In this document: in pieces, positions 1-64,000 of the stretch
Layout of the letters: each line of letters begins with the position of its first letter
How positions within the stretch are numbered: position 1 is the first letter of the stretch
Assembly: GCA_041659765.1 (NCBI GenBank)
Contig: JBAZXR010000001.1
Coordinates: forward strand, 787,338 to 851,337
Length of the DNA: 64,000 nucleotides
Reading direction: 5' to 3'
Source: Patescibacteria group bacterium
Lineage (GTDB): Bacteria > Patescibacteriota > Patescibacteriia > UBA9934
The notes under the pieces: generated by a model
What the model was told of the DNA's origin: nothing
The model's database searches: none
Seen by the model: only the letters and a program-made list of their open reading frames with translations
Translations under genes and position numbers: made by a program

Positions 1-1960
<1,960 letters not shown>

Positions 1961-2142
1961 AACTTCAACAGTTGTGGGTTTCACAGTGAGTACATTTCTC
2001 TATATATACGTTTCGTGACGTATGAAATTGTGAACGATCAGTGGCGGAATAGTACAGAAGCCTGAAAGCACTGTCAAGATTGGGCCTCCCCCACTTTTCC
2101 ACTGTTGCTACACAGCCAATTCTTGGCTAAGATCAAGGATAT

Positions 2143-2565
2143 ATGTTTAAAGTCTCTTTATTCACGGTCGGGACTATCCCCAAGGGCCCATTCCTAGAAA
2201 TAGCCCAAGAGTTCCAAAAACGCCTGGGAAAGTTCTCAGATTACGGGGAACGATCATTTAAGGACGAGGCAAAGCTGGTCGAGGCCATCCCATCCGGCTC
2301 GGTGGTCATCGTTCTCGACGCCGCGGGCAAAGAAATGACCTCAGAATCCCTCGCGGCTAAGCTCTCCTCCTATATAGACGCCGGTGACAAACTTGTCTTC
2401 GTGCTCGGCGGCCCGCATGGATTGTCGAATGACCTCAAGAAACGCGCCCACCTTTGCCTATCGCTTTCTCAGATGACGACAACGCATGATTTGGCGCACC
2501 TGTTCTTTTTGGAACAATTGTATCGAGGGTTTACCATCGTCAAAGGGATCCAATACCATTATTAA
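2143..2565 (+). CDS. rlmH: 23S rRNA (pseudouridine1915-N3)-methyltransferase RlmH (SPOUT family)
   Basis: 140 aa; overall similarity to RlmH (FVLGGPHGLS..., C-terminal knot region); typical size; divergent from the 23S 5' end. Confidence 0.8.
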   Translation: MFKVSLFTVGTIPKGPFLEIAQEFQKRLGKFSDYGERSFKDEAKLVEAIPSGSVVIVLDAAGKEMTSESLAAKLSSYIDAGDKLVFVLGGPHGLSNDLKKRAHLCLSLSQMTTTHDLAHLFFLEQLYRGFTIVKGIQYHY

Positions 2566-2776
2566 TTTGATGTCACAATGACGTGGTGTGATTCGGAAGA
2601 TGGATTCATATTCGGGCGCCACGTACGTCCACGGATAATCCCGCCGATGTTTTACAATCCCATGTTTGACGGCATTATTGGCCACATAAAGCATCCGTTC
2701 CGCGATGATGCGCGGCAACGGATCTTCAGAAATGCGTTTGTGGTATCTGAGTGACTGCATAGACAGGATGTTAAAA

Positions 2777-2815
2777 ACAAATCCAAACTCCGCATTTCTG
2801 GGGAGTTTGGATTTA
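2777..2815 (-). terminator. putative rho-independent terminator of lipoprotein gene
   Basis: Inverted repeat aaatccaaactcc...ggagtttggattt; on the minus strand it is followed by a T-rich run. Confidence 0.4.
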
Positions 2816-2887
2816 TTTGCCCGCGGATTGCTCCTTGGGATGCTTCTAAGGATGTGAATAGGTGAGAACACCCAGTCAATTCTTCGA

Positions 2888-3400
2888 CTAATTAACAACA
2901 CTTTCCGTAACCATGACCCCAGTTGGTCCGCCGTCTTCACCGGCGGAGACAATGACAGCCAGGTTTAAACTGCCGTTTTCGTACATCTTAGTAGCCATCC
3001 CGCGAGCAGAGTACGCCCCGGAAACCGTCCAACCAGCAGCCAGTAATTTTGCATCATACCAACTAGCTGCTTCCTCAACGGTCTTGTCAGTGGTCAGTGA
3101 GATCCAGGAACCTTCCTTAAGCGTCACGGCGACCCCAAGAATTTTTGCCCCATCAAGAACCGGGATCTCTTTAGGGAAGTTATCAGGCAGCTGTACGTTC
3201 TCTCCAAAGCTAGCTGAAGTGCCTTCTTCGTCGTTATTGATAGTGATACCGTTATTATCTAAATCAACGGTGGCGTCACCCTTTAACTCAGAGTTAATCT
3301 TATTCTCCACGGCTCCTTGAATAAGCGACTGCGGGGTAGGAATACAACCAGCACCAAGGAGAAGTAGTGAGGCGGAGGCAAGAACCAAAGCTTTTTTCAT
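2888..3400 (-). CDS. hypothetical lipoprotein
   Basis: 170 aa ORF; N-terminal MKKALVLASASLLLLGAGC lipobox-type signal peptide. Confidence 0.6.
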   Translation of the reverse strand: MKKALVLASASLLLLGAGCIPTPQSLIQGAVENKINSELKGDATVDLDNNGITINNDEEGTSASFGENVQLPDNFPKEIPVLDGAKILGVAVTLKEGSWISLTTDKTVEEAASWYDAKLLAAGWTVSGAYSARGMATKMYENGSLNLAVIVSAGEDGGPTGVMVTESVVN

Positions 3401-3406
3401 ATACCT

Positions 3407-4003
3407 CTACTTTATCATGTCCGCGTATTCGTCAGCCAGTGACATCCCCGGGGCATATTCAACCGGTTCGCGGGAAATATCGAGAATCGTGTCCAAGATG
3501 ACCTGATATTCCGAGCCGTCAAAATGTCCGCCAGTCTCAGGAGCGACTAATTTAGCGTGGAACACTTCAGCATATCGCTTGGCGTGCTCGAACGGAATCA
3601 CTGGATCATTCTGGGCGTGAATAACCACAAACTTACTAGCTCGCCACATGAGAACGTCATGATCGAGTTCGGTCAAAAAGAATCCACGAAACTTTTCATC
3701 TTTAATCATCCAGGGAGTAGAAATCAAGATGCAAGCATGCGGGGTTGTTCTAGCGGGAGCAGCTTCGAGGAACCGCAAAGCTGTTGCTCCGCCAAGCGAG
3801 TGACCAATAATGATGTCCTCGTGCGTTAGAGGGCCAAGGGAATCGAGCACAGCCTTTGTCCAGGCATCGCGATCTGGCTCGGCTGGGTTTGGTAATTCAG
3901 GCATCACGACCTCAAACCGACGGTCGATCAATTCGCGTTTCAACCACGGCCAAAAGTTGGACTCGGGAGAAGATTTATAACCGTGGATCAGAATTGCGCG
4001 CAT
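3407..4003 (-). CDS. alpha/beta-fold serine hydrolase, YdeN/RBBP9-like
   Basis: Start moved to the internal MRAILIHGY. GHSLGG nucleophile elbow and a later His. ORF-track upstream extension lacks an RBS-like context. Confidence 0.6.
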   Translation of the reverse strand: MRAILIHGYKSSPESNFWPWLKRELIDRRFEVVMPELPNPAEPDRDAWTKAVLDSLGPLTHEDIIIGHSLGGATALRFLEAAPARTTPHACILISTPWMIKDEKFRGFFLTELDHDVLMWRASKFVVIHAQNDPVIPFEHAKRYAEVFHAKLVAPETGGHFDGSEYQVILDTILDISREPVEYAPGMSLADEYADMIK

Positions 4004-4100
4004 AGGAATATGCGTAGAGTAAAGGATTAAAGCGTAAAGAGTAAAGCCCTGAAACAAAAAAACCCGGCCGGAGCCGGGCATTTTGTTCGAGTGGGCTCGA

Positions 4101-5267
4101 CTATTTTCCCATCATCTTACCTGCCATGTCGCTCATGGAAGGCATCTTTGGCATCTTAACCCTGTCCTTATTCTTATACATGAGGTAGCCAATCCCACCG
4201 AGGGCGAGGGCAAGGACAATCAAGAGCGCCACAACGGAGTGCAGAATTGCAGACACGACGATCGTGATGATCGCCAGCGGCAAGGCCACGGCGAGCGTGA
4301 CGATGCTGATGGCCGTCTTACCGAGACTACCCAGAATCGGGAAGAAGTCCAAAATGATCGCGATGGGCGCCAAAATCATGGAGAGGCCAATCCACATCAT
4401 CATGAAACCGACCAAGCGGAAGATCCAGAGCATCATGACAAATTCGCCATGCATGGTGGCGAGGGCAGCCGAGCGGTTGCCAGTGAAGACGCGGTAGAGC
4501 GTGTTGCCCTTAGCGTCCGTGTATTTGGTAATCTTAGCACCGTGGAGTTCACCGAATACTGTACCATCGAAGCCTGCTTCAAGTGCCGTGTAGCTGACGC
4601 GCTGATCACCGACAATCGAGTTAGAAGGGCTAGCGTTATTCAAGTACACCGCGTTGCTGGAAACTGTTGCGCCCACTGGAGCCACAATGTTCGTGGTCGT
4701 GAGAACAACCGGAGCTTCGCCAGGGAGCGAAACGGTCTTGCCATCAAGCGAGTACACTCCAACTTTCAATGTGCCAACCTGGTAGTCACCAGCTTCTGCA
4801 GTCAAAGTTGGGTTCTGATGACCAGCTGGTTCCTTAAATGAGCTGGAGTTCTGTGGAGTGGAGGTCCATTCTTTCACGTAGGTGTACGTGGTGGTGGTCG
4901 TTTCCGATCCGCCGGTGTTGCTTTGCTTCTTTTCTTCTTTCTTTTCTACCCAAGCGTACATTTCTGCTTTGCGGGAGATGGAGAGATACTTCCCGGGAAC
5001 AAACATCGTGCCGTCACCGAGCGATTCATCACTAGTCACTGTCCCGCTCGCTGAAACGAAGGCTCCATCCTGGTCCTTCGCCAATTCGGTCCCACTAATT
5101 TCAATCGACTTCTTGGCGATAGACGAAAGATCAACCCGTCCCTCGTTCCAAAACAACACACCGAACGAGACAATAAAAAGAAGGAATCCAACCAGGACTC
5201 CTTGAATAGATGACATGATGCGTGAACCGTAGCCTTGCGTGGTCACCGTGGTTACTTGGTCTACCAT
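4101..5267 (-). CDS. membrane protein: N-terminal TM anchor, large extracytoplasmic domain, C-terminal polytopic region (TMEM43/DUF1625-like architecture, tentative)
   Basis: 388 aa; hydrophobic segment at residues about 20-40 and a cluster of four or so TM helices at the C-terminus. Confidence 0.55.
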   Translation of the reverse strand: MVDQVTTVTTQGYGSRIMSSIQGVLVGFLLFIVSFGVLFWNEGRVDLSSIAKKSIEISGTELAKDQDGAFVSASGTVTSDESLGDGTMFVPGKYLSISRKAEMYAWVEKKEEKKQSNTGGSETTTTTYTYVKEWTSTPQNSSSFKEPAGHQNPTLTAEAGDYQVGTLKVGVYSLDGKTVSLPGEAPVVLTTTNIVAPVGATVSSNAVYLNNASPSNSIVGDQRVSYTALEAGFDGTVFGELHGAKITKYTDAKGNTLYRVFTGNRSAALATMHGEFVMMLWIFRLVGFMMMWIGLSMILAPIAIILDFFPILGSLGKTAISIVTLAVALPLAIITIVVSAILHSVVALLIVLALALGGIGYLMYKNKDRVKMPKMPSMSDMAGKMMGK

Positions 5268-5303
5268 AAGAAAAATTAATTACTCCTTGGGTCGTATTTT
5301 ACC

Positions 5304-6296
5304 TTAATTCTTAGAAATTACAATCATAGCCGTGGGTAAAGCCGTGAGTGGCGCGTTATCACCAGATGGATAATCGCGAAGCGCAGAAGCAACGGTTACT
5401 GCTGAATACCTATAGTGTTCACCTACCCTGGTTCCAGGATCGTTCGTTATAAACTCGTCGGTTGATTCGTCGAAGCCAGTGACAACCAACATATGACGAG
5501 CCGGCCCACCGGCAGTAAAGTTTGGATTGTTGAGTTTGGTGCCGTCGAGCGGGATCAGCACAAGCTTGCCGAGGTTCAACTCAGCCTTAATTTCTGCAAT
5601 ACCGATATTTTTCTTCACCTCGAAGTTTTCGAAACCGAGGTATCGTCGGACAAGTCGGTCAGCGGTGTCGTCGATCGACGTGTCCATGAATGCACCGAAG
5701 GTCGATTTCTCCCAGTCTGACATACTGATAATCGCCGATCTTGCTTCTTCGAGCGTAAACCTCTCTCCCCTCGCCCACTTTACCGCCATAAAGGCCGAAG
5801 CCTCTTCACAACCTTCCTGCTGACGAGGATCTGACCATTCGCCAAAAGGGGCTTGCGACGTGAACTGAACCCCCTCTATCCCCCTGGAAGGGGGAAGGAG
5901 CGAAACACTCGCGACAGGCACTTTGGCCAGGTCAGCGTTTGTAATACCGAGACCAAGCTCGGACATGACTCGGAAGGCGTCAGCAGGGCGACCGAGGTAG
6001 CGAAGTTTCAAGGTGAGCGGGTCGACGTAATACGCCTTACCGTGATCCTCGACAGCCAAGAGAATCCTACCAGCCAGGCTGACCGGCAACGGACGGGCTA
6101 GATCAGCGTCTGAAATGCCCAGCGCCAAAGAACGCATAATCAGCCAAGCATCATCCGGCGAACCCAATGAGTACCTCTGTTCATTCACCGGGTTCACATA
6201 CCAAGCCCTGCCGGAATCCTCAACTGCTAGGAGTATCCGGCCAGAAAGCTGATGCGCTAGGACAAGTGCAGCCAACGAAAAAACCATATGCACCAT
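5304..6296 (-). CDS. secreted peptidase_C39-like (predicted cysteine peptidase/amidase) protein with two tandem ~57-aa N-terminal repeats
   Basis: Start set at MVHMVFSLAALVLA (signal peptide). The ORF-track N-terminal extension runs antisense through a tRNA. C-terminal QAPFGEW...GCEEASAFM...HMLVVTGFD resembles the C39_2 Cys/His arrangement. Repeat GRILLAVEDxGxAxYVxP...RYxLGxPxDAxxxMxxLxLGIxxADLA occurs twice. Confidence 0.55.
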   Translation of the reverse strand: MVHMVFSLAALVLAHQLSGRILLAVEDSGRAWYVNPVNEQRYSLGSPDDAWLIMRSLALGISDADLARPLPVSLAGRILLAVEDHGKAYYVDPLTLKLRYLGRPADAFRVMSELGLGITNADLAKVPVASVSLLPPSRGIEGVQFTSQAPFGEWSDPRQQEGCEEASAFMAVKWARGERFTLEEARSAIISMSDWEKSTFGAFMDTSIDDTADRLVRRYLGFENFEVKKNIGIAEIKAELNLGKLVLIPLDGTKLNNPNFTAGGPARHMLVVTGFDESTDEFITNDPGTRVGEHYRYSAVTVASALRDYPSGDNAPLTALPTAMIVISKN

Positions 6297-6342
6297 TCTA
6301 GCATTGCCTAAGGTCAATTTTTCGCCTACACTCCCCAAGCAT

Positions 6343-6427
6343 GGGCGAGTGGTGAAATTGGCATACACGCATGCCTTAGGAGCATGTGGAGCAATCCGTG
6401 GGGGTTCGAGTCCCCCCTCGCCCACCA
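6343..6427 (+). tRNA. tRNA-Leu (anticodon TAG)
   Basis: GGGCGAG...CTCGCCC acceptor, anticodon stem CATGC/GCATG with loop CTTAGGA, long variable arm, GGTTCGAGTCC T-loop, encoded CCA. Confidence 0.85.
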
Positions 6428-6630
6428 ACAAGATAGTAATAAAACTTCGGCGCCAAGCCGATGTTTTTAGTTATCCCCATCGCAAAATCAGAGAACGCCT
6501 AAAAATATGGTGCAATGAATGTACAAACAAATTCCCCATGGCTTGCCTCTTCCCCAAGAGGCGAGCTGTGGGGTTTGTTGTTTGCACGATCGTTTGTTGA
6601 ATCCGGTTTGCTGATCCTTAACAATTAACT

Positions 6631-8454
6631 ATGAACCTAGCATATGGACTCTTGGGAATCCTCACCTTCATGCCCGCTTTGTCTGCTCTACCCGCCAGTG
6701 CGGAAGAGGCACCCGAAGCCGCGATCATCGAAACGGCTCCTGCCGAAGCAGTGACCACCCTGACGGAGGACGCGGGAGTGCCCGCGCCCTTAGACCACCC
6801 CCCGGCCCCCTCCTTGGCAGGAGGGGAAGTAAGCGAACCACCCCTGACTGATCCGTGCGCGATCTGCCCGATCCCAGTAGTCGCCGTTGCGCCGGCTGTT
6901 CCACTGCCAGAACCCGTCGTTACTCCTGCGCCGCCGGAACCAATCGCCGTACCGGTAGCTACCATGGCTGAAGGCACGGAGGAGCCGGCGATGACGACCG
7001 CACCTATTCCCACGCCAACACTGAAACCTGCCCCATATACCGCGCAGTCCGTACTCATCAACGAATTCGTTTCTGATCCTGTAGACGGTGTTGAATGGAT
7101 CGAAATTGTGAACACCACAGAAGATGAAATCGATCTGACCGGCTGGACGGTAAAGGACGCGACAACGAGTAAAACTGCGCTTTCCACGCAATCACTTCCA
7201 GGACACGCGTACTTCGTCCTCCAAAACCCGAAAGGCAAGCTCAATAATGACGGCGATAGCATCTTCTTGTTTGACCCGACCGGCGCCACCATAGATGCGA
7301 TCTCGTATGACAAAACAACCGCGCCACAGAAAGGAAAATCGCTCGCTCGGACAGAAGACGGATCGTGGAAATCAGGAGACCCTACCCCACTAGCACCTAA
7401 CACATTGCCGACCCCTCCATCTGCCCCAGTGGCGGATGGAGCGGCCAGCTCCGAACCTACGACGTATGAGACAACACACGACACTACAGCCACTATCACT
7501 AATCCTGAACCCAATCCGGGAACGGCTCAAGGGACTGACAATGTTACCGGAACCGCATCCCCTGTTCGGGTGGAGCGCGTCACTCCGGTGGAAGAAAGCA
7601 TAAGTGCCGCGAGTACGCGGCCCGCAACCACCGACTCCCCCGTAGCCCCCTCGGGCATAGGCCCTACGGGCGAGCCCACTTTGAAAGCGGGGGAAGTACA
7701 CCAATCCACACCAGTCATCGACGCGGCGGAGATCATTAACTACGACGCGAATTCGACAGTCACTGTCGATGGCGTGCTCGTGGCAACGCCGGGAACATTC
7801 GGCAGACAGCTCGCGTACATTGACGGACTGGAAATCTACTTCAACAAAGCTGATTGGCCAAAGCTCTCGCCTATGACGCGTGTGCGCATGACCGGAACCG
7901 TAGACGTCAAAGCCAATTACACTCGCTTAAAGATCAAAAAGCGATCAGATGTCAAAATTATCGGTGATGACGCGGTTGCTCCGGACGATCTTGAAACGCT
8001 CGACGACGCCCGGCACGGACTCCTCATGAGCCTGTCCGGTTCCGTTCTAGACGTCGCCGGCAAAAAACTCACTATCGGGCTCTCTAACGGCGAACTCATT
8101 GCAGCAACCTCGGCAAAAGACGCATTAGTCGACTTTTCAGCCCTTGCTTATGATGACCAAATCGCGGTGACAGGGATCATTCGACTCGTCAAAGAAACCT
8201 GGACGCTGACGATTCTTGATCAATCAGGTTTGACCACCCTGACTGGAGGCGCGGGGGTGTCCGCGCTTACGACCACCGACTCCCCCGTAGCCCCCTCTTT
8301 GAAAGAGGGGGAAGTTCCCCACCCGCTTGCGACAATCAAAGCACCGACGAAATCGGTTCCCTGGGTTGGCGGCGGGTTACTCACTACAAGCATTGGCGCT
8401 CTTGGCTACTGGTTCGCCAAAGCTAAAGGCATTACGCTACCTTCATTCACTTAA
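6631..8454 (+). CDS. surface protein with signal peptide, Pro/Ala/Thr-rich linker, lamin-tail domain (LTD), OB-fold-like region and C-terminal TM anchor
   Basis: 607 aa; MNLAYGLLGILTFMPALSALPASA signal peptide; LINEFVSDPVDGVEWIEIVNTTEDEIDLTGWTVKD...GHAYFVLQ...NNDGDSIFLFDP matches the LTD consensus; C-terminal LLTTSIGALGYWFAKAKG hydrophobic anchor. Confidence 0.7.
   Translation: MNLAYGLLGILTFMPALSALPASAEEAPEAAIIETAPAEAVTTLTEDAGVPAPLDHPPAPSLAGGEVSEPPLTDPCAICPIPVVAVAPAVPLPEPVVTPAPPEPIAVPVATMAEGTEEPAMTTAPIPTPTLKPAPYTAQSVLINEFVSDPVDGVEWIEIVNTTEDEIDLTGWTVKDATTSKTALSTQSLPGHAYFVLQNPKGKLNNDGDSIFLFDPTGATIDAISYDKTTAPQKGKSLARTEDGSWKSGDPTPLAPNTLPTPPSAPVADGAASSEPTTYETTHDTTATITNPEPNPGTAQGTDNVTGTASPVRVERVTPVEESISAASTRPATTDSPVAPSGIGPTGEPTLKAGEVHQSTPVIDAAEIINYDANSTVTVDGVLVATPGTFGRQLAYIDGLEIYFNKADWPKLSPMTRVRMTGTVDVKANYTRLKIKKRSDVKIIGDDAVAPDDLETLDDARHGLLMSLSGSVLDVAGKKLTIGLSNGELIAATSAKDALVDFSALAYDDQIAVTGIIRLVKETWTLTILDQSGLTTLTGGAGVSALTTTDSPVAPSLKEGEVPHPLATIKAPTKSVPWVGGGLLTTSIGALGYWFAKAKGITLPSFT
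7626..7700. repeat. G/C-rich hairpin repeat, copy 1 (in-frame inside LTD gene)
   Basis: accaccgactcccccgtagccccctcgggcataggccctacgggcgagcccactttgaaagcgggggaagtacacc; shares its 5' 26 nt and 3' hairpin with copies at 8272 and 21683. Confidence 0.6.
8272..8320. repeat. G/C-rich hairpin repeat, copy 2 (in-frame inside LTD gene)
   Basis: accaccgactcccccgtagccccctctttgaaagagggggaagttcccc; contains the perfect palindrome cccctcttt-g-aaagagggg. Confidence 0.6.
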
Positions 8455-8464
8455 TATCTAACGC

Positions 8465-8486
8465 GGGTCGACGCATGGGTCGACCC
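8465..8486. repeat. 22-nt REP-like hairpin GGGTCGACGCATGGGTCGACCC (intergenic copy)
   Basis: Perfect 8-bp stem GGGTCGAC/GTCGACCC; identical 22-mer at 11479; near-identical at 62754; diverged at 21149. Confidence 0.55.
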
Positions 8487-8510
8487 CAACCTCGAAATAA
8501 TAACTATCAT

Positions 8511-8756
8511 ATGGAAAATACAAACAAGGCTCCGAAGAAGACATGGTATGACGTTCTTGAAGAACGCTATAACACTCTCATGGTGAAATTCGACATGCCG
8601 GAAGATATTGCCCACGAGATCTACAGCTTCATCAATGAAATTGCCCGAGAACAGTATAAGAGTGGCAACAAACAAGGCATTAGCTGGCTTCTCAAGAAAC
8701 AAGCGATCGAAGGTATACGACCACGAAATCTGGCCGCTGCTCCAGTCGCTGTCTAG
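8511..8756 (+). CDS. hypothetical protein
   Basis: ORF-track 8475 start lies inside the hairpin repeat, so the start was moved to MENTNK. Confidence 0.4.
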   Translation: MENTNKAPKKTWYDVLEERYNTLMVKFDMPEDIAHEIYSFINEIAREQYKSGNKQGISWLLKKQAIEGIRPRNLAAAPVAV

Positions 8757-8822
8757 CATTTACTTAAGGAAACGGGCCGGATTTTCCGGCCCGTTTCCGA
8801 GTGCTATACTCAAATTAATAAT

Positions 8823-9143
8823 TTGAAATCTATGGAAGACGCAACAAAAAATGAAATCCTCACAAAACTTGATAGCTTCCAACAAGAGAACCGAGGGCAA
8901 TTCCACGTTATGCGTGACGAATTCCAAGTAATACGTGAGGAATTCCAGGTAATGCGTGATGAATTCCACAAGATTCATGGCGAATTGAAGGTGGTCGATG
9001 CATTGCTTCACAGCGTTTCGGAAACAGCCCAACGTACAGAGATAGCCGTTGATAGACTAAACCCCGTATCTCGAGATCACGAAGAACGCATCAGTGTCCT
9101 AGAACGCTCTACGGCACGTCTACGTCTTCTTGTAGACCGCTAA
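8823..9143 (+). CDS. hypothetical coiled-coil protein containing 3 x 21-bp in-frame tandem repeat
   Basis: 106 aa; heptad-like MRDEFQVIREEFQVMRDEFHKIHGEL. Confidence 0.5.
   Translation: MKSMEDATKNEILTKLDSFQQENRGQFHVMRDEFQVIREEFQVMRDEFHKIHGELKVVDALLHSVSETAQRTEIAVDRLNPVSRDHEERISVLERSTARLRLLVDR
8910..8972. repeat. 21-bp tandem repeat x3 (atgcgtgacgaattccaagta / atacgtgaggaattccaggta / atgcgtgatgaattccacaag)
   Basis: Read directly; encodes MRDEFQV/IREEFQV/MRDEFHK. Confidence 0.7.
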
Positions 9144-9196
9144 TCTTCCAGCTGTTTGACGCTAAAAAGGCCACATGATAATCTACTGGCCGAAAC

Positions 9197-9271
9197 GCGG
9201 CGGTAGTTCAGTGGTAGAACATCTCCTTGCCAAGGAGAGGGTCGAGGGTTCGAGTCCCTTCCGCCGCTCCA
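9197..9271 (+). tRNA. tRNA-Gly (anticodon GCC)
   Basis: GCGGCGG...CCGCCGC acceptor, anticodon stem TCTCC/GGAGA with loop TTGCCAA, GGTTCGAGTCC T-loop, encoded CCA. Confidence 0.9.
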
Positions 9272-9276
9272 CAAAC

Positions 9277-9303
9277 AACTCTCGGAAACGAGGGTTTTTT
9301 GTT
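9277..9303 (+). terminator. rho-independent terminator after tRNA-Gly
   Basis: ctctcggaaacgaggg hairpin followed by ttttttgtttt. Confidence 0.5.
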
Positions 9304-9408
9304 TTGCTAAATAGTTGACATTAGCCATTTTTTTCGCTATAAACGGGCCGTCCTTTTTGGCTCGCCCGTAGGGCATAACAATCATGGGCTACGCCCGAGG
9401 GAGGTCAG

Positions 9409-10545
9409 ATGTTACTACCCACTGTTCACGACCCGAGAACCGAGATTCACGACGACGCAATTGAGTGCCTGCTCTCGGGGCGTATCTTCCGCATCACCGC
9501 GAAGGTGCACCGCTACATGCTCAAAGAGGGCATGATCCTCATGTGGAATAAGAAGCAAAGCTTGTTCCAGCTCCACGACAACGCTGATAATGCCTACCGT
9601 GCGTGTTTCCACACCATGGGAACCTACGGCTGGAATGACGTCACCGCCACGGAGGGCGAGCTCCGGCGGATCGAGGACATTAGCGCGAAGAACATGGAGC
9701 TTTGCTACTTCCTGTTCGACTGGAAGACCATGAAACCGGCGCAACGCAAGCAGTACGAGCAGACATCTCTCGAAATCGCCGCCGAACTGAAAGACGTGAC
9801 GGACGAGCACAAGGTGCGGATGCGGGACTGGACGCTCCAGGCCGCCACCGTACGCGACAGCCTCGGGCGGACGAATCCGAACGTTGCTGGTAACCGCCAG
9901 TCCGGCAGCGCACGGGAAGGCGAACAGCGTGCAGCGAATATCCGCGAAATTTGTAAGCGATACGACCCGCGCAAAGTGGTTCTCTGGGAGGAAATCCGCA
10001 AGAACGAATCGGATCTCCGTAAGGTGCTCACCGCGGTTCGGAGCGTGCTCGACATGCTCAATCGAGGTCCGGTGTCGGCAGCACCCCTCCTTGGATCGTT
10101 GCCGCCGCTCGTGGATATCCTCGGGCGCACGCACGACCTTCAGTGGCGCCACGCGTTCCGCAAAAGCGCGAATGACCTCAAGGCGGCAACCAATGCCGCG
10201 ATGAAGCAAGATCACCGTGAGATCAAGAAACGCTTGCACTGGGTCGAGGCGTCTCTCGGCAACCTAGAAAAAGAGCGCGAGCTGGCACAGTGGCGATTGG
10301 AAACGGCGATGGCCGTATCCCGCCGTCCGCACCGGAATGACGAGCTAAAGCTCCAGTTCGACCGTCTCGTAGCATTCCGACAGAGCTGCGAGGTGACGCC
10401 CGACGGCAAGTGGAAGACGGAGGTCATGAACCGCTTCCGCGAAGGTCTCGATAATGCCATCCTCGCCTGGCCCCACGTGCACGCGAGCAACAGGTCCTTC
10501 GAACTCGTGTCTGCCTGGCTCGACGAATCTATCGTCCGACTCTAG
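9409..10545 (+). CDS. hypothetical protein, markedly G+C-rich relative to flanks
   Basis: 378 aa ORF preceded by ggagg-type RBS; no recognisable domain; many antisense ORFs typical of high-GC coding; followed by hairpin ggaccgc...gcggtcc + T-run (10550-10590). Confidence 0.6.
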   Translation: MLLPTVHDPRTEIHDDAIECLLSGRIFRITAKVHRYMLKEGMILMWNKKQSLFQLHDNADNAYRACFHTMGTYGWNDVTATEGELRRIEDISAKNMELCYFLFDWKTMKPAQRKQYEQTSLEIAAELKDVTDEHKVRMRDWTLQAATVRDSLGRTNPNVAGNRQSGSAREGEQRAANIREICKRYDPRKVVLWEEIRKNESDLRKVLTAVRSVLDMLNRGPVSAAPLLGSLPPLVDILGRTHDLQWRHAFRKSANDLKAATNAAMKQDHREIKKRLHWVEASLGNLEKERELAQWRLETAMAVSRRPHRNDELKLQFDRLVAFRQSCEVTPDGKWKTEVMNRFREGLDNAILAWPHVHASNRSFELVSAWLDESIVRL

Positions 10546-10609
10546 CCTCTGGACCGCTCTGCACCTGCAGGCGGTCCGTTTATTTTGTTATGATGGATGT
10601 AACAACTCT

Positions 10610-11314
10610 ATGCAACGCTATTCTATTTTGTTCGGGATCCTAGGATTACTCGCCGGGCTGTCGCTTCTTTTTTATATCAATCTCTTCCCCAGCTCGCCTA
10701 AAATAACGCCTCCGCTTCCACCTGAAACCCTAGTTTATAACGTCGGCCCTGCGCATCAACTGCCAGGAACTGAAGCTATGCTCTACGAGAACTCGGCCGT
10801 TGGTATCCGTTTTGGTTATCCGAAGAGCTATGGAACAGTGGTGGTCGAGAAGCGCGATGGTGGAGTGTTCTTTTCGTTCTCACCAAGCGGAGTCTCGAAT
10901 GATCCCAAGCGCGTGTACTTTATGGCTGGGGAGTACGCCGAGCCGGTAGGTCATAACGGATATTGGGGCGATCTTTCTTGGTATGTACAACCGGATCCGC
11001 GCTGGATGGCGCAACCTGACGTTTGCGCGCTCTTCAAAGAAGCAGCCAAAACAATGCCCGCCTGGACAGCCGGTTTTGCAGCCGCCCAGTGTGAAAACAT
11101 TCCGCTAGGCCCAACCACCATGATGGCCAAACTCACTACTCCCCCAAACGCCACTTTTCTCATCCCCTCGTTTCACACCGCAACTGACGGTGTGACCATC
11201 GATATGTTCACGGCCTCGGACGAGCGTCTCCTAGGTAAAGAGGGTTTTACTGATCCTGCTGTGAATATAGAGCGTCTCGTTAAAAGTATTGAATTTATCG
11301 AGCCAACCAAGTAA
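10610..11314 (+). CDS. hypothetical membrane-anchored/secreted protein
   Basis: Start set at MQRYSILFGILGLLAGLSLLFYINLF (N-terminal hydrophobic anchor). Confidence 0.5.
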   Translation: MQRYSILFGILGLLAGLSLLFYINLFPSSPKITPPLPPETLVYNVGPAHQLPGTEAMLYENSAVGIRFGYPKSYGTVVVEKRDGGVFFSFSPSGVSNDPKRVYFMAGEYAEPVGHNGYWGDLSWYVQPDPRWMAQPDVCALFKEAAKTMPAWTAGFAAAQCENIPLGPTTMMAKLTTPPNATFLIPSFHTATDGVTIDMFTASDERLLGKEGFTDPAVNIERLVKSIEFIEPTK

Positions 11315-11325
11315 GCTCACCGGTC

Positions 11326-12363
11326 ATGTCGCCGAAATCATCCTTACTTCTCATGCTTCTCGGAACCACGGTCTTAACCGGGTTTCTTGTCGTGCCCCCG
11401 TTCACGAGCGTTACATACCGAGCAACCAATCCGACCAGACATTACCTGACGCTGGCGGGGGCGCGATCCGTTGAAGGAGGGTCGACGCATGGGTCGACCC
11501 CTACCTCCGCGACTATTCAATTCGTGGGCGATATCATGCTGGCGAGAAATGTTGAACAATACATTGCGACCTACGGCCAGGATTATCCTTTTGCAAAAGT
11601 TGGCGATCTGCTTTCAAATAATGATTTATTGATTGGAAACTTCGAAGGGACAGTTCGCGCAAAGCAAAATATCGAGGGAACGAATGTCATGTACTTTGAT
11701 ACAACTCCGGATAACGTGTCCATGCTCGCAAAACAGGGTTTCGGCCTCTTATCACTATCGAATAACCACGCGGATGACTTCGGTCGGGACACACTAGTGC
11801 TAACTCGACAGACAATTCTCGACGCCGGTATTACACCCTTTGGCGATGCCTGGGAAAGCGAGAAATTCGTAGCGCATAAAACTATCAATGGAATGAACTT
11901 TGCGTTTATCGGCTACCACGAATTCAATGAGAAGACCGACGGCGTGATCGAGGCAATCAAAACAGAGAAAGCGGCGGGAAACTTTGTCATCGTCATGCCA
12001 CACTGGGGAGTTGAGTACAAACATGATCCGTCGGGTTCTCAAGTTTTTGCGGCACATCAGTTTATCGATGCCGGAGCTGACGCGATCATTGGCGCACATC
12101 CGCACATTATTGAAACCGTTGAAACGTACAAGAACGTTCCGATCGTTTACTCGCTTGGCAATTTTCTCTTTGACCAGGATTGGTCGGAAGATACGAAGCG
12201 GGGCATGGCGGTTCGGTTAACCGTCGAAAACGAAAAGCTGACGCTCAAATTCGAACCGTTGTATCTCGAAAAAAGACAAATGACCCCAGCAACGGGAACC
12301 AAGAAGCAAGAAATGCTGGATGCGCTCGGGGTGACGACGGGAGTGCTCGAACTCAGTCGATAA
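11326..12363 (+). CDS. CapA/PgsA-family metallophosphatase-like protein (poly-gamma-glutamate capsule synthesis family) with N-terminal anchor
   Basis: 345 aa; GDIMLARNV..., NNHADDFG, GAHPHII motifs characteristic of CapA family. Confidence 0.7.
   Translation: MSPKSSLLLMLLGTTVLTGFLVVPPFTSVTYRATNPTRHYLTLAGARSVEGGSTHGSTPTSATIQFVGDIMLARNVEQYIATYGQDYPFAKVGDLLSNNDLLIGNFEGTVRAKQNIEGTNVMYFDTTPDNVSMLAKQGFGLLSLSNNHADDFGRDTLVLTRQTILDAGITPFGDAWESEKFVAHKTINGMNFAFIGYHEFNEKTDGVIEAIKTEKAAGNFVIVMPHWGVEYKHDPSGSQVFAAHQFIDAGADAIIGAHPHIIETVETYKNVPIVYSLGNFLFDQDWSEDTKRGMAVRLTVENEKLTLKFEPLYLEKRQMTPATGTKKQEMLDALGVTTGVLELSR
11479..11500. repeat. 22-nt REP-like hairpin GGGTCGACGCATGGGTCGACCC, in-frame inside capA-like gene
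   Basis: Identical to 8465 copy; translated in frame as (E)GGSTHGSTP(TS) in the linker between anchor and catalytic domain. Confidence 0.6.
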
Positions 12364-12386
12364 CCTCCTCCGCGAGATCGTTACCC

Positions 12387-13706
12387 TCAAGCCGGCAATA
12401 CTCTTTGATTCCGAAAAGACTGGGTGATCAATTTTGGATCAGTTTTTATTTTTGCGACACGGTCGGTGAATCGTTTGAGGGCTCCTGGACCTCCGTAAAA
12501 CTGACTCATCTCTTGAGCCAGCTTTCCAAATTTTGGCGCTTTTTCCCCTGCTGGTGCATAGACATCCGGATTCTCAGAGGCAGCAGCATAAATCGTCTCA
12601 AGGCTCACGCCCGCATCAACGAGTTCCCAAAAAGCCATACGCTCCGCCGCATACATCACCGGCGTAACACCCTCAAGAAAAGCTGCTAATAATTCCACCC
12701 TTGCTTCATTGATAGAAGTGGTGGTGGAACGATCAAAACTGAGACCAGTTTTTTGCTGACGCACCGAAACGGCTGGAGAAAAGAGGTCGGCCAAATAGGG
12801 ATCCGTGTATTCCGTTGTGGTCTGCAAGAAGTTCATGCCGTCGGTAACGTGCACTAGCTCGTGAAATACGATGTGATGCAACGAAGCCCGCCCATCTAGT
12901 GATTTCTTTGAGTTCCCGTACTCATCACTGCGAATGCCAAATTCTCTCGCATAATAATGACCGGCCTTCCAATCATGGGCGGGATCAAGACTATCAAGTA
13001 ATACAACATCTACGCCCTTAATACGACGCTCCAAGACTTCTGGAGATATGTTCACGTACTTTCCAGCCCTCTCGGAGGTGATCGCGGTCTGGAATTCCTC
13101 GACAATCGGTGATACCGCCTCACGCATCTCAGACTGTTCTGCTTCAAATCGTTGTTTTTCTGCCTTGAGAAATGCCTGAAGAATATTTAACGGCAATTCC
13201 TTTTCACCTAATACCTCGATAAAACGTTCAGTGTTAGTAATGTCGAGCCGTTCCATCTCGGTACGAAACGAGTCATTGCTAGCCCAAATTTCATCACATC
13301 GACGAGATAGCTCCACAAAAGAAGATGAGATCGCATGTCTGCCGCTTGGAAGTTCCAGCTTTCTACGCTCAATGATGGAGGAATAAAATCCAGCAATTCC
13401 CGCCTGCATCGCAAGGAGATCTCTTGCACTTTTCTCATGCGCCACGGAAATTGTCTCCATCCTTCGTTTCACCGCTTGCCCCTCTTCTGATCCGTCATCA
13501 AGCAGAGCCATGGCGCCACGCACCTTCTCTAACCCGGCCTCCATCCTCCGATTCCATTCCACTGCCTGAGTTAGATTTTCTAACTGAAACGTACCTACGC
13601 TACGCGAGTTATGCTTTTTCAATGTCTCCATCGCTTCTGTATTCGCCTCAGTTGTGTGCTCGGTTTTCTTGCGAGTACCCAAATCAAACTCAATTTCTCT
13701 CTTCAT
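12387..13706 (-). CDS. hypothetical protein with HExxH motif (possible zinc metallopeptidase-like)
   Basis: 439 aa; HELVHV motif; otherwise unrecognised. Confidence 0.5.
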   Translation of the reverse strand: MKREIEFDLGTRKKTEHTTEANTEAMETLKKHNSRSVGTFQLENLTQAVEWNRRMEAGLEKVRGAMALLDDGSEEGQAVKRRMETISVAHEKSARDLLAMQAGIAGFYSSIIERRKLELPSGRHAISSSFVELSRRCDEIWASNDSFRTEMERLDITNTERFIEVLGEKELPLNILQAFLKAEKQRFEAEQSEMREAVSPIVEEFQTAITSERAGKYVNISPEVLERRIKGVDVVLLDSLDPAHDWKAGHYYAREFGIRSDEYGNSKKSLDGRASLHHIVFHELVHVTDGMNFLQTTTEYTDPYLADLFSPAVSVRQQKTGLSFDRSTTTSINEARVELLAAFLEGVTPVMYAAERMAFWELVDAGVSLETIYAAASENPDVYAPAGEKAPKFGKLAQEMSQFYGGPGALKRFTDRVAKIKTDPKLITQSFRNQRVLPA

Positions 13707-13746
13707 ATTGAAGACATCTTACCACCAATGACTAACTTCGAACTAC

Positions 13747-14223
13747 CTAACCCAACAACCCAAATTCTTTGAGCGACGCCTCTATCCCGGGGCGTTTTGC
13801 TTCCCAGCAATATTTGACCAAGTCGGCTGGACTTCCCCACTTTACTTGTCTGAACTCTCCGTGGCCGGCAGTGTCCAAATAAAATTGCGCCCCGAGATGA
13901 ACCTGAGCCAAGAAAAACTGTTGTTCTTGTCCCACAAAGGCTCGAAAAGGATTCACCAACTGATAAGCCTCGGTCCATTCATAGCGGTGCTTCTTGGAAG
14001 ACTCGCCAATAATCTCAAATTCCTCAGGTGCAAGACCGAGTTCTTCGCCCAGTTCACGCTCGGCGGCTTGGCGAGCGGTTTCCCCAGGGTCAATTCCTCC
14101 CTGAGGCGTTTGCCAGGTACCTTCGTACTTCAAATCATTGCGTTCACAGAGGAGAACATGGCCTTTTCCGTCCGTGACGATAATGGCGGCGTTCGGGCGA
14201 TATTTTGGATCATGCGCTTGCAT
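13747..14223 (-). CDS. NUDIX hydrolase
   Basis: Nudix box GGIDPGETARQAAERELGEELG. Confidence 0.75.
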   Translation of the reverse strand: MQAHDPKYRPNAAIIVTDGKGHVLLCERNDLKYEGTWQTPQGGIDPGETARQAAERELGEELGLAPEEFEIIGESSKKHRYEWTEAYQLVNPFRAFVGQEQQFFLAQVHLGAQFYLDTAGHGEFRQVKWGSPADLVKYCWEAKRPGIEASLKEFGLLG

Positions 14224-14257
14224 ACGCCTGGAAGTGTACTACTATTAGAGAACATCT

Positions 14258-15787
14258 ATGAAAAATTCACTGAAGATAGCGCTTTTTTCTCTGCTGTTTG
14301 GGGTAATTGTGGACGTACTGTTCTATAAAGCCTTCGGCGTTGGGATCAACGTTCTCCTCATGGAAATCTCCTTCCTGGCCATTGCTTACGCCCTAGCCCA
14401 ACTCACTCATCACAAGTTGCCAACCAGTGCCCACGTCAGCGCCGTCCTCTCACTCGGTTTTTCCTTGCCGTTCATGCTGTGGAACTCAGAAATTGGTCTA
14501 TCGGTGGCCGTCATCGGCCTATTAGTCTCAAACATCCTGTTCGTCACCTTCCTAACTGGTGAAGATGCCCGCTTCCGTCATCCGTTTGAGTTGTTCGCAA
14601 TCTACGTACCACTCATTGTAAACGTTTTCTCGCAGCTTCCTATCTTTGCCGATTTATCGTTCAAAGTATCAGCCTCTGACAAAACAAAACGTATTCTGAT
14701 TGGGGTGGCTATTCTAATCCCGATCTTCATCCTCTTCACTGCGCTATTCGCTTCAGCTGACGCCGTTTTCCAATCATATGTGAACGCGCCATTTAAAGAT
14801 CTGGGCAATTTCCTACATCTATCAGACGTAGGCGAAGCATTTACTCAAGGAATTCTCATTCTCTTTGTAGCTATCTTCTCAACTCTCATCTTTGCCGCGG
14901 CTTTTTGGAACCGTATCGCTCCCCGCGAAAAGCACGTGCCCGCCTTCATGGGCGAAACCGAAAGTGCCGTTGTCCTCTCGGGCGTGATCGCTCTTTTTGC
15001 GCTCTTCCTCTTAGTACAGGGCATGACTATGTTTGGCGGTGAAGCAGCCATGCGCTCGCTCGACATGACCTATGCGGAGTACGCCCGCGAAGGATTTAAC
15101 CAGCTGATCGTGGTCGCCGTTCTGGTTGCCTCGCTCGTCCTTACCCTGCGCTACGTACACGGCGAACATGCTAAGAAGCATCTCCTAGTGTTACATTCGA
15201 TGCTGATTGTCGAAACCTTGCTCGTACTAGTCTCCGCTTTCCTGCGTGTAAACCTCTACATCGACACCTACGGCTTCACGCCTGAACGCCTGCTCGCGAT
15301 GGCGACTATTGGCACCCTTGGCGTGCTCTTCCTGCTCTTGCTCGGCAATATTATTCAGCGCGAATCGCAAGCGCACTTTGTCGAGCGTGGCCTGGTTGCC
15401 CTCGGCATCTGTGGACTCATGTTCTCCATGAGCGGACCAGACGCCATGGCCGCTAATTTTAATGTGAAGCGCGCAGAAACAGGTAAAGCGATCGACTTAA
15501 AACAAATCGCAGACTTGTCGACCGATGCCGATCCGGCACTCCTCAATGCACTCATGCTCACAGTCACCGGCAAGATTAGATTGGAACATCCGACCGACTA
15601 TCTTGGCTTCGCGTGTCGCTCCAAGCCAATGTATAACGGCCAGTTAGTTGATGACTGGCGCCTCTGGAATCTTTCCCTACTCAAATCCGGCTATATTACC
15701 GATGACATCAACACAACCATCAGAAAAATCGATAACTCGGCTCACTGCGAAGGTACCGGACTTCAATACAATCCAGGGGTAGAATAA
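14258..15787 (+). CDS. polytopic integral membrane protein (DUF4153/DUF4173-like, tentative)
   Basis: 509 aa with about ten hydrophobic helices. Confidence 0.55.
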   Translation: MKNSLKIALFSLLFGVIVDVLFYKAFGVGINVLLMEISFLAIAYALAQLTHHKLPTSAHVSAVLSLGFSLPFMLWNSEIGLSVAVIGLLVSNILFVTFLTGEDARFRHPFELFAIYVPLIVNVFSQLPIFADLSFKVSASDKTKRILIGVAILIPIFILFTALFASADAVFQSYVNAPFKDLGNFLHLSDVGEAFTQGILILFVAIFSTLIFAAAFWNRIAPREKHVPAFMGETESAVVLSGVIALFALFLLVQGMTMFGGEAAMRSLDMTYAEYAREGFNQLIVVAVLVASLVLTLRYVHGEHAKKHLLVLHSMLIVETLLVLVSAFLRVNLYIDTYGFTPERLLAMATIGTLGVLFLLLLGNIIQRESQAHFVERGLVALGICGLMFSMSGPDAMAANFNVKRAETGKAIDLKQIADLSTDADPALLNALMLTVTGKIRLEHPTDYLGFACRSKPMYNGQLVDDWRLWNLSLLKSGYITDDINTTIRKIDNSAHCEGTGLQYNPGVE

Positions 15788-15840
15788 AAAAACGCTCCCA
15801 ACCGCGAGGTTGAGAGCTTAGACAAGACTAACCGGTCAAC

Positions 15841-16542
15841 CTAGACGCTGGTCCCAGCCTGGAGTGATTCTTTGAGGGCGTTCACGAAACTTGTTTCGTC
15901 GCCCATCACCTCACACGGTTCAAACCGGCGGAGGATGTTTTCGTTATCGTCCAGTTCCATCAAACACTCGACCTTGATCTCCCCTCGGCCAACGGGATCG
16001 ACTTGAACCCGCAAGACACGAAATGGCGGTTCAGTCTCTTCGTTCCAATCCCACTCGTCCACCACCCCGACCGCCGTAGGCATAAAAATACCGGAACATG
16101 ACTGCACGTAAACCTGGTGACGATCACCCGCCTCACGATGGCGCAGGGTGACGATAACTCCGCCCTGCGGATCTTCGAGCACTTCCTTGAGCGTACTCGG
16201 CTTCGCAAGCAGAGTCTCGAAGTTCGCGACGTGCTTGGCATGATCTGGCTGGTACACGGTGAAGTTCCTGCGGAGCCCGTGGACGAGCAAACTGTCGTCT
16301 TGATTCCGACTAATCCGCGGATGTACCAAGACCGGCGGGTAGGTACAACGCGACCAGTAATCATTTCCGCCCTTACGCCCCGCCGGGCCAAGCACGAGCT
16401 CGGTCAGCCCACCATGTCCAACGGACCGGCGCACCTCCGTAATCGTGGCCAACAGGGCATCCGACTTGGGAAAACGCGGTGACAAAAGATCAATCTGAGC
16501 CCCCACAAAGCCCGACTTCAAAAACCGCTCAACGCTTTTCAT
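15841..16542 (-). CDS. hypothetical protein, G+C-rich, immediately 3' of tRNA-Leu(TAA)
   Basis: 233 aa ORF; no recognisable domain; composition differs from flanks. Confidence 0.5.
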   Translation of the reverse strand: MKSVERFLKSGFVGAQIDLLSPRFPKSDALLATITEVRRSVGHGGLTELVLGPAGRKGGNDYWSRCTYPPVLVHPRISRNQDDSLLVHGLRRNFTVYQPDHAKHVANFETLLAKPSTLKEVLEDPQGGVIVTLRHREAGDRHQVYVQSCSGIFMPTAVGVVDEWDWNEETEPPFRVLRVQVDPVGRGEIKVECLMELDDNENILRRFEPCEVMGDETSFVNALKESLQAGTSV

Positions 16543-16639
16543 GACTCCTCCCGAAGCGATTGTTAAAGAAGCGCGGGAAATTTACCAAGATAAGCAGAAT
16601 GTTTCAATACAAAAAACCGGGCGTTAAAGCTCGGTTTTC

Positions 16640-16726
16640 TGGTACCGGGAGTGGGACTCGAACCCACGATCCATTTCTGGAAGCAGATCTTAAGTCTGCC
16701 GCGTATACCAACTTCGCCATCCCGGC
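16640..16726 (-). tRNA. tRNA-Leu (anticodon TAA)
   Basis: Reverse complement GCCGGGATGGCGAAGTTGGTA...GGCAGACTTAAGATCTGC...long variable arm...GGTTCGAGTCCCACTCCCGGTACCA. Confidence 0.85.
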
Positions 16727-16835
16727 ATGCCGGAAATACTACCAAAATACCAGAAAAACCACAAGTTCAAAACTCCGCTAACCATTGACAAAAAGCATAA
16801 AAACTGCTAGTTTAATCACATGCAAGGAGGCATGC

Positions 16836-17384
16836 ATGTCCCAATCACCTCGTGGTCAGGTTATCAATGCAAGTGATCGTTTTACCGGTAAGAACACCGG
16901 CAGAACGGAGGGCTCTGGCGAAGTGAAGGAGTACAAGGATATTCACCGGCCGTCGCCACCAGCCGAGCACCCGGGCAATATTGCCCACCGGCTCACTACC
17001 CAGCTCAGAATGGAGTGGCCCAACCTTGGGGCGCATGTCCAAGTGCTGATTGAAAAGAGCCTAACAAACAAGGCGCTCGATCAAGCACAGGCGGTACTGT
17101 TGATCGAGGCGCTCGAGGCTAGGCAGGACGAGCTGGAACTACAGGATGTGTCCGCCAACAGGCTCCTTGAAGTCAAAGATCAGCGGTATGAAATGCTCCG
17201 ACATTTGATCGGCGCACCAAGAAGGCTAGAAAGGCAAGACATGCTATTCGGGCAGCCGTGCGATCGGCACATGTGTCCCGCTGGCATTGAACTGTCCGCC
17301 TTCAGAGCATCCAAGACTGGACTCGACGCCAGGACAATCATCATGTTCGTGTACCTGTGCATCGAATCTCAGCTCGACGTCTAG
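16836..17384 (+). CDS. hypothetical protein
   Basis: Start at ATG seven nt after aaggagg RBS; 182 aa; no recognisable domain. Confidence 0.5.
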   Translation: MSQSPRGQVINASDRFTGKNTGRTEGSGEVKEYKDIHRPSPPAEHPGNIAHRLTTQLRMEWPNLGAHVQVLIEKSLTNKALDQAQAVLLIEALEARQDELELQDVSANRLLEVKDQRYEMLRHLIGAPRRLERQDMLFGQPCDRHMCPAGIELSAFRASKTGLDARTIIMFVYLCIESQLDV

Positions 17385-17402
17385 AAGACGGGAAATCGAA
17401 AG

Positions 17403-17435
17403 GCCCCACTCAGCAGAGCGGGGCAATTTTTAATA
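17403..17435. terminator. bidirectional rho-independent terminator
   Basis: ggccccactcagcagagcggggc hairpin + ttttt, between convergent genes. Confidence 0.55.
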
Positions 17436-17441
17436 AACTTC

Positions 17442-17795
17442 TTAGCCCTGTTTCTGAACCCCAGTTCCAGCCGCAGCTGCTTCTTTAGCTGCCTGCTCCA
17501 TGGCGTGTTCAGCCACCAGCTTGGCCTGAAGTCTGGCTGCGTCACGATCTGTTTCTGCATCGATTAGTGCCTTATTCTCAGCGGATGATTCATCAAATAC
17601 CGCCGGACCGGTTTCCTCATCGCTCTTGGAGGATAGCTCGCCTGCCACAAAACCTGGACGCTCGTCCGAATCACCATATTCTGGTGCCATTTGGGCGTGC
17701 TGCTCTTTTGCTTCCGCTGCCTCTCTTTTAGCCTGCAACTCTCTAGCTAGCTTGTCTGCCTCTGCCTCATAGCTGTGCCCGCCTTCTCCTGCCAT
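17442..17795 (-). CDS. hypothetical Ala/Glu-rich acidic protein
   Basis: 117 aa low-complexity ORF. Confidence 0.45.
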   Translation of the reverse strand: MAGEGGHSYEAEADKLARELQAKREAAEAKEQHAQMAPEYGDSDERPGFVAGELSSKSDEETGPAVFDESSAENKALIDAETDRDAARLQAKLVAEHAMEQAAKEAAAAGTGVQKQG

Positions 17796-17909
17796 AATAT
17801 TTGCTTAGTAAATAAATAAATTCGCATGAAATGTACCGCTTTCAGAGTAGCGCCTTCAATAGCTTATCCCCACACCCCGTCTGGAAAACTGGAGTAAACT
17901 GCAATCAGT

Positions 17910-18920
17910 ATGATCGAAATAGACGCCGAGGAACCCCGAGCGGTAGCTCCAGAAGCTGTCGAGGAAGAACAGAAAATTGAACTCGGTCTGCGCCCTGAGC
18001 GGCTTTCGGATTTCATTGGACAAGATGAACTGAAAACGAACCTTGGTATTTTTATCGAGGCCGCCATGAAGCGCAGCGAACCGCTCGAACATATTCTCCT
18101 GTACGGAAACCCTGGACTCGGCAAAACCACCCTCGCCCATATCATTGCGCGCGAGATGGGCGCGAATGTACGTATTACGAGCGGACCTGCACTTGAAAGA
18201 GTCGGCGACCTGGCGGCTATTTTATCGAACCTCGCAAAAGGCGACGTGCTGTTCATCGACGAGATCCACCGGATGAATAAAACTATCGAAGAAGTACTGT
18301 ACCCGGCCATGGAGGATTACGCGCTCGATCTCGTGGTCGGCAAAGGGCCATCGGCGCGGACACTACGTCTCGGACTCGAACCTTTCACAATTATCGGTGC
18401 GACGACGAGACTATCGCTCCTCTCCTCACCCTTACGCGACCGGTTTGGTTCAACGTTTCATCTCAACTTCTACAATGAAGAGGACATGGCACGGATTGTG
18501 GCTCGCTCGGCGGGTATTCTCGAAGTGAGCATCGACTCCCCCGCCGCTAAAGCCATTGCGGACCGCGCACGACGCACGCCTCGTATTGCAAATCGCCTTT
18601 TGAAACGAGTCCGCGACTTCGCCCAAATCAAACATGACGGCTCTATCACTGAAGCGGTGGCAAATGACGCGCTCACCATGCTTTCCATTGACCCGCTCGG
18701 CCTCGACAACGTTGATCGACACCTCCTAAAGACGCTGATCGAGAAATTTAACGGAGGGCCGGTTGGTCTCGGCACCCTCGCCGCAGCTACCCAAGAAGAA
18801 ACTGAAACGATAGAGGAAATCTACGAGCCCTTCCTGCTCCAACTTGGGTTTCTCGAACGCACACCTCGAGGTCGAATGGCCACTTCTCGCGCCTACGAAC
18901 ACTTGAAGTTGTCGAAATAA
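17910..18920 (+). CDS. ruvB: Holliday junction branch migration ATPase RuvB
   Basis: [11 protein letters not shown] Walker A, DEIHR Walker B, overall RuvB collinearity. Confidence 0.9.
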
Positions 18921-18926
18921 GATTAA

Positions 18927-19226
18927 ATGTTCCTTCATGCTACAATTGGCTCATCTATGTCCTTCCCAGTAGCGTATTTCCTGATTCCTTTTGTCATTCT
19001 CGCCTTAATTGCCGGGCTGTTCCTGTTCTTTAACGTCTATCATATCCTCAAGTTTGGCATTGAATCTACTAGCACATTCGCTCTAGTCACCATCTACGTC
19101 ATTGGTTTTGCCTTTCTCTTGCTCATCAGCATGCTGCTCTTGAGCGGGTACAACTGGAACCAACAGATTGACCCGGCAGCCATTTTGCACCTGAACAATT
19201 CGCCCGCCAATAACTTCGGCCTATGA
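18927..19226 (+). CDS. small two-TM membrane protein
   Basis: 99 aa, two hydrophobic helices; upstream of bPH_2 gene. Confidence 0.4.
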   Translation: MFLHATIGSSMSFPVAYFLIPFVILALIAGLFLFFNVYHILKFGIESTSTFALVTIYVIGFAFLLLISMLLLSGYNWNQQIDPAAILHLNNSPANNFGL

Positions 19227-19795
19227 TGCGCTTAGAAGAATTGCCTAATAGTGAACCGGAAGAGAAGACTGTTCTGATGCTCCGCCGCCACTGGATAGAC
19301 GTGGTCCGCATGTTCTTCTTTTCCGCCATGCTCCTAGTCATTCCAGTAACTATCCTCATCTTCTTTTCAATAACTCAGACGGATGTCTTTGCTGACCCGC
19401 TCTGGGGACCGCTAGCCAGCGTGCTTTTCCTTGGTTATTTCTTCATGGTATTCATGCTCAGCGTTACAGAAATGACCGATTACTGGTTGGACGTCTGGAT
19501 TGTGACCACAGAACGGGTAATCAACACCGAGCAACTTGGCCTTTTTAATCGCGTCGTGTCTGAACTCCACCTTCGCCAGATCCAAGATATTACTAGCGAG
19601 ATGAAAGGCGTCTTAGAAACATTTCTAACTTTTGGTGATGTTTACATCCAAACGGCCGCCGCTAAGGATAGGTTTCAATTTAAAAATATTGATAATCCGG
19701 ACGATATCAAGGTAAAGATTACTGGCATGGTAGAAATCTGTAAGACGAAACATACGCACCGGGACGAACATACAGGTATCGTAGTAGAAAAATAA
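19223..19795 (+). CDS. bacterial PH domain (bPH_2/YdbT-like) membrane protein
   Basis: LMLRRHW start motif, two TM helices then PH-like domain. Confidence 0.55.
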   Translation: MMRLEELPNSEPEEKTVLMLRRHWIDVVRMFFFSAMLLVIPVTILIFFSITQTDVFADPLWGPLASVLFLGYFFMVFMLSVTEMTDYWLDVWIVTTERVINTEQLGLFNRVVSELHLRQIQDITSEMKGVLETFLTFGDVYIQTAAAKDRFQFKNIDNPDDIKVKITGMVEICKTKHTHRDEHTGIVVEK

Positions 19796-19796
19796 A

Positions 19797-19826
19797 CGAG
19801 TCCCGCAAGGGACTCGTTTTTTTATG
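19797..19826 (+). terminator. rho-independent terminator
   Basis: acgagtcccgcaagggactcgt hairpin + ttttttt. Confidence 0.65.
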
Positions 19827-21654
19827 GCCACTTTGGATTGATTTCTACACCGGTATAGAAGTATTTGAGAATTGACTGCCAATCCTTCCCCTCCTTAGCC
19901 ATACAGATGGCACCGGAAGCGGACATACCTACGCCGTGGCCCCAAAGGGTCTTACCAACATCACAGGGAACCGGTACAGACTTGGCGTAAGGCACATTAC
20001 CGCCCCAGACCTCTGACCAATCGCGAGTCCTACCGTCTGAACGTGAGAAGAACGAGGTAATAGCCGTGTCTCCATTGTAAGTAACGATTAATCCGCGAGT
20101 AGCGAGCACGCCGGCAGTAATTCTCGGTGTACGCGCCTCCTGGTCGTAGCCCCAATAAACCTGATCGCGGTAAGCGTCTACGTGGAAACCCTCGGCCTTA
20201 TGCTTTGAGGCGTGTGTCCAGTGATAAAAGGCGTAGGTTCTAGCGGCCGTCATCAGCGTTTTCTGGAACTCGGGGTGTGAAAGGTCTGAAGTTTCGGCGA
20301 GTCCTCGCAGGTAAAGCTCGATAGGAAGCTCATTAATCACCCACACCCGATCATTCGGCAAGTTCCACCTGAGTTCGAGGACATTGCGAAACGTGTTATT
20401 AGCAAAAGACGTACCACGAGTGACTCGACGATCAAAATTGGTGATGGTCATGACCGCGTTCGGTGTTTTTGGCACGAATCGCAAAGGCTTAGCACTCTTC
20501 TTATGTGCGCCGTCATTATAAAGATACGTCGAGCCGTCCCACGCCGCTCTAATCTCCTTCCCTTTTGGGTATGAGCCTAGAACAGTTCCGGTTTCATCAG
20601 TCAGGTCAAAATCACTCTCGAAAGAAGTGATTGCCACCTCATCCTTAGTCTCCTCGTCGACCACTAGAACGCCTACGCGAATGGTTGGTTCGTCGATTTG
20701 TTGTAGAACCGGTGTCACGTTCTCGTTGGCCGGTGCGGAAAAAACCTCCGCCGAACCACCCGTGACCTCCACAGGAATCTCGACGAACATCCCCGGAATA
20801 CTCAGATCATCCGCCGTGATTTGGAATTTGGCCGTCTGCAAGCCATTAACATTTGGCGCGGTGAAGAAAAATTGCATGGCGGCCGTCTCGCCTGGCTTAA
20901 CTTTCTGCGAAAGCATCGCGACTTTCTGGCCCTGCCAGCTCAGATGGCGGAAATCACTTGCCCCAGAGGCCATACTGACATCCGGTGCCGTCAAACCGAT
21001 GTTTTTCCAAGTGGCAGTCCCAGTATTCTTTACAACAACGGAAAAAGACACCGTCTTTTTCGCCAGTACCTTGAGCTTGGTCGCGGATTGGGTGACGATC
21101 GAGGCCGAATACCCTGCAATGCCGGATGAAGATGGCGCAGCCGTTGTAGGGGTCGACGCCCCCGTCGATCCACCCGCGTTCGACGCCACCGTAATATTCA
21201 ACGTGAATTCCCCGCCCGTGACCCAAGCCAAGTCTTGGGAGGCCAGGGCGAAGGTCTCCTTGTACGTTCCAACAGTCTTCGGTGCCTTCAGATTGAACGC
21301 AAATGTACTGACAGCACCCGGTTTTACCGAGCTTTCGATCATCCGCTTAACCTGTGAAGGTGACAACCATGAGCCGGGATCAAAAACGCTCGCGCGATAC
21401 TTTGGGCCGTATGTATAGATAGAAATGTAACCTTTGCCGTCATTTGCCCAGGTGGATGACCCCTTATTTTGAAAAGAAATGGCGATGTTCTTCACTTCCC
21501 CTGGAGTCATCGAAATGTTTCCCCCTCCCGTCGTAGTTACTCGAAGAGCTGAATACGGGGCTGTCGAGGCTGCTGAAACCGAGAGTGGCACGCCCAAAAC
21601 TAGCGTTGCCAGCAACAAAAACCCCGAACAGGCTCTTTTAAGAAGAGAAGGCAT
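19822..21654 (-). CDS. secreted SpoIID/LytB-domain protein with N-terminal Ig-like (CARDB/NBR1-like) repeats
   Basis: 610 aa; signal peptide; C-terminal region YLRGLAE...FQKTLMTAARTYAF...AYRDQVYWGY matches SpoIID/LytB. Confidence 0.75.
   Translation of the reverse strand: MPSLLKRACSGFLLLATLVLGVPLSVSAASTAPYSALRVTTTGGGNISMTPGEVKNIAISFQNKGSSTWANDGKGYISIYTYGPKYRASVFDPGSWLSPSQVKRMIESSVKPGAVSTFAFNLKAPKTVGTYKETFALASQDLAWVTGGEFTLNITVASNAGGSTGASTPTTAAPSSSGIAGYSASIVTQSATKLKVLAKKTVSFSVVVKNTGTATWKNIGLTAPDVSMASGASDFRHLSWQGQKVAMLSQKVKPGETAAMQFFFTAPNVNGLQTAKFQITADDLSIPGMFVEIPVEVTGGSAEVFSAPANENVTPVLQQIDEPTIRVGVLVVDEETKDEVAITSFESDFDLTDETGTVLGSYPKGKEIRAAWDGSTYLYNDGAHKKSAKPLRFVPKTPNAVMTITNFDRRVTRGTSFANNTFRNVLELRWNLPNDRVWVINELPIELYLRGLAETSDLSHPEFQKTLMTAARTYAFYHWTHASKHKAEGFHVDAYRDQVYWGYDQEARTPRITAGVLATRGLIVTYNGDTAITSFFSRSDGRTRDWSEVWGGNVPYAKSVPVPCDVGKTLWGHGVGMSASGAICMAKEGKDWQSILKYFYTGVEINPKWP
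21149..21177. repeat. diverged variant of GGGTCGAC hairpin (ggggtcgacgcccccgtcgatccaccc), in-frame in SpoIID-like gene
   Basis: On the minus strand encodes GGSTGASTPT, the same peptide register as the capA-like copy. Confidence 0.45.
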
Positions 21655-21682
21655 AAGACTTTCTGATTATACCCCACCCCTG

Positions 21683-21742
21683 AGCCACCGACTCCCCCGT
21701 AGCCACTCGGGCGAGCCCCTCTTTGAAAGAGGGGAACGCAAC
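21683..21742. repeat. G/C-rich hairpin repeat, copy 3 (intergenic)
   Basis: gagccaccgactcccccgtagccactcgggcgagcccctctttgaaagaggggaacgcaacc. Confidence 0.6.
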
Positions 21743-21753
21743 CATCCCATTCG

Positions 21754-22998
21754 CTACTCTCCTCCTTTCCAAGGAGGAGTCGGAGGAGGTGCAAGGGTCA
21801 TGGCCAGCATGGCTACGGTCAGGATGGCCAAATCATTCTTGAAGAACGGCACATCGACAAGCCCATGGATCACCATGGTTGCAAGCGCACCAAAGGCCAT
21901 GAGTGTGAAGACATCGCCCCGGCGCATGAGTGTAACCCTGCTCGTCGAGACAATGAAGCCAAGAAGGGCGATAACGCCCAGAAGTCCGAGCTCGACCCAG
22001 AAGTTCAAGAGGATGTTGTGCGGGTACTGGAAAATCTCGAAGATTCTTCCGTCATGATACGGCTTGATGGCCGTTGGGTATCCGGCGAGTCCTGCACCGG
22101 TCAGCCAGTGTGACTTCAGGTACGTTGTCGTCTCGTGCCATTGGGCTAGGCGAGCCTGACCGCTGATGTCTTGAAGTAAAAGCTTCTCGTGAACCGTTGG
22201 CACGAACATGAAACAGGCAAACCCAATCAACAAAACTGCTGAACCAATGTAAGCCTTTATCTTCAGGGGCGCGGTCGAAAACATCAGTACGATCAACAAT
22301 GCTGAAGGGATCGCCACGAAGACTGCTTCGGTCTGCGACAAAAAACATGCGAGAAGACCAAAAACTGCGATGACGATTGCGGTTATTCGTCGATTCATCG
22401 CCAATGGATGGCCGAAGCACGAGGCATATACCACCGCCGCGGTCACGATGGGCGCGACGAACAGGCCGAGGGCATTTGGGAAGTCAAAGAAGCTCGTGGC
22501 CCGCAACTCGATGTCCCACGGCGCCGGGATGCCGAGGCCTGTTGCTCGCTGAACAAGGGCGAAGAGCGACAGAGCAACAACGGTCCCACCGAGTGCAAAG
22601 AAAGCGCGCTCCCAATCCTTTCTAGCGGTGAACGTGGAACGGAAGACGAAGAATAAGAGGAAAGGCTCGATGAAATAGGCCTTCCAGATACCGAGAGCGG
22701 CAAAGGTGTCAGGTTCGACAACCACCGCGAAACAAGAAGATGCAAGGAGGAGAAGCATCGGTACCCTATACGGTCCCAGCGAGCGAAGGAACTCGAGCAT
22801 TCTCCCCTTCTCCTTGAAGAACCAGAAACCGAGTATTACGAGCACGAGACACTCGAGCAGTGTTGTCGGAACAGGACCGATCGAAAAACGAATCAAGTAT
22901 GTAGGCAACAATGCCAAAAGAATTACGAGCGCGAGTTTGAAATCACGATAGGTAAGATATGCAAAAGAGAGAAGGACGAGAACGGCAAGAATCATCAT
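21754..22998 (-). CDS. polytopic membrane protein, O-antigen ligase/polymerase (Wzy_C)-like
   Basis: 414 aa, about 10-12 TM helices with a larger periplasmic loop. Confidence 0.5.
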   Translation of the reverse strand: MMILAVLVLLSFAYLTYRDFKLALVILLALLPTYLIRFSIGPVPTTLLECLVLVILGFWFFKEKGRMLEFLRSLGPYRVPMLLLLASSCFAVVVEPDTFAALGIWKAYFIEPFLLFFVFRSTFTARKDWERAFFALGGTVVALSLFALVQRATGLGIPAPWDIELRATSFFDFPNALGLFVAPIVTAAVVYASCFGHPLAMNRRITAIVIAVFGLLACFLSQTEAVFVAIPSALLIVLMFSTAPLKIKAYIGSAVLLIGFACFMFVPTVHEKLLLQDISGQARLAQWHETTTYLKSHWLTGAGLAGYPTAIKPYHDGRIFEIFQYPHNILLNFWVELGLLGVIALLGFIVSTSRVTLMRRGDVFTLMAFGALATMVIHGLVDVPFFKNDLAILTVAMLAMTLAPPPTPPWKGGE

Positions 22999-23004
22999 AA
23001 TTAT

Positions 23005-24465
23005 CTACATTCCGCTCGAAGGATTCTCCGGCAGGAACAGTTTAGCAATAGCCTTTGGTCTTGGTCCGCCGAGTGCCATGACGGCAAGAACATACACGAC
23101 GATGCCAGCGAAAACAGTAGCGGCAGTCAACAAGGGATTATCGAACTCCCCAACTTGGGACATGATCAAGCCGATAATTCCAGCCATCGCAGCCGTCGAA
23201 ACAATCGCGCGGGCCGTCATCTTGAGGTTCGGCAGGCGCTTGGTAGCCTTCGACACGACAATGAACGCGAAAAGACCGATCAACGATTCTGAGAAAAGCG
23301 TCACCCAGGCTGCTGCCCAGGCGCCGTATACGGGAATGTAGAGGACGTAGCCCGTGATGGCAACCGCGGCCACAAAAAGATAGGCCAAGACCATGATCTT
23401 CTGCTTTTTTACGGCTACTACGGCGTGACCGTAAAGCGAGTTGAAAAACACCACGGCTGCAGCCGGACCGAGCACTGCCAAGACTTGGCCAGCAAGAATC
23501 AGATCTGGTTTTACTGCAGTCATAACTGGTACGCCGAGCATGATAGCGCCGACGGCAAATGGGATGGCGATCAAGGCGAAGATATCAAACGTGTGCTGAA
23601 GATTGCGATCAAATTTCTCTCGATTCTTTTCGCTCCAGGCTAGCGTCAAAATAGGTAGTATGAGTCCCATGAAGGTGACTGGAATCATCGTCATTACATC
23701 CACCACCTTATACGCTGAACCATATTGTCCGATCTCGATGAAACGACGAGCTGGGTCAAGCAGTACGGCCATGAATAAAATATCTCCCTTCAAATATAGG
23801 AGATTAAAGAAGATGGAAATTCCAATCGGCCAACTCCGTACAAGCACCTCGCGCCACACGTGCCACTGCATCCGAGGACGAAGTTTCACGTAACGCGCCG
23901 TACCTAAAAGCATGATGGCGAGCTGAACAAATCCGCCCACAAAAAATCCGAGCGAGGCTTCGAAAAGTGAGAGATGTAACGTGCCGGCGACAATCACCCA
24001 AGTAAGGGCGATAAGTCTGTTCAACATCTCCCCCATCACCGGCGCCGCCAGCTCGAGTCTTTTCTGAAACACGCCAATATACGTTGAACCGACTGACGCA
24101 AAGAAAGATGACCCCGTGGCGATGCATACCAAAAGTACCACTTCACGAACACCCGGAATAAAGATGGCCGTTATTGGCGCAATCGCCATAAAGGCCAAAG
24201 CCGAGATCACTCGCAGAGTCAGCAAGTTACCGAGAATCTTCTCCTCATCTGCTCCCCTTTCCGAAATCATCTGCGTCGTGGTCAACGTCAGACCGAAATC
24301 GACAATCACGCCAAAAATCGCCACATGAGTCATGGCGGTAGTCAGCAAACCGTAGCCCTCCGTCCCAAAATAATTGAGCAGTAAATAAAAGGTGGCTAGG
24401 CCAAAGATTGTTCCAAATAACTTGCCTCCAATCTGTAAGGCCGAATTCTTAGCGAGGGCTGACAT
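23005..24465 (-). CDS. polysaccharide biosynthesis protein / Wzx-type oligosaccharide flippase (MOP superfamily)
   Basis: Start set at MSALAKNSALQIGGK; about 14 TM helices; Polysacc_synt-like N-terminus. Confidence 0.6.
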   Translation of the reverse strand: MSALAKNSALQIGGKLFGTIFGLATFYLLLNYFGTEGYGLLTTAMTHVAIFGVIVDFGLTLTTTQMISERGADEEKILGNLLTLRVISALAFMAIAPITAIFIPGVREVVLLVCIATGSSFFASVGSTYIGVFQKRLELAAPVMGEMLNRLIALTWVIVAGTLHLSLFEASLGFFVGGFVQLAIMLLGTARYVKLRPRMQWHVWREVLVRSWPIGISIFFNLLYLKGDILFMAVLLDPARRFIEIGQYGSAYKVVDVMTMIPVTFMGLILPILTLAWSEKNREKFDRNLQHTFDIFALIAIPFAVGAIMLGVPVMTAVKPDLILAGQVLAVLGPAAAVVFFNSLYGHAVVAVKKQKIMVLAYLFVAAVAITGYVLYIPVYGAWAAAWVTLFSESLIGLFAFIVVSKATKRLPNLKMTARAIVSTAAMAGIIGLIMSQVGEFDNPLLTAATVFAGIVVYVLAVMALGGPRPKAIAKLFLPENPSSGM

Positions 24466-24562
24466 ATATGAGTAAGCATACCCCACCAAATATCTCTCGT
24501 AAAAAAAGCGACCGGCGCACAGTGGGTTTGAAACCCACCGCACACCGGCCATTACGAGTCAC

Positions 24563-26128
24563 CTAGTCACAGGTACAGGTCTTGAACTCCGGGTGCCGAG
24601 CACAGTAGCCCGGCCGGTCGTTCTCCATCTGCACTTTGTCTGCCAGGCACAGGCTTTGTGCCTGTGACCGCGCAATCAGCGGGAGCCCTCCAGACGACAG
24701 GCTGTAAGTGTTCCGTCCGGAATCCGCTTCCAGCATGTTGTCCGTGTACGCGTGCAGGTTGCCCACCAGCTTACGCTGTCCGGCCTGGCTGAAGAACAAG
24801 GCAAAGAAGAGCGCCACACCAGCCATCCCCACAATGGCCTTCGGGGAACCGCCGAGCAGAGCAGTGATCAGGTCCTGCACGAGTACTGGCAGAATGTAAC
24901 CATTGAAGTACTGAGCGACCGTCAGGATGGTCAGGAGAAAGAACCACGCCGCCACGAAGAGCCCCTTGTCCAGGACCACCTCACCGGTCATGGCCCAAAA
25001 AACGTTCACCGCAAGCCCAACGAGCGTCGCGCCCATTGAAACCTTCAGGTTGGCCGCCCGGGTCTCGCCCTGAACGGTCAGGTACTGCTTGTTCTGCCGT
25101 TCCTCGATCAGGTGGGCCGTGCTGGCTCCTGCCGAGGGTGAGGCTTCCTTAGCGTGACCATGAGCGTCTTTAGCGGCTGGCTTTGCTTTCGGCTCATCGT
25201 GAGCCGTGGGCAACACCACCTTCTTTCCGTCTTCGCCGACGTAGATGTCCTTCACCTGCACCGTCCACGGATCATCCACGAGGACGAAGAAGATGGAAGC
25301 CCAAACGGCGAAGAAGCTGACATCGCCCCAAAAGGCCAAGGGGCTGAAGCCCGGCCTAAGCCAGGTCGCCAGCACAATCACGCCAACCGTGAGGCTAGAC
25401 GCTTTGAGGAGCTGACCGAAGGCCTGGGTCAAGCTGAACTTCTTCTTCTTTCCTTCCGAGCTGGTTCGACCAGTGCGGAAGGCGAGGTAAGCCACGACGC
25501 CAGTCACGCAGAGAGGGGCGCCCACAACGACGAGCGTCGCAATAGCCGCCACCCACCACCATTTGCCGGTAGACGGAGCAACCTTGGCCGGCACACTGGC
25601 CGGAGCGCCAAAGATGGTGTGTTTGGCCCACTCCACCTTGGCCTTCATGCCGTTGGTCACCACGTTGTCATCAATCCAGTCCTTCATCTCGAGCGAAGCC
25701 TGCTCAGCCATCGGGACGTTCTTGAACCCTTCGTCGAGCGCTGCCTCCAGAAACGGAGCCAACTCATCGAGCACACCGTGCAGGAACATGGTGGACTCTT
25801 CCCGCTCGGCCTTGCTCGGCCGAGCAGTCGGATCAGGATCGATCACTCGGGTCAAACGGACCGCGTGATCGTGCGCCAGGTCGGCACGCGCCTCAGTCAT
25901 GTCCGGCAATTTGCCGTACGGCTGAGCGCCTTCCGTCAAGGCCAGAATGGCCCGGCGGAGCTGACGCCGCTCTTTGGGGCGTTCAATGATCTCTTCCTGC
26001 TCGTTGTTACGGAGCATGAAGATCTCAGTCCACGCCAGGAGGGCGCGCTTCTGGCCTTCCTTCAGAACCACCGGCTTGGGCAGTTCAGGAGTCTTGGCCG
26101 GATCAGGGGTAGCAGATGCAGTAGACAT
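24563..26128 (-). CDS. hypothetical membrane protein, G+C-rich (cytoplasmic N-domain + about 8 TM helices)
   Basis: 521 aa; no recognisable domain. Confidence 0.55.
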   Translation of the reverse strand: MSTASATPDPAKTPELPKPVVLKEGQKRALLAWTEIFMLRNNEQEEIIERPKERRQLRRAILALTEGAQPYGKLPDMTEARADLAHDHAVRLTRVIDPDPTARPSKAEREESTMFLHGVLDELAPFLEAALDEGFKNVPMAEQASLEMKDWIDDNVVTNGMKAKVEWAKHTIFGAPASVPAKVAPSTGKWWWVAAIATLVVVGAPLCVTGVVAYLAFRTGRTSSEGKKKKFSLTQAFGQLLKASSLTVGVIVLATWLRPGFSPLAFWGDVSFFAVWASIFFVLVDDPWTVQVKDIYVGEDGKKVVLPTAHDEPKAKPAAKDAHGHAKEASPSAGASTAHLIEERQNKQYLTVQGETRAANLKVSMGATLVGLAVNVFWAMTGEVVLDKGLFVAAWFFLLTILTVAQYFNGYILPVLVQDLITALLGGSPKAIVGMAGVALFFALFFSQAGQRKLVGNLHAYTDNMLEADSGRNTYSLSSGGLPLIARSQAQSLCLADKVQMENDRPGYCARHPEFKTCTCD

Positions 26129-26274
26129 TGATGTTTCCTCCAGGGGCAGGCTTGCCCCAATTCAGTTGTTTTTCGGTTGTAAAAGGACAAATGAGTTTAA
26201 CTGAAACGACCAAGAAAGTCAATGGTTTAAGGTATTAGATTTCATGTTTTATTGGTCTTTTTCACTAAAAACAT

Positions 26275-26308
26275 TGACAAAACCCCTTTTTTATGCTATT
26301 ATTGTTAG
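26275..26308 (+). promoter_or_regulatory. sigma70-like promoter (TTGACA - 17 nt - TATTAT) in AT-rich divergent spacer
   Basis: ttgacaaaaccccttttttatgctattattg upstream of 26379 gene. Confidence 0.35.
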
Positions 26309-26378
26309 TTGAGTAACGATCGGGGAAGGTCCCTGAAACGTGCTCAGACGCTTGAGAAAACCCAATGTGAGGTGACTA

Positions 26379-27152
26379 ATGTTGACCCTTATCCTGTCCT
26401 TGTTCGTTTCCAGCGCCAACGCTGGTGACTCCGTCTACGTCCCCCGCGCCACGCTCGGCAGTCGCCCGGCGGTGGTCAGCGTGTGCCCGGACGGCGTGAG
26501 TGTGGTCGGGCGCATCCGCGCCGGCACCATGCTCCCGTACGCGGAGCTGTGCGCTGATCACCAGGAGGCCATGGCGAGCATCGCCACGGACCGCGCCCTG
26601 GTGGACGGCCAGGTCGACGTTGATCGCATCGACGCGGTCACGCGCCGCCAGGAAGTCGAAAGTGACCGCACGATCGGCGTGATCGACGCCAACACCCGGC
26701 GCGAGGTGTCCCTCCAGGGCATCGAGCACGGCGTGGCGACCTACGCCCGCGGTGACATGGTGGTCACGGGTGACAAGCCCGCCGCCATTGCCGCGGAGTT
26801 TGACAACCTGCCGGCCGGCGGTGGCTACAGCTTCTACGATCGCCGGGTCGGACAGTCGTTTACGGCGTTCGACACGCTGAACGCACTGGACGGCAACGGC
26901 GGGTACTCCGGTGGCCTGGTCGGACAGACGACGCAGTCGACCTCGTCGACCAGCGCCACCACCGCGACGGTGAACTCGACCGAGCTCCAATCCGACCTGC
27001 AAAAGGCGGACGAACAGAGCGCCAGCCTGCGGACACAGGTGGGCGGTCTGCAGGGCCAGGTCTCGGTCCAGGAAGCCGAGCTCAAGGCGAAGCAAGCCGA
27101 GATCGACAGGCTGGCCCCGCTCGCCGATGAGTCCTGGTGGCCCGGCTACTAG
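26379..27152 (+). CDS. hypothetical secreted protein with C-terminal coiled coil, G+C-rich
   Basis: 257 aa; MLTLILSLFVSSANA signal peptide. Confidence 0.55.
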   Translation: MLTLILSLFVSSANAGDSVYVPRATLGSRPAVVSVCPDGVSVVGRIRAGTMLPYAELCADHQEAMASIATDRALVDGQVDVDRIDAVTRRQEVESDRTIGVIDANTRREVSLQGIEHGVATYARGDMVVTGDKPAAIAAEFDNLPAGGGYSFYDRRVGQSFTAFDTLNALDGNGGYSGGLVGQTTQSTSSTSATTATVNSTELQSDLQKADEQSASLRTQVGGLQGQVSVQEAELKAKQAEIDRLAPLADESWWPGY

Positions 27153-27270
27153 GAACACGTGACTGGTCTCCTCAAATACACGCAAGTGTGTTTGAGGAGA
27201 CCGGATCTACTGAGTGACGAACGGAATTTTCCGTTGGCCACTCACAAGTCCCTGTTCGGAGGTAATTCAC

Positions 27271-27918
27271 ATGCGTTCCTTTCTCATGGTCATGCAGTTC
27301 ATGATTGTCTTCTTCACGGGCATGGCCCGCGCGGAGGACAGCCGCGTCCTGCCACACGCCGCGGACATCGCGTCCCTGGGCTGCGTGAACGGAGACGTTC
27401 CCGTGCCCGTGGGCGTCATCCTCACCTGGCGTCCGCCCAACTGTACGGCCGCGGACGGCCTGGTAGAGATCACGAATGACACCCCCGGGTGCATCGTGCC
27501 GAACATCTCCGGGGTCTCCAAACCGAAGGTCGTGGAAGCCTTCGGAATGAATCTCGCGGTCATTGGCTTCTACAAGTCGGACGGCCGGTTCCTGCCCTGT
27601 ATCCCCCAGCGGAAGAAGGACCAGAACACCGGCAACACGACCATCGGTCACTACTGGATGTTTCTCCCGACGCCGATCGTCACGATCTCCGGGTCGGGGT
27701 ACACGGTGCCGCGAGACTGGCACATCACCGATGTCACAATCGACGCCACCACGGACGTTCCCGTGGTTGCGTTGAACGGCAGCATTGGCGGTCTGACGAA
27801 GACGGCCCCGCTCGCCTTCACCTGCTCCACCGTTGAGTTCAACTCGGCGAGTGACAGTGAACTGTGGAGCAACGGACTCCCGGTCTTCAACTTCCAGTAC
27901 ACGAACTGCCCGCACTAA
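27271..27918 (+). CDS. hypothetical secreted Cys-containing protein, G+C-rich
   Basis: Start at MRSFLMVMQFMIVFFTGMARA after ggagg RBS. Confidence 0.5.
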   Translation: MRSFLMVMQFMIVFFTGMARAEDSRVLPHAADIASLGCVNGDVPVPVGVILTWRPPNCTAADGLVEITNDTPGCIVPNISGVSKPKVVEAFGMNLAVIGFYKSDGRFLPCIPQRKKDQNTGNTTIGHYWMFLPTPIVTISGSGYTVPRDWHITDVTIDATTDVPVVALNGSIGGLTKTAPLAFTCSTVEFNSASDSELWSNGLPVFNFQYTNCPH

Positions 27919-27981
27919 AGCAGTTCAGCTACATCTGCGCCGGTCCTTGGGAACATCCCCTGGATCGGCGTTTTGCTTTAC

Positions 27982-28012
27982 ACAAACAAAAAACCGCCCG
28001 AAGGCGGTTTTT
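27982..28012. terminator. bidirectional rho-independent terminator
   Basis: aaaaaaccgcccgaaggcggttttttt. Confidence 0.65.
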
Positions 28013-28018
28013 TTAGTC

Positions 28019-28405
28019 TTAGACGTTGCCCGTAGCCTTACTGAGGTTATCGATCACGAAACTGCTGATGGCGTAAGCTGAGAGGAGAACCACTAGACCA
28101 ACCACTGCCGAGATCAAAATGTTCTTTGCGGAATCAACTTTCTTAGAGTCACCAGCGGCCGTCATCCAAGTGAAACCGGCGTAGATGGTCAGAACCAAGA
28201 ACACGATACCGAGGATGCCCAAGAAAGTTTGGATTAGCGATCCAACAGTCTGAGTTAAATCCTGCTTCTGTTGACCAGAGCTGGTACCGACGGCATCAAG
28301 GTTATCGTTTAAGTTAATTGCATGCACCGTAAGCACGGATGGTAACAATGTCATTGCGGCCAAACCAGCACCGAAGGCAAACTTTTTGAATTTGTTCATA
28401 GACAT
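28019..28405 (-). CDS. pilin-like small protein 1 (signal peptide + two-helix VirB2/TrbC-like core)
   Basis: Core YAGFTWMTAAGDSKKVDSAKNILISAVVGLVVLLSAYAISSFVI. Confidence 0.6.
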   Translation of the reverse strand: MSMNKFKKFAFGAGLAAMTLLPSVLTVHAINLNDNLDAVGTSSGQQKQDLTQTVGSLIQTFLGILGIVFLVLTIYAGFTWMTAAGDSKKVDSAKNILISAVVGLVVLLSAYAISSFVIDNLSKATGNV

Positions 28406-28469
28406 ATTAAATGTTGAATAAAGTATACATCGCCCATAACTCATGTGAAATAACTATACACACCCGTGC

Positions 28470-28856
28470 CTAACAATTGGGTGGAATACATCCCGGCGTG
28501 CTAGTAGGACTAAGGCTTCCCGAGTATGACGAGTCTGATGTGGCCGACTGCGACTGCTGTAGTGCGTTGATAATGAACGAAGAAATAGCGAAAGCCGAAA
28601 GAGTGATAACAAGACCAACGGTTGCACTGATTAGCATACCCTTAGCTCTATCCACTAACTTTGAATTCCCCGCAGAGGTCATCCAGATAAAACCGGCGTA
28701 GACCACAAGTATAAGAAAAACAACTCCCAAGATACCAAAGACCGCACTGATAATGACACCAATCAGCTGAGGCAAGGTTTGCGAAACCGTATATCCGGCG
28801 TTACCGCCGGCCTGGGAGAGCCCCGTGGTTGTCACAATCGCCAAAAGCCTGGTCAT
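28470..28856 (-). CDS. pilin-like small protein 2
   Basis: Core YAGFIWMTSAGNSKLVDRAKGMLISATVGLVITLSAFAISSFII. Confidence 0.6.
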   Translation of the reverse strand: MTRLLAIVTTTGLSQAGGNAGYTVSQTLPQLIGVIISAVFGILGVVFLILVVYAGFIWMTSAGNSKLVDRAKGMLISATVGLVITLSAFAISSFIINALQQSQSATSDSSYSGSLSPTSTPGCIPPNC

Positions 28857-28857
28857 A

Positions 28858-29250
28858 TTATCCTCCCTGTGGATTTCCTGAAATTCCGCCCGTAGAAAGT
28901 GCGGTGAAAAGTGCGCTAGTCACCGCATAAGCAGCTACAATGATAACCGCGCCAATAACTGCGCCGGTCATAATGTCTTTTGCTTTAGCTACTCGCTTAT
29001 CATTTCCGGCAGCCGTCATCCAAAGACCACCAGCGTAAACCATGAGACAGAGAAAAGTAAGTCCTAGAAGACCAAGAACCGGCTGAATAACGCGAGCCCC
29101 AATAAACTGGGCGATATTCATGTTCGAATCAATCTTCGCGGCTACTCCGGTCTGAGATAGGCCAGAATCCCCAACGCTAAATTGTGCGGATACGCCAAGA
29201 GGAAGCAGGAAGGACAACGCCATGAGCCCAGTTACTACCAGTTTTCGCAT
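28858..29250 (-). CDS. pilin-like small protein 3
   Basis: Signal peptide MRKLVVTGLMALSFLLPLGVSA; core YAGGLWMTAAGNDKRVAKAKDIMTGAVIGAVIIVAAYAVTSALF. Confidence 0.6.
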   Translation of the reverse strand: MRKLVVTGLMALSFLLPLGVSAQFSVGDSGLSQTGVAAKIDSNMNIAQFIGARVIQPVLGLLGLTFLCLMVYAGGLWMTAAGNDKRVAKAKDIMTGAVIGAVIIVAAYAVTSALFTALSTGGISGNPQGG

Positions 29251-29297
29251 ATCGTGCCCGCACCTTCAGAGAAGATGCGGACTTCGATAGGTGACAA

Positions 29298-29708
29298 CTA
29301 ACCTTGAGTAGCGGTGAGGAAAGAAGAAATAACGAACGTGGTGATAGCGTAGGCTGACAGGATGATCGCCAGACCAATGATACCGCTGATGATGAGCTTC
29401 TTAGCTTCACCAACTTTCTCATCGTTACCACCGGAAACCATCCACTTGAAGCCACCGTAGAGCACAATGACTACAGCTACTACTCCGAGGAAACCAAGGG
29501 CTACCTTAATGAGGTTGCCGATGGTCTGCTTCAGGTCACCCTGGCCAAGACCAGTGGAATCACCGAAGTCAGAGCTGATGATATCCTCAGCGCCCAGTGG
29601 CTGAGCATGGGCTACTGGCGCAAATGACGGAACTAAGCGCATGAACGGAAGTGCGAGCGCGAGCCCGAGCACGGCGCTCATCCCAAATCGTACCAAGGAT
29701 TTCACCAT
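29298..29708 (-). CDS. pilin-like small protein 4
   Basis: Start set at MVKSLVRFGMSAVLGLALALPF; core YGGFKWMVSGGNDEKVGEAKKLIISGIIGLAIILSAYAITTFVI. Confidence 0.55.
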   Translation of the reverse strand: MVKSLVRFGMSAVLGLALALPFMRLVPSFAPVAHAQPLGAEDIISSDFGDSTGLGQGDLKQTIGNLIKVALGFLGVVAVVIVLYGGFKWMVSGGNDEKVGEAKKLIISGIIGLAIILSAYAITTFVISSFLTATQG

Positions 29709-29764
29709 AGGAATGGTAAGTAATAAATTAAAAATGAGAAATCTCCTGAACATTATACACCAGA

Positions 29765-30349
29765 CTAAGTACCGAGGACTGATCCTGTGGTCAACCCAGT
29801 AATGACCGCCTGGGTCAGCGTATAGGCTCCGGCAATAACCGCCAAACCTACAACCGTCCAAACTAATACCGCCTTACCTTTAGCCACCATTTTGTCATTA
29901 CCCATGGAAGTAATCCACAGCACTCCGCCGTAAATGAACATGAGCAAGGTGACGGAACCAATGATTGATAGAATGGCCTTGATCAAGTTACCGATAATGA
30001 CCTGCGGGTTTGCGGTGCCGAGAGGATTAATAAGCGAGACCGACGCGCCTGTGGCAGAACCAGAGGTTAGAGCATTTGAAGTCGTTGATGGAAGCGTTGA
30101 TTCATTGGCGGCGAAACAGGCTCTTCGCTGATCAAAACAGCCCTGAGTGTCACGGTCAAAGTTTGCCACACAATCTGGACAAGCGTTGCCAGTACACTGT
30201 GCATCAATACAGGTCTGCTGAATAAGTTCCGCAGGCGCAATACACGTATCGTATTGTGCGGCACAGTCTACAGCGGCAAAAACATGTGCCTTAGGAGCCA
30301 GGAACAGACCCAGGGCCGCAGTAAAAAGAAGAAACGCTTTGATTCGCAT
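29765..30349 (-). CDS. pilin-like small protein 5 (Cys-rich mature N-terminus)
   Basis: Core YGGVLWITSMGNDKMVAKGKAVLVWTVVGLAVIAGAYTLTQAVI; 10 Cys in N-terminal region. Confidence 0.6.
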   Translation of the reverse strand: MRIKAFLLFTAALGLFLAPKAHVFAAVDCAAQYDTCIAPAELIQQTCIDAQCTGNACPDCVANFDRDTQGCFDQRRACFAANESTLPSTTSNALTSGSATGASVSLINPLGTANPQVIIGNLIKAILSIIGSVTLLMFIYGGVLWITSMGNDKMVAKGKAVLVWTVVGLAVIAGAYTLTQAVITGLTTGSVLGT

Positions 30350-30350
30350 A

Positions 30351-30887
30351 TTACTGGGTATTGATAATATTTTCTGCTCCTACTCCGCTTGGGGTACAAC
30401 CTGTTGTTTGCCCAGGTCTACAGGTAGTTGAAGAATTAACAGTGTCTTCAATGGTGGCTCCAGGGGCAACGCCGGAAATAGCGGCGATCAAGAAGTTAAC
30501 AAAAGCGTAAGAGCCGAAGATTATAGCGAGGCCAATCACGGCGCGGACGATAATTTCTTTGCCTTGTTCAATCTTCTTTGGATTACCCATAGAGGTCACC
30601 CAAGTGAAACCGCCGTAAAAGAACATCAGAAGCGCGACTGAACCACTGATAGCTAAAATGCCAATAGAGATGTTAACGAAGATCTGCAACATGTCAGAGA
30701 GCTGGCACTGTCCTGAGTCTCGACAGGGACAAGGGGCTGAAGCGGATGAGCAAATGTTCGCAAAAATAAGACCCTGGCTCATGATGCTTGAGTATCCCCC
30801 GCTCACTGTCTGCGCATGCGCTACTGCCGGCAACCAAAAAGAAACAACTAGACCAAGTGCTAAAAAAGCGTTGCGAAGAAAACGCAT
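30351..30887 (-). CDS. pilin-like small protein 6 (Cys-rich)
   Basis: Core YGGFTWVTSMGNPKKIEQGKEIIVRAVIGLAIIFGSYAFVNFLI. Confidence 0.6.
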   Translation of the reverse strand: MRFLRNAFLALGLVVSFWLPAVAHAQTVSGGYSSIMSQGLIFANICSSASAPCPCRDSGQCQLSDMLQIFVNISIGILAISGSVALLMFFYGGFTWVTSMGNPKKIEQGKEIIVRAVIGLAIIFGSYAFVNFLIAAISGVAPGATIEDTVNSSTTCRPGQTTGCTPSGVGAENIINTQ

Positions 30888-30906
30888 ACTCACAAATAAT
30901 ACCACG

Positions 30907-32292
30907 CTAATAGGTCTGTCCCACTACTCGAGCTGCTTGAGAAACGGCTTTCTTAGGATCATCAGTGCCAACTAGAATAGTTGTCGATAGATCGCTCAGG
31001 GCTTTAAAGGCCGCGTCTGAGTCTGAACCATGATACCAACTTTGGGAAGTTAGCAGCTGGCTAGCAAAGACACCCAGGGTTTCGTCTTCTAGTTCCGCGC
31101 CAATCAAACTGCGGACAGCTGTGGGGTGTCCTGACTTAGCCAAGAAAGAAGTAACGTTTTTGGGATTAGAGGCGAAGTCCAAGAAATTCCAGGCGTAATC
31201 ACCAAATTTTGAGGTTTTAGATACGCCCTGCAACCAGTAGTTGGGGTAGTTAACAATTCGTCCGCCGGCGATTTGCGGGAGAGGAGCAATACCGTAATTC
31301 AATTTTGGAGCAGCCGCTGTCAGGATTGGCACGTCATAACTGTACCCGAGCATGAACGCTGTTTGACCGCGGGCAAAGGCGCTAACCGAATTTGGAAAGC
31401 CATCATTCCAGGTGTAAACCTCTTTTACTGGATTAGCAAAGTCCGTGTAGAAAGTCACGGCATCAAGCGCTGGAAACACGCCCTGTGGCGTGCCCTTTGG
31501 TACGCCATCAAAGGTTGGGTTGCCGTTTTCATCAGTCATCTGAGCACCATTTTGCATCATGAGAACGGAAATAATATCGCCGGAACGGTCAACGTTCTTC
31601 ACCGTTCCGAGAGCTGCTCCTGACTGAGCTACTCCCCCGGTAGCATCATACTTAGTCAGTTTTTTCACGGCCTCGTTAAACTGATCCCAAGCTGCGGGCG
31701 GCTCAGCAATACCGGCTGAGTTCAGTAGATCCTTGTTATAAAACAAGGCCAGCGTGTCCATAGAGAACGGGAAGCCGTAAATCCTGGGCGTTGCTGCCAT
31801 CTTAGGATCAGCGGTGTAGTTCAAAATAGCATCTGAAGAAACAACATCAACAAACTGTGACTTAAAAGTTTTCTGTGACATGGTGGCTTCCTGCTTGGCT
31901 ACCAGCGCTGTTTCTTTTCTGAGTGTTCCTTGGGTCACCAAATAGCTAATATTGAGCTGTGGCGGCATGGGCGAAAGCAAACTCTGGAATTCGGACATCT
32001 TAGTATTATGAACTGAGAAAATATCCGGCCCGGTACCATCGGCCAGCGCTCGGATCAGTTCTTTTTCATATTCTTCTGGGCGAAACTTTCTATACTCGAT
32101 GGTCACGTTAGGATGAGCCGCTCTATAGGCTGAAAAAAGCTCGCGGTAGGCTGTTTCATCATCAAACACGCTCCAAAATTTAAGCGTTACTTTTTGTTGT
32201 ACTGGAGCAGATGAGCTGCCACCGGAACAACCGGCACCCACCATAACCAACGTAGAAAACAGGAAGAAAATTGAGAGTAAGCGCTTAATCAT
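30907..32292 (-). CDS. extracellular solute-binding protein (ABC transporter, family 1, sugar-type), lipoprotein
   Basis: Start at MIKRLLSIFFLFSTLVMVGAGC; SBP_bac_1-like; no permease/ATPase adjacent. Confidence 0.65.
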   Translation of the reverse strand: MIKRLLSIFFLFSTLVMVGAGCSGGSSSAPVQQKVTLKFWSVFDDETAYRELFSAYRAAHPNVTIEYRKFRPEEYEKELIRALADGTGPDIFSVHNTKMSEFQSLLSPMPPQLNISYLVTQGTLRKETALVAKQEATMSQKTFKSQFVDVVSSDAILNYTADPKMAATPRIYGFPFSMDTLALFYNKDLLNSAGIAEPPAAWDQFNEAVKKLTKYDATGGVAQSGAALGTVKNVDRSGDIISVLMMQNGAQMTDENGNPTFDGVPKGTPQGVFPALDAVTFYTDFANPVKEVYTWNDGFPNSVSAFARGQTAFMLGYSYDVPILTAAAPKLNYGIAPLPQIAGGRIVNYPNYWLQGVSKTSKFGDYAWNFLDFASNPKNVTSFLAKSGHPTAVRSLIGAELEDETLGVFASQLLTSQSWYHGSDSDAAFKALSDLSTTILVGTDDPKKAVSQAARVVGQTY

Positions 32293-32845
32293 AGATATAA
32301 AGAGTGGTTCCGCGTTTGAGTCCGGCGAGTTGTTGTTCAACGGTTCTCGTAGGTTTTCTGTGCTCGAGGGGGAAATCGATCGCGACAATACGAGTTCCAG
32401 GCTTCAATTCTTGGTCTAGCTTAGCTTCAACCCGTTCCATGAGCGTCGGAAAGAGGTAGGTTACGACGTGAGTCGCCTCAACGAGGTTTTCTTTGAAGAA
32501 ATCGCGCCTAAGTATTTCGATCCGTGTCCCTCTGGTCCGGTATTTCGCTATGAGGTACGGCAAAAGAGCTTTCTCAAGGCCAACTGCGCGGATATTCAGA
32601 TTTCGCCGAATGACCGCGAGCAAAACCCGGCCGTCTCCACAGCCCATATCATACACCACAGCGCCATCAGCGAGTTCGAGTGCGTCGACAATGCCCTGAA
32701 CAGCCTTTGATGGTACTGGCACGAACGGCGCACCGCTGCCAACAATACTAACGAACCAAAGAATGACCAACGGCAATACAAAAAAAGTGAGAAAAATGGC
32801 AAAGACTACAAGGAGAATCGTAGCGATTGTAGAAGTGATCAACAT
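32285..32845 (-). CDS. membrane-anchored class I SAM-dependent methyltransferase
   Basis: N-terminal TM helix; MGCGDGRVLL motif I. Confidence 0.55.
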   Translation of the reverse strand: MLITSTIATILLVVFAIFLTFFVLPLVILWFVSIVGSGAPFVPVPSKAVQGIVDALELADGAVVYDMGCGDGRVLLAVIRRNLNIRAVGLEKALLPYLIAKYRTRGTRIEILRRDFFKENLVEATHVVTYLFPTLMERVEAKLDQELKPGTRIVAIDFPLEHRKPTRTVEQQLAGLKRGTTLYIYD

Positions 32846-32853
32846 GCCATTAT

Positions 32854-32928
32854 GTCATTCTGAGGAGCTTCGAGCGACGAAGAATCTGATTGGTTACCAT
32901 TCAGATCCTTCGCTATGCTCAGGATGAC
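32854..32928. repeat. ~75-nt long-palindromic MITE/REP-like element, copy A
   Basis: gtcattctgaggagcttcgagcgacgaagaatctgattggttaccattcagatccttcgctatgctcaggatgac; nested inverted repeats. Confidence 0.65.
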
Positions 32929-32931
32929 TGA

Positions 32932-33816
32932 CTACTCGCGAGACTTCAAATACTCTGCTAAACCTTCTTTCACCTCCGGATGCAAGAGGCCGAGTTCAAT
33001 CTGGGCGATAATGAATTGGAGTTTATTACCGCAATCGTAGCGTTTGCCGGACAAAACATGACCGTACAGCTGCTTGCCGGCATCAACATAAGTAGTAAAA
33101 GCGTCGGCCAGACGAATCTCTCCGTCCTTACCCGGTTTCTGTTTCTCAAGTAGGCGCAAAATTTCTGGCGTAACAATATATCTGCCAACTGAGGCCAGGT
33201 TAGACGGTGCGTCCTCCGGGGCTGGCTTTTCGACGAATCTTTTTACTTGCCAAGTATTCCCAGCAATTTCTACGCCATCGATGATTCCATAGCTAGAAAC
33301 CTTCTCGTGCGGTACTTCCTGCACGCCAACCACTGGTGCACCGAACTTTTCGTAGGTTTCGATCAGCTCGCTAATAGCCGGACGCTCGCCGGAAAAAATG
33401 TCATCACCGGTAAAAATCGCCACCGTTTCATCGTCACCCACAAATGGAGCGGCGGCTAGAATGGCATGGCCATCGCCAAGCGGTTTCTGCTGACGCACGA
33501 ACGCAAACTTAGCAAGCTTACCGATGGCTTGAATGGCTTTCAGCTCGGCCATCTTCTTCTTTTGCTCCAGGCGATACTCAAGCTCAAAATTGCGATCAAA
33601 ATGATCTTCGAGCGCCCTCTTGCCCATGGCGGTGACGAAAATAACTTCCTCAATGCCTGCAGCCACTGCTTCTTCGACGATGTACTGAATCACTGGTTTG
33701 TCGACAACCGGCAGCATTTCCTTTGGCTGTGCCTTGGTGGCTGGCAAAAAACGCGTACCCATTCCAGCTACTGGAATAATTGCTTTTCTAATCTTTTGCG
33801 ATTTTTTGGGGGGCAT
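32932..33816 (-). CDS. galU: UTP--glucose-1-phosphate uridylyltransferase
   Basis: AIIPVAGMGTRFLPATKAQPKEMLPVVDKP N-terminal signature; full-length collinearity. Confidence 0.85.
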   Translation of the reverse strand: MPPKKSQKIRKAIIPVAGMGTRFLPATKAQPKEMLPVVDKPVIQYIVEEAVAAGIEEVIFVTAMGKRALEDHFDRNFELEYRLEQKKKMAELKAIQAIGKLAKFAFVRQQKPLGDGHAILAAAPFVGDDETVAIFTGDDIFSGERPAISELIETYEKFGAPVVGVQEVPHEKVSSYGIIDGVEIAGNTWQVKRFVEKPAPEDAPSNLASVGRYIVTPEILRLLEKQKPGKDGEIRLADAFTTYVDAGKQLYGHVLSGKRYDCGNKLQFIIAQIELGLLHPEVKEGLAEYLKSRE

Positions 33817-33835
33817 AGTGGTTCAGTCATCCTGA

Positions 33836-33901
33836 GCGTAGCGAAGGATCTGATTGATCAACCATTCAGATCCTTCGTCGCTAAAAGCTCCTCAGGATGA
33901 C
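33836..33901. repeat. ~75-nt palindromic element, copy B (inverted relative to A)
   Basis: gtcatcctgagcgtagcgaaggatctgattgatcaaccattcagatccttcgtcgctaaaagctcctcaggatgac equals the reverse complement of copy A over its asymmetric parts. Confidence 0.65.
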
Positions 33902-33910
33902 TACAGTTTA

Positions 33911-34813
33911 TCACTTCTTAGCAATGACGATAAAACTCAGTACCCCCAGCGTTGGGTCTTTACGGTATCTTCGACGAACATGAGGACGGTCGCGCTTGAG
34001 CTTAGCTTCGTCCATCACAATCTCCGGGATGATGTCGATCAGCGTAAAGCCGAGGTCGCTTAATGTCTTCTCGTACACGCTCGGACGAACGCGATTGGGA
34101 ATTCCCGAGAACTTGGCGAGTCTGTAGAGCAAACGAGGGTAGCGATAAATGTTCAATGGGTCGCGGTCACGAATCACTCGCGTATGTGTTTGCAAATCAA
34201 CATGAGCCACGAGTGCTCCGCCGGGAGCGAGAACTCGACCAACCTGCGCCAAAATTTCAGGCACATGGTCAAAATGCTCAAAAGCGGCGTTACTAACTAC
34301 GAGATCAACACTTTCAGCTGGCAACCAGTTAAATGAAAAGGACTGATCCTGCTTGAAGATCAGGGTAGTTGGCTGCTTAATTTCATAAGCCAACAACGCT
34401 TCTTCCGCACGCTTCCTGGCGCCAGCGTCATTGATCGAGGCGATGACCGCATTATGCAATTCCTTCGGCGCGCGGTCAGCGAGTGGATTCTTATCATAGG
34501 CCGTATACGACTCGGCGCCCTTGGCAACCAAAATTAAGCCGACGCCCAGGTCTGCGCCAGGGCCAAGCTCGAGGATGCGCTTGCCCGCAAATGGTTGAGA
34601 GCCGAAGCCTTTCTCGATGAGCGCCCGTTCCCAACGTTCCACCACTTCATGGTCGTATTTCACGGCTCGACGCGTGTCGTCCACCGAAAATTCGCGCGGG
34701 CGGTGATAGCCCGTTACCCGATATCTAAACTTATTAGCAAAGAGGATTCCAAGCCCCAGCCACCAAAAAAACCATTGTCGCAACATATACGAATAGTGTA
34801 ACATCCTTTGCAT
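33911..34813 (-). CDS. class I SAM-dependent methyltransferase
   Basis: ILELGPGADLG motif I, VSNAAFEHF motif. Confidence 0.6.
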   Translation of the reverse strand: MQRMLHYSYMLRQWFFWWLGLGILFANKFRYRVTGYHRPREFSVDDTRRAVKYDHEVVERWERALIEKGFGSQPFAGKRILELGPGADLGVGLILVAKGAESYTAYDKNPLADRAPKELHNAVIASINDAGARKRAEEALLAYEIKQPTTLIFKQDQSFSFNWLPAESVDLVVSNAAFEHFDHVPEILAQVGRVLAPGGALVAHVDLQTHTRVIRDRDPLNIYRYPRLLYRLAKFSGIPNRVRPSVYEKTLSDLGFTLIDIIPEIVMDEAKLKRDRPHVRRRYRKDPTLGVLSFIVIAKK

Positions 34814-35423
34814 GTCCTGGCTTTTTGAACGGAAACTTTATCAATCTGAGAAAAACGGCTTGATTCTCTGTAAGAAACTTTTCGGCCACTGGGAAGTCTT
34901 TGTAGACGGCTTCTATCAGTCCGCGCCCTACATCAAAAAAATGTGGCGAACCGGTCTGCGCCAAGTTTCGTCGATGCCAGCCGTGTCGAGGATCCTCGTC
35001 CTCGGGCTCGGCGCTGGCAGTATCATCAACGATCTGCACTCGAGATATCCCGACGCGTTCATCACCACTATCGAGTACGATCCGACCATGGTGGTAATCG
35101 CCAGACAACTAGAAATGTTCGATCAAAAACTCCCCGTAAATATCATTGTCGCCGATGCAGTCACGGCAGTTCCAGCCCTCGAAGGCTCCTTCGATCTAAT
35201 AATCGTGGACCTCTACAAAGGCGGAGTAACAGCCGAGGCGCTCCAGCATCCTGACTTTGTCGAATCGATTACGCAGAAACTTTTACCGAACGGAACTCTA
35301 ATCCTGAACGTCTTTAAGAACGTCGAATTATTTCCGCTGTTCGACCGATTCCTAACCAGACAGAACACGTGGAAGTATTCGTTCAATGCATTGGCAATGT
35401 ATAAAAAATCGACCCCCCGTTAA
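34812..35423 (+). CDS. spermidine-synthase-like methyltransferase-fold protein
   Basis: ILVLGLGAGS...IIVDLY pattern of spermine/spermidine synthase-like family. Confidence 0.45.
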   Translation: MSWLFERKLYQSEKNGLILCKKLFGHWEVFVDGFYQSAPYIKKMWRTGLRQVSSMPAVSRILVLGLGAGSIINDLHSRYPDAFITTIEYDPTMVVIARQLEMFDQKLPVNIIVADAVTAVPALEGSFDLIIVDLYKGGVTAEALQHPDFVESITQKLLPNGTLILNVFKNVELFPLFDRFLTRQNTWKYSFNALAMYKKSTPR

Positions 35424-35451
35424 GCGGAGGGCCGAACGAGTCACGTGAGAA

Positions 35452-36513
35452 CTAGAAGAGCGGGAGGTTGCCGAGCGAGATCACGTCCGGGCGAACGTCC
35501 GGGCCTTCCGTGAAGACCGCAAGCGTGCGCTCGTAGATCGCACCGACCTTCTCGAGCAGCTGCTTCATGGCATCGAGCGTTCCACCAGTGGAGACCACAT
35601 CATCCACGATCACCACGTGCTTGCCACGGAGCATTTCCGCGTCGCTGACGGAGATGTACAGCGTCTGCACGCGGTCCGTGGTGATGCTCTTCACCTGCAC
35701 GGACACGCAGTCGCCCATGTAGGGCTTCTTCTCCTTGCGCGCAACCACGGTGGGCAGCTTGAGTTCGCGACCGATGACGTGGAGGAGTGCCTGCGCCTTG
35801 CCATCCGGCATGATGAGCACGTCCACTGGTGGCATGAGCTTGGCCGCCAGCTGCTGCCCCAAGAATTCGGTCAGCTCCCAATCTCCGAGGAGGTTGAAGA
35901 GCGCAACGGAGATGCCAGGAGCGACCTCCCGGATGGGGAGCTCGAGCGTGCGCGAACCGATCTGCACCTTGTGAACACGAGACACGGTCACCTCCTTTTT
36001 GCCGTTGAACACCTGATCGAACAGTTTGATGAGTGCTTCTTCCAAGAACTGCGCGCGCGACTTCTTCCCATCGGTCAGGAAGGAGTGTGGATCCGAGCTG
36101 GAGCATCCATACCGCTCCGCCATCACAGCCCCTACCGTTGTGTTGAAGAACCCGATCGCCAGGGCTTCCTCGACCGCTTCGGCCGGGAGAACTACGTACT
36201 CGGTCCGGGCTTCGTACTCACGACCGTTCGGGTCCACGAGGACGATGTCCGCGGCATCCCGCCACACGCCATTCCCCAGGAACGCTCCGTTCTCGATCCC
36301 CAAGCCCCACGAGCCGGGCCTGGTCTTCTGCGCTCCGATGGCACGGGTGCGGGCTCCTCTGCGCGTCTGGCCCTCGAGGGGCTGACAGTTTTCGCCTGAA
36401 TCCATGTTCTCTTGGTAGAGCTTGAACACCTTAGGGCCAACAGCCAGCAAGGCGTTGGTCGTGCCCAGGAACTTCTCTTGGCTATGTGAGCCAACCACGA
36501 TCTCCAGAATCAT
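35452..36513 (-). CDS. fusion protein: YjjX/ITPase-XTPase-like NTP phosphatase domain + type I phosphoribosyltransferase domain; G+C-rich
   Basis: N-terminal TRRGARTRAIGAQK and GLGIENGAF resemble YjjX TRAGARNRV.NA / IEAG; C-terminal VVIVDDVVSTGGTL PRPP-binding motif. Confidence 0.5.
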   Translation of the reverse strand: MILEIVVGSHSQEKFLGTTNALLAVGPKVFKLYQENMDSGENCQPLEGQTRRGARTRAIGAQKTRPGSWGLGIENGAFLGNGVWRDAADIVLVDPNGREYEARTEYVVLPAEAVEEALAIGFFNTTVGAVMAERYGCSSSDPHSFLTDGKKSRAQFLEEALIKLFDQVFNGKKEVTVSRVHKVQIGSRTLELPIREVAPGISVALFNLLGDWELTEFLGQQLAAKLMPPVDVLIMPDGKAQALLHVIGRELKLPTVVARKEKKPYMGDCVSVQVKSITTDRVQTLYISVSDAEMLRGKHVVIVDDVVSTGGTLDAMKQLLEKVGAIYERTLAVFTEGPDVRPDVISLGNLPLF

Positions 36514-36522
36514 GTTCTCCCC

Positions 36523-37458
36523 CTAACCGTCCATGACGGCGTTGATCATTGATTTCACGAGGCTCAACACCTCGAACGGCGGCTGATCCTTCACGAGTCC
36601 CGCAGTGACCGGACACGAGTCCGTGATCCACACGCGGTAGAACCCGGCGTTCAGAAACCGCTTCCAGGCGTCCTTTTCCATGACGCCGTGCGTAGCAAAG
36701 GCACTGACCTTCACCGCGCCTGCCGCCTTCATAGCATGCATGCACTCGATGGTCGTTCCGCCGGAATGCACGAGATCATCCACGATGACCACGTTCTTCC
36801 CCGCGGGATCGCCCTCAATCACCGTCACGATCCGTTTGTCGCCGTGCCGCTGCTTGCGGCAGATGACAAACGGAAAGAGCGGTTTGCCCTGGTCGTCCGA
36901 GAAAAGCACCTTGAAGCGCTTCCACGCCCCCTCGTCCGGAAACGCGACAGTGACGTCGCCCTCCTGTTCGAGCCGGGCCTTGAGCACCTTCGTGCCAGTC
37001 TTGAACCGCGGCGCGATGTTCGCCCCGAAGTAATGCCGGATCGGCAGGGCATGAACGTCCCACATGTAGAGCGGGATCGGTCCAGGACCAGACGGCGGCA
37101 ACGCAGAGAGGAGCCGGGCGAGCGTACTTGCCGTGGCAACTTGTCCTTCCATGTCGATGCGTTCCATGGTTCCCGTCGGGAAGTACGGAAGCAGGAGGCG
37201 AAAGGACTTCGGACGGGCCTCGGCAATGGCGAGCATCACGCTCCACTGTTCGAATACCGTTTCCGGGGAATCGAGCGAGGCAAGATACGCGACGTCGCGG
37301 TTGCGGAGGTCATCGAACCCCCGGATCATGATGTTCGGCCAGGCATCGGGGAACCGTTTCCAGTCCACGACGCCGAGCTCAATGCGCCCATCGAGCTCGG
37401 CCATCTGGCGAGCAATCGTCATGGCCTGCGGGCAGTGAAAGAGCAGTCGCTTGTCCAT
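36523..37458 (-). CDS. prs: ribose-phosphate pyrophosphokinase (PRPP synthetase)-like
   Basis: Start at MDKRLLF; VVIVDDLVHSGGTTIECMHAMKAAGAVKVSAFATHGV aligns to Prs C-terminal PRPP-binding region; G+C-rich. Confidence 0.6.
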   Translation of the reverse strand: MDKRLLFHCPQAMTIARQMAELDGRIELGVVDWKRFPDAWPNIMIRGFDDLRNRDVAYLASLDSPETVFEQWSVMLAIAEARPKSFRLLLPYFPTGTMERIDMEGQVATASTLARLLSALPPSGPGPIPLYMWDVHALPIRHYFGANIAPRFKTGTKVLKARLEQEGDVTVAFPDEGAWKRFKVLFSDDQGKPLFPFVICRKQRHGDKRIVTVIEGDPAGKNVVIVDDLVHSGGTTIECMHAMKAAGAVKVSAFATHGVMEKDAWKRFLNAGFYRVWITDSCPVTAGLVKDQPPFEVLSLVKSMINAVMDG

Positions 37459-37601
37459 GTGATGTGTCCTCCCGGATAACAAAGTAACTTGCCGGGCAAC
37501 TTTTGTACACTCTATGTCGTAGATGCATGGTGACACTTTAATCACTATTGCTAATATTAGTGATATTATTTATTCTATAAACAACGAATAACGTCGTTGA
37601 T

Positions 37602-38378
37602 ATGAAATTGAGCCCCGCCGAGCATAAAGAAGTGAGCGAATCTTTAGAGGTGTTTGGCATGGCTGCTTCCGAGCAAAAGGCCTACACTGCCCTCCTCGGC
37701 ATGGGTCAAAGCACCGCTACCCCGCTCGCAAAGTCGCTGCAATTGCCGACGACGACCATTCAATCCATCCTTCACCGCCTCGCCAAACGCGGAACCGTGC
37801 ATGTGAGCAAGCGTGGCTCGCGGTCCGTTTACGAAGCAAAGGATCCGCGCGTTCTAAAACAACTCGCTGAGCAAACGTTGCGTGAAGTGACGCAAGCTAT
37901 TCCCCTTCTCGAACGATTGCGATCCGAAGCGCCGACGAGTGCCAAGATTCGTATCTACGGACGCGGGCGGGCAACGGATGTTTTTCTGCAGGCACTCAGT
38001 GCCAAAGACAAAACCATTTACGAAATTGTTTCCGCACGTGATTTACAGACCTGGCTTGGTGAAAAGCTTCACTTTAGCCAGCGCCGAATCTCTGCTGGCG
38101 TTCATCTGAAGAGTTTGCGAGTAGAGGCGCACGAAATTAAAAAATATAGTCGAGAAACCCACGTCAAAGAGTTACGCGAAGCGAAATTTCTGCCCCACGA
38201 AATGAATTTTCGCTCGTCGATTCTCTTCTGGGACGACGAATGGGTCGCCTTCTTCAGCGACTCCGGCGAAGGCCAAATCATCCTGGCCCACAGCAAAAGC
38301 ATGGCGCTCATGATCCACCAGTTGTTCGATCTCCTTTGGAGTGTTAGTCGAAGAATGGAAACGGGAGACCAGAAATAA
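37602..38378 (+). CDS. TrmB-family transcriptional regulator
   Basis: N-terminal HTH (KAYTALLGMGQSTATPLAKSLQLPTTTIQSILHRLAKRG) and TrmB-like C-domain. Confidence 0.6.
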   Translation: MKLSPAEHKEVSESLEVFGMAASEQKAYTALLGMGQSTATPLAKSLQLPTTTIQSILHRLAKRGTVHVSKRGSRSVYEAKDPRVLKQLAEQTLREVTQAIPLLERLRSEAPTSAKIRIYGRGRATDVFLQALSAKDKTIYEIVSARDLQTWLGEKLHFSQRRISAGVHLKSLRVEAHEIKKYSRETHVKELREAKFLPHEMNFRSSILFWDDEWVAFFSDSGEGQIILAHSKSMALMIHQLFDLLWSVSRRMETGDQK

Positions 38379-38387
38379 CACTCGATA

Positions 38388-38855
38388 TCATTTCGCAAAC
38401 CACTCTCGTAACTTTCGAGCGTACTCGACTCGCTCCTCCGGTTCTGACTTTCGTGTTTTCCAAAGCGCTTCGTGGAAATTATCGCCGGTAAAACGCGGAA
38501 TGACGTGCATGTGATAGTGAAAGGCGTGCTGATCGCCGGCGGGTTCATTGAATTGGGCCGTCGTGACTCCGTCGCAGGTGCGAATTTCCTTTAGCGCGAT
38601 CGCTGTTCGCTTCGCGAGATCAAGAACCCTGCCGCCAAGTTCGCTCGGCAGATCATAGAGGTTCTCAACGTGTGCAATTGGCACGATCAGCGGATGGCCC
38701 TCGTTGCCCTCGATAAATTTTGAACTAATAAATCCCAATACAAGTTCATCTCGATAAAAAATGTCGGCCTGCTTGATCCACGTAGCATCATTTTCGACAC
38801 CTTGTATCGCCAAACAAATGGGACACTTGTATTCCTCGTCTGCGTGATTAAACAT
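38388..38855 (-). CDS. HIT-family nucleotide hydrolase/transferase
   Basis: HYHMHVIPR histidine triad. Confidence 0.75.
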   Translation of the reverse strand: MFNHADEEYKCPICLAIQGVENDATWIKQADIFYRDELVLGFISSKFIEGNEGHPLIVPIAHVENLYDLPSELGGRVLDLAKRTAIALKEIRTCDGVTTAQFNEPAGDQHAFHYHMHVIPRFTGDNFHEALWKTRKSEPEERVEYARKLREWFAK

Positions 38856-38888
38856 ATTTCAACGCTCATTCAGTTCGTAATCTCTAGC

Positions 38889-39299
38889 TTACAAGATAGC
38901 TTGATGGAAATTGGTGCCGGCAAGCATGACCAAAAATGCATGCGTAGCTGGATACGCTGGAAGATTCACAGCCTCAACCAATGAGAACCAGCCTGATTCA
39001 GCGATTTCTGTCTGCTGGATCTTGAATTCCGCCCCCTTTGGCACCCGTGCAGTAAAACAATGCACCTCACCTTCACCAAAATCAAACGGAACGACCGAAA
39101 TCTTCTGTAGGTCACTCGCCTGAAGGTCGAGACCGGTCTCTTCTAGAACTTCACGAACAGCCGCAGCTTCTGCAACCCCATCCTCTGGTTCTATTCCTCC
39201 CCCAACTGGCTGCCACTTATCAGGATAATCGTGCGTTCTAACCAAAAATATCTTCCCCTCCTCGTTCATCAAAGCCACAATCGCTACATCTCTTTTCAT
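38889..39299 (-). CDS. NUDIX hydrolase
   Basis: GGGIEPEDGVAEAAAVREVLEETG Nudix box. Confidence 0.75.
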   Translation of the reverse strand: MKRDVAIVALMNEEGKIFLVRTHDYPDKWQPVGGGIEPEDGVAEAAAVREVLEETGLDLQASDLQKISVVPFDFGEGEVHCFTARVPKGAEFKIQQTEIAESGWFSLVEAVNLPAYPATHAFLVMLAGTNFHQAIL

Positions 39300-39652
39300 A
39301 GATTTTCAGCAATCTTGCTCACAAGCTCCTCACTAGTCGAGTACTCAATAAACGTTTTCGACACAGCCCTCAACGAGCCGGCGACTTTGGTTCCGGATTT
39401 CGAAATGCAAATGATTGGCACTTCGAATACGTCTGCCCAGCCGAGTTCGATGCCGACGCCGGTGGCGGGATAGGAAACTTCGGCAATGACGAGGTCGCAG
39501 TCGCCCAGAAGTAATCGCTTAGAATCAAACTCCTCCGCACCATCGTGCGGGAAAACAAAGGTATGCTCTTTGGCTAGCGCGCTCTTTTTCAGCGGTTCGT
39601 ACAGGTCTTGTTGGTAGTCAAAACTCACTGAATGGGCAATGTAGATAACCAT
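39296..39652 (-). CDS. nucleoside 2-deoxyribosyltransferase-like protein
   Basis: ATGVGIELGWADVFEVPIICIS resembles the catalytic-Glu region DSGTAFEIGYAYALGKPV of the NDT family. Confidence 0.5.
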   Translation of the reverse strand: MVIYIAHSVSFDYQQDLYEPLKKSALAKEHTFVFPHDGAEEFDSKRLLLGDCDLVIAEVSYPATGVGIELGWADVFEVPIICISKSGTKVAGSLRAVSKTFIEYSTSEELVSKIAENL

Positions 39653-39670
39653 AGTTCTCCAAAAATAACC

Positions 39671-39910
39671 CTATCGAACAATCTCCCCAGGACACGCATC
39701 AAACTCGCAGTTGGGGCCGTGGCGAGCAACGTAAGAACCATCTGGGCATTGTTTGGCATCTTGCGTACAGAAGACGGGTTCTTCTGGGGGCATCGGTGTT
39801 GGCGACGGAATAGGTGTCGGAGTCGGTCTCGGTGTTGGCGTCGACAACGACATGCAGCCCGCGCCCATGAGAAGCATCGATCCAATGGCGAGCGCGAGAA
39901 TCTTTTTCAT
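39671..39910 (-). CDS. small Cys-containing lipoprotein with Pro/Thr linker
   Basis: MKKILALAIGSMLLMGAGC lipobox; 79 aa. Confidence 0.45.
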   Translation of the reverse strand: MKKILALAIGSMLLMGAGCMSLSTPTPRPTPTPIPSPTPMPPEEPVFCTQDAKQCPDGSYVARHGPNCEFDACPGEIVR

Positions 39911-39983
39911 ATATGACTATCGTAACACACGCTTGCAAAGACTCCTCAAAAAAGCTACCCTTTTACTGGTTTTTACCACGCCT

Positions 39984-40073
<90 letters not shown>

Positions 40074-40181
40074 CGAAAATGTCTTATCGGATAACCCGCT
40101 CGCCTCAGGGCAGACGGAGCGATCCATAGGATCTTATCGATGCAAAACAACCCTTCGCGGGGTTGTTTTGTTATCACAGGT

Positions 40182-40901
40182 CTACTGTACAGGTATTGCG
40201 AGCGACCAACGTTCCTCGAAGTTTTTTCGTGTGATCATTGAAATGTCTTCACTAAGGCTAATGAGCATACTTTCTTTCTCGCCAAGATGGTTCAAACTAT
40301 TTCCTGAAAACCAGAAATGCTTTTTATCGGTGAAGTATCTGTCGTGCAAGTCGCCAGCTGCGTTAGTTCTAACTTCAATGGTGTAGCCCTCCTTTTTTAA
40401 GTCTTGAAGGGCTCTTGCGAATGAACCGCTGGGTTTGTCCGCAATCTTTTGGGTTAGGAGCTTAACAACAACTGCTTTCTTTAATCCTGCAATCACAACA
40501 TCTAAGGTATGGCAGTCCACGTACGGATCACAGACATATACGTTTCCGGATAGCTCAGAGATCATCGCTGCAAGAGACCTTTTGGCTGTGAAGGGTTTAT
40601 TTGGCTCAATAAAAGTAGCCTCGGCCCGGTCATTTTTAGTAGCCTTGAGCTGATTTTTGCCTGCCTCCATCAACCGATAACCCTCGCGATTTTTATGCAC
40701 CGCATGCCTTGCTGTCTTCAAAGCGTATTCAACAGCCTGATACGAAGTATTGATGCCGTGCGAATCTACAAGGTACTTTGCAATACCGACCGCCGTTAAC
40801 CGTCCGCTACCATGGTCTCCAATTTTGTCTAGTACCCAAAGAGCCTTCAAACGAACGGAACTGAGACTGTGCACATCAACCTGCTCGCTAATTCTTGGCA
40901 T
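40182..40901 (-). CDS. hypothetical protein (possible wHTH N-terminus; C-terminal HDRYFxD...FSGNSLN motif loosely PLD/HKD-like)
   Basis: A+T-rich ORF in islet 3' of tRNA-Ser; start uncertain (40952/40922/40901). Confidence 0.4.
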   Translation of the reverse strand: MPRISEQVDVHSLSSVRLKALWVLDKIGDHGSGRLTAVGIAKYLVDSHGINTSYQAVEYALKTARHAVHKNREGYRLMEAGKNQLKATKNDRAEATFIEPNKPFTAKRSLAAMISELSGNVYVCDPYVDCHTLDVVIAGLKKAVVVKLLTQKIADKPSGSFARALQDLKKEGYTIEVRTNAAGDLHDRYFTDKKHFWFSGNSLNHLGEKESMLISLSEDISMITRKNFEERWSLAIPVQ

Positions 40902-40905
40902 AACT

Positions 40906-41571
40906 TTACTTATAGACAACATAGAGCCACCGAGACTTCCCCTTCCCATCATTTTTTACCCTCGTCAGTATTTTCCGAGCAATAAAAGAGTCACGAATGG
41001 TTTTATCAATTACTCGAGAGTCACGAAAGACGTTGTTTTTTTCTAACTCGCTTACGACATCAAACATCGGTTTTGGAGTCGAGAAAAAGCCGTCATTAAC
41101 CAGTGTCTGAATATGGGAACCAATACCGGTGAATGCTTTTGATGACCTCGTTTTCTTTTTCATGGTCCGCACACCCCCTTCAGTGTCAGCGCTCTTCTCC
41201 AACTCGGACAGGAATGCGTCAATTTTGTAAGTATAAACAGAATACTCACCGTGACCCTCCTTTTTAACAAATCCTTCACTGGCCAATTTGCTTAGCCCCG
41301 AACCAATGGCCTCCATTCGCTGCCCGAGCACCTTAACAAGTTCACTCGGGCGAACTGTCCCAGGAATTTCCTCCTGAAAACAATGGGCAATGTGCCGGAT
41401 CACCAGACAAAGCCGCAATTGCTGAACTTTTGACAAATTCTTTGCATCAACAACAACCGTACCGTCACTAGTTATTCGGCCGAACTTAATCGCCCTGGTC
41501 GCCTGTTCTTCTGCGGTTTGTTTGTTGAAATCACCTTTGACAATAAACAAATTTTTAATATCGTCAGACAT
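40906..41571 (-). CDS. hypothetical protein (possible winged-helix region)
   Basis: 221 aa A+T-rich ORF, first gene of the two-gene islet. Confidence 0.4.
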   Translation of the reverse strand: MSDDIKNLFIVKGDFNKQTAEEQATRAIKFGRITSDGTVVVDAKNLSKVQQLRLCLVIRHIAHCFQEEIPGTVRPSELVKVLGQRMEAIGSGLSKLASEGFVKKEGHGEYSVYTYKIDAFLSELEKSADTEGGVRTMKKKTRSSKAFTGIGSHIQTLVNDGFFSTPKPMFDVVSELEKNNVFRDSRVIDKTIRDSFIARKILTRVKNDGKGKSRWLYVVYK

Positions 41572-41821
41572 ATCTTATCGGTTAGTTTTATTTCTTAGTT
41601 CGTATAATAGTCCTATTCTACAAGACATATTACGTTACGTCAATAAGGTAATATCGTATGGGATGAATATGAAATGACCGAGCTGGCCCACATGCCCTAA
41701 AATCTCCGCCCGATGAATCTTCAAAAACTCTTTCAAAGACCCTTGTGAATTTGGTGCTAAACCCACAGACACCGCCAACAAAACCCCATTTTGGGGTTTT
41801 GTTGTATCATCCTAACATTAT

Positions 41822-42733
41822 ATGCACACGTTCCTTCTCGCCCTCATCTCCCCCGCGCTCTGGAGCATGAGCAATCACATTGATAAGTACCTGGTCAGTA
41901 AATACTTTAAAGGCGGTGGCACAGGAGCACTCATTATCTTTTCTTCGATCGTTTTTGCCTTTCTTCTCCCCGTCATCTATCTGTTTAACCCGAGCGTAGT
42001 GGACGTGACCATAAGTCAGGCTCTTTTCATGATGCTTGCGGGAATTGTCTGGGTGTTTTCGGTTCTTTTCTACCTCTATGCCATGCAGGAGGGCGAGGCA
42101 ACATATGTTGCGATGCTTTTTCAAACCATTCCCGTCTTCAGTTTTATTCTTGGTACGATTTTTCTCCATGAAATCCTATCTGGGCGACAAATCACCGGTG
42201 CAACAATCGTGCTCCTTGCTGCGATCGGTCTCTCCCTGGAGCTCGGTGGAAGATTGCCGAGGTTAAAATCCAGGATGCTCCTGCTCATGCTGGGATCAAG
42301 TTTCCTCGTCTCACTCGGCTGGCTTATTCTGAAAATGGGTGCCATTGATGCCGGTTTTTGGACCGCCATGTTCTGGACGTATGCGGGCGATACAGTTGTC
42401 GGCGTGTGCTTCATCACACTCATACCGCGATGGAGAAAAGAATTCGTGATGAATATCCGGAGCAACTCGCTGCCGGTTCTGGGACTCAATATGTTTAACG
42501 AAGGCATTACCATCATTGCCGGGCTGAACTTTGCCTATCTCAGCCTCTCCATTCCCCTCGCCATTCTTTCAACATTGAATGGTTTTCAACCATTTTTCCT
42601 CTTCTTGTACGGCATTATCCTGACCGTTTTCTTTCCCCACATCTCCAAAGAAAGCTTGGCAACTCGTCATATCATCCAAAAAATTATTGCCGTCATTATC
42701 ATGATCATTGGAACGTACATTCTCAACACATAA
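41822..42733 (+). CDS. DMT-superfamily (EamA-like) transporter
   Basis: 303 aa, 10 TM helices in two EamA-like halves. Confidence 0.65.
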   Translation: MHTFLLALISPALWSMSNHIDKYLVSKYFKGGGTGALIIFSSIVFAFLLPVIYLFNPSVVDVTISQALFMMLAGIVWVFSVLFYLYAMQEGEATYVAMLFQTIPVFSFILGTIFLHEILSGRQITGATIVLLAAIGLSLELGGRLPRLKSRMLLLMLGSSFLVSLGWLILKMGAIDAGFWTAMFWTYAGDTVVGVCFITLIPRWRKEFVMNIRSNSLPVLGLNMFNEGITIIAGLNFAYLSLSIPLAILSTLNGFQPFFLFLYGIILTVFFPHISKESLATRHIIQKIIAVIIMIIGTYILNT

Positions 42734-42736
42734 CCT

Positions 42737-43546
42737 ATGAAAATCATCTCCCTCAATACCTTCGGCGGCAATGTTTTCGAGCCTTTAATGCAGTTTGTCG
42801 AGAAACTTGCGGCTGATACGGATGTTTTCTGCTTCCAAGAAATCATGAATGATGCGCACGGCGAGTTTCCGCAGCCAGAGAAGGGAGCGCGGCTTACCCT
42901 TTTGAAGGAACTGGTAAAGCGGCTGCCGGATTTTCAGATGTCGTTTATGGTTGCACAGGAGAAATATGATTTCGACGCGAACGAGAAAGGAAGTTCGGAT
43001 GAAGGCCTGGCAATCTTTGTAAGAAATGGGATTAGCATCGTGGGCAGAGGAAACTTTTTCATCATGAACGGCCTCAACACGTTTGTGCCTCATGACTATT
43101 CCACACTCGGCTCCCCCGCGATGTTTGTCCAGATCCCCTTTGGCGATACGATGCTAACCATTTGCAACGTCCACGGCAACTCTGAACCAGCCAACAAGCT
43201 CGACTCCCCCGCTCGCCTTCTGCAGTCGAAAAAGATTATCGACACGCTCGCGCATTTTAAGGGCGAAAAAATGGTGATGGGCGACTTCAATCTGTTTCCG
43301 GATACTGAAAGTATAAAAATGTTTGAACCCGCCGGTTACAAAAACCTCATCAAGGAATACGAAATCGCCACCACTCGCGGTTCACACATGCGCAAACTAC
43401 ATCCTCAGTTTGAGCACGGTAAATATGGTTTTCAAGACTTCGCTGACTACACCTTTGTGACCCCAGGAATCAACGTAAAGTCTTTTGAAGTTCCCGATGA
43501 ACCAATCTCCGACCACTTGCCGATGATTATAAAGATCGAGGGCTAG
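42737..43546 (+). CDS. endonuclease/exonuclease/phosphatase (EEP) family protein
   Basis: FCFQE, GDFN and C-terminal SDHLP motifs. Confidence 0.65.
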   Translation: MKIISLNTFGGNVFEPLMQFVEKLAADTDVFCFQEIMNDAHGEFPQPEKGARLTLLKELVKRLPDFQMSFMVAQEKYDFDANEKGSSDEGLAIFVRNGISIVGRGNFFIMNGLNTFVPHDYSTLGSPAMFVQIPFGDTMLTICNVHGNSEPANKLDSPARLLQSKKIIDTLAHFKGEKMVMGDFNLFPDTESIKMFEPAGYKNLIKEYEIATTRGSHMRKLHPQFEHGKYGFQDFADYTFVTPGINVKSFEVPDEPISDHLPMIIKIEG

Positions 43547-43628
43547 CGGAGAAAAACTTGCCGACTAATTAAAACTCCGCTAACATGCGCCCTTGTCTAG
43601 GAAACCCCCTGGATAAGACCCGCCTCAA

Positions 43629-44066
43629 ATGCCGCGTTTTGGAGAGTTCATGCGCCTTATTGCCGCCGCGTTCACTGGTCCTTGTCCGCTGTTTGACCTC
43701 TTTCCTGGTCAGAAGCGCCAGGACCCCGTCATGGACAACGCCCTGTGGTTCAATCACCGCGGGATGTTCCTCCAGAAGGGCGCGCTCGACGCCGCGGACA
43801 TCCGCCGCATCCAGGAGAACCTCGCCCTCGGCGAAGCGTTCGTCATCATGCGCCCCCACAAGTCCTTGGACGCCGCCGCCCAGGACCTCGAGTACGTGGC
43901 CAGTCATGCTGCGTACATCCTCACGCATGACCGCCTGATCCACGTGGACCCCGACGCCACGGCCGAGGACGAGAACTTCTTCCGGCGCAATGGCCTCGTC
44001 TTCGAGGTGATCTGTCTGACGGAAGCATTCGTGCTCCTCGATGAGATCGAGGTCGTTCCGGTCTAA
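43629..44066 (+). CDS. hypothetical protein, G+C-rich orphan
   Basis: 145 aa ORF with strong third-position G/C bias; start uncertain. Confidence 0.35.
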   Translation: MPRFGEFMRLIAAAFTGPCPLFDLFPGQKRQDPVMDNALWFNHRGMFLQKGALDAADIRRIQENLALGEAFVIMRPHKSLDAAAQDLEYVASHAAYILTHDRLIHVDPDATAEDENFFRRNGLVFEVICLTEAFVLLDEIEVVPV

Positions 44067-44092
44067 CGAGCGATTCGCGCGCGTTCAAACGC

Positions 44093-44122
44093 AAAACCCC
44101 CTACCGCAAGGCAGGGGGTTTA
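44093..44122. terminator. bidirectional rho-independent terminator
   Basis: aaaccccctaccgcaaggcagggggttt + T-run. Confidence 0.55.
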
Positions 44123-44124
44123 TC

Positions 44125-45189
44125 TTATTCATTCATTCTTTTCTTGAACTCGAACACGGTGGCGGTGTCTGTGGTTACGACACTGTTCAGAAGCGCGAGG
44201 TACAAACCAACGTAGCTGCCAAACTGGAGGACTTCGCCTACTTCGTCGAGTCTGGATTCACCTTTCGCGCCATATTCGATCACCGTAATGCCTTTTTTCT
44301 CCAAAATGTCGGCCGTGATGTCACATCTCTTTTGCGTCCTTGCATGATAATGGTTCGAACGTAGAAGAATGACCGTTGTATTTTGTGCTTGACCGACGGG
44401 ATATGAGAGCCCTTCCAAGAAATGATGGTTCAACTCGGGTAGTAATTGATATGTTGCAAACTGTTTAGCTGACTCATTCATTTGATTCTGCAGTATGTGA
44501 GCGTTGCCGGAAAGATGTTCTGCGGCAATGATGACAATCGAACGGTTTACAATTTCTTTAGCCACTTCTTTGGCCGGATTCTCAGTTGCCGGTACATCAG
44601 TTGCGCAGTTATCGATCACCTCGCCCATGGCCGACATCATGGAGGTCACTTCGGACTCTTTGATTTTCAAGATGCTCATTCTTTCAAGCATGCCCACGAT
44701 CCCGACGAGTGAAAACCCGGTGCCGTAACGCGGCTGTTTAGCCAAATCGCCTGGTTCAAAAATATAAGCTGGCCAGTTTTCTGCCTTGGCTAGCTCGGCA
44801 AGGGCACCGCCCGTGCAAATAACCGCCACTTTTGCTCTAAGTGCCTTAGCCTGTTCAGCGACAGCCAGCGTTTCTTCTGTCGTTCCTGAATAGCTCGACA
44901 AAATTACGAGCGTGTCTTTGTTTACAAAATTTGGCAGGGTGTAATCACTGAGCAGTTCGAATGGCACTGACAAACGGTCTGCTAAAACACACTTCAACAT
45001 GTGCGGACCAAGAATCGAGCCGCCCATCCCGGAAATCACGATGTTAGAGATTTCGCTGTAATTTTTAGGAAAAGTCAGTTCGCGCGTGTCATGCCAAGCC
45101 AACCGTGCCTGCTCTGGCAAGTGCTCAATTCCGTACCCAATATCCTCGGGGTCAAATTTTTTATAAACCTCGTCTTGATCAAGCAACAT
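44125..45189 (-). CDS. bifunctional phosphoglucose/phosphomannose isomerase (SIS-domain, PGI/PMI type)
   Basis: ISGMGGS and SYSGTTEE SIS motifs; start placed at MLLDQDEV to limit overlap with upstream gene. Confidence 0.6.
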   Translation of the reverse strand: MLLDQDEVYKKFDPEDIGYGIEHLPEQARLAWHDTRELTFPKNYSEISNIVISGMGGSILGPHMLKCVLADRLSVPFELLSDYTLPNFVNKDTLVILSSYSGTTEETLAVAEQAKALRAKVAVICTGGALAELAKAENWPAYIFEPGDLAKQPRYGTGFSLVGIVGMLERMSILKIKESEVTSMMSAMGEVIDNCATDVPATENPAKEVAKEIVNRSIVIIAAEHLSGNAHILQNQMNESAKQFATYQLLPELNHHFLEGLSYPVGQAQNTTVILLRSNHYHARTQKRCDITADILEKKGITVIEYGAKGESRLDEVGEVLQFGSYVGLYLALLNSVVTTDTATVFEFKKRMNE

Positions 45190-46342
45190 AGGCTGAACCA
45201 ATATTTTTTGTGAGCGCTGCTCGGTTAGAAACGTCACCGATCAAAATCGCTCCAACTAGCTTGCCGGCACGAATAAAGTGTTCCTCGTGCGGATTTAATT
45301 GTTTAATCTCATCAGCTAATTCACGGCTCGTATCGCCAATGAAAACAATCTGTAAGCCTAGGAAATTAGTGGAGTATGACGAGGTCAGCGCGAATTTAGT
45401 TCGCTCGCCAGCCATAGTCTTTCCTACTGCTCTACCTTGCATGAGCGCGTTCATCCAGTTGCCGTAGCGGATGCGCCGGCCGACCGTGGTGTCATCAAAT
45501 TCAGCCGCATCACCTGCAGTATACACATGGGCAATGCCGGTTTCGAGATACTCATTAGCCAAGATGCCACTCTTCGTGGGGATGCCAGCTTCCATAACCG
45601 TCTTCTCCGTGGCTCTAGCGCCGATTCCTACGCCTAGCAAACCGCACGGAATAGTTTGGCCATTTTTCAACTTCACGCCCATCAGTTCCTCGTCTCCTAA
45701 GAGCTCCGGCATGGGTTCGTCAAAATAAAGCGGGATATTGTGCTTCTTAGCCTGGTCAGCGAGCACTTGCTGGCTTTCGACTGAAAGTAACTTGGACCAA
45801 AAGCCGTGGCCGCGCATGGCAATCCCAAAAGGAATTTCAAAATGAGCAAAAATGCCCGCGTACTCCAAGGCGATAAATCCCCCGCCGTAAATAAATGCCC
45901 GGCGCTCCTCAACTGGCCGAGTTTTTAACTCGCTAATGAGGGCGATTAGATTATCAGCATCATCGACCGTTGATAAATACGACACGCCGCGCCGGTCATC
46001 GGGCAAGAGATCTATATCCGTACCGGTTGTTACCAACAAATCATCAAACGGCAACTCTCGCCCTTCGCTCGTGCGTACGAACTTATTTTTCAAATCAATC
46101 TCCTCAGCTCTAACCCCCAGCATCACTTCTATTTGGTGATCGTAATACCACTGCGGTTGTTTTAGAAATACTTTCTCGCGTCCAACCTTGCCTTTCACAT
46201 AATGCGGCAACAGGACGCGTGAGTAACATGGGTGCACTTCCGCGGACAAAATAATAATCGAACATTCTTTGTCGCGTGCTCTAAGCTCCTCGGCTGCAGT
46301 GGTGCCGGCAATTCCTCCGCCGATTATGAGTACGTTGCGCAT
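45179..46342 (-). CDS. FAD/NAD(P)-dependent pyridine nucleotide-disulfide oxidoreductase (ferredoxin/rubredoxin reductase-like)
   Basis: Start at MRNVLIIGGGIAGTTAAEEL (dinucleotide-binding GxGxxG), second GGGFIALE site. Confidence 0.7.
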   Translation of the reverse strand: MRNVLIIGGGIAGTTAAEELRARDKECSIIILSAEVHPCYSRVLLPHYVKGKVGREKVFLKQPQWYYDHQIEVMLGVRAEEIDLKNKFVRTSEGRELPFDDLLVTTGTDIDLLPDDRRGVSYLSTVDDADNLIALISELKTRPVEERRAFIYGGGFIALEYAGIFAHFEIPFGIAMRGHGFWSKLLSVESQQVLADQAKKHNIPLYFDEPMPELLGDEELMGVKLKNGQTIPCGLLGVGIGARATEKTVMEAGIPTKSGILANEYLETGIAHVYTAGDAAEFDDTTVGRRIRYGNWMNALMQGRAVGKTMAGERTKFALTSSYSTNFLGLQIVFIGDTSRELADEIKQLNPHEEHFIRAGKLVGAILIGDVSNRAALTKNIGSAYVA

Positions 46343-46343
46343 G

Positions 46344-46610
46344 TTAAACGTTCGGGTAAAGCTGAGCTCCGCTCTCGTCAAAGATAGAAATTGCGAGCGT
46401 TGGGCAAGACTGAGCAGAAACAATCAGATTTTCTTTCTCGGCCTCGGTCATTTCTACCGTTCGCTCGTAAGTAGGCCCGTCCGGAGACCGGCCCTGGTCT
46501 AGCACTTCGGCTTTATTTTCAGTATTTATTACAAACGAGTCCGGCGCCACCGTGACGCAGCTGGCCGCACCAATACACAAGTCTGGATCAACAACGATAC
46601 GAAGTTTCAT
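46344..46610 (-). CDS. ferredoxin (single [4Fe-4S]/[3Fe-4S] type)
   Basis: Start at MKLRIVVDPDLCIGAASC...CP; 88 aa; 3' end overlaps reductase start by 1 nt. Confidence 0.6.
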   Translation of the reverse strand: MKLRIVVDPDLCIGAASCVTVAPDSFVINTENKAEVLDQGRSPDGPTYERTVEMTEAEKENLIVSAQSCPTLAISIFDESGAQLYPNV

Positions 46611-46727
46611 ACGGGGGAAAGAATACAAGACTGCTATACTTTGAGCAATATATGCGCACACTCCTCACCCTGCTTCTTATTCATCTTTTATAGAAAGGGG
46701 GCATCAGACCCTGACGCCAGGAAGGGT

Positions 46728-47360
46728 CTAGAGATGGCTGCTATTAGCTTTCTCGACAATGAATTCTAGAACATCCGCTCGCTCGTACTCAGATGCTATT
46801 CTTGGAGAAAAATCGACTATCTCAAACCCAGCTTCGACAAGCAATGATCGGAACTCTTCTTCAGTAAAATATGTGTAGTATTTTTCGGCGCCCTCAAAAC
46901 GTTCATCTTTCACAAGTCCTTCTTCTGTACCAAGATAGATTGACCCGTAGAGCTTTCCCTTCTCAGCTAGCGCACCATTAAGTTTCTCTAATAAAGCAGA
47001 GATATCCTGCTTTGGGATATGGACAAACAGTCCTGACGCCCACATTCCATCGTATTTCTGCTCCTCCAAAGGAACGGATCGAATGTCACCAGTGAAAAAT
47101 TTACCCTCCGGAACAAGCTTCTGAGCTTTCTCGACCATAGCTTCCGAACCATCGATGCCCTCCACTCTCATTCCAGCGTCCGCAAAAGAACGGGAATCTC
47201 TTCCGTATGCGCAACCGATATCCAGGATCTGACCATGCTCCGGCACCAAGGAAGTGAAGCGATCAACCCAAGCATGTTTCTGGAGGTCTTTCGTCTTTGC
47301 CTCGAATGCCTCTGCCTGTTTGTTGTAAAAATCCGTCGTCTTTCTAAAGGCTTCATCCAT
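46728..47360 (-). CDS. class I SAM-dependent methyltransferase
   Basis: ILDIGCAYGRD motif I. Confidence 0.65.
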   Translation of the reverse strand: MDEAFRKTTDFYNKQAEAFEAKTKDLQKHAWVDRFTSLVPEHGQILDIGCAYGRDSRSFADAGMRVEGIDGSEAMVEKAQKLVPEGKFFTGDIRSVPLEEQKYDGMWASGLFVHIPKQDISALLEKLNGALAEKGKLYGSIYLGTEEGLVKDERFEGAEKYYTYFTEEEFRSLLVEAGFEIVDFSPRIASEYERADVLEFIVEKANSSHL

Positions 47361-47399
47361 ATTGACGGCATCCTACCACATGACGACATTAGCGATCCA

Positions 47400-48545
47400 C
47401 TAATGCAACTGAGTAGCTTTAAGGATTTCCTGCGCCAAATGAAGAACATCTTTTCTCTTTGTTCCGTGCCCAAAAGATACTCGAATACTCGCCTTCACCT
47501 CGTCTTCTGAGAATCCCATCGCTCGAAGGACATGACTTCTTGCTCCAGGGTTGGTGCAAGCACTCGCCGAGGAGATGAAAATACCCTTTGCATCGAGTCT
47601 GAGAACAATTTCTTCAGAATCTTTTCCTGGAATTTGGATATTTACAATGTGCGGAGCCGTAAGTTTCTTGTCGCCATTAATAACGACCCCAGGAATTGCT
47701 CGGGTGACTTCACGAATGAAGGCCTTGCGAATGCGGGCGAGCTTTTTTGACTCTTTCTCGCGTTCGGCTAAGGCGAGTGATGCGGCGACACCAAAGCCGA
47801 CAATGCCGGGAACGTTTTCCGTGCCGGCGCGAAGGCCATGTTCCTGGTTACCACCAAAAAGTAGCGCCTCGATGCGCGCATTCGGTCCGATAACAAGCGC
47901 GCCAACGCCCTTTGGCCCGCCAATTTTTGCTGCGCTGAAGCTGACGAGATCAAGATGGTCGCGCTCAACGGAAAGATCAAGATAGCCAACAGCCTGTGCA
48001 GCGTCAACGTGAAAAAGCGGCGTCTTTGGGGGCGGCAATCCGTCTTTTGGCTTTTTTAGTCGAAGAATTTCTCGGCCGATTTCGTTGATGGGATTGATGG
48101 TGCCGACTTCGTTGTTCACGGCCATGATGGAGACGACAACTGTATCCGGTCTGATCGCAGCGACAACATCCTCGACCTTCACCAGCCCGGCGTAGTCAAC
48201 AGGAACGAGAGAGACCTCGAAACCTTCGTTCTTAAGCGCCTCGAGCGTAGCTTTGTGTTCTACGGCAGAAGCAACAACATGCCGGCCAGTCCCTCGGTGA
48301 GCCTTCAAGGCACCGAAGAGTGCGAGGTTGATCGACTCGGTCGCACCAGAGGTGAACACGACGCCATCGGCACGTGCACCGACGAGTGCCGCGACATGCC
48401 CGCGAGCCTCCTCAATCGCTTTCTTCACCTCTACTCCCATTTTGTGGATGCTCGATGGGTTGCCGAAAGACTTCGAAAAATACGGCAACATAGCCCTTAA
48501 GGCTTCCTTGCGAACAGGCGTGGCGGCGGCGTGGTCTAAATACAT
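47400..48545 (-). CDS. cysteine desulfurase (NifS/IscS family, class V aminotransferase)
   Basis: Start at MYLDHAATP; full-length collinearity incl. PLP-Lys region SFSAAKIGGPKGVG and C-terminal SSASACT active Cys. Confidence 0.85.
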   Translation of the reverse strand: MYLDHAAATPVRKEALRAMLPYFSKSFGNPSSIHKMGVEVKKAIEEARGHVAALVGARADGVVFTSGATESINLALFGALKAHRGTGRHVVASAVEHKATLEALKNEGFEVSLVPVDYAGLVKVEDVVAAIRPDTVVVSIMAVNNEVGTINPINEIGREILRLKKPKDGLPPPKTPLFHVDAAQAVGYLDLSVERDHLDLVSFSAAKIGGPKGVGALVIGPNARIEALLFGGNQEHGLRAGTENVPGIVGFGVAASLALAEREKESKKLARIRKAFIREVTRAIPGVVINGDKKLTAPHIVNIQIPGKDSEEIVLRLDAKGIFISSASACTNPGARSHVLRAMGFSEDEVKASIRVSFGHGTKRKDVLHLAQEILKATQLH

Positions 48546-48556
48546 AATGCCCCACC

Positions 48557-49552
48557 CTACTCCACGCACCCTCCAAACGTAAAGGCGAACATTCTCAGGT
48601 TCCCGCTCGCCGTTTTCAACTTTAGCGTTCCTTTATGATACATCTTCGCGTTCACGACGCGGTACATCCGCGCGTCCTTAACAACGAGCTCGGCAGTACC
48701 GTCCTTCGCGATGTGAACATCCGGACCGGCGAAGTCTTTGGGGATAGGCTTGCCATCAAGTTCGACGATAACCGTGGCCGTCTTCCCGTTTGTCGTGCTC
48801 ATGACAAGATTAACCGAAAAAGCATTATACTTAAGCGCTAGATATTCGTTCGGCGTCGGTAATGTCTTGGTATGTTCAACAAATTCGGAACCAATTTTCC
48901 AATGTCCGTGCAAATACGGAACATCGTCCTTCATTTCACCGATGGCCGTAAACGCCTCCTCCATGTCCGGCAAGTTCTCGCTCATGTTGCCAATGTGCCC
49001 GCGTAAATAACCGAGATAGGTTTCAGGAGTCGTTCGATAACAGACACTGCCGCCAACCGAATCATCGGGTCCGATCGCTGGCAAGTCTTTCGCGCCAGAT
49101 TCCAGCAACGCCTTCTGAATTTCATGCTCAGTCTGCGCATAGGAACCCTCGCCTGCGTGGTCGTAGACAATATTCCCCAGCTTATTGATGAGATATTTAT
49201 GCGGCCAGTAGCGATTTGCGAATAAGCTCCACACTTTATTATCAGGATCAAGAACCACGGAATACTCAATTCCTGCCTCGGCAATTGCAGCCTTCACATT
49301 CTCCTCAACCTTTTCAAATGCGAACTCCGGCGTGTGCACACCAATCACGACCAAACCCTTGTCCCGGTATGTTTTGTCCCACCGCGTCACATGCGGGAGC
49401 GTCCGTTGGCAATTAATACAGGAATACGTCCAAAAATCGATGAGTACTACTTTCCCGCGCAAATCCGCCATCTTCAAAGGCTTCCCGTTCAGCCACGTAA
49501 GGCCGAGAGGAAATTCTGGCGCCCGAGTTTTTGCGAATCGCTTCAAAAACAT
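48557..49552 (-). CDS. thioredoxin-fold thiol:disulfide oxidoreductase (TlpA/redoxin-like N-domain + C-terminal extension)
   Basis: VLIDFWTYSCINCQ CxxC motif. Confidence 0.6.
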   Translation of the reverse strand: MFLKRFAKTRAPEFPLGLTWLNGKPLKMADLRGKVVLIDFWTYSCINCQRTLPHVTRWDKTYRDKGLVVIGVHTPEFAFEKVEENVKAAIAEAGIEYSVVLDPDNKVWSLFANRYWPHKYLINKLGNIVYDHAGEGSYAQTEHEIQKALLESGAKDLPAIGPDDSVGGSVCYRTTPETYLGYLRGHIGNMSENLPDMEEAFTAIGEMKDDVPYLHGHWKIGSEFVEHTKTLPTPNEYLALKYNAFSVNLVMSTTNGKTATVIVELDGKPIPKDFAGPDVHIAKDGTAELVVKDARMYRVVNAKMYHKGTLKLKTASGNLRMFAFTFGGCVE

Positions 49553-49553
49553 A

Positions 49554-50258
49554 TTAGGAAGCTGCTATTCCCGTGTACGCTGAGACAAAATGTCCAATAA
49601 CGATGCCCAAAAATGCAGCAGCCAAAGAAACAAGCACCATTTCAATACCACTGCGAACCGGTTTCACATTGGCCACGCTCGCCTTCCAGAAACCAAGCAA
49701 GAAGAGAGCAACGATGGTAACTAAAATCGCTGATGGCAAAGCATAAATGATTGGCAGGAAGATGTACGGTGACAACACGAGTAAACCGCCGAACACATAA
49801 CAGATGCCCATAATAAACCCTGCAAAAAGCGGTGTACCGGAAGCCGAGGGAGAAAGCCTGAACTCAGAACGATGAGCTTCATCAAGCCAGAGCCTCCGTT
49901 CTCGACCTATAGCCTTAAGGGCAATCCCCATTTCGACTTTAGAAAACCCTTTTCGGATGAAAAAATCACGCAGAGACTCAGTATCCGTTACTCGTTCAGA
50001 CAGAACTCGAGCCTCATCCTGTTTAAATCGCTCGGTATAAACTTCAGTGGCTGCTTTTGAAGACAAGTAGCTGCCGGCCGCCATGGAAATTGCTTCAACC
50101 CCCACCAACACAAACCCGGAAAGAAGTACGATCGATGAATTTCCGCTGCCAACGGCAATGCCCGAAACCGCCCCCATAGTAGAAACAAAACTATCTTCAA
50201 GGCCGAAAACGACCTCGCGGACACTACCCGAAAGTATTTCCCCCAATCTAGAGCCCAT
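49554..50258 (-). CDS. VIT1/CCC1-family iron/manganese transporter
   Basis: Start at MGSRLGEIL; VIT-family N-terminal region + C-terminal TM helices. Confidence 0.6.
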   Translation of the reverse strand: MGSRLGEILSGSVREVVFGLEDSFVSTMGAVSGIAVGSGNSSIVLLSGFVLVGVEAISMAAGSYLSSKAATEVYTERFKQDEARVLSERVTDTESLRDFFIRKGFSKVEMGIALKAIGRERRLWLDEAHRSEFRLSPSASGTPLFAGFIMGICYVFGGLLVLSPYIFLPIIYALPSAILVTIVALFLLGFWKASVANVKPVRSGIEMVLVSLAAAFLGIVIGHFVSAYTGIAAS

Positions 50259-50354
50259 ATAGGAAGCAGTATACCTGAAGAGCAGTGGGTTAATGAGTAG
50301 GTTAATGTGTGGGTTGTGGCGTAGACCAGGCCTTCGTGCTAAACTCTCATTAAT

Positions 50355-50765
50355 ATGCACATCAGCGACCATTACACGCCTTTTGAAAAGAAAACCTTGA
50401 TCGTCGTGACAAATAACGAAAAGGCTCGCCTCTTCAAGGCTGAAGACCGAGACGTTGAGGAGATTGAATTAGTGAGTTCGCCTGAAACAGCCGAAACCGA
50501 CCGCGTCACTGAAATTGACGTGGACTTTGACCAGATGAAGATTAACCGTTTAAAGGAGCTCTATCACGCCCTTTCTAAGCGTTTACTAGAAATGATCGAT
50601 CACGAGGGCTACGAAACCATCGTCGCCTGCGTGCCAGAGGTGAACAAAACCCATTTCGCCTCAGACATGCACACCGATGTCCTGAAACACATCAGCGAAA
50701 CCATCCCCAAGAACCTGGCTAGCATGGATATTAACAACATTGTCCGCATCCTGGTTGAGGGTTAA
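50355..50765 (+). CDS. hypothetical protein
   Basis: 136 aa ORF. Confidence 0.4.
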   Translation: MHISDHYTPFEKKTLIVVTNNEKARLFKAEDRDVEEIELVSSPETAETDRVTEIDVDFDQMKINRLKELYHALSKRLLEMIDHEGYETIVACVPEVNKTHFASDMHTDVLKHISETIPKNLASMDINNIVRILVEG

Positions 50766-50769
50766 ACAA

Positions 50770-50803
50770 AAAAGACCTTCGAGAAACCTCGAGGGTCTTT
50801 TTT
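50770..50803. terminator. bidirectional rho-independent terminator
   Basis: agaccttcgagaaacctcgagggtct + tttttt. Confidence 0.6.
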
Positions 50804-52622
50804 ATTCTGGAAGGTAACCACCGGACTGCAACCTCCATAACTTTTCGTACAATCCGCCTTCTGCGAGGAGCTCATCATGTGTGCCGAGCTCGACGACTGA
50901 GCCTTTTTCGATCACGGCAATCTGTTCGGCCATGTATACCGTCGACAACCGGTGCGCGATGATGACCGTTGTTCTGCCCTTCATGGCGGAAGTGAGTGCG
51001 GCCTGGAGTTTGGCCTCTGTTTCGGAGTCGAGGGCGCTTGTAGACTCGTCGAGGATCAAGATTGGCGCGTCGGCCAGGAAGACGCGGGCTAGAGCGAGGC
51101 GTTGGCGTTCACCACCTGATAACCGAGCTCCACGTTCGCCGACAATGGTGTCGTAGCCGTTCGTCATCCTCGTAATGAACTCATGGGCCTGGGCTTTTTT
51201 ACAGGCGGCTATCACGTCGTCCTTGCTCGCCGAAGGTTTAGCAAACTTAATGTTCTCGAGAATTGATTCGTTGAACATGACGGTGTCCTGATGCACAACA
51301 CCGACTGACCGGCGGAGCTCGTCTATGTCTGCGTCCTTTACATTTACACCGTCCAAGAACAACGCGCCGGACGTTGGATCTAGGAAACGGTTAATCATGC
51401 GCACCAACGTACTCTTGCCGCCGCCGGACGGGCCGACAATGGCCAAGCTGGTCCCCGCTTTAACATGAAGCGAGACATTCGACAGTACGTCAGTGTTCGA
51501 GCCTTTGTAACGGTAGGATATTTTATCGAAAACTAACTCGCCTTTTGGTTCTTTGAGGTGAATTGGGCGAGCAATCTCGGCCACTTTACGTTCTGCGTAC
51601 CAATCATCTTGTAGGCGAGCAAAGGCGTTCTTTGTTTCGCTCGTGCGGCGCAGAATGTCAGCCAACAAGTAATCGAACGGCGCCAAGATGTACGTCATCA
51701 TGCCGAGAAACGCAACAAGAACGCCGAGTGAAAGCGAGCCCTCCGAAATAAATAAAATACCTGCACCGAGGGTTAAAAAGCGCGCTACAAAACGCGTCGC
51801 CGAGTTCAAAAAGTCGAGCGTTGTCCAAACGGTGTTAAGGCGAGTCTGTCTGACAAGGCCGACGTCGATCAGCGTAGCGTACTCGCGCAACATGCGTTTT
51901 TCTGCGACAAACGATTTAATCGGCACAATGTTCGCGACGATTTCATAAAGCTTACGAGACACATCCTCCCAAGCTTCATTCAATTGCTCTTGCCGCTTAT
52001 CCGCCCACCGATATGCGAAGATCGTCAGCGCGAGGAGAACGGGAACTGTCGCCAGTGAGATCAATGTCATGCGCCAGTCGAGAACGAGGCCGACGACAAA
52101 AAAGACGACGAACGTGACGAGCGTCGGCACAATGTCGACAACTGCGCGGGCTGCAATTTCCCATGAGGCTTCGCCGGCCCTGTCGAGCCGCTTTGCGAGC
52201 GCGCCCAGGGACACTCGTCCAAAACGTTCCGGGTCCCAATCGAGAATCCGTTTCAGCGCTACGTGCGAGAACTGATCCCACACTTTATTACCGGCTTTAT
52301 AGCTCAGCCACTGGCTAAACTCTTTTGCTGCCGCACCAAGAATGGCGGCGCCACCCCAAAGGAAGACAACGATAATGAGGCTCTCAAAAAGGCGTTCTGG
52401 TAGAACATTAGTCTGCCCAGAGAGAGAGCCAACTATCCCGTCCACGATCATTCCGTAAAGTAGGGGCTCTGCTACCTGGCCGATTGCCGCCAAAAGAATG
52501 AAAAACAAAATGCCGACGTAAAAACCGCCGGTCCCTCGGAACGAACCGCGGAGCATGCCCCACGCCTCCCTCCAGCCGAATTTTTCCTCCTTATTAGCCA
52601 TTACGGTTGAATTATAGCGCAC
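50802..52622 (-). CDS. ABC transporter, fused permease/ATP-binding exporter (MsbA-like)
   Basis: Six-TM ABC_membrane domain then GPSGGGKST Walker A, LSGGERQR signature, ILILDE Walker B. Confidence 0.8.
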   Translation of the reverse strand: MRYNSTVMANKEEKFGWREAWGMLRGSFRGTGGFYVGILFFILLAAIGQVAEPLLYGMIVDGIVGSLSGQTNVLPERLFESLIIVVFLWGGAAILGAAAKEFSQWLSYKAGNKVWDQFSHVALKRILDWDPERFGRVSLGALAKRLDRAGEASWEIAARAVVDIVPTLVTFVVFFVVGLVLDWRMTLISLATVPVLLALTIFAYRWADKRQEQLNEAWEDVSRKLYEIVANIVPIKSFVAEKRMLREYATLIDVGLVRQTRLNTVWTTLDFLNSATRFVARFLTLGAGILFISEGSLSLGVLVAFLGMMTYILAPFDYLLADILRRTSETKNAFARLQDDWYAERKVAEIARPIHLKEPKGELVFDKISYRYKGSNTDVLSNVSLHVKAGTSLAIVGPSGGGKSTLVRMINRFLDPTSGALFLDGVNVKDADIDELRRSVGVVHQDTVMFNESILENIKFAKPSASKDDVIAACKKAQAHEFITRMTNGYDTIVGERGARLSGGERQRLALARVFLADAPILILDESTSALDSETEAKLQAALTSAMKGRTTVIIAHRLSTVYMAEQIAVIEKGSVVELGTHDELLAEGGLYEKLWRLQSGGYLPE

Positions 52623-52648
52623 TATCTGTTACATTTCTTGGCGTTCAC

Positions 52649-52724
52649 GGCCGCGTGGCGAAGTGGTTAACGCGGGAGTCTGCAAAACTCTTATGCGCCG
52701 GTTCAACCCCGGCCGCGGCCTCCA
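52649..52724 (+). tRNA. tRNA-Cys (anticodon GCA)
   Basis: GGCCGCG...CGCGGCC acceptor, anticodon loop CTGCAAA, GGTTCAACCCC T-loop, CCA encoded. Confidence 0.85.
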
Positions 52725-52877
52725 CATATCCCCCAAATTTGGGGGTTTTGTGTTTTTACGTTACAACCGCGTACTTCACCTCGGAAGACGCGGCGACGAC
52801 GGAGCTAGAAAAGACCATCACGTACATGATCGCCGCACCAATCAAAGATGCTCCGAACTGACAGGCGAGCGAACACA

Positions 52878-52908
52878 AAAGGAGCCGCGACGCGCGCGGC
52901 TCCTTCTT
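52878..52908. terminator. bidirectional terminator hairpin
   Basis: aaaaggagccgcgacgcgcgcggctccttctttt. Confidence 0.5.
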
Positions 52909-53457
52909 TTATTTCACCTCAACCGTTGGTAAATCTGTATAGTGAGTTACAACCTTCGCGGATTTGATGATGGATTCAACATCCTGCGCGTCGCCTCCGT
53001 AGCTGAATGTGAAGTTGCCCTTTTCTGTCTCTAGATAATAGGTGTAGTTACCCTGATTACCAATCTGACATTCTCCGCCTGCCTCGCAAAGCTTAACACG
53101 AGAGAGACCGTTCTTCAGATCCTCGCGTTCTTTGGGCAGTGTCCGGTGAGAATCGAGCTGGGAAGCGCTGATCAGCGTGCCCTCAGTGACTGATCCCTCA
53201 GCGCACGGTCCGCCAGAGGTGAAACAGATCGGCTTATCAGTGCTCTGCAGATACACCTCTGTGTCATTCCGACGAACAGCCTCATTCACTGGCTTGATCT
53301 TGCCTTCTCCAGAGGCTTCATATGGGGTAACCATGACCCAACCCTTGGGAAGGTCAAAGGCCAACTGCCACTTGCCGTCAACGGGTTTGTTCGCGATTGG
53401 CAGACAACCAGCACCGACCAAGAGAAGACCGAGGAAACCAACAAGTATTTTTTTCAT
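52909..53457 (-). CDS. hypothetical lipoprotein
   Basis: MKKILVGFLGLLLVGAGC lipobox. Confidence 0.55.
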   Translation of the reverse strand: MKKILVGFLGLLLVGAGCLPIANKPVDGKWQLAFDLPKGWVMVTPYEASGEGKIKPVNEAVRRNDTEVYLQSTDKPICFTSGGPCAEGSVTEGTLISASQLDSHRTLPKEREDLKNGLSRVKLCEAGGECQIGNQGNYTYYLETEKGNFTFSYGGDAQDVESIIKSAKVVTHYTDLPTVEVK

Positions 53458-53469
53458 ATATTTGTATTT

Positions 53470-53543
53470 GCATCCACTCTGAGCCTTGCGAAGAGTCCGA
53501 CCCTCAGAGGAGAAAGTCGGATCCTTCGCTCTCGCTCAGGATG
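53470..53543. repeat. degenerate copy of the ~75-nt palindromic element
   Basis: catccactctgagccttgcgaag...cggatccttcgctctcgctcaggatgg shares both outer arms and inner arm fragments. Confidence 0.3.
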
Positions 53544-53557
53544 GGAACAGAAATGTT

Positions 53558-56419
53558 TTAGGGAATAATCACTGCCGACACGGGATCTCGTACGTAGACC
53601 TTCACGGGGGTGGATTCGAGCACCTGGCCGGTAGTGCTCGTGGCTTCAGCCTCCAGAGTGTAGTCGCCGGCTGAGGGTAATGTCCAGCTGATTGAAGAGA
53701 TGGAAGGGGGTGATGAAATCGCCCCGACTGGAACCGTGGTTCCAGTCAACAAGTTTCGAGCGGTCAAGGTCAGGCTTGAGTAATCGCTAGCATGAGGAAC
53801 CTCAACAATCACGGCGTAGGTGGGCGCGGAACGTTCAATCGTTTGTCCGTTAAACGGGTTAGTGATCGTGAAAGATCCCTGACTACCTGCCTCTAGAACA
53901 TTGATGATGGCGGTCGCCGTGGCGTTATTGTCTACGTCGTCATACACCGTGGCGGCAAACGAGTGACCGCCCTGCTTGACCCAACCCGGGAGCGTGATCG
54001 AAGCTCCGTTAGTTGAAAACGAGGTAGCAATATAGACGCCGTCAACCGTATATTCAACCCGGGAGAATGATCGATGAATCTCTACGGCGATCAGAGTATT
54101 GAACGTTCGGCCAAGCGCCAGATCATTTACCGGTGACATCATGGAAATGGCCGGCTTATTAGCGAGCGTATGCACGTCGTCGAGCTCGGTCGGCGCGGTG
54201 CAATTTTCCAGCGGTTTCTCGCCGTCCTTTAGTTTTGCATTATGGCGCGTTATGTAGTCGAGGAGATTTGCTTCCCAAACTTTATAGTTTGGATCATTTT
54301 CTGGGCGCTCGGGGATTGGGTCGGTTGGATGATCCTTGTCTACATAATGCAGGATGTCATGATAAGTTCCACAAATAACTTCTTTTCGGAAACGATCTGG
54401 TGTGAGCTCGGTGGCGAGCTTGCCGCTTGAAGTATCGATTGTCACTGGCGTACCAGTCATCTTGCCATCAAGCACATCTTTGCCCGTCTGCGGAATATCT
54501 GCCTTCGGGAAGCCCTCAACCGGCGTCCCGTTAAGCGCTGACTTCATGTACTGGTTCCAAATTGGCGCGGCGATCTGCGAGCCATCTGCCCGTTTCATCT
54601 TCGTGCCGTCAGCATTACCCACCCAAACGCCAGCTACAAGGGACGGCGTATAGCCCATGGTCCAGGCATCTTTATACTCATTGGTCGTTCCCGTTTTAGC
54701 GGCCACTGCACGCCCAGGCACAACTAGCCAATTATTTGAGCCAAAAACGTAAGAGCGAGCCTCGTTATCAGACAACACATTGCTCATAATCGCGGCCAGG
54801 TTTGAATCTATCACTCGTTCCCCCTGGTGCTCTTCGTCCTTCCATTCTTCGAGGACTGAACCATCAGCGTTTTCGACGCGAAGAATACCGGTCGGTTCAT
54901 GATACGTTCCACCGTTAGCAAACACTCCGTACGCAGCCGCGTGATCGATCAGTTTCACCTCGGCGCCACCGAGCACCATGGACAGACCAATCTTAGACGG
55001 ATCATTGAGCGTAGAGTAACCCAGACGCTTAGCAAAGCGTACAGCGTTGTCTATGCCTACCAAGTACAGTGTTTTCACCGCCGGAATGTTGAGCGAGCCC
55101 TGCAACGCCTTACGCATGGACACGGAACCGTGTTCGCCAAGGTCATAGTTCTTCGGCGAATACGGACCAGTTGGTGTAGCAAATGTGGTGTTGTCATCCC
55201 ACAAAAGCGTATTTGGCGTGTAGCCCTTCTCAAAGGCGGCCGCATAAATAATCGGCTTCATGCTAGAACCCGGCTGAAGTGGCTGAATGGTCACGTTTAC
55301 CTGTCCATCAATCTCGTTATTTGAGTAGTCCGGTGAACCAACCATGGCTAAAATCTGTCCGGTCTTTGGATCTAGAGAAAGCAAACCAGCGTCGGTAAAG
55401 TTATAGAGCTTACCGTTCTTCTCCACGCCGTCAGTCACAGCCTTTTCCGCTAACACCTCTTTGTCATAATCAAGAGTGGTGATGACCTTCAAGCCGCCGG
55501 TTTCTACCAGCTTTGTAGAATACTTATCTTCAAGGATACCCTTCACCCACAAAACAAAGTGCGGACCGACGCTAAGATTCGTCACCTTGGTCGTCAAAGT
55601 AGTGTCCTCTTTTAGAGCCACATCGGTTTCTTCGCGCGTCGCATAACCCAAGTCCACCATGCCATTTAATATCCAGTCGCGGCGCTCTTTTAGCAGGTCT
55701 GGGTTGTTAACGTAGGTGGTCGGCCGCTGAGGAATGGCGGCAAGCGTAGCGCTTTCTGCCAAGGTTAAGTCCTTAGCCGACTTACTAAAATACTGCTCGG
55801 CCGCTGCCTCAATGCCATAGTTCGCGGAACCATAAGCAATTTCATTCAGATACATCTGCAAAATCTGATCCTTGGAATAAATTTGTTCCAAGGCAACGGA
55901 TAAGATCAACTCCTTGAGCTTACGGATCAAACTCCGTTCATTCGTCAAAATAGCATTTTTCACCAGCTGTTGAGTGATGGTAGACCCACCGCCGCGCTGA
56001 CCAGCAAATAACACCGCGCGAGCAGTTCCTTTTAATGTAAATCCATGATGGGTATAAAACGCGCGATCTTCAGCGGCAATAGTCGCGTTCTTAACATAAT
56101 CCGGAATTTCGTCCAGTGTCACCAACGTGCGTTTACCGTTTAAAGCAATTTGATAGAGCAGGTGCGTGCCGGTTCGGTCATAAATCTTGGTCGATTGGGA
56201 GATATCCCTGTTAGCTAGCCCGTTTGGGTTAGGCAAATCCTTGGCATACCACGCGAACGTTCCAGCAATTACGATTATAAAAAATAAACAAAACGCTAAA
56301 GATGCTAAAAATACGTTCTTCAAGAGAGCCTTTTTATTTGTGTTGCGCCAAAGCTTCTTTAAGCGTTCGGGAACAGCTTTCAAACCTCTTTTAAGCTGTC
56401 CCTGGATAAATTTCTGCAT
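53558..56419 (-). CDS. class A penicillin-binding protein (glycosyltransferase GT51 + transpeptidase) with ~270-aa C-terminal Ig-like extension
   Basis: N-terminal TM; EDRAFYTHHGF and GGSTITQQLVKN GT51 motifs; transpeptidase SxxK/SxN/KTG pattern; 953 aa. Confidence 0.85.
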   Translation of the reverse strand: MQKFIQGQLKRGLKAVPERLKKLWRNTNKKALLKNVFLASLAFCLFFIIVIAGTFAWYAKDLPNPNGLANRDISQSTKIYDRTGTHLLYQIALNGKRTLVTLDEIPDYVKNATIAAEDRAFYTHHGFTLKGTARAVLFAGQRGGGSTITQQLVKNAILTNERSLIRKLKELILSVALEQIYSKDQILQMYLNEIAYGSANYGIEAAAEQYFSKSAKDLTLAESATLAAIPQRPTTYVNNPDLLKERRDWILNGMVDLGYATREETDVALKEDTTLTTKVTNLSVGPHFVLWVKGILEDKYSTKLVETGGLKVITTLDYDKEVLAEKAVTDGVEKNGKLYNFTDAGLLSLDPKTGQILAMVGSPDYSNNEIDGQVNVTIQPLQPGSSMKPIIYAAAFEKGYTPNTLLWDDNTTFATPTGPYSPKNYDLGEHGSVSMRKALQGSLNIPAVKTLYLVGIDNAVRFAKRLGYSTLNDPSKIGLSMVLGGAEVKLIDHAAAYGVFANGGTYHEPTGILRVENADGSVLEEWKDEEHQGERVIDSNLAAIMSNVLSDNEARSYVFGSNNWLVVPGRAVAAKTGTTNEYKDAWTMGYTPSLVAGVWVGNADGTKMKRADGSQIAAPIWNQYMKSALNGTPVEGFPKADIPQTGKDVLDGKMTGTPVTIDTSSGKLATELTPDRFRKEVICGTYHDILHYVDKDHPTDPIPERPENDPNYKVWEANLLDYITRHNAKLKDGEKPLENCTAPTELDDVHTLANKPAISMMSPVNDLALGRTFNTLIAVEIHRSFSRVEYTVDGVYIATSFSTNGASITLPGWVKQGGHSFAATVYDDVDNNATATAIINVLEAGSQGSFTITNPFNGQTIERSAPTYAVIVEVPHASDYSSLTLTARNLLTGTTVPVGAISSPPSISSISWTLPSAGDYTLEAEATSTTGQVLESTPVKVYVRDPVSAVIIP

Positions 56420-56508
56420 AAAAAAAAGCTCTTGCCGAGCATCATACCTGAGCGATAGTTTTTCGACAAAGTGTTCTGTTTAAACTTTGGCTAGGGTTAG
56501 CCATAAAA

Positions 56509-57084
56509 GTGCCATTTTTGCTTGACAAAAAGGCCATTTTCTGCTATACTAGACCTCTTATGATCAACACTCTCCGCCACATTCCTATCTACCTTAAGGC
56601 TTCCCCGGTTGAATCCGGTGTAGTAGCTGTTATGATCTTGGCGCTTGGCTATTTTGCCCTCCCCTTGAACGTAGACGCTACCACTAACCTTGGTATCAAT
56701 GCGGATAAAACCGTTGCCCTTCAGGTGGCTGCTATGCAGAACCAGACGAAGAATTTTGGTGCCTTGCCTGAAAACAAGGACCGTGACGGTGTTTCGGTGC
56801 GTTATATGCAGGTTTCTGCATACACGTCCCGTGTTGAGGAGTGTGATTCTACCCCGTTTATCACAGCGTCCCAGACGCATGTGCGTGACGGCGTAGTTGC
56901 CACCAACCAGCTCCCGTTTGGTACGCGTATCAAAATGCCGGAAATCTACGGCGACAAGGTCTTCATCGTTGAGGACCGTATGAATACGCGCTACAAGAAC
57001 AATATGGACATCTGGATGGATGATCTCGCTACTGCGCGCCATTTTGGCCGCAAGACGGTAAAGATCGTCGTCTTCAAGAAATAA
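56509..57084 (+). CDS. 3D-domain (MltA-like) cell-wall-associated protein
   Basis: VSAYTS...ECD...TAS...VA....PFGT......V.DR 3D-domain pattern; start uncertain (56509 or 56563). Confidence 0.55.
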   Translation: MPFLLDKKAIFCYTRPLMINTLRHIPIYLKASPVESGVVAVMILALGYFALPLNVDATTNLGINADKTVALQVAAMQNQTKNFGALPENKDRDGVSVRYMQVSAYTSRVEECDSTPFITASQTHVRDGVVATNQLPFGTRIKMPEIYGDKVFIVEDRMNTRYKNNMDIWMDDLATARHFGRKTVKIVVFKK

Positions 57085-57089
57085 CAGAA

Positions 57090-57118
57090 AAGACTCCCGA
57101 TTTCTCGGGAGTCTTTTC
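57090..57118. terminator. bidirectional rho-independent terminator
   Basis: aagactcccgatttctcgggagtctt + ttcattt. Confidence 0.5.
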
Positions 57119-57120
57119 AT

Positions 57121-58254
57121 TTACTGGCGGATCGGCATCACGATATACAAGTATTTCTCATCAGCTTGTTCATGTGGGACGAGGAGACAGGGGTTTGTGG
57201 CATCGATAATTTTTACGATTACCTTCTCGCTCGTCATGGCGTTGATACCGTCGAGCAAATAACGGAAGTTCAGCGTCACCGAGTTATCGATTCCCGTCAC
57301 GTCGCCTTCGACCGCAACGGTATGGTCGCCGCGGCCAGCATCTGTAGCCGAGAGAACGATCTCATTCACGCCCGCCTTTACTTCAAGCTTCACGTCGAAC
57401 AATCCCGCTTTCGAGAAAAGACTGGCGCGCTTTACGGCCTGGCCAAAAACAGTCTTGTTTACAATGATTTCCGTAGCGCTTGTCTTGGGGATAATCTGTC
57501 GATAATCGGGATAAACTCCGTCGATCGTCCGTGAAGAAAGTTCGACTGACCCGTAACGGAAAGCAACCTGGTTGTCAGTGATCTCGATCTCGAGTGTTTC
57601 TGGGATTTCGACCGCGTCGCGAAGGACACCGAAGATTCTGCGTAGCTCGGCCAATGTTCTGCTGGGGACAACTACCTTTCTTTCCCCCATGATATCCCCA
57701 GTTAAGGCAATCTGGCGCTCGCCGAGGCGGTAAGAGTCAGTCGCGGCAATTGTCAGCAGCTTTTTGTTGCCATCGAACTCCAAATAACATCCAGTAAGTA
57801 CCTGGCGAGCCTCGCTTGTCGACACCGAAAACAGGGTCTGTGCGAGTGCAGCATCAAAAGGAGCAACAGGAACAGTGAATTTTACCCCGCCGGTTACCTG
57901 AGGTACCAACGGAAACTCGCTTGGAGCTAAACCGTTGATCTTGGTCTTGGATGAACCACAAACAACAAGCAAAGAGGTGTCGAGCAGGTCGAGATCGACC
58001 CGTTCGTCCGGAAGTAATGAAACGTAATCTGCGATAAGTTTAGCGGGAACGGTGTATTCACCTGCTTGGTCGACCTTACTACGAACGGTACAGATCACCG
58101 TCATGTCGAGGTTTGTGGCCGTCAGCTTGAGTCCAGCCACTTCTGCCCTTAAGAGCACGTTATTCAAAATGGGAAGGTTCGCGCTCTTCCCGCTAATGTG
58201 ACTCACGATGGTCAGTCCCTGGTGGATGTTTTCTTTTGTACAGGAGAGTTTCAC
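57121..58254 (-). CDS. dnaN: DNA polymerase III beta sliding clamp
   Basis: 377 aa, three-domain collinearity with DnaN, immediately downstream of dnaA. Confidence 0.9.
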   Translation of the reverse strand: MKLSCTKENIHQGLTIVSHISGKSANLPILNNVLLRAEVAGLKLTATNLDMTVICTVRSKVDQAGEYTVPAKLIADYVSLLPDERVDLDLLDTSLLVVCGSSKTKINGLAPSEFPLVPQVTGGVKFTVPVAPFDAALAQTLFSVSTSEARQVLTGCYLEFDGNKKLLTIAATDSYRLGERQIALTGDIMGERKVVVPSRTLAELRRIFGVLRDAVEIPETLEIEITDNQVAFRYGSVELSSRTIDGVYPDYRQIIPKTSATEIIVNKTVFGQAVKRASLFSKAGLFDVKLEVKAGVNEIVLSATDAGRGDHTVAVEGDVTGIDNSVTLNFRYLLDGINAMTSEKVIVKIIDATNPCLLVPHEQADEKYLYIVMPIRQ

Positions 58255-58261
58255 AGGTGCT

Positions 58262-58501
58262 TCTGATATTTATATATAAGATAACTAGTAGTAACAGTGA
58301 GTCTGTGGATGAAGTGGATAACGCTTGTTGTCCCCGTCCCATTTGAGTTCCTGACGATTTCACCTGTGTGAAAAGTCTGTGAACAGCTGTGAGGACGTTT
58401 GGGATAACTGGCAGTAGTCTACACCATTTAACTCTGTCCCCGTTTTATCCGCAATCCTATCCCCAGACTTATCCATCCCCATATCAACAGACTTATCCAC
58501 A
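58262..58501. promoter_or_regulatory. oriC candidate part 1: AT-rich DUE-like stretch + DnaA-box cluster in dnaA-dnaN spacer
   Basis: ttctgatatttatatataagataactagtag (58262-58292); boxes ctgtggatg 58303, agtggataa 58313, ttatccgca 58443, ttatccatc 58468, perfect ttatccaca 58493. Confidence 0.55.
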
Positions 58502-58525
58502 TTATGTGCACCTCGGGTGGTCGAA

Positions 58526-58601
58526 ATCATCCTGAGGAGCTCTTAGCGACGAAGGATCTGATTGGTTGACCATTCAGATTCTTCGCTACGCTCAGAATGA
58601 C
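58526..58601. repeat. ~75-nt palindromic element, copy C (inside origin spacer, abutting dnaA stop)
   Basis: atcatcctgaggagctcttagcgacgaaggatctgattggttgaccattcagattcttcgctacgctcagaatgac. Confidence 0.65.
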
Positions 58602-58609
58602 TCAACGAA

Positions 58610-60013
58610 TTACGCTCCCGTGTACATCTTCTGCTTGATGAGTTCCAGGTCTTTCTGAAGTTTCTCGTCAGAATCAATGAGATTCTTAATCTTTGAGTGC
58701 GCGTGCATAGCGGTAGTGTGATCTCGGCCGCCAAGCTCAGCGCCAATAGTAGGATAGGAGCTCTTCATTTCTTCGCGGAGCAGGAACATGATGATTTGGC
58801 GTGGGAAAGCCAGGCGTTTCTCACGGCTCTTACCGAGAACGTCCTCGATCTGAATATCGAAATACGCTGCAACGACGATAATAACTTGGCGAGGAGTCAC
58901 GGTTTTCTTCACATTTTCGGATTCGAAGCTTGAGATAATCGGTTTGATGGTATCGAGCGTCGCTTCCATGTTCCTAAACTGGTGAACGGCGATGATTTTA
59001 TTCAAAGCGCCCTCAAGTTCGCGAACATTCGAGAAAACGGTCGAAGCCACATACTGAAGAACGTCCTTTGTTAGTGGGAACGCCTTTTCAATACACTTCT
59101 TTTCGAGAATCGCGATCCGTGTTTCGAGATCGGGAGTTCCGACGTCGACCAACATTCCCCATTCGAGGCGGGACTGTAGACGCTTTTCAAGGCCAGCGAT
59201 CGATTTTGGCGGTCTATCTGACGAGATGACGATCTGTTTGTTGTCCTGATGGAGCGTATTAAAGGTATGGAAGAATTCTTCCTGCGTTCCCTCTTTGCCG
59301 GTAATGAACTGAATGTCGTCAATCAAGAGAAGGTCGACATTGCGATAGCGATCTTTGAACTCCTTACCCTTACCAGTGCGAACCGAGTGAATAAAATCAT
59401 TAGTAAAGTGCTCGCAGGTGACGTACATGATGCGTGCGCCCTGCCACTTACGACGAATCTCGTTGGCGATAGCATGCAACAAGTGAGTTTTACCGAGTCC
59501 AACACCGCCGTAAATGAAAAGCGGGTTATATGTGCCTCCTGGTTGCGAGGCGACGGCCTGGGACGCAGCGTGCGCTAGTTCGTTTTGCTTGCCGACTACG
59601 AACGTATGGAAAGAATAGGAAGGATTCACCGTAATGTTGCCCGTTGGTGGCAAACTTGGCGCTCCGCCATCTGTAGTTGTGAATCCGTAGTCCTCGGCTC
59701 CAGCAATCTTTGGTGTCACAATCTGAATTGGCTGATATGCCGCGGGTTTTGCCTCAATTCGACATTTTAAGCTCCTAATCGGGTTCGGTGTGAGGGTCTG
59801 TAAGGCTTCGAGAATCTCTTTGTTAAACTTTTTCTCTAACCAAGTTTGGGAAAGGCTATTGGGGACGCCAATAACGTACGCGCCCGGCTGGTAGTCACAA
59901 ATAAAGGTGTTCTTGAACCACGTACTAAAATGCGCTCGGCTTATCTTAAGCTCTACATGGGCAAGGACTGCTTGCCAGAGCTCATGAGTATCCATGGGAG
60001 TACCAATCTCCAT
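58610..60013 (-). CDS. dnaA: chromosomal replication initiator DnaA
   Basis: GGVGLGKTHLLHA Walker A, LLIDDIQF, C-terminal DNA-binding domain ...DHTTAMHAHSKI; start could be 59995. Confidence 0.9.
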   Translation of the reverse strand: MEIGTPMDTHELWQAVLAHVELKISRAHFSTWFKNTFICDYQPGAYVIGVPNSLSQTWLEKKFNKEILEALQTLTPNPIRSLKCRIEAKPAAYQPIQIVTPKIAGAEDYGFTTTDGGAPSLPPTGNITVNPSYSFHTFVVGKQNELAHAASQAVASQPGGTYNPLFIYGGVGLGKTHLLHAIANEIRRKWQGARIMYVTCEHFTNDFIHSVRTGKGKEFKDRYRNVDLLLIDDIQFITGKEGTQEEFFHTFNTLHQDNKQIVISSDRPPKSIAGLEKRLQSRLEWGMLVDVGTPDLETRIAILEKKCIEKAFPLTKDVLQYVASTVFSNVRELEGALNKIIAVHQFRNMEATLDTIKPIISSFESENVKKTVTPRQVIIVVAAYFDIQIEDVLGKSREKRLAFPRQIIMFLLREEMKSSYPTIGAELGGRDHTTAMHAHSKIKNLIDSDEKLQKDLELIKQKMYTGA

Positions 60014-60058
60014 AGCGCGAAGCGTTTAGGAATAGACGACAAGGCGCATCATAGTGAA

Positions 60059-60116
60059 TATATCCACAGCCCACAAGCACCCGCAACCATTGGTCTATCT
60101 TCACAACTGTGGATAA
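60059..60116. promoter_or_regulatory. oriC candidate part 2: DnaA boxes between dnaA and rpmH
   Basis: atatccaca (60060-60068, 8/9) and perfect tgtggataa (60108-60116) in inverted orientation. Confidence 0.5.
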
Positions 60117-60314
60117 CTTGGGGGCAAGTCGGTTAGCCATCGCGAGACTGGCAGTCAGGCTAACGGATTGAAGCAACTTTGTGGGGCCTCTTACTTGATG
60201 GCAGGCCGGCCTCTGATTTTCGTCGAACAGACTCGTCACAGGAACTGGTCGGTGTATACTGCCCCTAGGATTTGACTGTTTTAGCGAACTTCGCTATCCT
60301 CACGCTACTTTTAT

Positions 60315-60467
60315 ATGCCCAAGCGAACATATCAACCCAAGAAGAAGCGTAGAGCTAAAGTCCATGGTTTCCGCCAGCGGATGAAGACCAAGGATGGCCG
60401 CAACGTTGTTGCCCGCCGCCGCCTAAAGGGCCGCAAGAAGCTGACGCTGAAGAAGCGCCCACGTTAG
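60315..60467 (+). CDS. rpmH: 50S ribosomal protein L34
   Basis: [50 protein letters not shown]; under the 60-aa ORF-track cutoff. Confidence 0.85.
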
Positions 60468-60521
60468 AAAGTTGAAACCCCCGCCGTCCAGCTATCGCAG
60501 GACAGGCGGGGATTTTATTCT

Positions 60522-60863
60522 ATGCTGAAAAAGCCTAACAGATTGCGCAACGATAAAGACATTAACGACGTCCTCAAAGGCAAGAAGGGCGTTTTCGACG
60601 CGGTCTGTGGGATTAAGTACACAAAGACTAAACTCGAGGTCACTCGAATTACTGTAGTGGTCGGCACAAAGGTGAGTAAGAATGCCGTCGACCGTAACTG
60701 GGTGAAGCGACAGTATCGTGAGATTACGAAAGTATTGTTACCTCGAATCGCACCAGGCTATGACATTGTTCTCCTCGCCGGTAAAGGAGCGCTGGATCTC
60801 GACTTTGCAGAAAAAGCACAGCGCCTTGAAGGCATTTTCAAAAAATCCGGGCTTTTATCGTAA
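60522..60863 (+). CDS. rnpA: ribonuclease P protein component
   Basis: 113 aa basic protein directly after rpmH with RnpA-like RNR..R...R pattern. Confidence 0.8.
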
Positions 60864-60867
60864 CGCC

Positions 60868-61098
60868 TTGCGGACAGCGGCAACCGTGCCCATTTTGGCG
60901 TACCAGAAAACATTTTCCTTCGACCATGGCCCGATGAAAATCCTGTATCCCAACGGATACTGTCCCTTCTATCCGTCTTGCTCAGAGTACACGCGGCAAT
61001 CCATTTTAAAAGACGGAGTTATTGTGGGGATTGCAAAAGGCGGCTGGCGTATCTGTCGGTGCCACCCATTTACAGAAGGCGGGGTTGATCTTCCCTAA
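60868..61098 (+). CDS. yidD: membrane protein insertion efficiency factor YidD
   Basis: [10 protein letters not shown]...[10 protein letters not shown]...[16 protein letters not shown]; likely TTG (60868) or GTG (60886) start. Confidence 0.65.
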
Positions 61099-61339
61099 GC
61101 GCGTCGATCTTGGCCGAATCAGGCAGTTCGACGCGTTTTAGTTTGGCCATGGTGCCGGACACAATCGAGATCGAGGTTTTCGACGTATCGAGCTTGTCCG
61201 CGAGAAAGCGAATGAGTTCCGCGTTGGCCTTTCCCTCTTTCGGCGGTGCGTGAATAGCAATTTCGACGGTTTTCTCGTCGAGCCACTTAGTTACTTTTGT
61301 AACTTTCGCGTTTGGTTTTACTTTGACCCAAAGAAACAT
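61070..61339 (-). CDS. DUF167/YggU-family protein
   Basis: KVKPNAK...EGKAN..L..FLA..L pattern; 89 aa. Confidence 0.55.
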
Positions 61340-61340
61340 A

Positions 61341-62189
61341 TTACCGGAAGCTCTTCAGGAGCTTCATATCATCGACTCTTCCTGGATCGTCGCCTCCCCC
61401 GCCTTCGTAGGGGGTTTCGAGGATGAGGTCGATGTGTTTCAAGAGTTTGTTTTTGACGATAGCCTCGAAGGATTCTGCGCCCATGAAGCCTTTTCCGAGA
61501 TGCTCATGGCGGTCTTTGTGGCCGTCGAACTCGATTTTGCTGTCGTTACAATGACTGGCGACGAGTTTCTTAATGCCGATGATTTTGTCGAACATTTTAA
61601 AGGTCTTATCGACGTCCTCCTTCGTTCTCAAATCGTATCCGCTCGCGAAAGCGTGCTGCGTATCAAAACAAACGCCGATTTCCTTTCCGCGCTCGGCTCC
61701 GTCGATAAATGCTGCAATTTCTTCGAAAGAATCGCCCATGATCTCTCCCGCCCCCGCCGAAATCTCGATGAGTAGCTGGGTCGAACTATCATATCCGTCG
61801 AGAACCTTGTTTAATGCCGCCGAAACCATTTCAATCCCCTTCTCGCGACCAATGTCTTTGGCCGAGCCCGGATGGAACATGATTGCTTTTGCTCCGAGTT
61901 GAGTTCCGCGATCGAGTTCCTGGCGGATCATGTTGATCGAGCCGTGATAGACGCGATTATTCGCGGACGCGAGGTTAATCAGATACGGTGCATGAATATA
62001 GACGTCCTCGATCTTATGTTCCTTCATGGATGCCTTGAACTTGTCCGCATCCTCGTCCGTAATCGGTTTAACCGAAAAACTTTGCGGAGGCCGAGAAAAT
62101 ATCTGAATTACCTCGCATCCCAACTCTTTGCCGTAAATGCCGGACTTCCATAATCCTCCCGCTGCCGATACGTGTGCGCCGAATCTCAT
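61341..62189 (-). CDS. nfo: deoxyribonuclease IV (endonuclease IV, AP endonuclease family 2)
   Basis: MRFGAHVSAAGGL start, HAPYLINLAS, metal-binding His/Glu/Asp pattern. Confidence 0.85.
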   Translation of the reverse strand: MRFGAHVSAAGGLWKSGIYGKELGCEVIQIFSRPPQSFSVKPITDEDADKFKASMKEHKIEDVYIHAPYLINLASANNRVYHGSINMIRQELDRGTQLGAKAIMFHPGSAKDIGREKGIEMVSAALNKVLDGYDSSTQLLIEISAGAGEIMGDSFEEIAAFIDGAERGKEIGVCFDTQHAFASGYDLRTKEDVDKTFKMFDKIIGIKKLVASHCNDSKIEFDGHKDRHEHLGKGFMGAESFEAIVKNKLLKHIDLILETPYEGGGGDDPGRVDDMKLLKSFR

Positions 62190-62291
62190 ATAGGGAGAGT
62201 GTAGCTGAAAAAGTTAAAAAGGTTAAAAAAGCTGTAAAGCATAAAAAGAACTCGCCCGCCGGATAGCCGGTCGGGCGCGAAAGTTTCGAAT

Positions 62292-62633
62292 TCATTTGCG
62301 GTCGTGGCCTTCGGATCTCTCCACTTCCGGCACAAGGGCCTTGATGGCGATGGCGAGCGAGTGCGGAAGTCCCGGCATGTTGCGGAACTCCTCGGTGCCG
62401 TCGTACGTGATGTAGTAGCTCTGGCGTTCACGGCCATCTCCCCCAGCTGCGGATGGGGGCTGGAGCAGACGCCAGCCAGGCACCGGACCAATATTCCAGA
62501 CGTGATAGCGTTCCGCGTCAGCCCGCACGACGGTCGAGCCCTCGCCAATGAGGATCAGTGCAAGCCGTTCAGCGAAGTGCTGACCCGGCACACCAGGCTT
62601 CAGCGTGAAGTCCACAATAAAATCACGAGCCAT
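62292..62633 (-). CDS. hypothetical protein, G+C-rich orphan
   Basis: Start set at MARDFIVDF; 113 aa. Confidence 0.4.
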   Translation of the reverse strand: MARDFIVDFTLKPGVPGQHFAERLALILIGEGSTVVRADAERYHVWNIGPVPGWRLLQPPSAAGGDGRERQSYYITYDGTEEFRNMPGLPHSLAIAIKALVPEVERSEGHDRK

Positions 62634-62753
62634 GTATTCCTCCTGCCAGAGGGTATATCGACACAAAGATGCTTGGCAAATGAAAAAGCCCTCGACCTGA
62701 GTCGAGAGCCATTCCAATAACCACCACCTCCAAGCCCCTCCTAACGTCGGGGC

Positions 62754-62775
62754 GGGTCGACGCAGGGGTCGACCC
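62754..62775. repeat. REP-like hairpin variant GGGTCGACGCAGGGGTCGACCC abutting tig stop codon
   Basis: One loop substitution versus the 8465/11479 copies; likely acts as tig terminator stem. Confidence 0.5.
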
Positions 62776-64000
62776 CTACTTCACCATCATCTTCTTGAGG
62801 AACTCGACTACTTTGCGGTTGCGGACCTGGTGTTCGATGCGGTCGCGGAAGGCTGGGGAATAGACGTATTCCTTTGCTTCCTTGTTTTCGCCAACGGTTT
62901 TCGCTACCTCATCGACTTCGTTGTCGATTTCTTGAGAGGCAGGATCGATCTTTTCGATTTTAGCCACTTCGTTCAGGACAAGAGCGACTCTTAGGCGCGT
63001 AATGGCCTGTGGGGTGAAGTCTAACTTCATCTCTGTTTCTGATTTTCCGATCGAGGAGATGTACTTTTCCCACTCCATGCCCTGGTCAAAAACCCACTGC
63101 TTGAGTTCTGAAACCATCTTGTCAATCTCCTGGTTAACGAGGAGATCGCTGAACTCATCAAAATTAGATTTTTCGGCGAGTAATTCGAGCAACGCTTTTT
63201 CCTGGCGACGTGATTCTTCAACGGCCTTTTCTGCGCTCAAATTTTCCGTCAGTTTCTTTGTCAGTTCGTCCACAGATCCAATGCCGAGTGATTTGGCGAA
63301 CTCGTCATTATAATCAGGGAGTTGAATCGCGAAAATTTCGTTCAGCTTCACGGTGAAGTCCACATTTTTTCCGGCAATGTGCTTCTGATAATGATCCGTT
63401 GGGAACATGAGCGCGAAGGTTCGTTCCTCGCCCTCCTTTGCTCCGAGGATCGCCTCGACAAAGCCCGGAATGTAATGCGGCTCATTTGTGTACACCGCAT
63501 GGTTTTGTGCTTCGCCTCCCTCAATCGTTACGCCGTCTTTCTTCATCGTCAAATTGACGACTGCCTTGTCACCCTTCGCGAGCGGGCGACCAGCCTCGGC
63601 CTTCGTCTCCTTCATCTTCATGGTCATGAGATCGGACTTGGCCTTTTCGACCATCTCTGGAGTTGCGCCGGCTGGTTCGGCCTTGATTGACAGCGTCTTG
63701 TAGTCTGCAAGTTTGGTTACTGCTGGCATGAGAGACATTTCTGCCGTAAACACGAGATCATTACCCGGCGCCATCTTTTCTACGCCAAAATATGGCTGGC
63801 CAACAGTTTCTAAATCTTCCTCGATCATGGCTTTGACGAACGCGTTCCTTATAAGTTCCTCGGATGCGGCTTCGAGCAGTTTCATCTCGCCCATACGCTT
63901 CACGACCGTTTCATACGGGGCCTTCCCTGGGCGGAAACCCGGGATGCTGGATTCCTCACTGACGTGTTCAGCGGTATGTTTCATTCCGGCGAGCACTTCT
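62776..64000 (-). CDS. tig: trigger factor, partial (N-terminus beyond window end)
   Basis: GFRPGKAP PPIase-region motif and trigger-factor C-terminal domain. Confidence 0.85.
   Translation of the reverse strand, partial: EVLAGMKHTAEHVSEESSIPGFRPGKAPYETVVKRMGEMKLLEAASEELIRNAFVKAMIEEDLETVGQPYFGVEKMAPGNDLVFTAEMSLMPAVTKLADYKTLSIKAEPAGATPEMVEKAKSDLMTMKMKETKAEAGRPLAKGDKAVVNLTMKKDGVTIEGGEAQNHAVYTNEPHYIPGFVEAILGAKEGEERTFALMFPTDHYQKHIAGKNVDFTVKLNEIFAIQLPDYNDEFAKSLGIGSVDELTKKLTENLSAEKAVEESRRQEKALLELLAEKSNFDEFSDLLVNQEIDKMVSELKQWVFDQGMEWEKYISSIGKSETEMKLDFTPQAITRLRVALVLNEVAKIEKIDPASQEIDNEVDEVAKTVGENKEAKEYVYSPAFRDRIEHQVRNRKVVEFLKKMMVK

Follow-up and report, generated by a model that had tools for sequence, protein, structure and literature searches.

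REPs of E. coli stabilise the mRNA upstream of them and, when placed less than about 15 nt from a stop codon, stall terminating ribosomes. Several IS elements are known to insert into REPs. A superfamily of CGTC/TGTC-tagged REPs, taking in Neisseria dRS3 and Rickettsia RPE-4 and RPE-6, was described by Di Nocera, De Gregorio and Rocco (2013, BMC Genomics 14:522). In that survey the CGTC REPs comprise four families from five phyla and are given no dedicated enzyme, and no RAYT or IS200 gene is reported to be flanked by CGTC units; what mobilises them has been an open question since 2013. Another structure of relevance is the very stable GCGNAGC mini-hairpin, which melts at 70-76 °C (PMC13037366).

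We analysed a 64-kb stretch of DNA, hereafter the window, in which both intergenic gaps around galU are filled by 75-76-nt palindromic elements in opposite orientation. Together with two further copies in the window they were named A to D. Since their layout matches that of the CGTC/TGTC-tagged REPs of the 2013 survey and places them with that superfamily, elements A to D are very probably REP dimers, non-autonomous and BIME/REPIN-like, and the galU pair would represent independent insertions in neighbouring gaps.

Results

The galU gene, coding for UTP-glucose-1-phosphate uridylyltransferase (32932..33816, minus strand), is located between the gene of a SAM-methyltransferase upstream (33911..34813, minus strand) and the gene of a 186-aa methyltransferase-like protein downstream (32285..32845, minus strand). 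Element A (75 nt, 32854..32928) and element B (76 nt, 33826..33901), to which no strand is assigned, fill the two gaps on either side of galU. Element A is composed of a long-arm unit (32854-32886, forward on the plus strand, P1 ATTCT/AGAAT), a spacer (32887-32903) and a short-arm unit (32904-32928, forward on the minus strand, P1 ATCCT/AGGAT). Element B exhibits the inverse arrangement, with a short-arm unit (33826-33850, forward on the plus strand), a spacer (33851-33868) and a long-arm unit (33869-33901, forward on the minus strand). The sequence-only reading had placed copy A correctly, 3 nt past the galU stop codon, and had described outer arms GTCATYCTGAG/CTCAGRATGAC and inner arms CGAAGRATCTGAWTG/CAWTCAGATYCTTCG, both of which we recovered. 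Some of its distances had to be corrected: the next gene starts 8 nt from A (ATG at 32845) and not 9 nt, and B, whose start had been set at 33836, 10 nt too far in, lies 9 nt instead of 20 nt upstream of the galU start (ATG at 33816) and 9 nt instead of 10 nt past the methyltransferase stop codon. The plus strand of A and the minus strand of B are 88% identical, an asymmetric 8-nt insert included, which shows that B is inverted relative to A, as had been proposed. With at most one mismatch, GTCATYCTGAG was found 7 times in the window versus 2.0 expected, a number reached by none of 100 shuffles; its recurrence exceeds chance.

Two more copies, C and D, had been overlooked at first reading. Element C (58526..58601), in an A-like orientation, lies 8 nt past the dnaA stop codon within the dnaA-dnaN spacer; identity among A, B and C is 87-91% along the full length, spacer included. 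A perfect DnaA box is present 24 nt from element C. Element D (about 53473..53545) has diverged but is again a dimer of this type of unit, with units at 53476-53496 (plus strand, P1 ACTCT/AGAGT) and 53521-53542 (minus strand, P1 ATCCT/AGGAT), and is located 12 nt past the stop codon of a PBP1-type gene and 15 nt ahead of the next start codon. The four elements of the window each lie between co-directional genes and begin 3-12 nt past the stop codon of one of them; with respect to transcription, A and C point one way and B the opposite way. A looser unit scan of the window gave 57 matches versus 33 in the control, mostly noise, and nothing beyond the four dimers. The 64 kb contain no gene for a transposase or nuclease that would serve the elements. 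The elements had no match in Rfam at the gathering score or at E≤10, and element B had none among plasmids and phages by BLAST at E≤0.01. Full-text literature searches for the sequence of the element and for its peptides in six frames gave primers and unrelated matches only.

Each element consists of two inverted hairpin units of 25-33 nt separated by a spacer of 17-18 nt. The unit consensus, (Y)GTC-ATYCT-GAG-[CGNAG or mini-stem]-CGA-AGRAT-C, begins with an unpaired tag, (Y)GTC, which is conserved at the 5' side; then come a stem of 5 bp (ATYCT/AGRAT), a G.A/A.G tandem (UGAG/CGAA) and an apex that is GCGNAGC or a longer mini-stem. Two of the 8 positions of the stem ATYCTGAG/CGAAGRAT are therefore G.A and not Watson-Crick; the column pair 5-25 is A-U in 114 of 150 units and the pair 6-24 is U-A in 111 of them. 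The GTC tag was present in 413 of 477 units, preceded mostly by T, then by C; in the window, AGTC occurs four times and TGTC and AATC once each. The 5-nt CGNAG loop is the commonest class (64 of 166 units); in the window, the short arms carry CGTAG or CATAG and the long arms a 13-nt mini-stem instead. The unit tail is C-TC/TG across the family and CTGA in the window copies. A hammerhead-ribozyme reading of UGAG...CGAA was discarded, the CUGA-N-GA core being missing on inspection by eye, and a K-turn reading likewise, the 3-nt bulge being missing.

The Y/R stem pair was T-A in 90 cases, C-G in 71, C-A in 5 and T-G in none, with a search pattern that permitted all four. The variant stems ATGCT, ATTGC, ATTCC, ACCCT and ACTCT were each paired with their exact complement. 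Over 150 units, 86.5% of the cells were paired versus 75.2% in shuffles, and the covariation score was 0.305 compared to 0.137 in shuffles, a value matched by none of 500 of them, with slid controls at or below 0.134. In the long arm of A and the short arm of C, a double change of T/A for C/G preserves pairing within the unit while disrupting that between the arms. Covariation backs the hairpin of the single unit, and not the long palindrome. Partner units combine randomly by stem type: the 102 dimers comprised 33 homodimers and 69 heterodimers, where homodimers are expected at a fraction of 0.34. In the window, each of the four elements is a dimer, and A, C and D are heterodimers. The fold-energy check suggested by the sequence-only reading gave -30 to -41 kcal/mol for RNA, with z-scores of -4 to -8; the predicted RNA hairpins are strong, at -30 to -43 kcal/mol. 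For the whole dimer, nearest-neighbour energies favour the long hairpin (DNA -16 to -24 kcal/mol, RNA -30 to -41 kcal/mol), a lone unit reaching just -2.7 kcal/mol, and the palindromic spacer ends of the window subfamily are useful to the long form alone.

A search with the unit pattern retrieved at least 120 stretches in IMG/VR and at least 120 in GTDB genomes. The unit was found in more than 15 bacterial phyla, the GTDB genomes including Nitrospirae, Bacteroidota, Firmicutes, Chloroflexi, Acidobacteria, Saccharibacteria, Proteobacteria, Planctomycetes, Verrucomicrobia and others, with 477 units in 2.0 Mb of loci versus 30 in a reversed-sequence control. Culturable carriers of the units include Pedobacter, Mucilaginibacter and Nitrospira. 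The elements prefer intergenic sites, 37% being inside ORFs compared to 82% coding sequence overall (crude ORF call). In these genomes, the gaps were co-directional in 117 cases, convergent in 41 and divergent in 14, the last type being under-represented (8% versus 16%). Pairs were mostly '+-' dimers (69, versus 9 '-+' and 9 direct). Solitary units stood on the same strand as the gene in 41 cases and on the opposite strand in 27, a bias that is not significant.

The galU gene is a native resident and not mobile cargo. In the related Patescibacteria contig L362, the order methyltransferase-galU-181 aa ORF-SBP is that of the window, the proteins are 95% (methyltransferase), 97% (GalU, aa) and 83% (181 aa ORF) identical to those of the window, and the gaps around galU, of 15 nt and 3 nt, are element-free. 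Elements are also absent at galU in the more distant relatives L241-L243, and the galU-SBP linkage is kept in distant relatives without elements. Loss in the relatives, instead of gain in the window genome, is a less likely account of the empty gaps. GC content and homology show nothing unusual about galU: its GC content equals that of its surroundings and its best homologues are from Patescibacteria/Uhrbacteria. In a search for target-site duplications, the spacers of filled and empty sites did not align (nucleotide identity to L362 is about 82%), and a duplication is unreadable because these flanks have diverged. When four elements are placed at random in about 60 gaps, two fall in adjacent gaps about 19% of the time. 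Element-rich loci of other genomes contain 53 unrelated ORFs with elements on either side, as at galU, and clustering of the ORFs between element pairs gave no recurring protein family.

In other phyla, a gene coding for a GIY-YIG protein of about 95 aa was found nested in units. Just two such genes occurred in 2.4 Mb of loci, both within the densest unit arrays. Nine independent loci were compared, from Nitrospira, Dehalococcoidia, Delta- and other Proteobacteria and unclassified bacteria. The distance to the nearest unit is 13-90 nt on the ATG side of the gene and 2-64 nt past the stop codon (376 nt in one case), and in four of the nine, units face tag-outward on both sides, which puts the gene inside a dimer. 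Locus L321 has a decayed remnant of the gene between two inverted units. Homologous ORFs run into units, with C-termini DPSLRSG or DSSLRSE followed by the stop and N-termini CHPERSEGS or ILRFAQNDK, and unit-type peptides were present in 21 of 96 diverse extended representatives versus 1 in a shuffled control. The family comprises 5,207 clusters at 50% identity (E≤1e-10) and is about 70% identical across phyla; the catalytic residues Y7, Y17, G19, R27, H31, E64 and N83 are conserved at 94-100% in 211 members. The nearest solved structures are the UPF0213 proteins 1ZG2 and 1YWL, and UPF0213 has been placed in one group with Slx1, a structure-selective nuclease. This clade is not covered by an NCBIfam model, a scan of viral contigs for the gene gave one remnant only, and in the papers searched we found no link between GIY-YIG proteins and REPs.

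Discussion

The presence of one gene between two inverted copies had suggested that galU is bracketed like a composite element. That the pair forms a mobile element carrying galU is extremely improbable, as the L362 locus has the same gene order with empty gaps, galU is native by GC content and homologues, and its linkage to SBP is conserved in distant element-free relatives. Moreover, other copies are found in the window beside dnaA and the PBP gene, the adjacency of two of them has a chance probability of about 0.19, and the unrelated ORFs flanked likewise elsewhere share no recurring protein. A composite transposon in the strict sense needs two transposase-encoding IS copies; the elements are 75 nt and non-coding, and the gene order is the same without them. 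A role at the RNA level, for which the elements would be kept mainly as 3' exonuclease protection or for termination-coupled expression, fits the position of all four shortly past a co-directional stop codon, the strong predicted hairpins, the compatibility of the G.A tandem and GNA-type loops with RNA motifs and, by analogy, the E. coli REP precedent. We nevertheless consider it rather unlikely as the main reason for their presence. The elements occur in both orientations with respect to transcription (A and C versus B), solitary units elsewhere have no significant strand bias, and the five covariation exceptions are all C-A, a mismatch on the forward strand, with none U-G. Furthermore, relatives with the same operon have empty sites, which indicates that the genes are independent of the elements. 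The terminator reading did not hold either: the sequence past each hairpin is AUAAUGGCAUG or UGAACCACUAUG, with no T-run, and a terminator scan had no site at A or B, so that in the absence of a U-tract the elements are not intrinsic terminators.

As to the enzyme, mobilisation as classical REPINs by a REP-associated tyrosine transposase (RAYT, HUH-Y1) would agree with the architecture of two inverted REPs forming a hairpin, as in REPIN/BIME, and with a conserved tag at the foot of an imperfect hairpin, as in GTAG REPs. This is improbable, the tag being GTC and not GT[AG]G. By tblastn, approximate IS200 TnpA and E. coli RAYT queries had no match in the window, the sole RAYT-like gene in the loci (L092) is flanked by a different REP of GTGGCGCAGGCTTCCAGCCTG type, and the 2013 survey likewise reports no RAYT or IS200 gene flanked by CGTC units. 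Another proposal, which extends the REP-dimer explanation and does not contradict it, is that the window dimers are gene-less (MITE-like) derivatives or homing sites of a selfish element of the form unit - GIY-YIG gene - unit. It is a serious candidate, though somewhat less likely than not. It draws on the nested position of the gene in nine loci, the remnant in L321, the reading of ORFs into units, the conserved catalytic residues and the UPF0213 kinship, and a dedicated enzyme is what the CGTC REPs lack in the 2013 survey. Against it, the gene is absent from the 64-kb window and the sample is modest and Nitrospira-rich. Some genomes are unit-dense, so part of the proximity could be density, although by estimate a unit lies within 40 nt of an end in only about 3% of the genes of unit-selected loci. 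The nuclease gene could instead be a parasite that inserts into REPs, in the manner of several IS elements.

For the window, the REP-dimer explanation is deflationary, with galU an ordinary resident gene and the palindromes two REP-type repeats in neighbouring gaps. The whole 75-nt dimer would be the unit copied in this genome, and the dimers would have inserted, in one orientation or the other, where co-directional genes are separated by very short gaps. As single-strand DNA hairpins, the units may be the substrate that a structure-specific nuclease recognises and cuts; for this nuclease, the loci of other phyla suggest the GIY-YIG protein rather than a RAYT as the likeliest partner. Once transcribed, a hairpin 3-12 nt past a stop codon could have side effects on mRNA decay or on termination-coupled translation. 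It is the hairpin of the unit that is conserved as a structure, and not the eye-catching long palindrome, and one 25-nt hairpin unit with a G.A tandem and a GCGNAGC apex is common to more than 15 phyla, tiny CPR genomes included. Such breadth is unusual, REPs being normally lineage-specific. In the most far-reaching version, which we put forward tentatively, the GTC-tagged units are terminal hairpins or homing sites of an unrecognised multi-phylum selfish element whose autonomous form encodes only the UPF0213/Slx1-like nuclease of about 95 aa, the 75-nt window dimers being gene-less derivatives. If true, it would supply the 'missing enzyme' of the CGTC-type REPs and a second, HUH-enzyme-free route of REP proliferation, and the nested mini-gene is a concrete candidate, open to bench experiments.

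The description of the elements as REP-like or MITE-like palindromic repeats stood, in the sense that they are dimers of a widespread GTC-tagged hairpin unit. With MITEs (Correia/NEMIS, RUP, Nezha) they share the small, non-coding, palindromic, intergenic character, co-transcription with neighbours and inverted ends; they differ in having self-folding hairpin units instead of plain terminal inverted repeats, and neither a parent IS with a DDE transposase nor a readable target-site duplication, the flanks of filled and empty sites being too diverged to align. Like the REPIN/BIME of Pseudomonas and E. coli with their RAYT, they join two inverted REPs through a short spacer and are copied as a whole, are intergenic and vary in presence between relatives. 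However, no GTAG tag or RAYT association was found in the window family, and the sequence of its unit is kept from phylum to phylum, whereas that of REPINs is specific to a lineage. The nested gene has the GIY-YIG catalytic domain of stand-alone UPF0213/YhbQ-type nucleases, Slx1 and free-standing GIY-YIG homing endonucleases, in a small protein without a DNA-binding extension. The commonest unit apex is exactly the d(GCGNAGC) mini-hairpin, with N being C, A, G or T; it has been described in oligonucleotide chemistry and at the priming sites of phages and plasmids, and is not known as the core of a genome-wide repeat (PMC13037366).

From the CGTC/TGTC REPs, as the 2013 survey presents them, the window family differs by an inner stem made of the tandem G.A step and GCGNAGC apex and not Watson-Crick (the CGTC-1 peptide VIPAKAGI, which we back-translated for comparison, corresponds to GTCATTCCCGCGAAAGCGGGAATC) and by an apex often swapped for variable mini-stems. 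Most window tags are AGTC, with one AATC, compared to C/TGTC, and the tail is present with another sequence, CT(C/G) (CTGA in the window) versus the CCA consensus. The family also extends to far more phyla than the five reported, Patescibacteria included. On the other side, the survey describes an unpaired (C/T)GTC tag, a stem of 8-9 positions whose first two pairs are almost always A-T and T-A, a loop of 4-5 nt, a short tail, and inverted dimers, often heterodimers, that fold separately or as a single large stem-loop. We found the tag core, the 8-position A-T/T-A stem, the 5-nt loop and the opposed heterodimeric pairs in the present family as well. Both groups favour gaps between unidirectional or convergent genes, the present family in the loci of other genomes, and for neither is a dedicated transposase known; by this shared layout the elements around galU very probably take their place among the CGTC/TGTC-type REPs.

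Palindromic elements of the window

Two palindromic elements, A and B, flank galU. Element A (32854-32928) lies 3 nt past the galU stop codon and 8 nt ahead of the next ATG, and element B fills the gap between the upstream methyltransferase gene and galU, 9 nt past the stop of the former and 9 nt ahead of the ATG of the latter. The sequence-only reading had placed A exactly, and its span for B (33836-33901) extends to 33826-33901. The plus strand of A aligned with the minus strand of B with 88% identity, the asymmetric 8-nt insert included, so the two are inverted to each other. That reading counted two copies, which holds around galU and falls short for the window as a whole, where C and D had been overlooked. 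Element C (58526-58601), 87-91% identical to A and B and in the orientation of A, is located 8 nt past dnaA, and the diverged relative D (approximately 53473-53545) lies between a PBP1-type gene and the following gene. The arm motif showed 7 matches in the window against 2.0 expected, a count reached in none of 100 shuffles. Predicted RNA folding of the elements gave -30 to -41 kcal/mol, far better than shuffles (z-scores of -4 to -8), and with the 88% identity this bears out the paired inverted palindromes reported around galU.

The dnaA-dnaN spacer (58255-58609) exhibits DnaA-box-like sites at 58304, 58313 and 58445, a perfect box (TTATCCACA) at 58493, 24 nt from element C, and an AT-rich stretch (58265-58290); two further DnaA boxes lie upstream of dnaA at 60060 and 60108 (within 60050-60120). 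This region is probably oriC. Elsewhere, the window start truncates a minus-strand 23S rRNA gene (partial, 1-1945), and five tRNA genes are present (6343, 9197, 16643, 39984 and 52649). The stretch 35500-37250, with a G+C content of 0.60-0.62 versus 0.46-0.53 on either side, may be a foreign island; it carries a fused NTPase_I-T and phosphoribosyltransferase gene (35452-36513) and a 340-aa ORF (36523-37545), both on the minus strand.

Unit anatomy and conserved fold

Each element consists of one unit present twice, in inverted orientation. The short unit is GTC-ATYCT-GAG-CGTAG-CGA-AGRAT-C; in the long unit the 5-nt loop is replaced by GAGCTTTTAGCGA, an insert that forms a second "GA-stem-GA" pattern around a GCT/AGC mini-stem. 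A spacer of 17-18 nt with complementary ends joins the units of a dimer. With a search pattern permitting all four combinations, the Y of ATYCT and the R of AGRAT covaried within units (T-A 90, C-G 71, C-A 5, T-G 0). Units outside the seed-pattern selection showed alternative stems with exact complements (ATGCT/AGCAT, ATTGC/GCAAT, ATTCC/GGAAT, ACCCT/AGGGT and ACTCT/AGAGT), and GAG...CGA changed jointly to GAA...TGA. Among 150 distinct units, the unit structure had 86.5% of cells paired versus 75.2% in shuffles and a covariation score of 0.305 versus 0.137, a value reached by none of 500 shuffles; for slid controls it was at most 0.134. Dimer partners were random for stem type (33 homodimers and 69 heterodimers, for an expected homodimer fraction of 0.34). 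In the window itself, the long arm of A and the short arm of C each carry a double change to T/A that keeps the intra-unit pair and loses the inter-arm pair.

The commonest unit apex, GCGNAGC, is the sequence of an extraordinarily stable DNA mini-hairpin melting at 70-76 °C (PMC13037366). Nearest-neighbour energies preferred a long hairpin for the complete dimer, a lone unit reaching just -2.7 kcal/mol, and the complementary spacer ends of the window subfamily serve the long form only; the long hairpin and the unit hairpin are thus both possible. Sequence covariation points to the unit hairpin as the conserved structure, the sole fold with evolutionary support.

Spread of the unit across bacteria

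An exact-pattern scan of IMG/VR returned at least 120 matching stretches, and so did a scan of GTDB species genomes with the extra CTGA of the window subfamily added to the pattern. Among the GTDB matches listed were Nitrospirae, Bacteroidota, Firmicutes, Chloroflexi, Acidobacteria, Saccharibacteria, Alpha-, Beta-, Gamma- and Deltaproteobacteria, Planctomycetes, Verrucomicrobia, Armatimonadetes, Synergistetes, Deferribacteres, Ignavibacteria and Latescibacteria. The 2.0 Mb of fetched loci contained 477 units, 413 of them with the GTC tag, against 30 in the reversed-sequence control. No Rfam model matched the elements, and a literature search by sequence string found nothing on them. In IMG/VR contigs, units flank a tail-fibre-like gene (Gp53-like_C; L002, 1364-2305) and a phage capsid gene (L049, 3863-5367), so bona fide phage genomes carry the repeat family too. 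An Aminivibrio MAG (L129, 3268-4888) bears BIME-like arrays of 9 and 5 units around a HicB-like antitoxin gene.

galU and the role of the elements at their sites

The A and B pair had been read as possibly a composite element around galU. The best GalU homologues belong to Patescibacteria and Candidatus Uhrbacteria, which marks the gene as native and the window as DNA of a CPR bacterium, and its G+C content (0.46-0.51) is in line with its neighbours; the suggested check for unusual phylogeny or composition thus revealed neither. A database contig from another genome, L362, has the same gene order (methyltransferase, galU, 181-aa ORF, SBP, pilins), the first three proteins having 95%, 97% and 83% identity with their window counterparts, with gaps of 15 nt and 3 nt around galU and no unit motif anywhere in the contig. 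The two galU genes share 82% nucleotide identity (52% at third codon positions); judged from this sequence divergence the genomes do not belong to closely related strains, and at such identity the spacers are unalignable and no target-site duplication is readable. In more distant relatives (GalU 63-73% identical), an SBP ortholog (52% identity) directly follows galU, and elements are again absent. When four elements were distributed at random over approximately 60 gaps, two fell in neighbouring gaps in about 19% of cases, and loci rich in elements from other bacteria contained 53 ORFs with elements on both sides, with no recurring protein. The empty gaps of L362, the native galU, the chance adjacency and the other flanked ORFs rule out a composite element; galU is an ordinary resident, not cargo. 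Between galU and the SBP gene, the 186-aa methyltransferase-like gene (32285-32845) is present in L362 (83% identity), with an indel difference at its N-terminus, and absent from the more distant L241-L243, in which galU and the SBP gene are directly adjacent.

The terminator alternative found no support, as no T-run follows the hairpins of A and B and a terminator scan was empty there. All four elements start 3-12 nt past a stop codon within co-directional gene runs, so they are almost certainly transcribed. E. coli REPs so placed either lend stability to the mRNA upstream or cause ribosomes to stall at termination. A primary RNA-level role of this kind is nevertheless unlikely here, since both orientations are represented among the elements, solitary units elsewhere are not significantly biased towards either strand (41 same, 27 opposite) and relatives have empty orthologous sites. 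Judged by a crude ORF call, the elements are depleted in coding sequence (37% within ORFs versus 82% coding) and in divergent gaps (8% versus 16%).

A GIY-YIG nuclease gene nested in units

ORFs beside the densest unit arrays were screened. In locus L229, from another genome, a 114-aa ORF encodes a GIY-YIG domain protein; the 2.4 Mb of loci contain just one further homologue (L185), which is also within an array, a forward unit ending 13 nt ahead of its ATG and a reverse unit starting at its stop codon. Homologues examined in their contigs gave nine independent loci (Nitrospira, including N. allomarina, Dehalococcoidia, Delta- and other Proteobacteria, and unclassified bacteria). The units closest to the gene are 13-90 nt away on its upstream side and 2-64 nt away on its downstream side, apart from a single distance of 376 nt. 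Four of the nine have tag-outward units on both sides, the gene thus taking the place of the "spacer" of a dimer; another four have whole dimers or arrays on their flanks, and in the ninth (L344/L352) both of the nearest units, one per side, are forward-oriented. Housekeeping genes border the insertions, which lie for example in glmU-like/glmS and hsdM/hsdS gaps and beside polA; in L346-L351 the gene and its REP dimers split hsdM-hsdS, a normally tight type I restriction-modification pair. An identical GIY-YIG protein occurs in different samples with differing array length, which suggests that unit arrays expand and contract rapidly. In L323-L331 (approximately 600-870 per locus), the array upstream of the identical protein has 2 to 5 units, including tandem copies of a 33-nt variant unit. 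Locus L321 retains a 100-nt remnant of the gene between two inverted units.

Called ORFs of the homologues run into the units: C-termini read DPSLRSG* or DSSLRSE*, their stop codon being the TGA of the unit, and N-termini read CHPERSEGS or ILRFAQNDK. Strict unit peptides were found in 21 of 96 diverse extended representatives versus 1 in the shuffled control. The family (5,207 clusters at 50% identity, E<=1e-10) is approximately 70% identical across phyla, with catalytic residues kept in 94-100% of 211 members. Its nearest structures, 1ZG2 and 1YWL, belong to UPF0213, a family grouped with the structure-selective nuclease Slx1. From this genomic association, the nuclease is a tentative candidate partner of the units, somewhat short of an even chance; the gene could equally be a parasite homing into REP dimers. 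A literature search found nothing linking GIY-YIG nucleases to REPs. As the 64-kb window contains no such gene, the candidate partnership concerns the spread of the repeat family, with nothing demonstrated for the window genome.

Comparison with known REP systems

The REP- or MITE-like palindromic reading proved right: the window elements are GTC-tagged REP dimers, a known kind, here in a Patescibacteria genome. galU itself makes an ordinary case; of value are how broadly the unit is spread across phyla, its unit-level covariation and a testable candidate GIY-YIG partner. The elements share the architecture of BIME/REPIN dimers, but the unit is missing the GTAG tag, and no RAYT link to the units was found in the window or the fetched loci. 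On an IMG/VR contig (L092), a 216-aa RAYT-like ORF (NHVHVLL...YIERNP; 1000-2100) is flanked by a different REP, of GTGGCGCAGGCTTCCAGCCTG type, and a GTC-tagged dimer lies 4 kb away, so two REP systems share this contig.

Di Nocera et al. (2013) describe CGTC REPs with an unpaired CGTC tag (often TGTC), stems of 8-9 opening with A-T then T-A, loops of 4-5 nt and short tails, found chiefly as inverted dimers (heterodimers predominating in two families) between unidirectional or convergent genes and without a dedicated transposase. In their encoded-peptide table (VIPAKAGI and similar), the inner stems of CGTC-1 to CGTC-4 are Watson-Crick. Compared with that layout and peptide table, the present unit matches the layout but departs in its G.A tandem, GCGNAGC core and tail, and it is far wider in distribution than the CGTC REPs described there.
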